NCBI GenBank assembly: GCA_024679065.1
Contig: JAGIQG010000012.1
Coordinates: forward strand, 54,622,001-54,686,000
DNA length: 64,000 nucleotides
Origin: Sphyrna mokarran
Lineage: Eukaryota
Direction: 5' to 3'
Position 1 is the stretch's first letter. The number at the start of each line of letters is the position of its first letter. This document shows positions 1 to 64,000 of the stretch, one piece after another. A program made the translations under genes and the position numbers. The notes below the pieces were generated by a model that made no database searches, was not told the origin of the DNA, and saw nothing but the letters and a program-made list of their open reading frames with translations.

Positions 1-3000
1 CTCGCCCTGTCCCTGCAAAATGAGAAATGAAATAAAAGTGATTTTCCTTTGCCATAATGTTCAGCTATAGCATATTTTGGTATGAGACAGGGACTTGTGT
101 CCTTACTGGTGAAATGATGAATTTATTGTACTTAATTCAGTGAACTGGTTAAAAATAAGTAAATTTTCCACTCTAATGAAGAGGAATAGCTGGTCCAAGA
201 CCTGAAAAATGAACCTTTGCATTGCCAACAAAAATATCAAGTGTTTTAAACATCCCACTCCAGTCCATTTCTCTTTGAAATATGTGAAACACAGACATAC
301 GGACTAGATAGATGTGGCTGTCTTTAAACTCCTTGTTTGATTTATTCCGCCTCTTTTGGGTCTATGTTTTCCAATTGTTTCTTTTCCATTTGAAATCCCA
401 TATCAGATTTGCAAAGAGTGCTCAGCAAGTAAATTGGTGACAGGGAATAATAAAACGTGCAGACTTGACATTCTAAAGAGATTCCAGCAAATTCGCCAAC
501 ACTTAATGCTCTGTTAAAGGGCTACTATACTGCAAATAAATCACATCCTTTTAACTTCCTCCTCTCTGCAAAAAACAAAAACACCAACAAGAAATATTCA
601 TGTTGTTACCCAATTCAGACAAAAAAAGTATCCTGTAAGGATCCAGATAAAGATAATTTGGTTGTAATCTCCTCAATGATCTATATACTGTATCTAAATC
701 TATATGCAAATAGAAGCTTTCAAGCATTTAACACAATCCCCAGCATCTAGGGTGAGAGCTTTCAGTTTACATTGGCTGCTTAAATAATTTACTCTGCTTG
801 CTTGCCTATTGGCATTGAAGCTGCTCCGGTAAAACCCACAAAGCACACTCTGAATAACCAGATGGACTAACTATGCAGCAGGTGGAACACATGGCACAGA
901 GCCCTGTCTGATACTGGATGCTTCAGCACGAACTAGCTTCCTTCCAGGTATATTAGCGTCAATCCAGCTTCGTCTGAAATTCTGCTTCTTTTTTTGGACT
1001 CTTCCATTTCATCTCAAAAATTGTGTGCTGACCAGTTATCTCTGGCGCTGTCCCTATTTTGTAAATGATTGCTGCAAGATTAATAACTCTAATTTCTTTC
1101 AAAATGAAATGATAACTAATCTCAATGTTTTACCAATGTTTGCTTTACCTATAAATAGTTCAGCTGAAAGGAGATAAAATTGCAAAAATAAATGTGGCAA
1201 TGAATTGGACACCTAAAAGTGTGCATGACTTTCAAGATTTGTTGGTTCTTCATCTGCTTAATGACCAAAATGGTAAGTATGTTTGTTCATTATATTCCAT
1301 AAGTTGCTAAACCTGACAGGTGTAAATCATCTACATTTTGTAATGACTTTTTTTTCTTTTATCAAGTCTCTCACAGCTACTTTCCATTACATTCATTTAA
1401 AAACTTTGCCCTCAAATCTTAATCAGGTGCGCTTGACCTCTTTTATGAAATCTCTAAAGTTATACCACAGGATCTAAAACCAATTGCAATAAAGTACATG
1501 GTAAAGTTGGCTAAAGTCATATTGCAGATGACAAATCATTTTGTACATGCCATGATAAAACTTTGCTTCCTGGTGCGTGCTTTAAGGCAGAGCAAGTTGG
1601 ATCATCCACTTCCTCTTAACAGTAGAAAGACCCACTATAAAGTTTACCAGGTAGCTTGATCCTCCAACTTTTAAACCCCAGATTTTATGTCAGAGTGGAT
1701 TGATAATGCACATCATCCCAAGCTCAAAATGATTTGATATTTGGTGGAATTTAGGAGTCAGATTGGGTACCTGACACTGCACCTTCCCTGCATTGGAAAT
1801 TGCTTCACATCAAGGCCAAAGTGCAAGAACATTTGCAATCCAAATTAAATAAGAGCTTGGCCCAACACGTTTAAAAAAAAAACACTGCTAAACCCTTCTC
1901 TGACTCAAATCGGTATTCATATATGATTTTTCTTTTTGTGGAAAGTTTGGATGATTTGAATAAAAATTAAAACAAATTAATTCTTGGATGTCTTTTTAAC
2001 TGGTAGGGCGGCCGCCTTCCTAAGGCACCCTGCTGCTCCTTGTTTAGGAAACAAACCGTGCCTAGCGGAAGAACGCTTCTCGCTTTGGCGTGTTCTGTTT
2101 GGGTTGTCCACATCCTCTGGTACAAGCCTGTTTTTGCATTGCACACACCAGCTGCTGACTAGATTTGGACCAAACTGTTTTGTTTTAGGGAGTGACCTAC
2201 TTCATGCACACAAAACAACTTGACCAAACCCAGCTCCCTGTACTCAATCCAGGAGGGGGAAAAGAGAAAGAAAATAAATAAACAAGCTACGATCCACTGT
2301 CTTCCACGAGGGTGGAAGTTGCTGCAATTGCACAGGATTGAGATATTCCCACAATCTATCAGGGTGAACTATCATCTTCCCTTATCCATGTTTTGTGCAA
2401 TGTGGTTTGGTGGCAAGCTACTTAATACCAACATTGTTCTATCAAGACAAATTGGAGGCACATTCAGGGGACTAAATTGCAATTTATGATGCTGATTATA
2501 AAGAATAAGGATCGCTGCAGTGGATACTGTTCCTTCAAATATGCTAACAAAATAGAACTATTTAAAGATCTAATGTCGCCACAGTTGAAGATTAGATTGT
2601 CCAACATGAAATTAAAATCTGGCTTCCTACCCAAGCTTGAGCTGAGGAATTAAAAAGAATTTGACAAAAAGGTCCAAATATTAATTACAATATCCACGGG
2701 GACTATCCTGGAGTTCAGAAGCAGCAGCCAACTGAAGCATTATTGAATCACTCTAACTTATAAGCCTTTGCACGTAAACGCCTTTTCTAAGAACATTATC
2801 TTAAAAATAAACAGGCTTCAACTCTTGGAAATAGCTTTTCAACTTTTCTGGATACATCGAAATTAAAATTTTAGAGCTTAAAAATGATTTTTTTTCCCTC
2901 CCCATCTGCTTTCTGTAACAAATTGAAAAAGTAACCCTCTGGATTGCATGCTTGCCTAAAGCAGACTAAATGAAAATGAAGTAGCTGTACTAAATCGACT

Positions 3001-5844
3001 TTGGGAAAAGGTAGTCATTTTACGTACGTCTCTCTGGTTGAATTATCCAACACTGACGCAAGTAGAAAAATAAAATTCAAACACTGAGATGCCACAGCAT
3101 GGCTTACTGCCGTTTGAATTGATATCCAAAGTATGAATCATTGAGTTTCACTGATGTAAAACTTGGTATTTTATTCACACTGGGTAACAAGCTGCCTCCA
3201 GAAATGATTGCCCATGCCTGTTCAAAATATATCAACATTTCAAAGCTCTCATCATTTTATCGAGTAGCTGAACAGGACAATTATTGCAATCTGCACTTTC
3301 TACGTTATCTGAGGCACAGTCATGATAAAAATTAAAGTGTTACAAACACAATATAGCTAAATTAATACATGTTGGAGTCTTTATTCACCTAAATTTTATG
3401 TGCATACTTGACTTAAATTATTCAAATCAGGACTAAACATATACCAGTTAATATTTATTTACAGAATTGCTCAATTTTGGGAGTTTGAATAGCTTGCTCT
3501 TTTTAAAAAATATATACATACACACACATCAAGATAATTTACAAGTTAGACAAAGAATAATGCATGAACGAACAGAATAACAATAAAAGACAGGATGGAA
3601 AGGCAAATCTTTAGCAGCAGTAAGATATAAAGTCAGCGTCAGAGTTATCTGCTGGAGAATTCGAAGACTGGACAAGTGGACAATACAGGCATTGGGCCTC
3701 AAGTGAAGCTGGACATATACTTGTTCTGAAATGTCTTATCTGTGTAACCTGCTGGGATTAGTTTAACACAGTAAAGCCAATTATAGCACTTGCCATTACG
3801 CCAGCTATCTCCAACCACCACCCCCACCTCCCCCATCCCCCGTCCCTTACAGGCACTTTTATGTCTGAACACTGCCCTTAAGTGTGGAACGAACCTCTCC
3901 TCTTGATTTCCATAAAGAACAATCATACAAATAAAGCCAAGTCTGTGCTGTGATTCAGCAGCAGTACTGAAGCAGGCAAGACCTATTCCATCTGTGGAGC
4001 TGTGGCCATATGATTGATTGGACAGGTGTCATTCATTCTAATGTTAAAACCTGACAGTGCTGATCTGTAAGGCTCTCCCGACTAATACAGTCTGAAGCCA
4101 ATTACATCGCTCCATATGGGTACAGTAAAGTGGCCACCGCAACAAACAGTTGCGCCTTGCTCGCGCCACAATAGCTTGAGCGGTCATTTAAGGAAAGGCC
4201 ATTTTGTCAAGGGAGACCCAAGCTCGCCTTGCTGCACCACCCTTTAATGTGCCTTATATCAATTTACATTTTGCTTACGCTTGAGGTGACACTTAGTAAT
4301 AGCCAAACAGTTATTTTGGCGTAAGCGTGGCCAGGGGAGAAAGGAACGTTAGGAACCTGGTGAGCAACTTTTTTTTTCGTTGTCGCTTCAAGTCCAGGGA
4401 GAGAGAAGCAAAGGAAGATGCAATAACTGAGTAGCAAGCCAGCGAGATTGTTCATGTCGGAGCCACACTATCAAACACACGTGAAGTATGATTGGGGACA
4501 CAGGGGGTAAATATTTCACTGCCAGACAGTACTGAAAGCTGCAATTCATTTCTCTCTCGGTTTAGGACAATGACAATTTAATACAAGGCAAGTGAATGTA
4601 AAAGAGATAATACAGCACAAACTGCTTCAGTGTAATCGCCTATTTCCTCTGGAGAGCTTAACCACAGTGGCACAGGCACACATTGAGCAGATCAAAAATA
4701 TATTGTTTTTTTTCTCAAGCTTTCCAATTAAAATATTATTGGTAGGCTTCTGCAGCTCTGGAAGGTTTACTGAACACAAAGACAGGGAATACACTTGTTT
4801 TACAAAAAGAAGCTTTGGTGAGAAATGAAAATCAGGAGCCGCAAAGGTTTTTTCTTTATTTTTACTGCAGGTTAATTACTGTAGCACAGGAGGCTCTGAT
4901 AACAAAAGAGTGCAGCCAAACACATTCAAATGAACACACTAAATAGCCGTATTCCCTGGAAATGCAAGGTTGTCACAGTGAACATCCCAGCACCTTTCAA
5001 ATGGAGCTCTGACCTCTTGCAATATTTAAAGCTCCGTGCAAATATGCAAAACCAGCTGAACAGCAGGGGGGAAAGAAAACTCCGTTGAGGCATTTTGAGC
5101 AGTGAAGGTATTTTCATACAGGTTTGTGACGTTCTCCCCCATACCCCGAGCCTGTTGCTGACTTGAACAGGGGCGATCATTTAAAGAGATGAATGATACA
5201 ATGAAAAGTAAAATAACTTGAGACAAGTTGTCAGCTAACTGAGATCAAGGCACAGTTTATCCCCCCCTCCTGCCAATTCCCTCACTGCTCCCCCCTCCGC
5301 AACATCCACACCCCACCGCACCCCCCCGTCCTTTTTTTGCTGCAAGCTGCCAGTTAGAAATCCCCCTTTATTCTTCAAAAACAAAGGCCATGTGTACAAA
5401 TTTCATTCGGATGCAACTACGTTAAGCAGATTATAAAAAGCAATCGTACAAATTAGCTTTTAGAGCAGGAAATCAAGAAAGCTTTTTTTTCAAAAAAATC
5501 CTCACATCCCTTAAAATGAAGCACTAAAAAAAATCTACATATAAAATAGATACAGAAGAAATATATAGCATTTGACAGCACAGTGCTTGTCCATTCCTTT
5601 GGCTTCCTCACATCTTTGGCTAAATTACAAATAGCAGCACAATATGCAGTAACAGTAGACTGCTTCTGGGAATCTGGAGATAATTCAGAAAACATCCGTT
5701 GCACTGAAGAGTAGGACGTAATCCTGGCACAAAACATGCAAGCAAGCAGCACAGACACACAGGGAGATACACACATATACAGCAAACCCCTATAGCCCTG
5801 CAAAGCAAAAAGCCCAGAATGGGGAGGAAAAAAAAGGTACCTAC

Positions 5845-5900
5845 TCTTCGTCGTAGTGGAGAGAAAAAGATTCAGGGAGACAAAGTTCTACCAAATCCAT
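5845..5900 (-). CDS. ESRRG: First coding exon of estrogen-related receptor gamma (ERRgamma/NR3B3), long N-terminal isoform; the remaining exons lie beyond the left edge of the window
   Basis: Minus strand reads ATG GAT TTG GTA GAA CTT TGT CTC CCT GAA TCT TTT TCT CTC CAC TAC GAC GAA GA|GTAGGT = MDLVELCLPESFSLHYDE(E). This matches the human ESRRG N-terminus MDSVELCLPESFSLHYEEE as I recall it. 56 coding nt, phase-2 GT donor at 5844. Confidence 0.95.
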
Positions 5901-6069
5901 GTGCGCTCAGCACCATTATTCGAGCCCACACTCCTGGCAATAAATCAAAGTTCCCTGACAGAGTGGCGCAATTAACACAAATGTTCTCTGGTGACAGCCT
6001 ATAGGCAAAGCCAGCTGGGACCAGGCTCGCACTCTCCTAATCAAGGTCTTAAAGTCCCGATTGTAGCTT
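5901..6069 (-). other. ESRRG: ESRRG exon 1 5'UTR (start approximate)
   Basis: Directly upstream of the ATG. Minus-strand text AAGCTACAATCGGGACTTTAAGACCTTGATTAGGAGAGT...GAGAACATTTGTGTTAATTGC...ACTTTGATTTAT...AATAATGG..GCACATG closely resembles the human ESRRG mRNA leader as recalled. Confidence 0.7.
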
Positions 6070-6260
6070 ATTAATATGAAGCAGGTCTTTACATATGCAA
6101 TCCCCGACCTCACCAGTCATCGCATTGGTGGGATTGCAGCCAGTCAGAGCAAAGCACTGCAGACAGGACAATTCCTACACTGGCTTAGGGAAGCAATGCA
6201 GGTACAGTAGGCGGGAAGTCTCTAAACAGGGAGGAGGGAAGCAAAATTCCACAACCATAT
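6070..6260 (-). promoter_or_regulatory. Proximal promoter of ESRRG exon 1
   Basis: Position upstream of the inferred leader; AT-rich TATA-like TATGTAAA (minus, ~6088-6095), CCAAT (minus, 6124-6128), GGCGGGAAG GC/E2F/ETS-like site near 6210; no repeats. Confidence 0.5.
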
Positions 6261-9200
6261 ACAGTACAGCATTTAAAGCACAGTTTTCCATTTGCCTTTA
6301 AACAATGTACAAAAGGAGCTTAAAGGGACAGTGTTCGTTTGCTCTTTTGAAGTTCCTGTGAAAATGACTGACTGCTAATAGAATTCATTTTACTACAGGT
6401 TTATTACAATTATTTTGCCTGTAGTATTCTTAATAAAATTCTTGTAGAGTAGAATTAAATATTTACAGTAGTCCTTTTCTGTGCCTTTCTATATAAAATC
6501 CATGAGGTTTTTTTATACTCTTTTGATAGCTAAACTGTCTTTCCCAAAGCATTGTAAAGGCAATCACCATTTTATCTTGTAAAAAGATTAAAATCTAAAC
6601 ACAGACTGCACCATCTCCTGAAAGCTGCTCTTAAAGGGCTCTCATGCCATTTTTACCTTTTTTTCTAAATTTAGAAGTCAGCAATGGTTAATAGATTTCA
6701 CACATTGAGCTAGTTACGTTACTTAACAAATATTGGACTTATCCAATGTTAATTTTGCAAAGTGGTGGCTTTTATTCTCTCCCTCTCTTGCCAATTTTGA
6801 ATAAAGCTGAGGGCTCATGAGAGAAAAGTTAGCAGGGGGAGCTTTTACACCTTTATATTCAACTTGAAAACTAAGAATCCATTAGAAGAATGGTGACAAA
6901 TACTTCCCTTGTGCAAACACCAATATCTTTACTGTGTTGACATGAATTGCTTGCTACAGAGCAATACGTCGATGTGGCTTGAAGCAATTGTAGAAAGGCT
7001 AACCGGCGTCAAAGCCATTGCAAGAGCTGTTCTGAAATACAGCTCCTCCAATCATAGTCTCCTTCCAATGATGCGAGCTCCAACAGCTGGCTGTCTCTCT
7101 GCATTCTGTTAACCCAATGCAAACCCCTTTTACCGTCCAGAAGCAAAGCTGCCTCAGAATTGCTTCTGATGTTGAATTAGCCATTCTGCAACCGCAGACG
7201 CACTGATAGTTGCTCGCTTGTAAGTGTGTATTAAAGGTTTGGTCATCTTTCAATAAAGTTGAAGATATCTTCAGAAAGAAGAATTCTGTCTAATTATGGC
7301 ATGGGTGAGGACCAGATTCAGCTGAGTTTGCAGATTTCATCAACAGGCAGTTTCACTGTATTTAGATTCAATTATTGACATTTACATGCCAGGGAATCAA
7401 AGATCAAGTACAAGTAATTTTTGCTACAATGCATACATTTGTCTAGACTAGCACATCAAAAAAATTTATTTAGAAGCGCTAAACCTCTGCACTCATATTT
7501 CTCATTTTTGGAATTTTTTCCCCTTATAATTTAAATTTGACTTATCCAATGTTCAAGTCAAATGCAGTGAATTAACAATATACCTGCCAGTACTCACATA
7601 CGGAAAAAACGCCATTCAAACGGCACTGGAAGACAGCATTAAGTTGTCACTTTAGAAGATCCTGGCACTGTATGGGCATTGGAGGCATAGTCCTTTGCCA
7701 GAGTTTCGCAGCCCAGATGCACACACTCGCTCCTCACACTACACTTACAGTTCTCCAGATAAAACACCACATGGCTGCGCCCAGCTCCTCTGACTTTCAA
7801 ATCACCCAGGAGAACATTTTAAATAGAAACAAGATGTTTATCGTAATTCCAAGCCATCCCTCTTTAAAAAAAACTGTTGCACGTATACAATGACAAAACA
7901 TTTTTTTTCTCTCCTTTCTGGTTCCAAACAGGAGGAGCAACCATGCACCTAGCTCCATCAATCGCACATGACCAGCCCTTGATATTGTTATACGCTGTAC
8001 TGACAGTACGTACCTACAATCTATTTCATCTCTGATGTGCTGCTTAGAAGAAATGTTATCATGTGCAATGGCCTGGATCATATGGTATTGACCAGCCCGA
8101 CACATTTCATATTTATTTTGTGTGTCGGATCCTGCTTTTTTGGTGGGATTGTGTCAACTGGCCACAGCACGTACCAACAGAACCTGCAAAATCTGCTTCA
8201 GCACAGACCCAGCCACTTTGCACTCGCCAAAGTGAGAATTCCGCATCTTTTCTGAACACAAACTTTGCATTAACCCAATGTTTGGCAATAAGCACAGAGG
8301 AAAGCATAAGCAATCGGCTGTATATTTGTATACAGAATACATTTCTTCACAAAGTTAGTGAGAACACGTCACTGTTCAATGCGGCTACAGTGGACATAGT
8401 GCCACGGACACGGCCGCCTAAAAATATCACACCTTCATGGGGAAAGCGGGGGCGGGGGGAGGGCTCACAAAGCATCTCAACAACATACAGGCTTACAAAT
8501 GCAACACGCTGTCAAAAGCGATCATCATATCATGCTGCATATCTTCCTGTTCCATTGATGCAAATGCCAACAGGAAATCTCCACTCTCCCTGACAAATCT
8601 ACATCTGTACAAGGAAAGAGATGCTATTTTTCGGTGCTTCTGCTGCTCCAATTATTATCATTATTTCACAATCTATCCAACTCTTACACCCAACTGCGCA
8701 AAACAGTTGCATCGTGTGGGAAATCGATCACAAATTATATAAACATGCTATTGCACTCGTGGATATGGGATTTTTATTTTAAATTAATTCAAATTAAGAA
8801 TGGCTGCTCCATTAACGGGCAATTCGCCTCTCATCACCAGCACATTAACCCATAAAGTACTGGTGCCCTTTAAAAGCATTAATATTTTGTGCAGTATTCT
8901 CTATGCACTAATGATCTGTAAATTCAAAAACCTTATGAGCGCAACATTAAATAAATGCAATACTCAGCCAATTTAAAACAAAATGTATTCCAATAGATGT
9001 ACATGCTGCAATTTGCTCTGCCCTTTATTCCTGGTAAACTCATTCTTGCCAGGCTATAGGGGCGAAAGCAGGCAGCTGTATGTTCTTATGTAATGCAATA
9101 TATTTAACATAATCTTGAAAGATACTGCTTTGACAATGCAATATTGTAAAATAGAACACTGTAACCAAGAAGTCGTGAAGTGATATATATTGCACAAATG

Positions 9201-9434
9201 CCTAGTTACATTTCGCAGAGTCTTTAATAGCTGAATTTTTAACTTGAAAAACTGACAAGATAAATATCTATTTTTTTTCAGTTTGTAAATGCTGGAAAAA
9301 ATCCAAATTCATCTGTTTTGCGTGCATCATTAATAAAGTATTGAAAGCATATAGGAACATGAAAGCCACAGAAACAAATTTCACAGATCAACTTGACATA
9401 ACCAGTTAATAAGAACTTCATTTATTTTTTTTTT

Positions 9435-9741
9435 CATAGAATTCCTACAGTACAGGAAGAGGCCATTCAGCCCATCAATCCTACACCGATATCAATTCTA
9501 CCTATCACGATAACACCACATATTTACCCTGCTAATCTAACTGACTGACACTAACGGATAATTTAGTATGGACAATCATCCTAACCCACTCAGCTTTGGA
9601 CTGTGGGAGGAAACCGGAGCACTCAGAGAAACCGACACTGACAAGGGAAGAATGTGCAAACTCCACACAGACAGTCACCCAAAGCCGGAATTGAACCCAT
9701 GTCCCTGGCGTGCAGTGCTAACCATGGTGCCACCTTGCCGC
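9435..9741 (-). mobile_element. HE1-type tRNA-derived SINE with CR1-like tail
   Basis: Reverse complement of the tRNA head, the GGACTGTGGGAGGAAACCGGAGCAC core and the CATAGAATTCCTACAGT tail shared with other copies in the window. Confidence 0.85.
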
Positions 9742-11869
9742 ACTTGGGATCACCCACCTGCAAAATGATGGAGTGAGTATTGCTTATGCTTGCTCAATTT
9801 TGATCCTTATCTCTTGGCTTCACACACATTTTAACATCAGAAGACAGATCTTATTTTGAACAGTCACTTACCGCCACCATCATCAGGAGTTTAAGTATTT
9901 TGAGGATGGAAATAACACAAAAAACATAACAATATTGACTTGATATCTAAAATAGTGCTTTTGAAAAGTGCTTGCTGAGTGTTTTGTAACCAGTGGATTA
10001 AAGGAATGTTTCTATTGATTACAAAATGTACCCAAAACATACGGTTGATGGACTTCTGCATCATCTGTAATTTTACGTTTACATCCATTTTACATTCAAT
10101 GCCAGTGCTGCAATCAGAATTTGTATCCAAAATACTTCTATATCTTAAATCTGGTGGTTAAATATTTTTAATAATTGCCATCAATCACTGATGTAGGTAA
10201 GTATCTTGTGCATCTGACAATAAAAAGTTATGCCAATTATTTTGGCCAGCAAGTTTCTGGGTATTCTTTATTTCATCTGAGGACCAGCAGAGACAATCCT
10301 GAAATGCTGTGCTATTTAAGCTGTGATCACTGGTCACTAAAATATCCTGCTATTCCGTTCCTGACAATAGAGGGCAGTGATGACTCTATGCTTCCTTCCA
10401 AGGAGCACAATGAACATTCACAATGTTCTTTACATCTGCGACTACAGTCCTTAACCAACATGCACCTATCTTCAGAAAGTGCAGGCAATGAAAGAAAGGA
10501 CACATGCATGCATCAGATATTGAGTTTACCCTCATGAGGTATGCTGTTGCCCAATTGATACGAACAACTGATAAAATAATCACCACGGGCATCAGGCAAT
10601 GCAATTGTCACGTTGAAAAAAAAAAGGTGGCAGGTCGCAGGCACCCTACCATTTTGATATGTTAATAGCTCTTCTTGGCCTGTGGGTGGTCTGCTTTTGA
10701 TGCTATTAACAACTTCAGTACTAAATCAAGTGACTGGTATATTCAGGGGAATCGATTCAAAATCTTCACCCCATTTAAACCCTATGATAATATTCATATG
10801 ATGGAAAAATAATTTACATATGTTTAAGGAAAAAAACACGTGCAAAATTCTTTATTTTGGATTAACTTAGCATTGCCCTGTAGATTATGATTGCACCACA
10901 TTCCTGCATTACAGCACAATGGAAGTTTTAGAAATAAAGGGATTTCAGTAATTTAATCGTTATAAGCAATTCAGTCTTTCTTAGCATGTTAATTCACGCT
11001 TAATATTTTCATAAAATGTGATTCTTCAAACTGAGCCTCTAGTATTCACAGGGTTAATGCAATGCACTCCCAACATTGCATACATACGCACCATATCGGT
11101 GCACAATACATCAACTTTATCTATGCATCATTTAGCCTTTTTAAGCTGGCAAAATGAATTGTGATTTTCCATTTCATATCAGCTAATCACGAGGCATAGC
11201 TCTTTAACCACTACAATACGTTTAATCCTGCACTCCATACACACTCCAAATAATGCATAGCATGCGGGTAATTAAAAATGTCAATTAATTGGGAATCAAG
11301 CAGAGCCCTACCACCTTGTCTCCCAGGCCACATTTCACAGATCGTTTTATTTGTGTGTCCCTGATCTAAACGTTTGCAGCAGTTAAGGCTTTTGAGAAAG
11401 ACATTACTTCTGACACATCGCAGAAATATGTTTAAAATGAAAAGTGGAAGTGGTAGTTATAGTTTACAGAGCACAATCATGCCTTCACGTTTCCTGACAT
11501 GTCCCCTGCTACTTTTCCATGTGATTTAATTTCACCATGAGCGCTAGTAACAAAATAAATGAAGAGCTCTTAGGCTTCACCTCACTACCTGAATTTTTTT
11601 ATATAGTCTTGTAACAATAAGCAGCACATATATTTAATACAAACTTCAAATAAAGTGTGCAAATACCACAGAGGAATATCTTTACCATCACTTTCAGAAT
11701 GAGTATGGTGGGTTCACTCCCAATGCCTGCAGCTTTTACATACTACTGTTCTGAATCCTTGAAAGCTCAGCAAGGATGACACCACTGTTGCACCAAAATC
11801 ACCACAATTATATTTCTTCTGTTAGCTATGTCTGCATAAATGGTGAACCCCAATCCCACTTGAAGCCAA

Positions 11870-11994
11870 CGGCCAGAATTTAACCACCGCGCCCGCCCCA
11901 GAATCGGGAAGAATGAGGCTTGCAGAACAGTATGCTCTGTTGGTTTCGGGTGGCATCTTACAACCCTCGGGCAGGCAGGCAGTAAAATTCCAGC
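11870..11994. mobile_element. ~125-bp MITE-like element
   Basis: Imperfect terminal inverted repeats GGCCAGAATTT...AAAATTCCAGC; same size and ends as copies at 35497, 37013, 43757, 47838 and 57560. Confidence 0.55.
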
Positions 11995-12074
11995 AAACAT
12001 TCTTAAGCACGTTACTACCACCCATTCCATACCAGTATAAGTGAGGGACAAAGTTCCTTTTTTTTTCACAGACA

Positions 12075-12328
12075 TTACAGAATCCCTACAGTGCAGAAGG
12101 TGGCTATTCAGCCCATTAGATCTGCACTAACTCTCGGACAGAGCATTTCATCCTAATCCACCTTTGCACACTCAGGGCAATTTAGCATGGCCAATTCACC
12201 CAATCTGTACATCTTCGGACTGTGGGAGGAAACCGGAGGAGAACATGCAAATTCTACACAGTCACCCAAGGCCTGAATTGAACCTTAATCACTGGTGCTA
12301 TGAGGCAGCAGTGCTGCCGTGCTAACCC
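12075..12328 (-). mobile_element. HE1-type SINE
   Basis: AGAATCCCTACAGTGCAGAAGG tail, GGACTGTGGGAGGAAACCGGAG core, GAGGCAGCAGTGCT head. Confidence 0.85.
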
Positions 12329-12999
12329 ATTTACAGGCATAACAGCATTTACAATTATCATGTTAATTCTGGAATGGAATGAATATCGGATTGAACCTGA
12401 TGGATAAAATCTTTCCAGACAATCCAGGGAACTAAAGGGGCAGCAAAGGTAATTTTCACAGAAATTTCAGTGTAAATTAAACTTGCGGTATTTTATCAGT
12501 TGTACTTCCTCCCTGGAGAGAGGGCGGAGTGGAGGAGATGATGGGGAGGTGATGGTAGAGAGGCAATGGCCAGGCAGTCAAATGCTGAAGTCTTGAAACA
12601 ATCTATTCACAACAAATGGTTTCATGGCCCTAATAAGAACCAAAATGCATTCTTTGGCTAGCAGATATTGCGAGCTCATTTAAACAGTTGGAGGCTATAT
12701 CTGAATCTGGCTGAATTTACCAATGTTAACAACAGTGCCATTAAACCAAAGATTGCTAAGTACGCTGCAGAGTGGGAGGAAACAGGGGTTTAGGGAATGC
12801 AAGGAACCTGTGCATCAGATTTGGTAGTCTTGGAATTCTGGTGGAACCGTAAAATTCCTGCATGATGTAGAGTTTCCACAGAGCCGACATTGCCACCGTC
12901 CAAAGCTTAACTGTAGTGGTACTGGTGGGAGAGCTTGTTTAACCTCTATTATCTGAAAGCAGTTACACAAGGGACCTCATACAGGAGCGTGTGCGCATA

Positions 13000-13042
13000 A
13001 ACACACACACACACACATACACACACACATACACACATGCAC
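13000..13042. repeat. Imperfect (CA)n microsatellite
   Basis: acacacacacacacacatacacacacacatacacacatgcac. Confidence 0.9.
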
Positions 13043-14970
13043 AAAACCTGAGAAATCCTGATGCATTACAGTATAGCACTTGCAAATAAATGTGGTCTAC
13101 TGAGATATGGTCCTTCTAATCCTTATCTAAATTGCAATTAACACTTCACAGCTACAGATATCTGCGCAAAACCCAAGCTGTGTTCTGTTATTTTTTGTTA
13201 TTGGACGAAAATCAAATCAATCTTCAAATAGGATTGGAATGAAAGAGGCTGATCTCTAATTGCACGAGCAGATAACAATTTCATACTTTCTGCCCAAGTA
13301 CAGCCATCAGGCTGCAGGAGGAGCAAATAAAGAAATTAGCCAGGAAACAGTGCCACTGTATAACATTTCATTATATTCCTCATCATATGCCAGATAGCGC
13401 AGGGCAAATATTTGAAAAATAAACAAACAGTCGTAAGGCCGAAAGAAACGGAGCATTGTGCCTTGTGTGTAGGTCTAGCTTTCTTCAAATAATTTGTCAC
13501 CCTTGATAGTCACAAAATGAAGTCATGAGGGCTTCATAAGGGAGTGTTTATGAATTTCTTATCAAAATCTCATGTGGCGCCATCCCAATTATCAGGTAAG
13601 AACAATCATATTAGAAAACACATCGGCTGTTTAATGTAATTTGCAATTGTTAAAAAAAACAAACAGACGTACAGTAATTCCATTGCAATTAATCTCCAAT
13701 CTAAACATGGCAGCGCATAGAGAGAGAATAAAATACAGTCTGTGTTAACTGATGCAGGCCTCTTAATCTACCATGACTGAATGCGCTTATCATCTCTGCT
13801 ACACTTAGCTAAGTTATTTCTTTGTCCAAACATTAAGGGGAAAAAAAATCAATTCAGCTCAGGTTTTCCCACATCTTCATATCACTTCTCATCTGAACTC
13901 TATGGAGGTAGAATTTCAATTACCTTGGAGAACTCCCAGCGAGCCAGGATGAACACGGTCCTCCTGGTCACAGCCAGTAATTGTAGAGGGGTCTGCATCT
14001 TACATTTGATGATATGGCTTACAAAAATAGATATTCCAGTTATTTGATAAAGGTATAAAAGTCTTCTTACGGACATTGCCACTATTTCTCTGCTCTGTCA
14101 AGCAGCACATGAACAACTAATTCTGTTACTTTGTAAATGTAATAATTAACATATTTACAATGCGAAAAAAAATGCTGACTATAATTGTAGCTGCAACAAG
14201 GTTCCCCGGGGAGGATAAATGAACTTTGAATATTCACTATTTGGTTGGGGAAAAAAATAATTAGCTTCCCATCTCATTCTCCTCTTTCCCATCAGATCAC
14301 TCTTTTTAAAAGCATTCCCTTCAGCACAAAACATGAAAACAACATTGAATTTGCTTAAAAATCATTTGCAGCTCTTTAGTTAGGATATTAAATAGCTTCC
14401 TGCCTGTATGGAACAAGCAGCATTAGCAGACACGAGCATATTTTGCAGTGAAGTTGCAAATGTACAGTTGGTGCATGCTGTTGCTCTGTGGTTGAAGTGA
14501 TAATGGGTTATACCCAGCTTATGAGGAGTTCAGATCAGATCACTAAAAGATGGGAAGCATCTACTTTAAATAAATTTACTCCCCCACCCCCCCCACATGC
14601 CTCCTTCAAGTTACAGTCACCTCAGTTACCAAAGATTGACTATTGATTCAATTTTCAGAATTATGAGTTTTCATACTGTAAATATCAAAGCACCAAGATG
14701 GGATTTGTAGAACTCTACGAATTAAGTAACACCATGCCAGAATGTTATGGATGAATCTATAGCACTGTTGGCCCACATCCTTGTCTGGATGAGCATCAAT
14801 GAAACCATAAATGGCACTTGGTTTCAGTCTATTCTAAGTTTACTCCTCGACTTGTTTCTGCAATGTGATACCAATGTGCCAAAGCCAACCCTAAAATGCC
14901 ATTTTATCTTCCATACTTTTATAAATTTTATTTAAAATGTCCTAAATGTCCTAAAGTCTTCAATTCAAGA

Positions 14971-15268
14971 GTAGCACATCATGGTTAACACTGCTGCCTC
15001 ACAGTACCAGGAACCCGTGTTCAATTCCGAACCTTGGCTCACGGTCTGTGGAGTTCGCACATTCTCCCTGTGTCTGCCTGGATTCCCTCCAGATGCTCCA
15101 GTTTCCTCCCACAGTCCAAAAGACATGCTGGTTAAGTGCACTGACCATGCTAAATTCTCTTTCAGTGTACCCAAACAGATGCCGGAATGTGGCAAAATGG
15201 GGATTTTCTCAGTAACATCACTGCAGTGTTAATGTAAGCCCACTTGTGACTGTAATAAATAAACTTTA
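14971..15268 (+). mobile_element. HE1-head SINE with alternative 3' tail
   Basis: TGGTTAACACTGCTGCCTCACAG head and HE1 core, then tail ...CAGTAACATCACTGCAGTGTTAATGTAAGCCCACTTGTGAC..TAATAAATAAACTTT. Confidence 0.85.
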
Positions 15269-17064
15269 AAAATATCTATACATTCGCACTTTCTATTTTT
15301 AAATACACCCAAATGGAGATAATTAATGAATGACATTGTTCTTGAGCCAAACATAAATATGCAAAAAAGCACATTAAAGACAATGTAGTGAAAAGAAAAT
15401 TGCAAAATACTCATAACAAATTGGAGAAGATGTTCCAAATCAATCTACGGTTTTAGTTACAGTGATTTCATACAAAAGCAGCATACTGCCATCCACTGGG
15501 ATTAAGTGTCTTCTCTTTACTGTTATATATTGTGGGCTGAAATCTAGGATGATGCACATTTTCTGCTATTTTAACTCAAAATTCAGAAATAATAAAAAAA
15601 ACCTGAAACCCAATCAACAAACTCCCATTATGCGTCTCAATCTGATTAGTACCATAATTTCAGAGTATCAAATCACTTACTAAGGACAGTATTTCAAACT
15701 GGTTCATCCTTTTTTTCAATGCAGAAAGGTCTGATCAAATGTCAATATATACTAGATGTGACTTAAATACCTCAAGTCACAAGCGCGCTAAACCCTTTCT
15801 CGCTTTTGGTCGACAGAAAGTGTGAACTGCCCTATCGTTAACGCCATGAATATGTTAGCAAGTGAATAGCCCTGACCCTGGAGTTAATCCTTTAATCCCT
15901 TTGCATCTGTTTGCAACATTTCTGCAATCTTCTTTTTTGACAACTTATTTTTTTACACATTGTTAGCAGTGAACTGGTCTAACGTTTTCAGTTTGTTTCA
16001 TAGAATTCATTTAATGTCACATTCCTCTTAACATGTTACCAGCAAATCTTGTGTAACACAATAGCTACAATGCTCACTGTCAATCCAATACAGTCGTGTT
16101 TAAATAGCAACAAGGCACACAAACAGAAGCTAAGGATGAAATGTCTAAAAGCAGTAGCAGTAATGGGTTAATTACAATAACTCTTCACTATCTTTCCACA
16201 ATAAAGGGTTGCTTTATCCTGCCAGTTTGGAACTGCCAGATTTATGGAAGCACTTTAAGATGATTTATTCATCTTATGTTGCACTTTCAGTCTCAAAATA
16301 TATTTATAATTCAGATTGAAAATACATATACTGTAGAATAAATAATATCACAATACATTTACTATCTAATAAAATTTCTGTTTAGCGGTATAAAGAGAAA
16401 CTACAAGGTTAGTGAAAATGCCAAATATTTATTCCAAAGTAACAAGGATCCTTTTGCTTGAAGCTGAATTCTGCATTACACTCTGGCTTAAAGGTTAGAA
16501 AGATGAAACAATTCAAATGGTCTACAGTCAAGAAAAACCTTGCTCTGTGCTTTTCATTTTACAACATTCAAAATGTTTGTGTAGCATTTTACCAAAGGAC
16601 GTTTTCAAACATGTTACAACAAACGTAACTATGTTGAGAAATAAATCCAGTGACTAATGAACTTAATTCTCTCAAAATTACACACAAATACTGCAATTGT
16701 ATCAGAATTTAATCAGCTTCTGGCACTGGTGCATATAAATAGTACTCACAAGGAGGATTACACTTCGGAAGGAGGAGAAATAAGATGCCTAGAACAAAGA
16801 TTTAGTGCTAAGGGAGCGATTGATCACAAAGTGGCTGAGTTACATCAATAGTTGGGAAGTGGATTGAAAGACAGTTTATACTCAGAGTTTGAATTTTTAT
16901 ACACAATATACATGTTAAACCTATTATTTAGACTGGGCTTGTCTTTTTTGGAAGTGTTTCGGGTGTGATGATTGACATTCCTTTGGTTTTCTTCACATTA
17001 TGTTCTCTGTTTCATCAATGAAAAAATAAAATTCTATCTTGATGTAAAGAATTTGAATGAAACC

Positions 17065-18385
17065 TTCGGCCCACATTTTGCCGCGACTGGAGAGCTGTAT
17101 GTAATGCTAAAATCGTTGAAGTGGCCAAAGATTGTTAAGTTCCCGCCCTCCCCCAAAACATGGCACATTGCATTTTGGAAGGGGTGAGAATGCTTCACGT
17201 TTTCATGGTTTATGGAGGCAGCTGGCCATTTAAATCAACAGCTGCCTCTACTGAAATGGGACTTGATAAGAGCAGGATTGAACTTTCTGGATTTGTTTAA
17301 ACAGTCAGAGCGTCCCTTTGGAGAGGTGAGGTGCCCCTTTGGATCTGATCCTGAGACACCTTTGAGGGAGGTGAGGTGCTCTGTGGTAGAGTTCAGGTGA
17401 CCTTTGGAACTGTTAAAACTCAACTTAAATGTGTGTATAAAGTGCATAAATTAATTGTGGTCAAGCTCATTGGAATTGTCAATAGACAGTCCAAAATCAA
17501 CTGTCAAAACTGTCAGAAGCACCTGTTTAAGGGAGCTGTCAAACTGTCAAAGCATCTAAAATTCTGTTCTTTAAATCTGTATAGGAAATGTCTGGAGCTT
17601 ACAAAAATGATTGCTTGTTTGGACTCCATGCACCCTGGACATTCTCTCTTCCCCATCTTCTGTCAGGAAAAAGACACAAAGGCTGAGGTCACGCACTAAC
17701 CGATGCAAGAGCAGCTTCTTCCCTGCTGCCATCAGACTTTTGAATGGAACTACTTTATATTAAGTTAATCTTTCTCTACACCCTAGCTATGACTTTAACA
17801 ACACATTCTGCATTCTCTCCTTTCCTTCTCTATGTATGGTATGCTTTGTATAGCACATAAGAAACAATACTTTACACTGTATACTAATACATGTGACAAT
17901 AATAAATCAAATCAAAAAACCTATCTATTGACATATGCCTGAGGGCATCATTATTGGATAAGAGCTGCATAACTGATTTTGCAACCATCCATTATCACAG
18001 TAGGGTGCCTGCTATTTCAGTTTGATTGACAGCTATAATTGGTTCTGAACTTTTTGTTATGGAACCATGAATTCCAATGTTTGTTGTTATAAGTGATTCT
18101 GTATTTGAATAAAATGTTTGTTGTTATGAGGCTTTATGTGGTTGAAGGTACATAAATGTACTAAACGTGCTTTTATGAATGAGTGTTTTTTGGTATAGTG
18201 AAGTTTGCAATGGACACTTAGAAGTTTACTTTATTGAACATTATTTTATCTAAACTCTGCATGGGTCCTGAGTTCTGCCTGTGGTGGGCAAGTTGGTATG
18301 GTATGTGTAAGGATCCTGGGACTGAGCGGAGGAGGTATAAAGGGCCATGTGGGGTGGTTGAAAGGGAACTGGTTGGCATAGGGAC
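17065..18385 (+). mobile_element. Unclassified ~1-kb interspersed repeat (probably a non-autonomous DNA transposon), interrupted by a Rex1/Babar fragment
   Basis: 17210-17560 aligns by eye in reverse orientation to 50500-50870 (CTGTCAAA/TTTGACAG submotifs, GTCAAGCTCATTG, GGCAGCTG..ATTTAAAT). Confidence 0.55.
17619..17915 (+). mobile_element. Rex1/Babar-type LINE 3' fragment
   Basis: Encodes decayed D..HPGHSLF..L.SG....SFFPAAIRLLN; ends AATAATAAATCAAATCAAA; homologous to 25555-26010. Confidence 0.8.
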
Positions 18386-18386
18386 T

Positions 18387-18678
18387 TTAAAGTTTATTTA
18401 TTAGTATCTCAAGCAGATTTACATTAACACTGCAATGAAATTACTGTAAAAATCTGCTAGTTGCTGCACTCCGGTGCCTGTTTGGGTACCTTGAGGGAGA
18501 ATTTATCATGGCCAAAGTACCTAACTTTCAGACTGTAGGAGGAAATTGGAGAACCCGGAGGAAACCCATGCAGGCATGCAGAGAACTTGCAGACTCCGCA
18601 CAGATAGTGACTCAAACCAGGAATCAAACCTGGTTTCCTGGCGTTGTGAGGCAGCAATGCTAACCACTATGCCACTAT
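18387..18678 (-). mobile_element. HE1-head SINE with alternative 3' tail
   Basis: AAAGTTTATTTATTAGT...ATTAACACTGCAATGAAATTACTGT tail plus GAGGCAGCAATGCTAACCAC head, in reverse. Confidence 0.85.
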
Positions 18679-20149
18679 ACGAGAAGAGTTATATTGCCAA
18701 ATAGAAGTTGGCAAGAATATGCAAATGTGGATAGAATGTGAGCTGCCAGTGAAGATGGGTCTGGAGCAGGCTGAAGCATAAAACAGGTCCCAATGAGGCA
18801 AGAAAGGAATGCAGAGGAAACTGCAATCGTGACATCTGACCTGAATCAGCAGATAAAGTTTTTTGAAGAGACCAATTAACCTTCTCAACTTTTTTGAATG
18901 TATTATATCACAATATTTTACTATTGTAATGTGAGGTGTTCAAAAGTGAAGCATAAAGTAAAGTTGCATTAGGTTACCTAGTGCAAAGTAAAGATTAATT
19001 TTAGGTAGTATTCATATAGTCACTGACATTTTAACTGGTTTCAAATGACTACTTACTTCAACCTGTGTTCCCACCAACAGTCTATAACCGCTATTACATA
19101 TTCACAGGAGTCAGTTGTCTATCGGTGCAAATCTACGTAAGAAGATATCAACTATTTTTAATAATCAACCATTTCTTAACTGTGCTTTCTTCAAGCAAAA
19201 TTTAAACAAGGCACAAAGTTAATTCTGGATATCCATCAATGGGATCTCAACTTTCAGCACCTAACAGCAGAGCTGTGGTAGTGAACATCTAAAAATCTGC
19301 TGGAGGAAATGATATAATATGGCATACACACGCAGATAAGCACTGATGTTTCTCCCTTAATGATATGCTTCAGTCTATTAAATTTAAGGCAGTTATTTAT
19401 TGATCAATGTGACTTATACAATGTACTTAGTAATATCACAACAAGTAGGCTAGATACTAAATAACAACAATATGCACAGGTATCTTTGAGAAGGCTCGGC
19501 CGCATGATGCCCTTTGAACTTTGAGCCCTAGGTGTAATGGGATGAAAGTCTCCTCTTTTAGCTGGCTGTATGAATGCTAAGTAAAGAAACAGTTTCAACA
19601 CATTTCCTGGTATCCACAAGTCAACAGCCCAATTTGCGCATAATTCAACACAAATTGCCACTATTACCAACTTCACTGAGATAAGACTTGGCTGGGAATA
19701 AAAAGAAAGAAAATTTCACTGACTGATTAAGAGACATTTTCTCAGAGAGAGGTTAAAGTAAAGAAAGTGTCACTCTGCATTTGTATACAGAGGTAGGAGT
19801 AATCCTGCCATCACAATCCCACAACCGTCACAGGCTGCTCAAGTTTTCCCAAAGTAAGGCCCTATTTTGTGCCAGAGGCAGATCTATTGTCCCCAACGGC
19901 AGGCCTGCCTCGGCTGCCACCTTTCTTTTCATGAGTTCCAATGATCCCTTACAGGGATTAGCCTCAGTTGTCAACACGTAAAAATGCAGCTATGAGTCTC
20001 CGGAGCCCTGTGAGAGAAGTATCATCAAAATCAATATCTTCCCAAAATTCGGCCGTTCCTTTGAGTTATCCCCGTGTTGCTTTCCCTTCCTTGCTATCTC
20101 CTTCCATGTTAATGCCTATGACATCTTTCAGTCTCTAAAATTTCTCTAA

Positions 20150-20480
20150 TATAACTTTCAAGAGGTTCCCACGACTTTTGTCCTGCCTCTGTGGTTGTTC
20201 TCATTTCTTCTCACTTGGTGGGGTTCCAGATGGCTTTGAAGGCCACCTGCCTCAATGAAAATCCACAATGTTCCAACCTTAAGCAAGTTTCCTGTCCCAC
20301 GCCTTTTGCTGCGCTCCTCCTCAAAATGTCCACAAGCGGCCATGGAATTTGGATTCTGCCAACACCGCCTGGCCATGAACACAGGTATGAACATCCATGC
20401 CATTGTACTTGCCCTTGGAGTGCTCAAATATGTGGAAAATAAAATGTGTTTCATTGCATCAACACTGATATGATTCATCT
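20150..20480 (-). mobile_element. Possible heavily decayed RTE-type LINE fragment
   Basis: Frame-shifted traces resembling the RTE C-terminal W.G.V.R...IP / G.RS.R.G motifs; weak. Confidence 0.3.
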
Positions 20481-20789
20481 CAATAATAAGGATAACATAT
20501 TTGGAGTGTACACATAATCAATCTGTACAGATGAGCAATACTTGGTTTATGACCCAGGGCTAAAGCCTCACAAAGAAAACAATGGAGGGCTCATGGTGAT
20601 AGAAACTGGTATGGGCTGCGCTCAACGTTTCAATGTAAAACAAACACACAATATTCTAACTTAGCAGTTGTATGGTCTGCACCCGATCTGCACTGATGTT
20701 GGTCCATTGCAAAACGAATAAACCCAAGCTTGTGCCAAGTATAGGCCATCGTTATTGGTGGTCTCTCGATATCTACTCAGGGTTATAGC

Positions 20790-21200
20790 TTTCTGCGATG
20801 GGTCTTCATGTAAATGAACAGGCTGATTCTCAACCCACAGATCTTTGAGTACAAGAGGCAGGGTGTCCCTATGAGGCAGTGAGATCCGGAGTGCTGCATT
20901 TGCTTCCCTTTCTTTCCGTCACTGTCACAGCTTTGCCTTATCATTAAGATGCTGTGACTCAAAGTGTGATGCAGCTTGCACAAGTAGTCACCGTTCTGGT
21001 TGGCAGATTGGCAGCAATTCAAGGAGAGTTTCAGAGTGCCTTTTTGGCATTTTTCTTCCTCCCCTGGAGTGTTGACCATTTGAGATTGACAAAACAGGAA
21101 CTGGCAGGGGTGCTTTTTGGTCACTTGGATAATGTCCAGCCCATCAAAGTTGATTTTGTAGGAGTTTTGCCTTAATGCTTGTGGAAATGGCTCTAAGAAG
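20790..21200 (-). mobile_element. Decayed RTE-clade LINE 3' end
   Basis: ORF-track peptide ...KGTLKLSL...CLLYSKICGLRISLFIYMKTH resembles the RTE C-terminal KDTLK.SL motif and C..C.SRIGL.SH..TH zinc finger. Confidence 0.65.
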
Positions 21201-23015
21201 GACACTAGTATTTGTTCGCCAAACCCTACCACTGAATTCAGAGAATGCAGCGCAGACATTGCTAAGGGAGTTTCTCCTAAGCTCATGTGTCACTGATATA
21301 CAATTAAGGTCTTACTGTAATAACAAGGACTGTGCTGATGAGAACTGCTCTGTGCATTATGATTTCTCTGACTTGTAAAGGGCTTTGTTGTCAAACACTT
21401 ACTGCTTTAGTTTGTAGCTGGCACAGTGTTGGATCTCTTCATCAATGGTGGCCTTTTGGCAGGTCTGGCTGGAAAACTGAGATGTGCTCAACATATTCCA
21501 GAGTCTCCTTTACAAAATCTCAGGCGTGGAATTTTGGGCTGATCAGCTGTGGGTTGATATAAGTTTGGGTTCAGTGACGTTCAGTATAAGCCAAGTTTCT
21601 TGTAACCAGAACTGAAGCAACCAAGAGGATTTAATGTTACTTAGTCCCACTTCATACAGGCAGTTAATTAGGGATCAAACATTTATTAAGGCACCTCTTT
21701 GACAAACTAGTTCCATGTTTTACCCTGTCAGGATCTGTTAGTGATCCCAATGATCACCAAGCAAAGGTATGTATGTGTTCAAAATTTGTTTTTCATTTTT
21801 CTGCAGAGGCATCTCACCCACTGGCCCCACCCTCCCTCCTATCCAACCCTAACTCACTTCAACTCCCTGAAGAGATTACCCAAGGGCTATTGTTGGCAGG
21901 GCAATTGAAGCTAAGTCAGTCTCTCAGGCAAAGGGATAACTTGCTGGTGGTAGTACAAAAGTGGCAAGGAGCAATTTCCATAGATCCTAAGATCTCCCTG
22001 TTTGGGTCACACCGAATCCACAGCACTAAGTCTGGGCACAAGAACAGGCCCAGATTAATATCTACCTTGTGACATGACATCCTACTGCTAAACAGCAACT
22101 ACTGCCTGCTAATATTGCAGGCTGCTGCCTAGGGTCTGCCTCGAGCAATTGAAAATGTTTCTCATTTAGAAAATAAATGCATCTCTTGGGCACAATAAGA
22201 TTACATTGGCTGAAAATTGTTGGCTGCAGTTGGTAAATTATTCCCCTTGGTTTATGGAAGTGACCTCAAGTATGCAGTAATGCCCTCACTCTTTGGCACT
22301 GAATGTTATAACTATCTTGGTGTTTCTCGTAATCTTTGGGTCAATCGTCAATGGTCTCCCAAATTACAGACAATATTTGTAAGGCCAACAGAGATTTAGG
22401 CTTGCCCAAACAAAGAGTGTAACAGGTTTAGAAAGTGCATAATGTACTCGTAACATAGCAGGAGTCAAGCATTCCTACATTTGTCTTCAATGTTTAGCCC
22501 AATGAGTTATCCATTAAAAACAGAATTATGTCATGCCTTCCCAAATTTTGACTTCAAGTAAAAAGCGGCATTCAAAATATTTCTGAATTGATCAGTTAAC
22601 TCTAGGTTGCCAATTAAATATAACAAATGTTCCCTCAAAAGTTTATTTAAAAATATAAGTGCTCTGACCAATTTATGACTTCAAAGCAAAGTTACTTGAT
22701 CAAATGTTAAATCCTTTGCATAATGAATCAGGTTTTTCTATGTGGGCACTCCAAGGAAAATTGGCCATTCCAGAGAAAGAAATGGAGTTTAGGGTGGAAA
22801 GAAAATCTTAGCCTGTATAGAATATGTATCAGGACAAGTTACAGATATCATTGCAGCTAACAGAACAGCTCCAAACCTTTTCTTTCCTAGGGTTAAGCTG
22901 CTGACATGATTTTGTCATGATCGCACAAGCTAAGTTTGAAAAAAAAACAGACAATACAACTTTGAAAAAATAAATACAAACCTTCATGGGTTAAGATTAA
23001 TACTCCCAATTTATT

Positions 23016-23306
23016 TAAAATTCATTTGTTAGTGTCACAAGTAGACTTACATTCACACTTAAATATAGTTACAATGAAAATCCCCTAGGCGCCTCTTCGG
23101 ATATACTGAGGGAGAATTTAGTAAGGCCCATTCGCCTAACCAGCATCTCCTTCAAATTGTGGGAGGAAACCAGAACACATGGAAGAAACCCATGCAGATC
23201 TGAAGAGAATGTGCAGACTTTGCACAGGCAATGATCCGAGCCGGGAATCGAACCCAAGTCCTTGCGATGGTGAGGCAGCAGTGTTAACCGCTGTATCATT
23301 GCGCCA
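23016..23306 (-). mobile_element. HE1-head SINE with alternative 3' tail
   Basis: TTAGTGTCACAAGTAGACTTACATT tail; CCGGGAATCGAACCC B-box; GAGGCAGCAGTGTTAACC head. Confidence 0.85.
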
Positions 23307-24402
23307 CACCTTTCATTGTACATTGCAATACATATAGAAAGGATGCTGCATAAGTAGGTTCAAGCACTTCCAATGAACCAGAATTAGAGGTCTATGGGCT
23401 GAAAATCAAGTTGCAAGTATAAAAACAAATCAGAAAAGTCATTCTGTAGCTCTGAATGAAAGTCTAGTTTTATTTTTGCAACTCTGCTTGCAATATTAAA
23501 TAGGCATTTCTCTGTACACCACAGAGTTTGTTTGTATCATCGCATAACAATGTGTACCGAATGGGCCAGTGCGCAAGATCACAGGATGAAGCAGTTTGGC
23601 AACACATTGACTGCTCTCTTAAGAATGAGAGAACTCTGGATAAAGATCAAACAGATCCTAAGTAACCCTAATTCCCCACAACAATAAAGATTATTGCACT
23701 TGACTCTTTCTCAATGAAAAACAACACTCAAATTCTAACTTTTTCTGTTAATCCCACTAAAAGGCTGTCAATTCATCTCTCGCAACGGAACAATGCAAAG
23801 CATTCAAATAATTACCTAAGTCCCTCCCACTGAATGAATGTTCTCCAAGAAAATACCACTAAAGTTTTTTGCATGGTTCTCCAACCTTAACTTTGCATGT
23901 TTCAAATCACTTATAGAGGCCTACTTCATAAAGGGAGGCTTGGAAAGGATCGCACGTAAGAGCCAGAGAAAACAGTTTAAAATCATTCTTGGACAACAAT
24001 CAGATTTAAAAGTATTGCAGTAAATCGATATTCCTAATATTACTGAATTCAAGAAATTTAACATCAGTACAAAGGCTCTATTATGAGTCTTTCACTAATT
24101 TCTTTATTACAGGAAGTATTATAATTAAGTATAATGCAATATTGTTAAATGCTCAGTTCAAAAGAAAGAACTTGCATTTATGCCAAATACAGAAATCTCT
24201 GGAAAAAAGAGGGTAGAGGTTATAAGGTCTTTCAGAAAAACTGGAAACCAGGACTGAAATAAAAGGGCCAAATTATACCAGAAAAATGGCAGTGTGTTAT
24301 TTCCGGCAAGAAAAAAGCCAGTTTTCTCTCCAGATTTTGCAGCACCTTGTCAACAAAACATCAGAGGGGGGATATTTCATCTGTCATACGGTGGCGGGGT
24401 GG

Positions 24403-24432
<30 letters not shown>
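24403..24432. repeat. Poly-G run (~30 nt) followed by (GGT)n
   Basis: Seen directly in the sequence. Confidence 0.9.
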
Positions 24433-24434
<2 letters not shown>

Positions 24435-25554
24435 GGTGGTGGTGGCGGGGGGGACCCTCAACATGCCGGCAAAACCTGGCTGCACAGAAATGGGACACCA
24501 TCTTGAACGGGCACCTATTTGGATATAGCTCGGCACAACATTAAGGGCCGAAGGGTCTGTGACTGTGTTGTACTGTTCTATATAAGTACATCTGAGTAAA
24601 CCTCCCCATCAGCCCACCGCGGAGGTCTATAGCCCCCCATCCCTTGTTGCCGTCGTTACTTCTCTACCACCCACCATCTCCCCCATGCCAGTCCCCGCAT
24701 CCCTCATCATTGGCCTCTTCCCTCCCCCACCCCAATCATAGGACTCTTACCCCCCACTACTCCCCCGATCATCACCCTGGCTCCTCCTCCACTCCTACTC
24801 CCCACAGCCTGTGCTCGCACGGACAGCAAGCGTGGGCCCAAGACCACACTCAAGCAGTCTTTCCTCAGAATTATCATTGTTGCCTGTTGCAGAGTAGGTA
24901 AGTATTTTATCTTTGTCACTGGCAGTTTTTAACTGGGTCTCTCTCTCTCTCATTTTAGCTCATTCTGACCTGAAGGTGTTGATTTATACCCAGCCATAAG
25001 TCACCCTCTGCTACTTCAGACAAATACCTTTTGTCAACATGTTACGCAGGACAACAAGTGCTGCCAAGCCATGCTTGGCATTGCATCTGAGTCCAATCTT
25101 GTCCTCATCCACCATCCAAAAATGTGAACTTTGTAGATATCAGATCAAGAACACTGTTCTATTTTTATTGGGTCTTCAAACTCACTGGTTTTCACAAGTC
25201 CTACAATTTTATTTTTGGCTTTCAACTGCCCGTGCAATACCAGTCCTAGGCAACACAGCATCATGCATGCAACATACCAGCTCCTGCTGGAAAATGCACA
25301 TGTTCACTCAGCCTTTGAGGACAAGTAGGACCAGCCCTTGATTTTGCTTGCTTTTAGTTCCTAGTTGTAACTTAAATCAGCAAACAATTTTGTTTCCAAG
25401 GAACGACAGTCACAGTCAGATTGCCACCCTACTCCTACTTCCTTATTTTGGAATGCTGCTGTACCTTTCTCACTGAAGAGACTAAGGAAATTTAGCATGT
25501 CCGTTGCAATCTCACCTAATTCTACAGATGCAGCAGACAAAGCATTCTTTCTAG

Positions 25555-26010
25555 TTGTATATAGCTTGATATGGCTCCTGCTCTATCCAAGACCGTAAGA
25601 AACTGCAAAGGGTCGTGAATGTTGCCCAGTCCATCATGCAAACCACCTCTCATCCGTTGACATTGTCTACACTTTCTGCTGCCTTGGAAAAGCAGCTAGC
25701 GTAATCAAGGACCCCAAACACCCCGGACATTGTCTCTTTCACCTCCTTCCTTCGGGAAAAGATACTAAAGTCTGAGATCACGTACTGACTCAAAAACAGC
25801 TTCTTCCCTGCTGCCAACAGATTTGTGAGTGGATCTACCTCGCATCAAGTTGCTCTTTCTCTACACCTTGTCTATGACTGTAACACTACATTCTCTACTC
25901 TCTCTTTTCCTTCCCTATGTACAATATGCTTTGTCTTTGCAGCGCCCAAGAAACAATACTTTTCACTTTATACTAATACATGTGACAATAATAAATCAAA
26001 TCAAATCAAA
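25555..26010 (+). mobile_element. Rex1/Babar-type LINE 3' fragment
   Basis: Encodes YGSCSIQDRKKLQRVVNVAQSI...CLGKAASVIKDPKHPGH..FHLLPSGKRY...KNSFFPAA; (AAATC)n tail. Confidence 0.85.
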
Positions 26011-26149
26011 CCCAACTTTCTAACTCAGGCTGGGTTTGAGAAGTGCAGTACAGCTGCACAGGAATCCTCTCAGGTGAGGGCAGTAGAATAGAGAGAAATG
26101 AGGGCACACCAGCTTTGTTACAATACTAGATGCCATGAAGCAAATAAGT

Positions 26150-26700
26150 TTAAAGATTGTTAGTTCGAGAAGATAGGGAGAGGTTTGTGGGTAAGGGAAG
26201 TGGGAGGTGGATAGGAGGAAGGTCAGTCAGTCCATTGGAGGGAGGGGTGTCAGGTGGTGAGGGTATCATTGTAGGTCAGGAAGGTAGTCAGGCGAAGTGG
26301 GGGTGTAGTTGGGTAACTGGGGGGTGCACTCGGAAGGACTGGCAAGGGGTCAAGGGTTCAGTACTATCATTACCCAGGATCTCAGAAGTAATTTTAATTG
26401 TTCTAACCTTTCCTAGGTGACTATCCTTGTAAGACCGTCAGAACCACCTGAAATTGATTTAAATCCAAAGGCAGTGCCAAATGAGTGTGAAAACGGGAGA
26501 GAATCATGCCGATCTTTTGGGCAAGCTTCCAACTGCAATTAGGAAAGAAAATGCCAAATGTGATTCGCACCAGTAGGAGGAGGGATGGAGCCTGTTCTTG
26601 CTGGGAAGCCATCTGCTAAGCTTTAGGGGTGCCACTGTGCAGACACTCCAATCTCCCAGTGCACTGGGAGAGCTCCTTACCAGGACAAGCCAGTAAAATC
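26150..26700 (+). repeat. Unclassified old interspersed repeat (G-rich tract plus shared core)
   Basis: Core TTTTAATTGTTCTAAC...GACTATC...GTCAGAACCACC resembles 55270-55350, which also follows a G-rich tract. Confidence 0.4.
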
Positions 26701-26724
26701 GCCCTCCTTTTGTTCCAGATGGTT

Positions 26725-26890
26725 CCATAAAACAAAAGACGTAGGAATACAAATAGGCCATTCGGCACATTGAATCTGCTCCATCATTCAACAAGATCAT
26801 GGCCAATATAAACCTCCACTTTCCCACCTTATCCCCATAATCCTTGATTCCCTTATTGATTAAAAATCTCTCTCAGTCTTGAGCATACTT
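26725..26890 (-). mobile_element. CR1-type LINE 3' end
   Basis: ATAGGCCATTCGGCAC.TTGAATCTGCTCC..CATTCAA.AAGATCATGGC, the reverse of the CR1 3'UTR stem-loop seen at 62090-62160. Confidence 0.75.
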
Positions 26891-27419
26891 CCCCGTGGAG
26901 ATTTATTGCGCAACAGAGATTGGATAATTGTTGTGCAGTCCTTTGGAAGGGTCCCCCAGAACATCTTTGGTGTCCTCCCTGAGAACGATGCCCAAGAGAT
27001 GGGAAATTATGAACCATTATCTATTACAAGAATTCTAGTGATAATACTCAAAATTAAGTGAATTAAGTTTCTCAACAGCATTTAACATTTTTAGTCAACT
27101 GTATGATTATATTTACCTGTCCTCTACAGAATCAAAAGCTGCTAAAATTGACAGCCAGTTGGTAAGTATTTTTGCTAATATCCACACAACAAATTATTGT
27201 TTCTTATTGTCTCCATTCTATTGTCTACAGGACCTATCTCTCTCGAAAATAAAAGCAAGTGAATAATTCTTATTAGTTACACAATTTTTACATGTGTCTG
27301 TATACATGTCTGCTTCGATATATGTATGCAAATATTACACTTAAATCTGTTATTCTTTTCAGATAGATTCTACCATTGCTTCATAATCAGTAAACTATTA
27401 TTAACCCCAGAGTTAACAG

Positions 27420-27990
27420 AAGTTTGATGTTTGAAGCTGCAGTTACACTGCCATTCTTTAGTATGAAATTCCTCTGCACCAGCCAGTGGTTGGGTGGCTT
27501 TTGTTGGTGCCACAGTGGAAGTTCTGCCTGTTCCCAGTCTGTTAGCTCCAGCTGCCTCCTGTTATGTGCCAACTTGCATGAAAGAGGGGAAGCCTATCTG
27601 AGTTTGGTGCAATCGTTTAGGTGTTGTGACTGGCATGGTTGACACCATGGCAGTGTATGCAGTTGGTTTGAGCAGTGGCCCATAGAGTTTTTCAGCAGTG
27701 CAGTCGTGGTGCATTGTGTAGTGTGTGAGACATTGAGATAGCTGATGCAATATGGTATTTCAAGATGCATGTACTGACCCCGACCGGTCTTGCGAAGTCA
27801 TTGAACTTGCAGCATTGTATCCAGGTCCTCGGGGCTACACACAGCCACAAAGAGTTGCACCCACTGTCAACTGCTTGTTCGCGGGGCCATGGGGCACACA
27901 ATGTGCACAGATAACATCTCACATTCTTTGTACTACCTTACCCTCCAGTGCAGTGCCATGATGTGCCATAATTCGGTGTTCCATTTTCTC
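27420..27990 (-). mobile_element. Decayed non-LTR retrotransposon C-terminal region (RTE/RTEX-like)
   Basis: Frame-shifted traces of L.R...G.G.....KW....C.CG...T..H on the minus strand; degraded. Confidence 0.4.
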
Positions 27991-28457
27991 ACGCTCTATT
28001 CCAATTAGCTCCAGTGCTTTCCTCAACCAGAATGCATCTTAGTGCTCACTTTTCATGATCTCTCAGATGGCCAGCCATTTAGCAGCAGGCTTAGCGCTGG
28101 TTGCACATGACAATGACTTCGACGGGCAGGTAGCACTATGTTTAGGGTAGGATGAGGAGAGGAAGGAGGGGGCTGGTTGTTGATTGGAGGTTGCGGGAGA
28201 GGATGGAGGGAGGTCCACAGCAAAAGGAGTGACATTCGGTGGCTCCCTTCATGCTAACACTGGGCCCCTAGCTCAGGCACTAAGTGCCTGACAACAAGGG
28301 ATGCTGCTACCCTCACAAACCCTTCACTAGGGAAGCATAACAAGCAAACATGACACCTCTGCACATGGCCAATTTCCTGTCTGCAGTTAAGTGGAATTGA
28401 GGTCCTTCAACGCCTGTGCTTAATAAGAGCAGAGGTGGGAAGGGTAGCAAGGTCCCG

Positions 28458-28557
28458 ATAGAATCATTGAATCTCCACAGTGCTGAAGCAGCTTTTCAGC
28501 CCATCGAGTCTGCACTGACTACTCGACATATTTACCCCGCTAATCCCACAGACACTG
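28458..28557 (-). mobile_element. HE1 SINE 3' tail fragment
   Basis: ATAGAATCATTGAATCTCCACAGTGCTGAAG...CCCATCGAGTCTGCAC...ATATTTACCCCGCTAATCCC. Confidence 0.75.
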
Positions 28558-28597
28558 GGGGACTACAATGAGGATAATCCCATTGTAGCTTCTCCTA

Positions 28598-28882
28598 GTA
28601 CAGCACAGTGGTTAGTACTGCTGTCTCATAGCTCCAGGGATCTGTGTTCAATTCTTTCTGTGACTGCGTGGGTTTCCTCCAGGTGCTCCAGTTTTCTCCA
28701 ACAGTCCAAAGATGTGCGGGTTAGGTTGATTGGCCATGCTAAATTAACCATAGTGTCAGGGGATTAACAAGGTAAATATGTGGGGTTACCAGAATAGGGC
28801 CTGGGTGGGACTGTGGTTGATGCAGACTTGATGGGCTAAATGACCTTCTTCTGCACTGTAGGGATTCTATTCTATCCTATGA
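28598..28882 (+). mobile_element. HE1-type SINE
   Basis: GCACAGTGGTTAGTACTGCTG head through CTGCACTGTAGGGATTCTAT tail. Confidence 0.88.
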
Positions 28883-29004
28883 TAGTTTGTGGCTCTGGTA
28901 TCTGTATTGTGTGGTACACAGATCATCAGAAATTTAAAAGGTGGAAGATGGATCAGTGTATCTTTTCCTACTTTTCATTTATGTTTGTCTGACTATTTCC
29001 ACTA

Positions 29005-29350
29005 AAGCACAGAAGGCTTAGAGAAAATTTAATATCAGCTTTTAAAACTATGAATGGTTTGAGGGAGGAGGGAAGTACTATTTAGCCAGGTAAAAAGGGA
29101 TCAACAGTTTGGAATTATGAGCAAGAAAGCAACAGAAAAGACTTGGGGGTAAGTTCACTACTGTTCGATTTACGACAATATGCTTTGCCATAGCGAATGA
29201 TTGAGACAGATTATTGCATCCTTTAAGGAAAGATTAGCTAAATGTTCGAAGTGGAAGATTATATAGGGTTATGGAAAGACAGTAAAGTTCATGCAGTTGG
29301 TTTGAGATTGCTGAAGCCAATACTTGGGGTGAAATGGCTCTGGGTCACTC
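29005..29350 (+). mobile_element. Highly decayed CR1 3' fragment
   Basis: AGAAGGCTTAGAGAAAATTTAATA...TTTAAAACTATGAATGGTTT resembles CR1 RRLRGDLI..FK.M.G; continues into a 3'UTR-like segment. Confidence 0.45.
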
Positions 29351-30069
29351 TACCTTAGCAGCACCATGCAGACTTTGATAGATTTCCCTGAGCAAACCAC
29401 AGTAGTGTTCGCTTTCTACGCAGCCCACCCTTCACTGAAACAGCCTTGCTGGAACAATGTTCTCCCCCATTATTTTGTACAAGTTCAAACACAACTAATA
29501 TATTCTTTTTAATGGAACATACTGAAAACTTCAGATTTTTCACCTTTACTATTTTCATCCTTTTGCTTTTTAATTGGCTTAAAAATATTTGTGGAGACTT
29601 ACAATTTTGAAGATTTTTTTGTAATTTCAAAGATGAACACTCGGGGAAAAAATAAGGAGCGACTACATAATCTCGCGCTAATCATAACTGAAAATGACCT
29701 CTGAGCATGTACTGTTAAATTATAACCTGCGCCACACACTGTATCAAAGTGCAACACAATGTTAATTTATTGGCCTAGAAAATGCCATCTGCCAAATTTA
29801 ATCATACTGACAAGATGGAGGTAGGCAGGGCACAGTAGAAACAACACAAAAGACAAACTGTCAAAATAACTGGGGTGGATTGATGGAACTTCAGCCTTGT
29901 CAATGATTATTGACCTCAAGAATAGAACATGGCTGCTGTGACTGAGAGAACGTGAAAAGCAGACCTGATGCCACCCTTTATGAAAAACAGAAAAAATAGT
30001 ATCATTGCTTTGCTGTTTAAAATATCTGAAGTCAAATAACATTGACTGGTACATTAAAAGTTGCAATGA

Positions 30070-30363
30070 GTCATAGATCACAGAGTCTCTACAGTGCAGA
30101 AGGAGGCCATTTGGCCCATCAAGTCTGCATTGACCACAATCCCATCCAGACCCTATTCCCCTAACCCCATATATTTACCCTGTTAATCCCCCCCCCCCAC
30201 TCCTCCAGAACCAGGGTCAATTTAGCATGGTCAATCAACGTAACCCACACATTTTTGTAGTGTGGGAGGAAACCCTTGCAGACATAGAGAGAATGTGCAA
30301 ACTCCACATAGTGACCCGGGGCTGTGAGGCAGCAGCGCTAACCTCTTGTGCCACCGTATTGCC
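30070..30363 (-). mobile_element. HE1-type SINE
   Basis: CTACAGTGCAGAAGGAGGCCATTTGGCCCATC tail; GTGAGGCAGCAGCGCTAACC head. Confidence 0.87.
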
Positions 30364-33200
30364 TCTTCAGGGGCCTTAGAGGTTTTTCTAGACTTTAAAG
30401 TTCAGTTTCACAACTTTACTTGAAAAATCCATCATTTTTATCCCATTTTGCCACAGAGGTCACCTATCACTCAAGCTGTGGGCTGCAGATCTTATAGTTG
30501 GTGAGATGGGGAAGTACTCCTCCAACATCATTCACAAAGCTTTTTTCATAGTTTATGTTACCTTCCTTAGTCCAGTTCCAAAATTCTATATAATATTTAA
30601 TATACCTTCCCTCTATGTTTATACATGAGTAAGCCATTGATTGAGCAGATTTGCTTGTGGGATTCTCTGTCACTGTAAATGAAGATATGTTTATAGACAG
30701 CACTTCTGTTACAATACAATGCTGTAACATCTGGTGGAATATATATTATTTCCTGACATAAGATGAAGTAAATTCAAACAGATGTGGAGGATTTACCCAA
30801 CAACAGGGTAGTAGCGTTATTCTACAGCATTGAATTCCTAATTCAGAATGAGTTCAGATTTACTCTAGAGGTTTGGGTCACTTGTACAACATTAGGGAAC
30901 ACAAATATTTGTAGAAACACTTCTGTATGTGTCTCCTCCACTCGAAGAGGACCAACTTAAGGTCAGGTTCTTGTTCAAAATACTTTCAAGCACAAAATCA
31001 GAACTCAATTTCTCAGTTTCTAACCTAAGCAGGTCATATAGGTCGAGTGCGATAATTCAACTGTGCAAGTTTACAGCATAGAAACAGAAGCCTTGGCATA
31101 TCTCGCCTGTATCAAACCTCCTTCATAATGATCCAAAGCTAATTCCACTCTGTCCAAAGTACCAAGAGAGCTGGATTCCCTCTTTAAAGAATAGAGGGCA
31201 TTTTAACCTAATCGTCCAGCAATGAAACTGAAGGGTTCATGTCGAATACCCCTCCTGATTCCTCTTTCTATTGAGAATTGTTCCAGTCCCAAGCAGGTTA
31301 GAGTTAAGCTAACACTAGGGACTTTGCGTAGCAGATGAATCAAAGCTGAGCTAGTGGGGAAGCTTGTCTTAATTTTTTTCCCTTTGCCACCCAATAGAAC
31401 TATTGAGAGCATGGAGCGGCATGGAGCAGAGAAAAATGAAAAGTAAACAAAACTGCGTGAAAAAAATCAAAATTTATATTGTCTGTTGAATGACACAAGC
31501 TGTGCCATTCTGTTGATGCACAATTAAAGGAGCATTTAGTGAGGGGCAAACTCATTCCTCAAACATTCTGGTATTTGATCGACGATGATGATTTGATAAG
31601 ATGAAGCTTTTGTGTGCAACAATGATTTTCCATTAAAGATGTTTCCGGTATGAAGCTGTACCTGAAAGCTGCAGAAAGTGCATTGATACAGCAAATTTTC
31701 TGACTGCTTCCATTGTAAAGTTAGACACCCCAAGTGTAACTTCTAAAAGGCTATCATTACATCTGACATCACCTTTCTTACTGTATATTTAGAGGCATGG
31801 ACTGTGCATCCAAGACAGAGCCAGTTATTATTACACACTTGTTTTGGAAGGTGAGATGCTTCAGATGCTCTTCATTCTTTTTATTTAGTTGTGACTTCAG
31901 TTGGCAAATGTGTTATCATGGAAAGGGCTGCGCGAATAAGCACCTCTGAAGAAATGCAGCACATGCTGAATGCTGACCTTTAGAAGCACAATAAAGTTGC
32001 AGTAACCCAATCCGAGAGGCCAGGTGCACCAGATATATAGGGTTTCTGCTTGGCTCTCAGCTGTTCTGAATTTATATGGGGGGTAGGAAAATGGTACTGC
32101 ATCCATGAGGAATTGTCTCCTGCTAATCAACACAGTGACACTTCACCGAATAGTGTTGGGCTGCGAACGCCACTTCAGAATTTAAAAAAAAGAGAGGCCC
32201 CTTAGGGAATGAGTCAAGTCATTACTACCAGGACATCTTCGGACAAAGCAGCAAAATTTAAAAAATCTTGAGAAACATGCAAAACAATTGGAATGCAGAG
32301 TTAGAAGGACAATGCCTGCACAAGCACATTTAAATCAAAAACAAAATCTTGGATGCACAATCCCACTGGAGTCTATAAGCTTCGAAATCACACTGCCATT
32401 CTATGACAATTTAATCATCAAATCTTTTTTCAGTGTTATTTGGAGATGTTCAGGTAACAAAGCCCAGTCAATATCTCATTCAGGTGAAGCTTCGGAAAAA
32501 GCCTAACAAACCTGGGCTGGCGGCCAAGCCTTTTGAAAGTGCAACAGTGACTGAGGCTCACTTAACTGAGCAAAGATTTGCTCTGTTCAGCGGAGGAACT
32601 TGACTACAGCAGAACCAGTACTGACAGCGAGGGTGCAGACCTGAATTCTAACAACGCGGTATCCAGTCTGTGTGCAGGCAACTGGAACTGGCACTCACAC
32701 TGCATGCAAAGGGCCACAGCCTTGCTCCTCTTCAGGCTCAGCTTGTTCTGAAGGCTAACATCAAGCAATTAGTATAATTAATCTGAGACAATGAGATGTG
32801 TTACCACTTATCAAATTGATTGTTCCTCCATCAAAACAAACTGAAGAAGCTTCTTCCTGTAAGGTACTGTATAATTTCACAAGATGATTCAAAATGTCAT
32901 GTTGCTGCAAGCCAATTAGAAGCACAATCACTATCTGCGGAATACATGATTTAGATTGGTTTAGCCATTCTGCTTAGCGCATTAATAGAAGTAGTTTTAT
33001 GTCTTGCAGCATTAAAGGAAACAACAAATCTGAGGCCACAATATGTTCACGTGGTGCACGGCTTTCCAGGCATATTTTAAACAGCACCAATAACCAAATT
33101 CTCATGTCAGATCTAAATGATTCAACACTCAGCATAGGCTCAATGGACTGAATGGCCACCACGTGTGCTGTAACCATTCAATGACTCTAATAGTGAAGGA

Positions 33201-33530
33201 TCATAGAACAGAATCATAGTATCCTTACAGTGCAGAAGGAAGTAATTCGGCCCATCGAGCCTGCATTGACAACAATCCCACCCATTCCCCCAACTCCATG
33301 TATTTATGCCACTATTCCCCCGACAGTAAGGGCCAATTTAGTATGGTCAATCAACTTAACCTGCACATATTTCAGACTGTGAAGGGAAACCGGAGCACCC
33401 AGAGGAAACCCACTCATACACAGGGAGAACGTGCAAAGTCCAGGTGGAGAGTGAGGCGAGGCCGGGATTGAATCCGGATCCCCTAGCGCTGTCAGACAGC
33501 AGTGCTCAGCGCTGTGTCACCGTGCTGCCC
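33201..33530 (-). mobile_element. HE1-type SINE, full length
   Basis: TCATAGAA tail to CACCGTGCTGCCC 5' end, in reverse. Confidence 0.88.
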
Positions 33531-34072
33531 CAGAGTCTGAATATTTTACACCTCTCCGCTCCATGACCCACTTCCTAGTTACGATCCAAACAGAAATGTT
33601 CACATGTTCCACATTGCAATTGTTAATGGTTTATTCCCCTAATTCCATTAAATATTAGACTGACAACAAATTTAACTTCAGTTCAAATGGGCTCCAAACA
33701 GCCTCAATTCAAAGGCACCAAGGAAATTAATAAAGATCTCCCAGTTATGTATTCATAACTTATTCATTTAGATTCAATATGCTCAATCGACATCATATAA
33801 ACTCTGAAGAGAATGGCATCTAGATTTCACCCTCCGGAAAGGAAATATTGAAATAATTTTAAGCCTCACGAGTGGCTTGGAATGGATTCACACAAACCCA
33901 AATAAGGAAATGCACTCTTGAAACAAAACTAGTGTGCGGCATGTAGTCTCCAATACTGTGGCTGAAAGGCTCTGCAAGGACCCATCACTTCAAATGCCTG
34001 CATCATACACGCTCTTAATTGTCTACTGTAAAGTGGGAGAGAGAAGCCGACACCATAATTCAGCCTGACTTC

Positions 34073-34367
34073 GGGCACAGTGGCTAGCACTGCTGCCTCA
34101 CAATCCCAGGGACCCAGGTTCGATTCCCGGCCTTGGGTCACTGTCTGTGCAGAGTTTGCACATTCTCCCCACGTCAGCCTAGATTTTCTCTGGGTGCTCT
34201 AATTTCCTCCCACAATCCGGAAGACGTGCTGGTTAGGTGCATTGGCTATGCTAAATTCTCCCTATGTGTACCAAACAAGCGCCGGGAGTGTGACAACGAG
34301 GGGATTTCACAGTAACTTATATTAATACGGTTAATGCAAACCTACTTGTGACAAATAACTGAACTTT
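34073..34367 (+). mobile_element. HE1-head SINE with alternative 3' tail
   Basis: GGCACAGTGGCTAGCACTGCTGCCTCAC A-box, GGTTCGATTCCC B-box, tail GGGATTTCACAGTAACTT...CCTACTTGTGAC. Confidence 0.87.
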
Positions 34368-35496
34368 ATTTTAATCCAATCCTCTCTGCAGCCGTCATTT
34401 AGAAGCTCGCGTAAAGTTGATGCTTTCCGTGTTACCAGTAAAGTGCATACACTGAGTTTTCTTGCTGTGTTCTCAGTTCATGCCAAGGGACTGCGAGGTG
34501 TTAAGTTCCACGGACTTTCTTTCTAGAAAATCCAAGGGTCTGTTGATATTTAGCCGCAGAGATCAAACACCACTCATGCAGGACATAGAGAGAAAATGAA
34601 AAGACATGAAGTGAACAGCGCCAGCAGACACACTGTTCAGTTTCAGTCAGACATAGCCCACTGCCACTGCCACCACCTTTCACAAAGCTAGACATCTCTT
34701 TATGTCAGAACAAATTGGGCATTCTTCAAATCATTTTTTTTTCTCTCTTCTCTCTCTTTCCCGATGACATAGGGATTCAAAGCAGGGAACAGAGCGCGGA
34801 AATGACTGTGAAAAGACAGGTCACTTCGCGGGGAAATCGCGGGATTGTTCATTACACCACAGCGATATCCTGAACTGGCAATGATCACTACTCAGCTGCG
34901 GAACAAGACAGTTTATTAAGCGGGCATGGCTGGTCATCTCACTGCCTAAAGGGATCACCATTTCACATGTGTAAATATCAAAAATAACTCCCCAACGTGA
35001 AATATCTAAGTGCCAGTGGCAGCGCACGGCACTATTAAATTTAAAAGGAAAAGCTCACATCTTCAGAAGGACCAGTGTACCCTCAGAATAAAAAAAAGAT
35101 TCTCTCACTGGGGAAGGGGGAGGGTAGAAATCCCGAGGGGGGATTTTCTACTTGCACAGCATACTGTCAGAACTCACATGTAACTGTAGCACTGATGAAA
35201 GAGCAGTCACTGTCACCAGCCACGCTAAAATACCCACTTGTTTTAACAGCCACATTTGCACCTGTGCATAGACCACAGATGTCCAATTGGTTTTCAACAA
35301 TCCAAGCTTTTTTTTTCAATACCCTTGCTCGTTTTAACAATATCTCCAAAATGTTTTTCAGATCCTTTGCTTAATTCAATAAGAATATGATTTTTACAAC
35401 TTATTTTTATGCCCTAAACATGATGGAATGTTCCCACAGTGCTTCGCCAGAGCATTATAAAACGAAGTGCAGCACTGAGCCACATCTGGAGATTTA

Positions 35497-35624
35497 AGCC
35501 AGAATTTTACCACTTCACCTGCCACGGGAATCGCAGTGGTGGGGAAACACGGACCTTGCAAAGGTCCGTGGCCTTGAGTGGGATTTTCCGATCGTGGGGC
35601 GAGCGTAGCTGGAAAATCCCGCCC
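35497..35624. mobile_element. ~128-bp MITE-like element
   Basis: GCCAGAATTTTACC...GGAAAATCCCGCCC inverted ends; internal palindrome CACGGACCTT GC AAAGGTCCGTG; reverse homolog of 47838-47966. Confidence 0.65.
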
Positions 35625-35689
35625 ATTAGGTCAGATGAGCAAAAGCACGGTTAGGAGTTCTGAGAAGTGTCTCAAAGGAGGAAAGGGAA

Positions 35690-35890
35690 GTAAACACAGA
35701 AATATAGAAAATAGGAACAGGAGCTGGCCTTTCGGCCCTGCTCCGACATTCAACATGACCGTGGCTGACCCTCTATTTCAACACCATGCTCCAGCACTCT
35801 CCCCAAACCCCTTCACACCTTTAGAGTCTAGAAACCTATTTATTCCCTTTTTAAATATATTCAGAGACTTTTACTTCCACAGAAGGCTGT
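35690..35890 (-). mobile_element. CR1-type LINE 3' end
   Basis: ATAGAAAATAGGAACAGGAG..GGCC.TTCGGCCC..CTGCTCCG.CATTCAA motif. Confidence 0.75.
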
Positions 35891-37012
35891 GGAAGTAAAG
35901 AGGCAGACAGGGTATAAGGAATACCAGATACCGGATCCCAGGCACTGGAAGGTATGACCAATGATGGAGAAATTAATTATGAGTGCACAAGAGGCCAGAA
36001 CAGATGTTGCAGAGAGTTCTGGGTTGGAGGTGATTACGGAAAAAGGGAAGGGCAAGGCCTTGGAAGAATCTGAAAACAGGTATGGGCATTCTAAATTCAA
36101 GATGTAACTTGACTGAAAGTCAATGTAGGCCAGCGAGTATAGTCATGATAAGGAAAGGAACTATCTCTGAGTTAATACACTGGCAGCAGAATTTTATACG
36201 ACTTCACGTTTACAAGTACATTTAGCCAAATTCTTAACCACAAAATCTAGTTCCGAGTACAGATTATTACTTGTGGAAAAAAAACTGGCAAGAAAATAGA
36301 GTCTGCATTGTCAAATAGAAAAAAAAATTGGGTTTGATACAGTGGCATTAGTATCAAGCAACAACATATTAATGTTGTATCAAGTTATTTGCATGTCCCT
36401 TTTAACAAACACAATTTTTAGTTATATTCTGGTATCTGTGCCAGATACATGTGCTACCCAGCTGGCTGCAAATATATCCTGAACAACAAAAGAAATAGTA
36501 CTGTACTTGTCTTTATAACGTTGATTCCCAAGGCTCACATCCACCTGCTTCCATCAAGTTTCATCAGCTCTTGTCTCTGCCACCAGATGAAATGTCACAT
36601 GAATCGCATTAGGCATTTCACTCTGGGGGGAGACAGGAGAGGAGGATAGGGAAAGGAGCAAAGGATTGGAGTGCAGTGGGGAAAAAGGGAGAGACAAAGC
36701 TAGCGACCAAGATAGAAAAAAGGAAAACAGAGTAGATACTGCAGTGTAGAGAAAAGTAAAATGGAAAGGAGACAAAGACACGGGTGAAGAGAAGGAAAAA
36801 GAATGAGAGACATACATCCTCACAGGGTTTAGGGACGGGACATATATCCACACTCATACACAGCAAATAATTAAGTGAGATTCCCTTATGTTTGTAGCCT
36901 ACATGTCCCGTCCTTTAGTTACATGCCGAGTCATAAAGGTTAAGTATATTTCAAAAAAGCAAGGGGATCTCAGTGAAAAAAAAAAGTCAAATTATTCAAA
37001 GTGAAGACATAC

Positions 37013-37148
37013 GACGGGATTCTCTGGCCGCGCTTGCCCCAAAATCAGAAAATTCCACCCAAGGTCAACGGACCTTTCCACGATCCACCTCTCGGCCACA
37101 GGCAGAACAGGAAAGTCCCAGGGTGGGCAGAACAGGAAAGTCCACCCC
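37013..37148. mobile_element. MITE-like element, same family
   Basis: CGGGATTCTCTGGCCGCGCTTGCCCC...GGAAAGTCCACCCC; colinear with 47838-47966. Confidence 0.6.
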
Positions 37149-40100
37149 ATATTTCTGGGTGAGTGAAGGTGGCTCTAGGGATTGGAGAGGAGGGGAAGGG
37201 AAGGAGGCACTGAGGGTGAGGAGTCACATACTTGAGGATTGGGCACTCAATATGGCCATTGGTTAGATTTTCAATTCATTTTTTTCTTTTTAAGCCAGTT
37301 ACATTGATCTCCTAGTTCAGACCAGCTCAAATCCCACTAGCCAAAGGACCTGGGGATACTATAATAATTTTATATTGGTTTTTACTCAACATTAACCAGG
37401 TTAGAAACATGCAAATCAATAACAATGATTTAGCTTACATTATCTCCACATAGGTAATGTAAGATATTTTATATTACTTAAGACCTATAAAAGTTATTTG
37501 AAAGAAGCACAGACATAAACAGGAGTGCTTAGTAGCAGTGAGCTCCCTGAGATCTCATTAATAACCTTAAAGCAGTTCAGTCCTGTTCATTACAAATATA
37601 TACAGGCTTCCAATAACTCATGACTTTTACGAATTAGGTTGTTGCTTCCCCAATTCGTTCAGCTGACAAGTGCACTGACCACACAGACTTAGAAGCTCTG
37701 CCTTAAACAGTTTCAGAAGGACTTGTAGAAAGCTTCAGCATTCTTGGGCTAGAAAGGGGAAATGCTCAGTTGGAATGCCTGACGTATGTGTCCAGTGACT
37801 CCATATGGAAAGTGCCCGTGTGCAACTTCCCCATGTTGCAACAGCCTGCTGACATTCACTGTTCCAGCTCACATACTAAGAATAGCCACTTTAGCAAGAG
37901 ACCATAGGCTGATGTTACATGTGAAACTGAACCGTATCTTCATTTTATGCCTTCAGAAAATCTGCTCAATTATAAACTCCATCAAACGATATCCAACAGA
38001 TTGATCAGAATATGATTTGTCCCTTAAAGCTAATCAATCTAGATTAGTACAGTGGTTGCCGGGAGGCGTGCGGTAATAAACTGGCAGACTCTCATATGGT
38101 GGGGGTGGGGGTGGGGGTGGTGGTGGTACAAGGCTCAAGTACCAGCTTTGAATGGCATTTTTGACTCCCAGGCCAAAACTCAATTGGTTCTTCAGCAAGT
38201 CAGTGGCTATGGTCCTCAGCAACTCCATCTTATTTTTAAACAAATTGGTCGTGGGTTCCAGGCAACACCACCAAGTACATTTCTTGTTAGCCGACGCAGA
38301 ATGACAAACACAGCTGCCACAGAGGTGGCAGCAAAGATAGGAGAAATGTACGGTGACAAGAATTTCCATTCAAAGCCGCTCATTTGGTCTAAAGTCTCAC
38401 AATACACAATTACTTACGATTAAGACAGTTCCAGCTGATTATTTTAGGAATCGAACTCTGTCAATTGCTATAATCGGAACAGATTTCACCGCATAATTTG
38501 TTTGAAAAATGGCACAACTCGCTACATTTCCTTCCATGCAGATGGAAACAATATATTAGTAGTTTTGCAGAATAAACCCTAGTTTATTTAGATATATTGA
38601 TGCCCTTTAGTCATCTCATAAACAAAAGACCAAAAAAAATTGTATTTTGTGCTTTATTACAACAATCTGAACACTCTTTTGAAGAATAAGATCAGAACAA
38701 CCAGATCAAATGACTGGGCTGTGCTGCACTACGTCTGTGGCAGCATGCTCGATAACAAGTCAATTAATTGATTAAATTTCTGTTGATTAAAATGTTTCAA
38801 TCAATTATAATCAATTAATCGTCACAGACCTACTCAAGATAACCTATGGATCATGAACGCATAATAAACATGTAGGACACATATGTGCATGAAATACAAA
38901 TAAAAATATTTCAACCCATGCTCACGCACGCAGTCCAAAAGCAAATAAGATTAACTATTTTTTTCTAAACCACAGACAAATGGGCTTAAGGGCTACATAA
39001 AAATCAGGAATGTGAAACCTACACAATACTTAATCATCTTTTGTGATTACTCAATAAGGATTAGCACTAGAGAAATGTTCAATATTACATTTCCTTCTCG
39101 TATGCATTTTTATTTACTTTGGGTAATAACTGACATCTTTAATATCCAGAAATATGGAAGAAGTGTTTTAAAGAAAGTTAACAAGTGCAAATTTAGGCCA
39201 AATAAAATGCCCCAGCACGCAAATAATACAATATCAAGTGCTTTACATACAGTCAAAATTACTGTCGAAGATGGAAAGGCTGAGTTCCTCGCAGGTTTTT
39301 TTGAACATAAAGTCCCAATAAGAAGATCAGCACAATATACTGAAATAATGGAATATTCATCCTCCTAATCCATATGCAATTCTTCAGGAGCAATGAATGT
39401 GAGGGATGCCTGTATTCAGGATTTAAATAAGATGTCTTTCTAAAACATACAGTTATCATTTCTGCACCATCGCACTCAATATGACAAGGTTAGCATTTTC
39501 TTTTCAGCTGAAATGAAGGGACCACAATGCAGTGTTGTTTTAAACAAAAAAAAAAAATTTTTAAACGTTACATTTGTCAGTGAACTGAACATCTAAAATA
39601 ATGTTTGGCCCCCATTCATTTTTATTACAATATTTATATATTATTAAATCAATATATCGAATATCAATATCAGGTACAGATGTTTGCCAGGATATTGTAT
39701 GCTACTGAGCTAGATCATTTGCTGTACTCTTGCACCTTTAATCCTTCCTGGATGAATCAGGTTGCAATCAGCTCAACAACCCCTGCAGAAAATAATGGGG
39801 AATGCTGAAGTCCTCTAAGACTAAAATGGATCAACCAGTGATCATAATATTGCGCTAAGGCTATATGCAGTACTAACAGAAAATTAACCCGTCAAGTTTG
39901 AATTGCTGGTTCTGCCCATTTACTTTACTTGCAGTAAAGGTTAAATGTCCAAGGGATATTCATCAGTATTACATATGAAACAGTGCAGCAGGTGTCCGTG
40001 GGAACGCAGCACTTAAAATTCTTGTTTTCATTTTTGTTTTGTCTGTACGTTACACAATGACTATGGTAGTTTGGGCAATGTCCATCCTTTAGGAAATCGC

Positions 40101-41524
40101 CATTTGTGCATTGAAGTCCTTCCAAATGCAAACACAGGCAAACAACAATCGCTTTCTCTTCTCCATAACAAATTCTGTCTGGGCCCTCAAAAAGTTTTTG
40201 ATCAGCTGCTCAGCTGTCCTCTGCACGTTTCAGCAAAGGCCGCTTCAGGCTCTCCCACAGCGGAACAATAAAACATATCAGAGCTTCTTAAGCCTTTTCT
40301 TCCAAAATGGCAAGAAATGAATGCGTGGAAGAATTAATAAATGCCAAAAGAGAAACTTTAGCATTTAAACTGGGCACAAGTAACATGCCCCTGGCACCCA
40401 CTAGGTAACATAAGTATGTCACAATATTTCCAAAACCAGCATCTGTGGGCACACAAAATTAATCATCAATTTGCTGGATGGTAATTTAGATGATCTGTTC
40501 ATGTTTTACGTATTTTAAGGTTTTGTTTTTAAAGTAAGTGTTTCAAACGGTACAATAAAGACTGCAAGCCACTGATGAGAAATTCAGTTATGAAAGGTCT
40601 GAGTATTATTTGTTTTTGAAAAATGGGAAATGGTTTCCTATTACACCGCGGCTGCTATTGTGACTGTATGAATTCAAAGTGGTTTTGATCAGGGAAATAC
40701 TTATCTGCTAAAGAAAAAAAATGCTAATTCTATAATGACTGAAACAAAAGAAAACAAGGATGCATGCCTGAGAGATAGCCAAAGAAAATGCATCACTTAG
40801 ACAAATGAACCATCAGCATTATCGATCTACCTGCGTTAGCCCTCGTCTGCATGATAAAAATTACTAACTGAAAAACTACATGTGAACAAATAGATCAAGT
40901 GCGCTGGCAAGAAAATGCAAAGAATATTAGCCAAGAATAATGACTTGTACATAATAATATAGTTAATATAAATTGTTTAGAGCCCTTTGGTGCTGACAAA
41001 TATAGCTGTGCTGAATTTCTGAACCATTGAAGCCACTGAGGAACAATTTTGTAGATTTCATCAACAGCTCTAATTATGTTCCTGTCAAGTCTAGAACAAA
41101 GTAATCCATAACTGGGGAGCCCATTCAGAGACAGTAACGCGCAGAGGTAATTTATGCCCAAGACACAAGGCGCTTTTGTATTTAGTGTACACAACACTTT
41201 GCTAACAAGAGGATGTACAGAATTTATGAGGAAAACCACAAACAGGCAGCTCTTGATGATTTTAACAAATTAAAGAGAGTGGGAAAGCTCTAGAGTGAAA
41301 AGCAACTGTTCAACAACTGCTTCAGTTAGCTCTTGAACCATAACAACTGCAATAAATGATTCTGGTAGCTAAGGCATTAATCGGAATTAATTTAACCCTA
41401 TGATATACTGTATTTCTTTTCCATAACTGTAACATTGATGCTACCTGAAATGGGATTTAACAAAAGAACATGTGCTTTTACAAACACAATTAACAACATT
41501 TATGCTCCTGGAACCATAGCATGA

Positions 41525-41642
41525 CAACAACATACATTTATATAAAGCCTTTAAATGTAGCAAAACAGGTAGCAAATCAGACAAAGTCTGTCAGACAGAT
41601 AATGATAGTTTAGGGTGAATGATCAAAAGCTTGGCCAGTAGG
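41525..41642 (-). mobile_element. L2-like relic, left half (split by a Gypsy insertion)
   Basis: AACAACATACATTTATATAAAGCCTTTAA...ATGATCAAAAGCTTGGCCAGTAGG; continues at 46570. Confidence 0.5.
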
Positions 41643-41729
41643 ATTCCATAGAGTAAAGGTTTAGTAGTTATATCAATTAGACAATGGTATATCAGGGTCA
41701 GATTACCAAGAGACTCACGAGTTTCATGA

Positions 41730-42770
41730 GGTTTACATCACAGAAACAGGCCTTTTGGCCCAACTTGTCCATACTGTCCAGCTTTTATGATTAAGCTAGT
41801 CTCAAATTCCTGCATTTAGCTCATATCCCTCTACACCACTCTTACCCATGTAATTGTCTAGATGCTTTTTAAAAGGCAAAATTGTACATGCCACTACTAC
41901 TGCCTCTGGCAACCCGTTCCAAGCACTCACCACCTTATGTGATAAAATTGCCCCTCTGGGCCCATCTGTATTTCTCCTTTCTCACTTTAAACCATTGCCT
42001 TCTATTTTTTGGCTCCCATACTTTTAGAGAAAGATGCTGATTATCTACCTTATCTATGTTCCTCATTATTTTATAGACCTCTGTAAGATCACCCCTCAGC
42101 CTCGTACGCTCCAGAGAAAAGAGTCCTAATCTTTGCAGCCTCTCCTAATAGGTCAAACCATCAAATCCTGGTAGCATCCTAGTAAATCTTTTCTGCACTC
42201 TTTCTAGTTTGATAATATAATTTCTATAATAGTGACCAGAACTATACACAACATTTCAAACGTGGCCTTACCAATGTCTTGTACAACTTCAACAAAACGT
42301 CCCAATTCCTGTATTCAATGATCTGACCAATGAAAACAAGCATGCCTTCTTCACCACCCTGTCCACCTGTGACTCCACTTCAAGGAGCTATGAACCTGCA
42401 CTCCTAGTTTTCTGTTCTATAATTCTCCCTAGCACCCTTCCATTAATTAAGTACTGCTCTGTTGTAATTGATCAAAATGCATCACCTCACATTTATCTAA
42501 ATTAAACTCCATCTGCTATTCATCAGCCCACTGGCCCAAATGATCAAGATCCCACTGCAATCCTAGAGAATCTTCTTCACTGTCCACTATGCCACCAATC
42601 TTGGTGTCATCTGAAAACTTACGAATCATGTCGCCTAAATTCTCATCCAAATCATTAATATAAATGACAAATAACAGTGGACCCAGCACTGATTCCTGTG
42701 GCACACTACTGGTCACAGGTTTCCAGTTTGAAAAACAACTCTCTACAACCAGTCCCTGTCTTCTGTCCAA
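41730..42770 (-). mobile_element. 5'-truncated CR1 LINE (RT C-terminal half plus 3'UTR), inserted in the Gypsy 5' LTR
   Basis: ORF-track peptide SNWKPVTSSVPQESVLGPLLFVIYINDLDENL..IRKFSDDTKIGG = CR1 RT motifs (GVPQGSVLGP, FADD). Confidence 0.92.
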
Positions 42771-43756
42771 TCAAGGGAGCAAGACATAGGACTGTCTGTG
42801 TCTAGAAAACTTACCATGAAGTCTTAGATGTAGGATTTCTAAATAAACAGTTTTGAGAAAAACTAAATTATGGCCATCTCTAAGTCACTCCTAGAATAAG
42901 TGAAAGCTTGTGAGCCAGTATATGTAGAGGGCAAAATGCCAAACCACGGTGGCTGTGCTGGAGGCTATTGTTTAAGAAAACAGACACAGATTGGGAATTG
43001 ACAACCTAGGAACAGCTCGACTTTGCAAACAAGAATAAAAATAGGACACATCTTGGTAGGGGACAGTGAATGAACCACTAATAGTGCCAGCAGCTACTGA
43101 ACAGCCACTACCCCTTTCAGAGCCCTTTAACACAGCAAAAGTCTGTAGCAAGGGCAGCGACAGAAACTCGGGAGGTGACAGTCTGTAAAGTACTGAAAGC
43201 TTCAGGCTCAGGGGACCAGACACACAAACAGTCAGTACGCTCTTATAGTAATTGGGGCTATAGCTGACAATGCCCTGGTGAGATTAGGAGTTGTAGAGAC
43301 CTTGACATCCTACAGCGAAATTTTCCAGCCGTTTAATATTACTTCAAGCCTGAAAATAATCTGGTCATTGAACAGGCAAGACACAATCAAAACTGCAAAA
43401 GGCTGGGTGAATCCATTGATTAATTTGATAATGATTTGTATCGCCTGCCCAGCAATTGCAGCTATGGAGCTTTAAAACATGATTCAATTCACAACTGCAT
43501 TGTAGTCAGCATGCTCGAGAAAGCATCATTGGAATTCTTGCAAATCAAGATGGATATAATGTTAGAGAAGGCCAAACAATCTGCAAGGCAGACAGAACTG
43601 CAAAAGCAGAATTAGAGTTAATTTCGAGGGGTCATTGAGGCTCAGAACCAGTCAATCCAGTATGTAGGTCCCAAGTCAGGGGTTCTGCCCATCTAAAAGC
43701 CTGCCAAAACCGACAAAAGAGAGAGAAGAGGGACTATCTTACAGTGATACAGATAT

Positions 43757-43878
43757 GGGCTGGAATTTTACCGCACTGCACGCCATGGGACTCAAAGCGA
43801 GCAAGGGGCAGACAATGGAAAGATCCATTGATCTCAGGTGGAATTTTACAGTTTCAGGAGAAGTGTAAAATTCTGCTC
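43757..43878. mobile_element. MITE-like element, same family
   Basis: GGGCTGGAATTTTACC...GTAAAATTCTGCTC inverted ends. Confidence 0.6.
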
Positions 43879-44464
43879 ATGGTGCCAAAAAGCATCATCG
43901 CTACAAGGGATGCCCTGAAGGATGAGTCAACTTGTTTCTCTGTGACAAGACAGAATATTTCATACAGTTCTAGAAAACTAAGGTACAGTTTAAAGAAATA
44001 AAGCTAGAAAAAGCTCCCAACAATTATGTGTGTAGGATATTGAAGATATAGCATTTCAATCAGGCAGTTTCTTAGAAGAAATCAGAAATCCTGATAAGCA
44101 GTTCTGGATGTAGAGCTGCAAGTCCAAGAATACAGAACAGAATTTAAATTGAAAACTGGAACTCTGGACTCAACCTTGTTGGACAAATTGGAATGGCTTC
44201 AGAAAGTAGAAATCCAGCCATTTAAAATGGAAACTGAATTGGGGGGGTGGGGGTGCTGTTGCATAGGCCACCCGTGGCGTGCAGTGCGATAAAATTCCAG
44301 CCCATATCTGTATCACTGTAAGATAGTCCCTCTTCTCTCTCTTTTGTCGAAAAACCGTAAACAGTACACTATAACCCTTAAGAATGGGAATAACAAAATA
44401 CAATGGGCTGAAGGTCCTTTTCTATACTGAGTGACCCTATGGCTCTTTAAATCTTACAGAACAG

Positions 44465-44877
44465 AGAAGTTGGAGAACCTTGGTTTGTTCTCATTGGCAC
44501 AACGGAGGTTGGGGGTGACCTGATAGAAGTCTACAAGATTATGAGGGGCATGGACAAAGTGGATAGTCAGAAGCTTTTTTCCCAGGTGGAAGAGTCAATT
44601 ACTAGGGGGTAGATTTAAGATGCAAGGAGCAAGGTTTAAAGGAGATGTGCGAGGCAAGTTTTTTTACACACGGAGTGGTGGATGCCTGAAACTCACTGCT
44701 GGGGCAGGTACTGGAAGCAGTTACGATAATGAATTAAGGGACATCTTGACAAATATATGAATAGAATGGTCCCCGGAAATGTAGAGGGTTTTACTTCACA
44801 TAGGCAGCATGATCGGGGCAGGCTTAGAGGGCCAAAGAGTCTGTTCCTGTGCTGTAATTTTCTTTTGCTCTTTGTTC
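44465..44877 (+). mobile_element. CR1 LINE 3' fragment
   Basis: Encodes LENLGLFSLAQRRLGGDLIEVYKIMRGMDKVDSQKLF; 3'UTR GGGCCAAAG.GTCTGTTCCTGTGCTGTA. Confidence 0.88.
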
Positions 44878-46569
44878 AGATGAATTTCTCTACTCAGCAG
44901 GACTAGAGCTTCTACAAATGCTCAAAGACACAACAGCAGATGAACAATATTCAGGAATGAATTTCTAAAGTTGTTCTGAGGACTGGGAAAGCTCAAAAAC
45001 TACAGCCAAAACTGAAGGTAACACATTGCGCAGTGAGTCAGTCTTTATTAAGGAAACATCATCCACTTCACTACAGGTGGAGATTGCAGATCTCTCACTT
45101 CTGTGTGGGACCACTAGAAGAGGCAGAAACAAAATGTAACCATCTGCTACCGGAGCAGCCAGGACTTGGCTAGTTCTTTCCGGATAGAGTTCAAGAAAAT
45201 AAAGCCCCTGCAGAGGCAGATGATCTGTCATAGAGAGCGGAGTGAAATCTTGGCTTTCTTCTGCCGACACCACATTAGTGATTGGGAAATCTCTGCCCTC
45301 TCTTTTGAAGAGGCTTACCATTCATTGAAAGAGGTAATAAGAGGTGAATTTGTCTATTTATTTCACTGAGCCCATTGATATCTTACATCCACAATTGCAA
45401 GCATCCAGCCAAAAGCTATGCAGGGAGAATGAGATGCTGAGCTCCAAACTGGACCAAACCGATAGTAAAGTTCAGAGATTATTAACCTCTGAAATGTAAA
45501 CCTGAGCCACTACTTGGATTCATTCAGGCTTTCTTTCAGTAAATAAGCAGAGACCCAAACTGCAGCTGACGTGTACTATACAGAAACTTCCTATAGATCT
45601 TACTCTGGGAGTTTATTCTATTGTCACGATCCCACTTTCTCCTGCTGACCCCCGGGATTCAGCGAAGCAACCGAACATTGAAGGAAGCATGGAAATGACA
45701 GCACTGAAATCCCTAACAGCAGAGCAGAGAGGAAGTTTTCCTTTCCTTGTACCTTGCTGTGTCTTCAGGATGTTCTTCGTTCTTCTTTTCATCAACCAGA
45801 TTCAATCATGACTCAGTGTCAACACAGAAGGAGATAACAGAGAGACTTTCAGTTCATCGTCTTCCCTTTCAAGTGATTATGATCGCCAAAGTGCTGGAGG
45901 GTTCTCCATTCAATCAGTTTTTACTTGATTAGTTTTTACTGCTTTTACGTTCAGGTTATTATGAGAGTTGAAGCCCAGGAGCGAGCTGTCATGGGAAGCT
46001 GCTATCCCACTCCACCAATGTTTCTGCCTTCCAAGGAGAAGATAAGGGAACACAAATGTCCTGCATGTCCTCCAAGAGAGGGGAGGACACTCTGGGCATG
46101 GGCATCTTTGGCGAAGGTGATTGGGAAGAGGGGCACAAATGGGGTGGGGGTGCGTGGAATAAGAGTTGGACGAAAACCGTAAACAGTACATGAGGTTAAC
46201 AGACGGTGGGAATGTAATGTAAATATTTTAACACATTTTTGAGACTATACTTAGGAGGTGTAGAGTAAAGGATTAATGTTTATGCTAATTAGACAGCAAT
46301 GTTAAAAAGTTTACACGTGATATCAGATTCAGATATCGACGAGAGCAAGACATAGAAAAGTCTGTGTCCAGAGAACAATCTCTTTACTGTGAAGTCTGGG
46401 ATGTAAATAATTCCAAATAGATACTTTTTACTGACTATCTTCAAGTCATTCCTAGAGATAACGAAACCTCATTGATCCAGAAGACAACACAAGTAACGGG
46501 AAACATGCCAAATCACGGTGAGAGCGCCGGCCACGGTGAGAGCGCCCACCATGGTGGCTGTGCAAAACA

Positions 46570-46780
46570 GCTTTAAGGGGTGACTGAATGGAGGAAAGTG
46601 AGATGAGGTTTAGAGAATGAATTCAAAGAGAGTTTACGATGGAAGCAGCTAAAGACATGGCTTCTAACAATGGGGCAATGAAAATTAGGAAGGTGCAAGA
46701 GGCCAGAATGAAAGGAGAACACAGATTTCTGGCATTTGTGGGGCAAGAGGAGGTTACAGCAGTAGACACAGCCAGGATCT
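46570..46780 (-). mobile_element. L2-like relic, right half
   Basis: TTTAAGGGG...GCAGCTAAAGACATGG...GCAAGAGGCCAGAAT...GGAGGTTACAG, colinear with 35655-36060. Confidence 0.55.
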
Positions 46781-47837
46781 GTAACGTTAATATGCAATAT
46801 ACATGCTTAGGAGCATTAATCTGAATGCAATTTTTAAAGATATTATCAATGTATATGGAGTCAATACCATCATGTTAAGGCACATTGTATTTTAGGACAG
46901 TGAAACATTGCAATATTTATGGTAAATTAGGATTCTCTTTGCACGTGGGAATATTCTACCCATTCAATCTGAAAATGATTTGTATAAAGCTGATCACTGA
47001 CTCCCCCAGTGAACCACGGTTCAGGCAATGTAAAGGCTATGACAGGAGAGATTACCAAAGAGTGGTTCAATGTACCCAGACATAACGTAAAATGCAGAAT
47101 TCTGGCCGTAGTGAAGTGGAAACTGTGAATGAATAGGACATGCTGTGTGATCCAGAGGAGGGGTAAGCATGTGAAGCAAATGCAGTCTAATCTGTGTTCA
47201 AGGGAGAATTTGATATGCTGCGGAACCTGTGCTTACAAGGGATCTGTGAATGCTGGAAAGCTGTACTACCTCAGTACATCAATCTTTGAAACAAGAAAAT
47301 CATTCAGTTTCAACTTCTGTATACTGGGCCAACCTGCGTAGCAACCCATTCTTGTCTGACAATTTCCTTACCCATTAAGCTATCATTATTTTTCCCAACA
47401 TGTAACACTTTTATCCCCAACCAAAAAAAATGCTATTCAGTTCCTTTTTGAAAAACTCCTGTGAACCAACCTGAGCTGAAGAATTTCCTTTTATCCCTCG
47501 CTCAGTAAGCAATTTTCAAACCAAAATTGGCAAGCATTAAACTAAATATTAAAATAAATCAATTAAAATAAAACTTTGCCAGCTGCCACTTTTATCTCTG
47601 CACAAAAGCAGAATTATTTTCCCATCAATTTCCTGCCCTTTAATTTCTTCAAAAGGGGCATCTCATTATTCATATCTATAAACTCCATGTAATGTGAAAT
47701 TGTGAAAATGTCCACTTCAAGAACCGAACTCTGGGAAGTCCAATAAAAGTCTACCCTTAGTTCAAATAGTGGGAATTCATTCTAATTGTTGGACTTGTTT
47801 GTCTTACTGCCCCTAATTCAGCAAGTTCTCACACTAT

Positions 47838-47966
47838 GGCCAGGGATTTTCCAGCTGCGCTTGCCCTAAGATCAGAAAGTCCCGCCCAAGATCAATGGGC
47901 CTTTGCATGGTCTGTGTCCCGCCCGCTATGATTCCCATGGTGGATGGAACAGGAAAATTCTGCCCT
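47838..47966. mobile_element. MITE-like element, same family
   Basis: GGCCAGGGATTTTCC...GGAAAATTCTGCCC inverted ends. Confidence 0.65.
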
Positions 47967-48013
47967 TAAAATGGACTCTTGTTACAGTGATGAGTGACCC
48001 AATGTGCCACTGT

Positions 48014-48470
48014 GGGCAGCACGGTTAGCACTGCTGCCTCACAGCGCCAGAGACCAAGATTCAATTCCGGCCTTTGTGTGGAGTTTGCATGTTCTCTCTG
48101 TGTCTGCATGGGTTTCTTCCGGGTGCTCCGGTTTCCTCCGCAGGGAGAAGGGAGGGTATTAGGGGTTAAGGCTGGAGGGATGTTTTATGTTGTATTCTTT
48201 ATTTTTGGGTCACAGTGTTAGAGCTCTGAAGCAGGCCTTCCAGTCAGCATTCGCACTTGGCAGCTTCTTTACTTCTTTGGGGCTGGCCTGACCTGACTTG
48301 ATGGGCAGGATAGATGGATAGGCCATGCTAAATTGCCCCTTAGTGCTGGGGGGATTAGCGAGATAGTTATAGGGGGTGATAGGGATCGGGCCTGGGTGGG
48401 CTAGTCGTCGGTGCAGGCTCGAAGGGCCACATGGTCTCTTTCTGCACTGTAGGAATTCTATGATTCTATG
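48014..48470 (+). mobile_element. HE1-type SINE interrupted by a ~175-bp insertion (48141-48317)
   Basis: Head to GGTTTCCTCC ends at 48139; resumes at GGCCATGCTAAATTGCCCC (48321) through the (ATTCTATG) tail. Confidence 0.88.
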
Positions 48471-49257
48471 ACCCACAGCAAGATTTCTGTTCGTGTGCAA
48501 TCAAACAGCAGCCAGCCAATTAGATCAGGGAAATCAAGGAGCCCTGCCGGTAGTACATTAGGGGCAGACAGGAAGTCAGCAATCCTGCTGTTACCTTAAA
48601 GGATTGATGTTTTGAGAGCCATATTTTAAAGGGTGGCCGGACAGGTATCCATCAGAGAGGGGGATGATTTTGAATTGGAGCAGCTGCCACATCCTGTTCA
48701 TCTACCACACTTCAATTCCCAGAACTGCTATCCCTCCCTCAAATGACCATGCCCCGACCCCTCTTGGATACCTGCCACCCAAGGTCACTGCAACCTTTCA
48801 GCCTCCACTTCCCTGGCCTAATTAAACTCCCACCTACAAGAAAAGCCTGTACTCACTCCCAATTCACCATCAAGGCTCCCCTGCCCACCACACATCACCT
48901 ATGACCAGTCATGAATCTGAGGCTATGTGCTTCTTGTTTGCTGCTGATCTCATCACAAAAGGTACAAGTTAACCACAGCGTGGTCTAGAATTTCGCTGTA
49001 GTGTCTGATGCATAGAGCTGTGAGAATTCCCAGATCTGCAAACCAAACCTTTAAAAATGGCTTGCTGGATTTTAGATCGTTAGTTAGAAGGGATGGGCTG
49101 GGTTAGAAGGGCAGGCCAGCCCCAAAAAAGTGAAGAGGCTGCAAAGTGCGACTGCTGACTGGAAGTTCTGTTTCAGATCTCCAACACTCTGACCCAAAAA
49201 TACAGAATACAACATAAAACATCCCCCCAGCTCTAACCCCTAATACCCCTTAATTAT

Positions 49258-49612
49258 GGGTGGCATGGTAGCACAGTGGTTAGCACTGCTGCTTCACAGC
49301 TCCAGGGATCTGGGTTCGGTTCCCGGCTCGGGTCACTGTCTGTATGGAGTTTGCACATTCTCCTCATATCTGCATGGGTTTCCTCAGGGTGCTCCGGTTT
49401 CCTCCCACAGTCCAAAGGTGTGGGTTAGGTTGATTGGCCATGCTAAGAAATTGCCCCTCAGTGTCCAGGGATGCATAGGTTAGAGGGATTAATGGGTTTA
49501 ATATGTAGAGATATGGGGTTAGGGCTTGGGTGGGAATGTGTTCGGTGCAGACTCAATGGGCCAAAAGGCCTCTTCCTACACTGTAGGGTTCTATGGTTCT
49601 ACGATTCTATGA
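49258..49612 (+). mobile_element. HE1-type SINE, full length
   Basis: GGGTGGCATGGTAGCACAGTGGTTAGCACTGCTG...CTACACTGTAGGGTTCTATGGTTCTACGATTCTATG. Confidence 0.9.
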
Positions 49613-49619
49613 CCCTCTC

Positions 49620-51015
49620 TCTCTCTGCGGCCACATACACCAGCCATGCCCCACCCATGACAACATATGCCACCTCATACTTTGGCATGGGGACAAGATG
49701 GGCCATGGTTTATACGAGCGAGGGCATATCCCCCTAACAACCTGCAATGTTCCTCATACCCCCATGGCAAGGTTTGCATCCCACACAAACCCTATGGTCT
49801 CTTATAACCTCCAGGCCAACTTATGTTCCTTGACCTACCACACATTGGGCTCTTCATAACCCCAATGCCTCTCCATGTAACTTGAATGACTCTTTATAAA
49901 TCCATATGCCAACTTAGGGCCAACCCTTTTCCTTTACACCTATTATGACAACTCATCCAATATCCACCATGGGCAAATTTCAGGACACATGTAGTGAACA
50001 AACAAAATTAAAGTTATATCGTAAACTTTTAATAGTCTATTGCAGACTTCACTACATTTAAAAAAACTTCATTCATAAAAAAAAGTCCCCTTTCTTATTC
50101 CTTCAACTAAATAAATCATTATTAAAAAAAATCACGCAAGGGCACAATCCCTTAGAACAGCAAGCATTGGAATTCCTAGTCCCACATCAAATAATTTATA
50201 ACCGTGTGTAGCTGTCAATCAAACTGTGAAATGGTAGGCAACCGACTGTGATAACGAATGGTTGTGAATTCAGTCATGCAGCACCAGTCAGTTAAGGGAG
50301 TGATCATGCTGATGTTAATGCACAGAATGAAATAGCAAGCAATCATTTTTAACACTCGATTTTTTTTGCAGGTATTTAAAGGGCAGGACTTTTAAATTCC
50401 TTGACAGCTCTCTTTGACAGGGCCTCTTAACACTTTTTTCAAGTTCTCTTGACAGCTCCCTTTGATAGTCCTTGTGATTACTTTTGACAGATCACTTCAA
50501 TAGATCCTAAGAAGTGCTTCTGACAATTTTGACAGCTGATTTTGACATGTCTGCTGACAGTTCAATGAGCTTGACAAAAATGAGTTTATGCACTCGTTAC
50601 GCACATTTATACTTAATTTTAACAATTCCACAGAGCACCTTACCTCTCCCAACGAGCAGCTGACCTACCCTAGAAGGCACTTGACCACCACCAAAGATGT
50701 CTTGGGACCAGATCGAAAGAGGCACCTTAGCTCACACTGGCTATCCAAACAAATTCACAAAGTTCAGATCTGCTTTTACCAGATTTAATCTGCACACTTC
50801 AGATTTCACATTTAAATGCTATCAAAGTCCTTCAGTGAAGGCAGCTGATGACTTAAATGCCCAGCACAGTAAACAATGCATCTATGAAAATGGAAAGTGC
50901 CAAGTTCAAGGTTAGAATTTGCAATGCTTGGGCAGTTCTGCTAATTTCGCCATGCTGGAGGGGGCCATGTGGTTCAAGGCATATATATGACATAACAATG
51001 CAAAATAGGTTCCCT
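49620..51015 (-). mobile_element. Unclassified interspersed repeat, same family as 17065-18385, opposite orientation
   Basis: Reverse homology by eye; tandem TTGACAG submotifs at 50400-50560. Confidence 0.55.
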
Positions 51016-51433
51016 CCACCCACAGTTGAGACCCACAGACCGCCGCCAACTTACTTCCCTACTTTCATCTTGCCTCCAGGAAGCTAATATATCACTTCCA
51101 TTGACATTTGTGTCCATTGTGCCCCCTTGCTTCCCATTTCAGGAAATTTCATTAGATTCCACCTGCAATCACACTACAGTAAGGTGCGTTACAAAATGCC
51201 TTTTGAAAGACCACATGACTTTGATTACCTCAATAAAATTCAGTAGATTTATGTAGTAAACAACTCTGAATTTACTTCTTCATAATATTTAATCACTTTA
51301 ATATATTAAACATGTCAAAGTACATAAACGAATGCGTAATTTTGTGAGTAACAGCTCTGTCACATCTTCCCTGGTACATAATGAGCAACGTTCCTTACAC
51401 ATTTTCCCAGTTATCAACGAGTTGGCAAACAAT

Positions 51434-51709
51434 GCACTGCTGCCTCACAGAGCCAGGGACCCAGGTTCAATTCTGGCCTCAGGTCACTGTCTGTGTGGAG
51501 TTTGCACATTCTCCCTGTGTCTGCAATGGTTTCCTCCGCGTGTTCTGGTTTCCTCCCACAGTCCAAAGATATGTGGGTTAGGTTGGTAAAGTGATCCTAG
51601 TGTCAGGGGACTAAATATGAGAGGTTATGGAGATAGGCTCTGGGTGGGCTTGTGGTTGGTGCAGACTCGATTGGGCCTCCTTCTGCACTGCAGGGATTCT
51701 ATGATTCTA
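51434..51709 (+). mobile_element. HE1-type SINE
   Basis: GCACTGCTGCCTCACAG head through GGGATTCTATGATTCTA tail. Confidence 0.88.
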
Positions 51710-52772
51710 ATTATGCCACTGTCTCTACTTTCTCTCATTCCTTTAAAAAATCCCCTAATGCATGCTCATGTTTTTGTCTTAGTGCCTCCAGTTTTTGTAA
51801 TACCCCTTCTTCCACCAGCCTCTACCTTATCAGCACATTCCCTTGAAGTGTATGGAGAATATATATTTAGATTTCAGAGGCAAGATAGAAATGCATGCAT
51901 TTGTAGTAAACCAAACACAAGCCAGATTCTTTTTAGTTAATGCAAAGTGTACTTGTTACTGCAACTGATTCTCTTAAATGTTCCCCAAAGATACTCTCTG
52001 ACAAGAAATGAATACTCAGAGACTCAGATGAATATATTGGTATATAAGGTTTGAGACTTTAACCAAAAAAGAACCATTTAAACATTTATGAAATTACTAA
52101 CAGTGGGATGCAAGCAGATTATGGATAGGAATTCTTGCTTGGTTATCCTGAGAAAAAAATGAATGACTAATTAATGAGTAGGGAAATAAATCTACTGCAC
52201 TTTATTCAAAGCTCCCATTACTGAGTTGCACTCTTGAATTTATTTGAGGATTTTTTTTCTTCTTAGCTGGTCTGTACTATAAATTAAATTAAAATTGCTT
52301 CAATTCTTCTTCCAAAAAAAAAATTACTGGCTGTTTGGGAACTGGTCAATGGTTAATCTATGTTGTTTTAAATTGAGAAACCAGGGTGAAGGATCAGAAT
52401 GCATTGTGCAGGACACTACCAGTGCTGTAAATAATGATAAGATAAATCAGCAATGAACAATCAGGTGAGACCAACCTTGATTATAAAAGCCTGAAATTGT
52501 CAGAGCCAAAAAAAGAGTGAAGGAGCCACTGAGTGCCATACTCTTGTGTTCTTGTGAAGGAATAAGTAAGGGTAGCTGACACTGTTATATATTAAATATT
52601 GATTTTGACATATTGGGGAATCTATGTAACAGGAAGAGTATAATGGTGGACGTGTAGCTTGCAAGGAGGAAGAAACGAAAATTCAGAGGAGCATTGCTGC
52701 CAATAAAAATGACTGAATCCTGGGGGGGATATAGGACTTAATGGAAAAATAGAAGCAAAACCACAGGTGGGA

Positions 52773-53070
52773 TCAGTGAATCCCCACAGTGCAGAAGGAG
52801 GTTATTCGGCCCATCAAAGATAAATTGATAACAATCCCTCCCAGGCCTTATCTCCATTACTCTATATATTTACTCTGGTAATCCCTCTAAAACTAAGGGA
52901 CAATTTACAATGGCCGATCAACTTAACCCACACATTTTTAGACACTGGAGGAAACCCACATAAATACAGGAGGACATGTAAACTCCACACACAGTCACCC
53001 AAGGCAGAATTGAACCCGGGTTCCTGGTCTCAGAAGACACAACGCTAACCACTGTACCACATTGCCATCC
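52773..53070 (-). mobile_element. HE1-type SINE, diverged
   Basis: GAATCCCCACAGTGCAGAAGGAGG tail; GAATTGAACCCGGG B-box. Confidence 0.82.
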
Positions 53071-53706
53071 AAATGATTTGAAGAAAACTGGATGACTTTT
53101 GTGGGACCCCTTTAGAGAGTCACCTCTGTAGATTGCATGACGTTAATGCTGTCAAAGGTTTTGGAGATATTCAAAATATTGACAAATGGTTCAGTAACCA
53201 ATTCAAAGGTTTACAAAAAGGCAATCGCAGTGAACTAACAGAATAGACACTGGATCACAATTCTTGAAACCACATGGTTTTACTCAATTGGGTGACAGTA
53301 AGGAGTCAAACTCAATCCACTTCAGCACTAAGAGGGAAAAGGGAATATGCCACAAGAATATTTTTTTTTGCCGAAAGAGTATTGTTTTGTCAACAGCTCC
53401 AAAATGATTTTGAACCAATTCCATCCTACGCCACCACAATAAATAAATGATTTCCACAAGGATTAACTCAATTATGATTGGAAATAAAATGGATAAGAAA
53501 AACATCCTTCACACACCAAACAAAAATAAACTGTTACCAATTTTTAAGACTCTAATTGGCAAAATGATTTGATTGTCACCATCTTGAGTTGTGTTCTAAA
53601 TCGAAGGCCAGTCAGTATTTATGGTGAGATTGTCATGCTCAACTTCTCTGCAGGCTGGATTGCAGTTGGCTTGCATCTTTTTTTTAAAATGCATATTAGT
53701 CAAATT

Positions 53707-53918
53707 GGGGAGCCAGTTCAGCTCAGTTAGCTGGCCAGCTGGTTTGTAATACATTGGAACACCAGCAGTGTGGATTCATTTCCCGTACTGATGCGAGGTT
53801 ATACACAATCGCCCTGCCTTCTCAGCCTTGCCCCTTACCTGAGGTTTGGTGATCCTCAGGTTAAATTACCACCAGTCTGCTCTTCCCCTCAAAAAGGGAT
53901 TATAGCAACTTTACCTTT
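53707..53918 (+). mobile_element. Second tRNA-derived SINE family (not HE1)
   Basis: tRNA-like head CAGCTCAGTTAGCTGG...GGATTCATTTCCC; hairpin CCTGAGG..TGGTGATCCTCAGG; ACTTTAC end; related head in reverse at 63700-63803. Confidence 0.55.
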
Positions 53919-53979
53919 TTATTAGTCAAATTACTCGCAAGCATTGATATTGGAATTGTTCAATTGTTACGTTGGGTTA

Positions 53980-54535
53980 TATCTTACAATGGAGTATTGT
54001 GCACAGTTCTGGGCGCCGCACAATAGGAAGGATGGGCGCAAACTGGGGAGAATGCAGAAGAGGTTTACAAGAATGATTCCAAGGTTGGATGAGAAACTTC
54101 AGTTACAACGATAGATTGGAGAGGTTGAGACTGTTCTCCTTGGAGACAAGAAGGTTAAGAGGAGATTTGATCGAGGAGTTCAAAATCATGAAGGGCTGCA
54201 CAGAGTAGAAAGGGAGAAACTGTTTCTGCTTGTAAAACGATCAAGAACCAGAGGGCACAGATTTAAAATAATTTGCAAAAAAAGCAAACGTGATGCGAAT
54301 AAAGGTTTTTTTTTAAACACAGCCAGTGGTTTGGGTGTGGAATGCTTTGTCTGGGAGTGTGTTGGAGGCAGGTTCAGTCAAGTCATTCAAATGATGATTA
54401 TCTGAATGTTCTAATGTGCAAGGGTCCAGGAAAAAGGCAGTGAAATGGCACTAAGTCATGATGCTCATTTGGAGAGCTGGTGCAGGTGCCATGGGCCAAA
54501 TGGCCTCTCCTGTGTCATAACTGTGTGATTCTGTA
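53980..54535 (+). mobile_element. CR1 LINE 3' fragment
   Basis: Encodes EYCAQFWAPHNRKD...MQKRFTRMIP...RLERLRLFSLETRRLRGDLIEEFKIMKG...RTRGH. Confidence 0.9.
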
Positions 54536-54799
54536 GAGTGTAATGATCTGGGCAGTGCAGTGCAGCACATCCCAGCAACCTAGGATTGAGAGCTATAGCA
54601 TCTCAGCTACTTTTTTTAACTGCTGTAAACAAGGTAAGTTTAAAGATCCAGCCAGCTTTAAAAGTCCTTGAGAAGTCAAAAAGAAGGGAAATGAGTAGGA
54701 TGGGTGGGAGGGGGGTGCTTGTGGAAATGTGGCTGAGGCCTGTGGAGTATTGTCAGTCCATAGAGTTGGTGGGGTCTTGGACTGACGTTGTGAGCTGAA

Positions 54800-55470
54800 T
54801 ATTGGTGCAAGCCAAGTGAAGGGAAGGAAGGGGTGGTCATGCCTTCCCATGTGGAAGGGCGTCAGGGCCAAGTCAGGCCTTGGGGAAGGGGATATCAGGT
54901 AGAACATTGCAGGGGGGGGTATCAGGCCTTGGGATGTGTTGGGTCGAACTGTGTCGAGTGATGTTGAGTCTGGCCTTGTTGGGAGGGCAAGTTATGTGTG
55001 TCAGGGCTTGTGTAGAGGGGGTATGGGTATGAGTCAGGTCTAGTGTCCGTGAGGTTGAGAGAGTCAGGCTTGGTGAGTAGGGTGGGAGAGTTGGGTCTGG
55101 CAGTTAAGAATCCCATGAGGGGTGGGGAATCCTGAGGTTTGGGGAATTCCCAACCGGGGGGGGGGGGCGTAGTCCTTTGGGGGTGGATGGGGGTGTCCCA
55201 TAAAGAGGTGTGCCCTCGGAATTTAGAAGTGGATGGAGTTCTGTTGGACTGCACAATAGTGACCCAGAAGCAGGAATTGGTTTTAATTCTTCTAACTACA
55301 CATGGATAACTATCGCAAAGTAGTCGGAACCATCCAAAGTTTCTGACTGGAACCACATATTCGGATGGTTCCCACTGCAGGGCGTTTGTCCCCGGGAAAC
55401 TTATTCTTCTCAGGCAATTGCAGCGAAAAACTTTTCTGGGAACTGGTTACCCATTGCATCTCCCCCCACT
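54800..55470 (+). repeat. Unclassified old repeat with G-rich tract, related to 26150-26700
   Basis: Shared core after a long G/T-rich low-complexity tract. Confidence 0.4.
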
Positions 55471-57559
55471 TCCCCCAAATATAATACCATGAAACTCAAA
55501 GTTTGTGGCTCGCTCGCTGTCTTTGCTAGTGATCCATGGTGACAGCGATAGAGCATTAAATATAAAAAATCTGGCAATCGCTCAGATTTTAAAAATTGAG
55601 GCCTCTATCTCATGGGGAAAAGAATTTGTGAAAAAAAAAAGGTGGGCCAGGCGACTGACCTATCTACAAACATGTGTCCTTGCAGGGCTGGTTGAAGGAT
55701 GATGGCAAAAGAGGAAGACAGATGTTATTTAAGTAACTTGTCTTTATTATTATGTACAAGGAAGGTTCTGTTCAAAGGAGGCCTGAAAAGATTTTTGGCC
55801 TGTTGGCTTTCTGAAACCAAGTTCCAAATTTAGCAACTATACTGTATACTGCTGATTTTTATCTTTCCTTAGTTTTTACCACTATAGTTTAAATGCAATC
55901 ATATAATCCACTAATATAGTCCATATTTATGAATTATTTACTGATGCTTTACAGATCTTTGCATTATTGTCAATAAGTTTTTTTTACGATGACCACCTTT
56001 GATTGAAAAGATTTATCATAAAAGAAATGTTAAATCTTTTCCGATGGAACACACATTTTCCCCACCGGCTAACAAACTTACCAATATTAGTCTTGATAAA
56101 TGGTCTGTCTTCGGGAAACAGTGGTGCAGGTTATTGAAATTTGTAGCACGTTTGTAAAGCCATTTAATTCAAAATTTGCAGGAACTACCCAATGTAGCCA
56201 GGCTGTAATCACACGGCAGGAAGCTGGCACCAACACAATGGGACTATCAGCAAGGCTGCACGAAGTGAAGGGAACTCTCCTTGTTTTTAAATGGGCGAGC
56301 CGGAATGAATAAAGGTGTCTGCCGCTAGCAATTTCTTATTCTTTCAATGTAATCATCAATTTGCGCTTCAAGTGGTTCAGCAGATCTACAACTATCTGTG
56401 GCAGCACAGGAAGCCCAGCATGGTAACGTCTCAGCTAATTTAAAGCCCTTGTGTTGTTGAATCAAACCTGACAAGGCACCGGCAAAACAGAAACTATTAT
56501 GCCACGTGAGAATTGGCATCAGGCTGGAATGGTTTGAGGATCTGAGGCACAAGGCATTGCAAAGACAGAAGACATTGATAGTGGTGTTTACAAATATGAG
56601 AAAAGAAGCTTGCGTCAAAGAAAAGTATTTATAAAATTACATCCAGGTCATTTTCTTTAAATCATGTTAGTTTACTCGATCTACTTCAGTTTTCTAAATA
56701 AGCATCCACTCCCTACTGTGCGTTAAGACCGTCACGTTTAGATTTTCCTTCTTTTTGGAACTGCTGGTCCATTTCTTTTTTAGTTTGCATTGGGAACAAA
56801 ATTAACTGAATATTTTTCATTCCCACTTACAGAAGCAACAAACGGGAAATACATATTTGTAATGCATATAATATGCCTACATGGGATTTTTTAAGCGGTG
56901 TACAATTGCTTTCATTTTCGTATACAACCAAAAAGAAAACAAGTAAAACAATTATATGCGGAAAACTTATATTTATATTTTTTAAACTAGAAGAGTCAAA
57001 ACATTTTTATCTCTGAATCATTCAGTTATTTGAATACAGATGAAGGCACATGGTGCTTTCATTTTTCTATACAAATTCACTTACTACGGTCAGTAATTGT
57101 GAATGTATGAGTTGCTAAGTTCTATTGTACCCTGACGAGTAAATTTACATTTCTCCACCTGTACCTAGAGTGAATGAAAAATATTTATGGAATTTTCTCC
57201 AAGAATTATAATGTTTCATGAAAACAGGATTTGTCCTGCTGCGCTAAAATAGCCACTTCTCTCTCGGTTACCATGAAATTTGCTCCCAAGGGTGATCTCA
57301 TTGAATGGTTTCTAATATGTAGAGCTATTGGTATTGCAAGACCATGGTGTACCAGGCACGGTTACTAAGCTTCAGTGGCCTCACCTCACAGAGAGAGCAA
57401 TAGGAGCTGTTGTGCATTGTGCTGCTTTAGCAGTTCACTTGCATTATTAAACATATATGTCATCTGGAAATGAGTTAAAGGCAAAAATTTTAATTCAAAT
57501 GGTATGTGGGATTTGCTTGCACGTGACGCATTGTAAAATATTGAATAGATTTGGACATC

Positions 57560-57697
57560 CTGGGGTGAACTTTTCTCTCCCGCTTGTTGCTCGCAATGGG
57601 AACATAGCAGGCAGGGGGAATAGACCATGCAAATGTCCATTGATATTGGGTGGGATTTTCCAATTTCAGGGCAAGTGTGGTTAGAAAGTCCCCCGCC
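57560..57697. mobile_element. MITE-like element, same family, diverged
   Basis: GGGGTGAACTTTT...GGGTGGGATTTTCC...AGAAAGTCCCCGCCCC; colinear with 35497-35624. Confidence 0.55.
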
Positions 57698-57796
57698 CCC
57701 ACCAGGTTCTTTACATAACAAATAATAACATTGCATTTGTGCCAATGCAGCTTGTACACATTGCATTAAATTTGTGTTAATTGCCCTGCCTAAGAA

Positions 57797-58435
57797 GGAA
57801 AGAAAGATTTGCATTTATATGGCACTGGGCACAATGACTGGACATCTCAAAGTGCTTGACAGCTAATGAAGTAGTTTTAAAGTGTGATCACCATTATAAT
57901 GTAGGAAACAGAGTGGCACAATGGTACAGTGGTTAGCACTGCTGCCTCACAGCGCCAGGGACCTGGGTTCAATTCCGGCCTTGGGTCACTGTCTGTGTGG
58001 AGTTTGCACATTCTCCACATATCTGGGTGGGTTTCCCCCGGTTTCCATTTCCCTCCACTCTCCAAAGGTGTGCACATTAGGTTGATTAGCCATGATAAAT
58101 TAGCCCTTAGTGTCAAAGGGATTAATGGGTTAAGTACAAGGGGTTAAAAGTATTGAGCCACTGTGGGATTGTTATCAGTGCAAGCTTGATGGGCCAAATG
58201 GCCTCCTTCTGCAGTGTAGGGATTCTACAAAACGCAGCAGCCAATGTGTGCACAGCAACTTCGCACAATTAATAATGTGCTAATGACCAGATAATCTGTT
58301 TTTGTGATGTTGAATGAAGGATAAACACTGGTCAGGACATTGAAGATAACTCTTTTGCTCTTCTTCAAGAAAGTGCCATGGGATCTATTATATCTACCCA
58401 AGCAGGCAGATGGGGCCACAGTTTAAGGTCTCAGA
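57797..58435 (-). mobile_element. Deu-domain SINE (SacSINE1/AmnSINE1-like), interrupted by an HE1 SINE
   Basis: AGTGCCATGGGATCT.TT.TATCTACC..AG..GGCAGATGGGGCC..AGTTTAA.GTCTCA Deu-domain text; GAAAGAAAGATTTGCATTTATAT tail. Confidence 0.7.
57911..58227 (+). mobile_element. HE1-type SINE nested in the Deu-SINE
   Basis: GTGGTTAGCACTGCTGCCTCACAGCGCCAGGGAC head to GTAGGGATTCTA tail. Confidence 0.9.
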
Positions 58436-58970
58436 CTAAAGGTACAAAGTAAATGCAATGTCCATTTTATCATAATGCAGAGCTTCTTTCTAAATGTAAG
58501 AGTATTTGAAGAGCTGGATCAAATGGCTGCTAGCTGGCTTAATGACAGGTAGATTAATTGATTAAAAATCATTTAACTGCTGGAAAATGAATGAGCTATA
58601 ATTAATCACTTAAAACACCAGTAGATTTCTGCAACAAAGAGCACTTCAGAACTTCAGAGCGGAAAAAATGAAAAAAAAAGTCTGAAATGACAGGCTAAAA
58701 TCCCAATGTGAGCTCAGGAAGCATAGTAGAACTTATATATGTGAGAAGTTACAAGATCTTAAAATAGTGAAGCCATATATTTTCCCTGAGTGAACAAACA
58801 GGTGATTATTCTCCGCAATACAATAAAGAACTTGCATGTCCTTCCATACAGAAAAGGCTGAGGTGATTCTTAAAGTAGTCATGATGTAGAGATGCCGGCG
58901 TTGGACTGGGGTAAACTCAGTAAAGTTTTACAACACCAATTTTAAATCCAACCAATTTATTTGATAGTAA

Positions 58971-59011
58971 ATCCGCGAGCTTTCGACGCTATGCGCCTTC
59001 GTCAGGCAAAT
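58971..59011 (-). ncRNA. Minimal type I hammerhead ribozyme motif (minus-strand copy)
   Basis: Exact reverse complement of 59055-59095. Confidence 0.72.
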
Positions 59012-59054
59012 CCACACATGTGGATATGAGTGCCTCTGCAGATCAGAACACTGC

Positions 59055-59095
59055 ATTTGCCTGACGAAGGCGCATAGCGTCGAAAGCTCGCGGAT
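59055..59095 (+). ncRNA. Minimal type I hammerhead ribozyme motif
   Basis: AUUUGC-CUGACGA-A-GGCGC(AUA)GCGUC-GAA-AGCU-C-GCGGAU: conserved CUGANGA and GAAA boxes, 5-bp stem II, palindromic AGCU stem III, UH site (predicted cut after C59089), stem I AUUUGC/GCGGAU with two G-U pairs. Confidence 0.75.
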
Positions 59096-59649
59096 TTACT
59101 ATCAAATAAATTGGTTGGATTTAAAATTGGAGTTGTAAAACTTTACTGTGATTCTTAAAACCAGGGGTAACCCATTCATCCTATCCTGTTATTACATTTG
59201 ACACAAAGAAGGAAAGGTGGCCTTAAAATCTTAAAGGTAAAACTTTCAGCCAAGTTACATGTATGTTACACCAAGGCAGGAATTCCAACTAGTATGCTGG
59301 CGGGAATAAAATATCAAGCAACAACATCCAATACAGATATTCTTCCTACCCAACTTGTGTACTGCCACAAATCTGAGGCAGTGCTTTGCACAGTTTATAA
59401 TTTAATATTATTTGCTGGAAACATTTTGCAACACCCAGCAGAAACAGATTTCTTCCATACATCAGGCTTAGATCAAATAACAGTAAATCATACCATGCTA
59501 CGATTATCCTAATAGCAAGTTGCTTTCCTCATCTCCATTTTTATCTTTTGATTAAACTGTGATTGTGTCCTTAGTATTATCGAGGTCTCAGTTACATCTG
59601 GGGTAATCTGAGGGAAGGTTGGTAAATGAACCCTACAACCATCATTTTG

Positions 59650-62600
59650 GATACTATAAAAGGTACCCAAGGTATCGATGGTTGTTAATCAAAGAAGGTT
59701 TCAAAATATCATGATATAAAGGCAGTTGATTGTGATGTAGAATTGGTTTGGGTTGAAATCATGAATAGCGGGGGAAAAAGACAAGGATGGATGTAGTCTG
59801 TAGACCCCCAAAATATGACCTCTCACGATGTCGGAGTATTAATGAGGAAATATCGAGGGCATGTTTGAAGAGAATTGCAATTATCATGACAGATCTTAAT
59901 CTGGATATCGATTAGACAAATCAAACCGGCAAGTATTTGTGGAGTGCATCAGAGTTTGCTTTTGAGAGCAGTACATTGTGGAACTGACCGAGAACAAGCT
60001 ATTTTAGATTTGGTTTTGTGTAATGAAGAAGGATTAATAAGGGAACTTGTGTTTAAAAGATCCCCTAGTGGGTACTAGCACAATATGATAGAATTCCAAA
60101 TAGAGTGTGAAGATAAACATCATAGGTCCATAACCAGTGACTTCAACTTAAATAAGAGCAATTATAATGGTATGAGGAAGGAATTGTTTAAGCTGAACTG
60201 GGTAAAGAAGCTAAGAAAGAGGTCCATAGATGAGCAGTAGCAGATATTCAGGTAGTTGGTCCAAAATGCTTAGCAGGAGTTTATCCCAATTAAAAAGAGG
60301 AATTCGACAAGAGGCAAATCCATGGTTAACAAAGGAGATCAAGGATAATGTTAAAATCAAAAGCAGGATATACAAAGTGGCAAGAATAGTAGTAGACCAG
60401 AGAACAGGGTCCAGCAACAAAGGACTAAGAAGCTCATAAGAAGAAAGAAAATTAATTTTAGAGAAAACTTGCATACAACAGAAATACAAACAGTAAGAGT
60501 TTTGATGGATCTATAAATAGAAAGTGGACAGCTAAGGTAAACGTGGAGCCTCTACTGAATGAGGCGTGCAAATTAATAATAGCAAAGAAATGGAGGATAC
60601 ACTTAATAAATTTTCTGTATCGGTCTCTACTGTGGAAGACATTGCAAATATCCCTAGGATATCAGATGGGCTGATTTCAAATAACATGGTAGAATTTACA
60701 AAAATACCAATTATAAAGGATAGAGTATTAGAGAAACACAAAGGGCTAAAGGTAGACAAGTCACCAGGACCTGATGAACTCCAACTGAGGCTTTAGTGGA
60801 AGTCGCTATGAAGATAATGAACCCATTGGTTGAAATTTTTCGTAACTCGTTAAATTCCAGGACAGCACCAGAAAATTGGAGAACAGTCAATGTGATACCC
60901 TTGTTCAAAAAGGGAGAAAGGCAAAAAGCAGGAACTGAGAGGCCAGTTAGTTTAATGTTTATTGTTTTTGCGAGATGCTAGAGTCAATAACAAAGAGGAA
61001 AAGCTACTCATTAAGGAAAGCTGAATATAATCAAACCTAGTCAACATAGTTTTACAAAAGGTAAGTCATGTTCAACAAATCTGTAGAATTGGTTTGGGTT
61101 GAAATTATGAATAATAGGAGAAGGAAGACAAGGGTGGGTGTAGTCTGTAGACGCCCAAAATATGACTTCTCATGATGTCAGAATATTAATGAGGAAATTT
61201 CGAGGGCATGTTTGAAGAGAACATTATTATGACAGATCTTAATCTGGATATTGATTGGACAAATCAAACGGTCAAGGATTTGTGGAGTGCATCTGAGATT
61301 GCTTTCGAATTTGCTCAAATTGTTTGAGGTTGCAACAAGGAGAGTAGATAGAAAGGAACCTGTAGATGTAGTGTAGTTAGATTTTCAAAAGGCATTTGAC
61401 AGGCTGGTCAAAGAGGCTAGTGCACAAAAAAACCCCATAGAATTGGAGGAAGTGTGTTAGCATGGATTGAAAACTGGCTGTTATATAGAAAACAAAGATT
61501 TGGAATAAATGGGTCCTCTTCAGAGTGGAAATATGTAACTAGGGATCAGTTCTTGGCCCATAATTGTTCATTATTTACATTAATGATCTGGAGGAAGAAA
61601 CAGAATGTAAGGTTTCCAAATTTGTCGATGATATGAAGATAGCTGGAAGGACATGTTGTGATGAGGATATTGTGATTTTGCAATGGGATACAGATAGATT
61701 GGGTGGCTAGGTGAAAACCTGGCAAACAGAGTTTAAATGTGGGGAAGTGTAAGGTCATGCCCTTTGGTACGAGGAATCAAAAGGCAGATTACTATCTAAA
61801 TGGAGACAGGCAGCAGGTGAATGAAATACAGAGAGATCTAAGTGTTCTGGTGCATGAATTACAAAAATCTAGCAGGCAGGTTCAACAAGAAGACAAATAG
61901 CATTTTGGCCTTTATGACAAAGAGATTGAAGTTGAAAAATAGGGGCATTTTGTTGAAATTGAACAAGGTGTTGATGAGGCTTCACCTGGAATACTGTGTG
62001 CTGTTTTGGACAGTTTTTTTTTACAGTTTTAGACAGTAACAGGTTATGATGAGTGGGCAATAAGTGGAGCTAAGTCCATGAAAACATCAGCCATGATCTT
62101 ATTGAATGGCAGAACATGCTTGAGGGGCCAGATGGCCTAGTCCTGCTCCTAGTTCTTATGTTCTATGTCCCCTTATCTAAAAAAAATGCTAACATTGGAA
62201 GCAGTCCAAAGTAGATTCATCAAGCGAATTCCTGGGATGAGGAACTGTCTAGTCTATATATATCTATATGTTTTGGAGTTTAGAAGAGTGAGGGGTGTCA
62301 TTATTCAAACACATAAGATCCTGATTGGGCTTGACAGGGTAGATGGTGAGATGTTTTCACTAGCGGAAGAGTCTCGAACAGAGGGACAGACCCACAAAGC
62401 AAAGGACCAGTCATTTAAAACTGAGATACGTCAAAATTTCTTCTTGAAGAAGGTGGTGAATCTCTGGAGTTCTCTGTACCAAAAGAATGGTGGAGGCGGA
62501 ATCATTTGATGTATTTAAAGTGGAAGTGGATAAATTTTTGACAGATTGAGGAATATAGGGCTATGGGGAAATGGCACAGCAAAGGAGTTGAGGCCGGCAT

Positions 62601-62654
62601 TAACTAGGGACAACCGTATTGAATAGTAGAGCAGGCTTGAAGGGCTTGGTGGCC
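59650..62654 (+). mobile_element. Long decayed CR1 LINE ORF2 (APE endonuclease plus RT plus 3'UTR), with frameshifts and stops
   Basis: Peptides PWLTKEIK, LKVDKSPGPDEL, PENWRTVNVIPLFKKGER, DFQKAFD, AWIENWL..RKQR, SKFVDD, HLEYCV.FW, LEAVQSRF.KRIPGM. Confidence 0.93.
62011..62166 (+). mobile_element. Short CR1 3'-end nested inside the long CR1
   Basis: Interrupts YCV.FW|SPYL; CAGCCATGATCTTATTGAATGGC...GGCCTAGTCCTGCTCCTAGTTCTTATGTTCTATG. Confidence 0.8.
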
Positions 62655-62920
62655 NNNNNNNNNNNNNNNNNNNNNNNNNNNNNNNNNNNNNNNNNNNNNN
62701 NNNNNNNNNNNNNNNNNNNNNNNNNNNNNNNNNNNNNNNNNNNNNNNNNNNNNNNNNNNNNNNNNNNNNNNNNNNNNNNNNNNNNNNNNNNNNNNNNNNN
62801 NNNNNNNNNNNNNNNNNNNNNNNNNNNNNNNNNNNNNNNNNNNNNNNNNNNNNNNNNNNNNNNNNNNNNNNNNNNNNNNNNNNNNNNNNNNNNNNNNNNN
62901 NNNNNNNNNNNNNNNNNNNN
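62655..62920. other. Assembly gap (266 N)
   Basis: Run of N. Confidence 1.
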
Positions 62921-63139
62921 ACTAAATGTGCATTGCCCTTGATGCTGGTTTATAGTACATACAGCAAGCCCAGTATTGTGGAAGTTCGCTCAACCTTCAC
63001 CAACTGGTTCCCCCGTGTTATTTTATCTCAAATTAATAACAGTGGCTAATTTCAAGGGCAAAGAGTCAAATCATATCAATTCTTTAAGCGTGTACATATT
63101 ATAAGGGAACGAAACCTGATAACGATGATATAGTTTATA

Positions 63140-63600
63140 TTAAGAACAGAAAGAATAGGAGCAGGAGTAGACCATACGGCCCTCAAGTCTGCTCCGCCAT
63201 ACAATAAGATCATGGTTGATCTGATGTTGGCTTCAACTCCACTTTGCTGCCTGTTCCCCATAATCCCCAACTCCCCTCCAGTTCCATAATGAAACTCAGC
63301 TTTGAATATCTCGAATGACTCAACTTCCAGAACTCTCGAAGTTGAAAATTAGGACCATTAGAGAGAAGAAACGTTCCCCCACCCCCACTACGCCAACTTT
63401 GTCTTAAGTAGCTGATTCCTTATCCTAAAACTACGCTATCTTCTTTTCAATTTTCCCACAAAGCAAATCTACCAGCATCTACCCTGTCAAGCCACTTCAG
63501 AATCTCTCATATTTCATTCTTCTAAACTTCAGTGAGTCTAATGTGCTCAATGTTTTCATCCCAGGAATCAACCTAGTGAACCTTCTCTGCACCTCTTCAT
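63140..63600 (-). mobile_element. CR1 LINE 3' end
   Basis: AAGAATAGGAGCAGGAGTAGACCAT.CGGCCCTCAAGTCTGCTCCGCCAT.CAATAAGATCATGG ... CCAGGAATCAACCTAGTGAACCTTCTCTGCAC. Confidence 0.85.
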
Positions 63601-63659
63601 GCAAGGACAGCACGTAATTAGCCATTGGCTCTCTCTAGTGGAATGTTAAGTGGTTACAT

Positions 63660-63803
63660 AACTTGTGGGGCACCACTCCCCACCAAGCATCGAACAGGCA
63701 AAGAGGCAGGTCCTAGTTCTACCTCAGCTGGAACAAGAATTGAACTCACACTGTTGGCATTATTCAAAATCATATGCTAGTCACTTAGCCAACTGAACCA
63801 ACC
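63660..63803 (-). mobile_element. tRNA-derived SINE head fragment related to 53707-53918
   Basis: ACCTCAGCTGG.AC..GAATTGAACTCACACTGTTGG...TAGCCAACTGAAC in reverse orientation. Confidence 0.45.
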
Positions 63804-64000
63804 TTAATGCCAGTCTACTCCTCCTTAAATCAGAAGACCAAAACTGTATAACAAAATCGATCAGTGTATTATCCACAGTACGATTCATTTTAAAGTGGTC
63901 TTAAAATAAGCATATGTTAATGACATAACAGGCCTAATAGCCTAATGTTGGACATGTTGACAAGTGGGATAGAAAAGACTCAATTAAATCATGCATTTAT

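Follow-up and report, generated by a model that had tools for sequence, protein, structure and literature searches.

The analyzed window is a stretch of 64 kb of DNA. On its minus strand, at about 5845-5900, there is a short coding exon whose reading fits, in short motifs, the N-terminus of ESRRG and which would be the first coding exon of that gene. An insert of 273 bp (58875-59147) lies about 53 kb upstream of this exon, placed between two plus-strand copies of a target-site duplication (TSD), GTGATTCTTAAA, at 58863-58874 and 59148-59159. In the 64-kb window, with both strands considered, this 12-mer occurs only at these two positions; at any single given position, an exact match would arise by chance with a probability of 1.4e-7. 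Since G59148 could be read either as the end of an arm of the insert or as the start of the TSD, the duplication is 11 or 12 bp long. With this margin, the insertion of about 273 bp with a TSD proposed in the initial annotation was confirmed.

The ratio of observed to expected CpG was 1.16 in the element, compared to 0.28 in 4 kb of the flanking sequence. For the only open frame of 40 residues, a protein search (a weak one) returned no longer relative. A blastn search of the element against the window detected no second copy (the best other match had an E-value of 0.18). A scan for bacterial promoters and terminators was empty, a result irrelevant to a vertebrate. Motifs of the nuclear-receptor DNA-binding and ligand-binding domains as well as GIY-YIG motifs were not found in the six frames of the window.

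Several other repeats were observed in the window. The halves of an inverted repeat of 79 bp (43711-43789 and 44271-44349) are 97% complementary and separated by 481 nt; this might be an inverted-repeat element of young age. A direct repeat of 230 bp (59736-59965 and 61082-61308), with copies that are 87% identical and lie 1.35 kb from each other, might be LTR-like or the result of a local duplication. Many copies of old dispersed SINE-like repeats of about 300 bp, mostly 65-85% alike, were spread across 9434-58227, for example at 49260-49593, 57913-58227 and 34081-34368. An open frame at 62153-62509 resembles the C-terminal end of ORF2 in CR1-type LINEs; an inverted partial copy of this frame was seen near 63143-63598, with a run of N nearby.

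The insert is built of two inverted arms, the left one at 58918-59011 (minus strand) and the right one at 59055-59148 (plus strand). The arms are identical at 93 of 94 positions, the sole mismatch being 58935/59131, and each arm carries six CpGs, in agreement with the earlier description. Outside the left arm there is a tail of 43 nt (58875-58917, minus strand), unpaired with the other arm and present on this side only; we read it as a 3' extension of the element family. The two halves meet at 59010-59025 (no strand assigned), in an imperfect palindrome of 16 bp, followed by an unpaired centre at 59025-59054 (plus strand). At the junction, the sequence of the left unit is that of the right unit minus 31 nt, skipped at a microhomology of 2 nt. 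The whole centre and the tail both measure 43 nt, which is probably a coincidence. As the ESRRG exon lies on the minus strand, the left, tail-bearing arm has the ESRRG-sense orientation, and so the statement that one of two hammerhead copies is ESRRG-sense was supported by the match to that exon.

On both strands we observed the elements of a hammerhead core in the same order: CUGACGA, an unpaired A, a stem II of 5 bp, GAAA, GC and UC. The cores start at 59061 on the plus strand (59061-59089, in the right arm) and at 59005 on the minus strand (in the left arm), 56 nt apart. Stem II is closed by a G-C pair, and a palindromic AGCU stands where helix III would be. With G-U pairs included, stem I has 6 bp on the plus strand and 10 bp on the minus strand; for the ESRRG-sense hammerhead, the junction palindrome at 59010-59025 adds to the predicted stem I, which grows from 6 to 10 bp. 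The predicted cut falls after C59089 on the plus strand and between 58977 and 58976 on the minus strand.

A descriptor of the minimal hammerhead built from the traits given in PMC4209133 matched exactly these two sites in the window and had no matches in 200 sequences of 64 kb resampled with a first-order Markov model. All the sequence traits of the minimal hammerhead ribozyme (min-HHR) were present: CUGANGA, GAAA, a UH site, G10.1-C11.1, an extra nucleotide between 9 and 10.1, a palindromic 15.2-16.2, and stems I and II. Thus, the presence of a hammerhead core in each arm, one per strand, was corroborated by the motif and by the descriptor. In the covariance-model search suggested for this claim, the Rfam hammerhead models gave no match at E<=10 in either of the two regions scanned (58600-59400 and 58955-59026). 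A motif that lacks helix III would be expected to escape these models. The same database did return microRNA matches that were far below the gathering score; they reflect the hairpin and were rejected. None of the six in-element substitutions listed for other contigs (40 of 58 rows) struck the core, and two of the six were in loop II and stem II.

The history of the site was assessed by comparison of positions 58620-59400, at 82% likeness, with contigs of four (X1, X2, X12 and X15) of 24 sequencing runs. In run X2 (organism B), record 25 aligned to 58620-58862 at record positions 322-562 and to 59148-59400 at positions 563-827, so that 58862 was joined directly to 59148 (record 562/563). This is an empty site with a single copy of the TSD; the flanks differed from the window by 44 letters over about 500 positions. 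Record 16 of run X12 (organism E), a contig with a depth of 3.5, had the same empty-site pattern, with 59148-59400 aligned from record position 53 and an equally deep left flank. In run X1 (organism A) the flank contigs continued into the element unbroken and the flanks had no differences; this run is possibly the source sample and hence not independent. The flanks of the insertion were not covered in run X15, which may be RNA.

Thus, the empty site that the initial annotation advised to look for was found in two other organisms, and the insertion is young and, being missing from organisms B and E, lineage-specific. The youth claimed for it earlier was borne out by this finding along with the retention of CpGs and the near identity of the arms. 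As the arms of a palindrome can be homogenised, the arm identity and the CpGs provide no date. At 59205, about 45 nt beyond the downstream end of the insertion, runs X2 and X12 had 13 extra bases, and so a loss of 13 bp in the lineage of the window is probable.

The element belongs to a very abundant family, which may already carry a name in Repbase or Dfam. The numbers of matching contigs were 36,893 in X1, 1,333 in X15, 11,811 in X2 and 8,376 in X12, and the summed depth in X1 was about 1e6 on the insert versus 14-21 on the flanks (a ratio that is not a copy number). In all four runs, loose ends with diverse flanks started at 58875-58882 (13 of 24 listed rows, 529 in total); three such rows of X1 accounted for 1,418 contigs with loose ends at the tail. 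The recurrence of these ends in four runs identifies the tail end as the terminus of the family. For the tail-less end, 24 of the 529 loose-end rows gave no confirmation that it recurs in other copies.

We also observed that the depth of coverage varied strongly within the central part of the insert. In X1, the bin 59025-59051 was as deep as the adjoining arm bin (1.04e6 vs 1.06e6), and therefore the centre consists for the most part of normal family sequence from further upstream, belonging to the right unit; in X2 and X12 the depth of this bin was near zero. The junction bin 58998-59024, on the other hand, had a depth of 7.0e4 in X1, about 7% of the 1.04e6 observed in the next bin; in X15 the fraction was 3%. 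Among the contigs listed, none ran across the own junction of this copy, and the uniqueness of its centre is judged from the low junction depth rather than from a direct count. Joints from arm to arm numbered 98 in total, and the best 15 of them differed in position and in filler sequence, with none dominant. The deepest one, from 58971 to 59083, had a depth of 244, roughly 12-17 times the flank depth and minute in comparison with the depth of the family. The fillers at the joints were diverse among 12 of 134 rows.

Palindromic copies with differing centres suggest that the palindrome was made anew at each insertion and was not copied as a unit. This bears directly on the initial interpretation of the insert as a dedicated palindromic mini-retroelement, a non-autonomous element whose whole 273-nt unit would be reinserted by a protein of a Penelope-like element (PLE) acting in trans. 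The clean TSD and the lack of coding capacity would suit such an element. Published work also indicates that mobilisation in trans requires no more than the pLTR sequences (PMC3846280) and that non-autonomous PLE derivatives exist (PMC8557442; bioRxiv 10.64898/2026.07.22.740005). Moreover, the depth of the 58971-59083 joint leaves room for some centres common to several copies. The low depth of the junction bin relative to its neighbour in X1 and X15 and the differences among the other joints argue against movement as a unit, and a duplex of 94 bp would, according to the folding models, bury the ribozyme along with the inner start region for reverse transcription (RT). With centres and fillers varying among the best 15 of 98 joints, the claim of unit movement was not sustained, and we consider this explanation improbable.

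Folding predictions addressed the state of the ribozymes in a transcript of the locus. In either direction of transcription the antisense arm is made first, and thus a 94-bp duplex is predicted to mask the ribozyme. The whole insert folded at -183 kcal/mol (z-score of -21.7). For stem II, the predicted probability stayed below 1e-15 both in the complete RNA and in chains of five different lengths. The masking in both read-through directions that had been proposed from the sequence was thus reproduced by the predictions. The left arm folded alone would form stems I and II with a probability of 0.38-0.55. In the in silico monomer fold of the right arm with its upstream sequence the hammerhead was not adopted. 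A cofold of two left-arm monomers produced strand-swapped stems I and II in a model that does not score catalysis. Most likely, the two hammerheads are inert passengers of the pLTR, silenced by the modelled mutual pairing.

An RNA duplex of 94 bp is a plausible substrate of ADAR or Dicer, and the action of either enzyme on a read-through RNA is possible. Given this property and the ESRRG-sense orientation of one arm, which in isolation is predicted to form both stems, one may ask if the insert was co-opted as a regulatory RNA of ESRRG, either as a cleaving ribozyme or as a source of double-stranded RNA. We regard such co-option as very unlikely. The insertion is lineage-specific, absent in B and E, and is one among very many copies; its ribozyme would be masked in the predicted read-through RNA; and minimal hammerheads are described as either inactive as monomers or dependent on the PLE protein (PMC4209133, PMC11167929). 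For min-HHRs, the first of these sources reports no cleavage as monomers and low cleavage as dimers; the cleavage of hammerhead dimers observed by Lunse et al. is relayed in a review (PMC6765202).

The architecture of the insert is that of the PLEs with an endonuclease domain (EN+; Penelope/Poseidon, Neptune). With these elements it shares the head-to-head inverted 3' ends, the hammerhead in the pLTR, the palindrome at the junction, the one-sided tail, the short TSD and an empty site with one TSD copy. An inverted 5'-truncated copy beside the pLTR and a tail of 30-40 bp at one end are described as typical of PLEs (PMC8557442). In rotifers, PLEs have an inverted pLTR, a TSD of 8-10 bp and a tail on one pLTR, with the empty site checked (PMC3846280). 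Inverted pLTRs and short extensions are treated as routine peculiarities of single copies (PMC8969392). Pairs of min-HHRs on opposite strands lie 100-700 bp apart (PMC4209133); compared to the min-HHRs of that work, the helix II of the insert has 5 bp and the cores are closer. The differences from the published PLE examples are the lack of an ORF and the minimal size of 273 bp; the tail, at 43 nt, is slightly longer than the 30-40 described, and the TSD, at 11-12 bp, exceeds the 8-10 bp of the rotifer examples. The PLE-type origin put forward initially was therefore upheld by the head-to-head arms, the one-sided tail, the TSD with the empty site and the pLTR hammerhead.

Two other classes of elements were considered. 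The definition of a non-LTR retrozyme calls for two or more units in head-to-tail tandem, the hammerheads all lying on one strand (bioRxiv 10.64898/2026.07.22.740005). The insert is like retrozymes in being non-coding, related to a pLTR and equipped with a type I hammerhead, and retrozymes are reported in the one chondrichthyan sampled. Unlike retrozymes, the insert has its units head-to-head rather than in tandem, and each strand carries a single hammerhead; with no long direct repeat present in 58000-60000, this assignment was rejected. A MITE-like DNA transposon or a fold-back element with long terminal inverted repeats would account for the long inverted arms and the TSD. Its termini would not be expected to be asymmetric, with a tail of 43 nt on one side only, or to be accompanied by an intact hammerhead in each arm. 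Among the copies, the arm lengths vary from the centre outward, as 5' truncation predicts, and we give this possibility hardly any weight.

For a wider context, a whale shark preprint describes expansion of Penelope-like elements in introns. The open-access literature on hammerheads in shark PLEs yielded one review (PMC6155905) in which "shark" denotes the shape of a ribozyme. No partner ORF with RT and GIY-YIG domains was linked to the family by the protein search, which was weak, or by scans of sequence collections, which returned chance matches only. Loci matching a 20-22 nt pattern of the tail (none in metagenomes, three viral and eight prokaryotic) were dismissed as chance matches; none of the 11 extended beyond 25 nt.

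Considered together, the empty site, the TSD, the tail, the abundance of the family, the heterogeneous centres, the motif fit and the predicted masking make it very probable that an EN+ PLE family inserted here once, recently and head to head, with 5' truncation, and that the insert is a dead-end product. Each arm would then be a 5'-truncated 3' end of a pLTR with a minimal type I hammerhead, ending with the tail on the left and without the tail on the right. An experimental parallel is the protein of the Poseidon element of the lizard Anolis carolinensis (PAc), a predicted dimer that in vitro cleaves and extends both target strands and begins RT at two sites, the distance between them setting the tail (PMC11167929). 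Like PAc, the insert has its hammerhead shortly upstream of two 3' ends separated by the tail, as well as an A+T-rich target; unlike PAc, it lacks a start codon at stem II.

By analogy, a PLE RT/GIY-YIG protein, probably a dimer, would nick both target strands 11-12 nt apart. Each nicked 3' end would prime reverse transcription on a PLE-type RNA, with the RNA 3' ends facing outward; one RT start would be at the tail end and the other 43 nt further in. Both cDNAs would stop just upstream of the hammerhead and would be joined head to head via the 16-bp junction palindrome. The template could be either a full-length PLE RNA or a short non-coding derivative of the pLTR.

A variant of this scheme, which leaves the PLE identity unchanged, would derive the second arm from the first cDNA itself, which either folded back and primed its own synthesis or switched templates. 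The imperfect palindrome of 16 bp at the junction and the skip of 31 nt at a 2-nt microhomology are consistent with this variant, and palindromes at inverted junctions have been interpreted as traces of self-priming (PMC3846280). On the other hand, the part missing from one arm is precisely the tail, in keeping with two separate RT start sites, and extension of both strands by a PLE protein has been observed in vitro (PMC11167929). We consider a fold-back origin of the second arm a real possibility, though not the likelier one.

The positions of the joints in other family copies showed a pattern of their own. In eight of the best 15 joints (98 in total), both arms ended 3 to 8 nt downstream of the predicted cut, at 58969-58972 and 59093-59098. 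Joints of this kind comprised 24 of 32 contigs in X1 and all of the contigs in X2 (16) and X12 (eight), with none listed in X15. Two of the 5-nt fillers, GTGAG and CTCAC, are reverse complements of each other and, if they represent a variant stem I strand, would extend one arm exactly to the cut. From the positions of the joints and these fillers, we tentatively suggest that the pLTR hammerhead might cleave in vivo, that the cleaved RNA might be a common template of insertion, and that the palindrome centres might mark the cut.

The same clustering may have come from RT that stalled where stem I begins, since a peak at +5 to +9 is predicted in this case as well, or may be an alignment bias caused by subfamily divergence; since the family depth drops upstream of 58971, joints further in are harder to see. 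In the open-access literature we found no report of a cleaved-template footprint in PLE genomic copies. For PAc, hammerhead cleavage was assisted by the protein and dispensable in vitro, and no RNA-seq ends were seen at the cut (PMC11167929); in the present family, by contrast, other copies have arms that end 3-8 nt past the predicted cut, on its downstream side. The copy in the window appears to stem from an uncleaved template RNA, since both hammerhead cores were copied, and in this respect it is like the PAc insertions in vitro.

Just beyond the right TSD copy, at 59160-59165, the minus strand has the motif CCTGGT, seen in the sequence and offering a weak lead. Inspection by eye of the consensus rows of tail-end flanks detected a C-C-T-G-G-T-type patch in 10 of 13, at about 9-17 nt outside the element end, with an agreement of only 0.32-0.34 (13 of 24 listed loose-end rows, 529 in total). 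It is possible that a CCTGG-type motif reflects a target preference of the endonuclease.

The locus itself is of little importance, being one of very many PLE stumps that could serve at most as a lineage marker or as an undisturbed record of a two-ended insertion. If in vivo cleavage with cleaved templates were true, it would provide genomic evidence on the role of PLE hammerheads, treated as a standing question in PMC8557442, PMC4209133 and PMC11167929. At the level of the family, thousands of young, short, junction-bearing copies make up a natural dataset on PLE integration, which could inform the choice between twin priming and fold-back, the target preference and the cleavage of the hammerhead in vivo.
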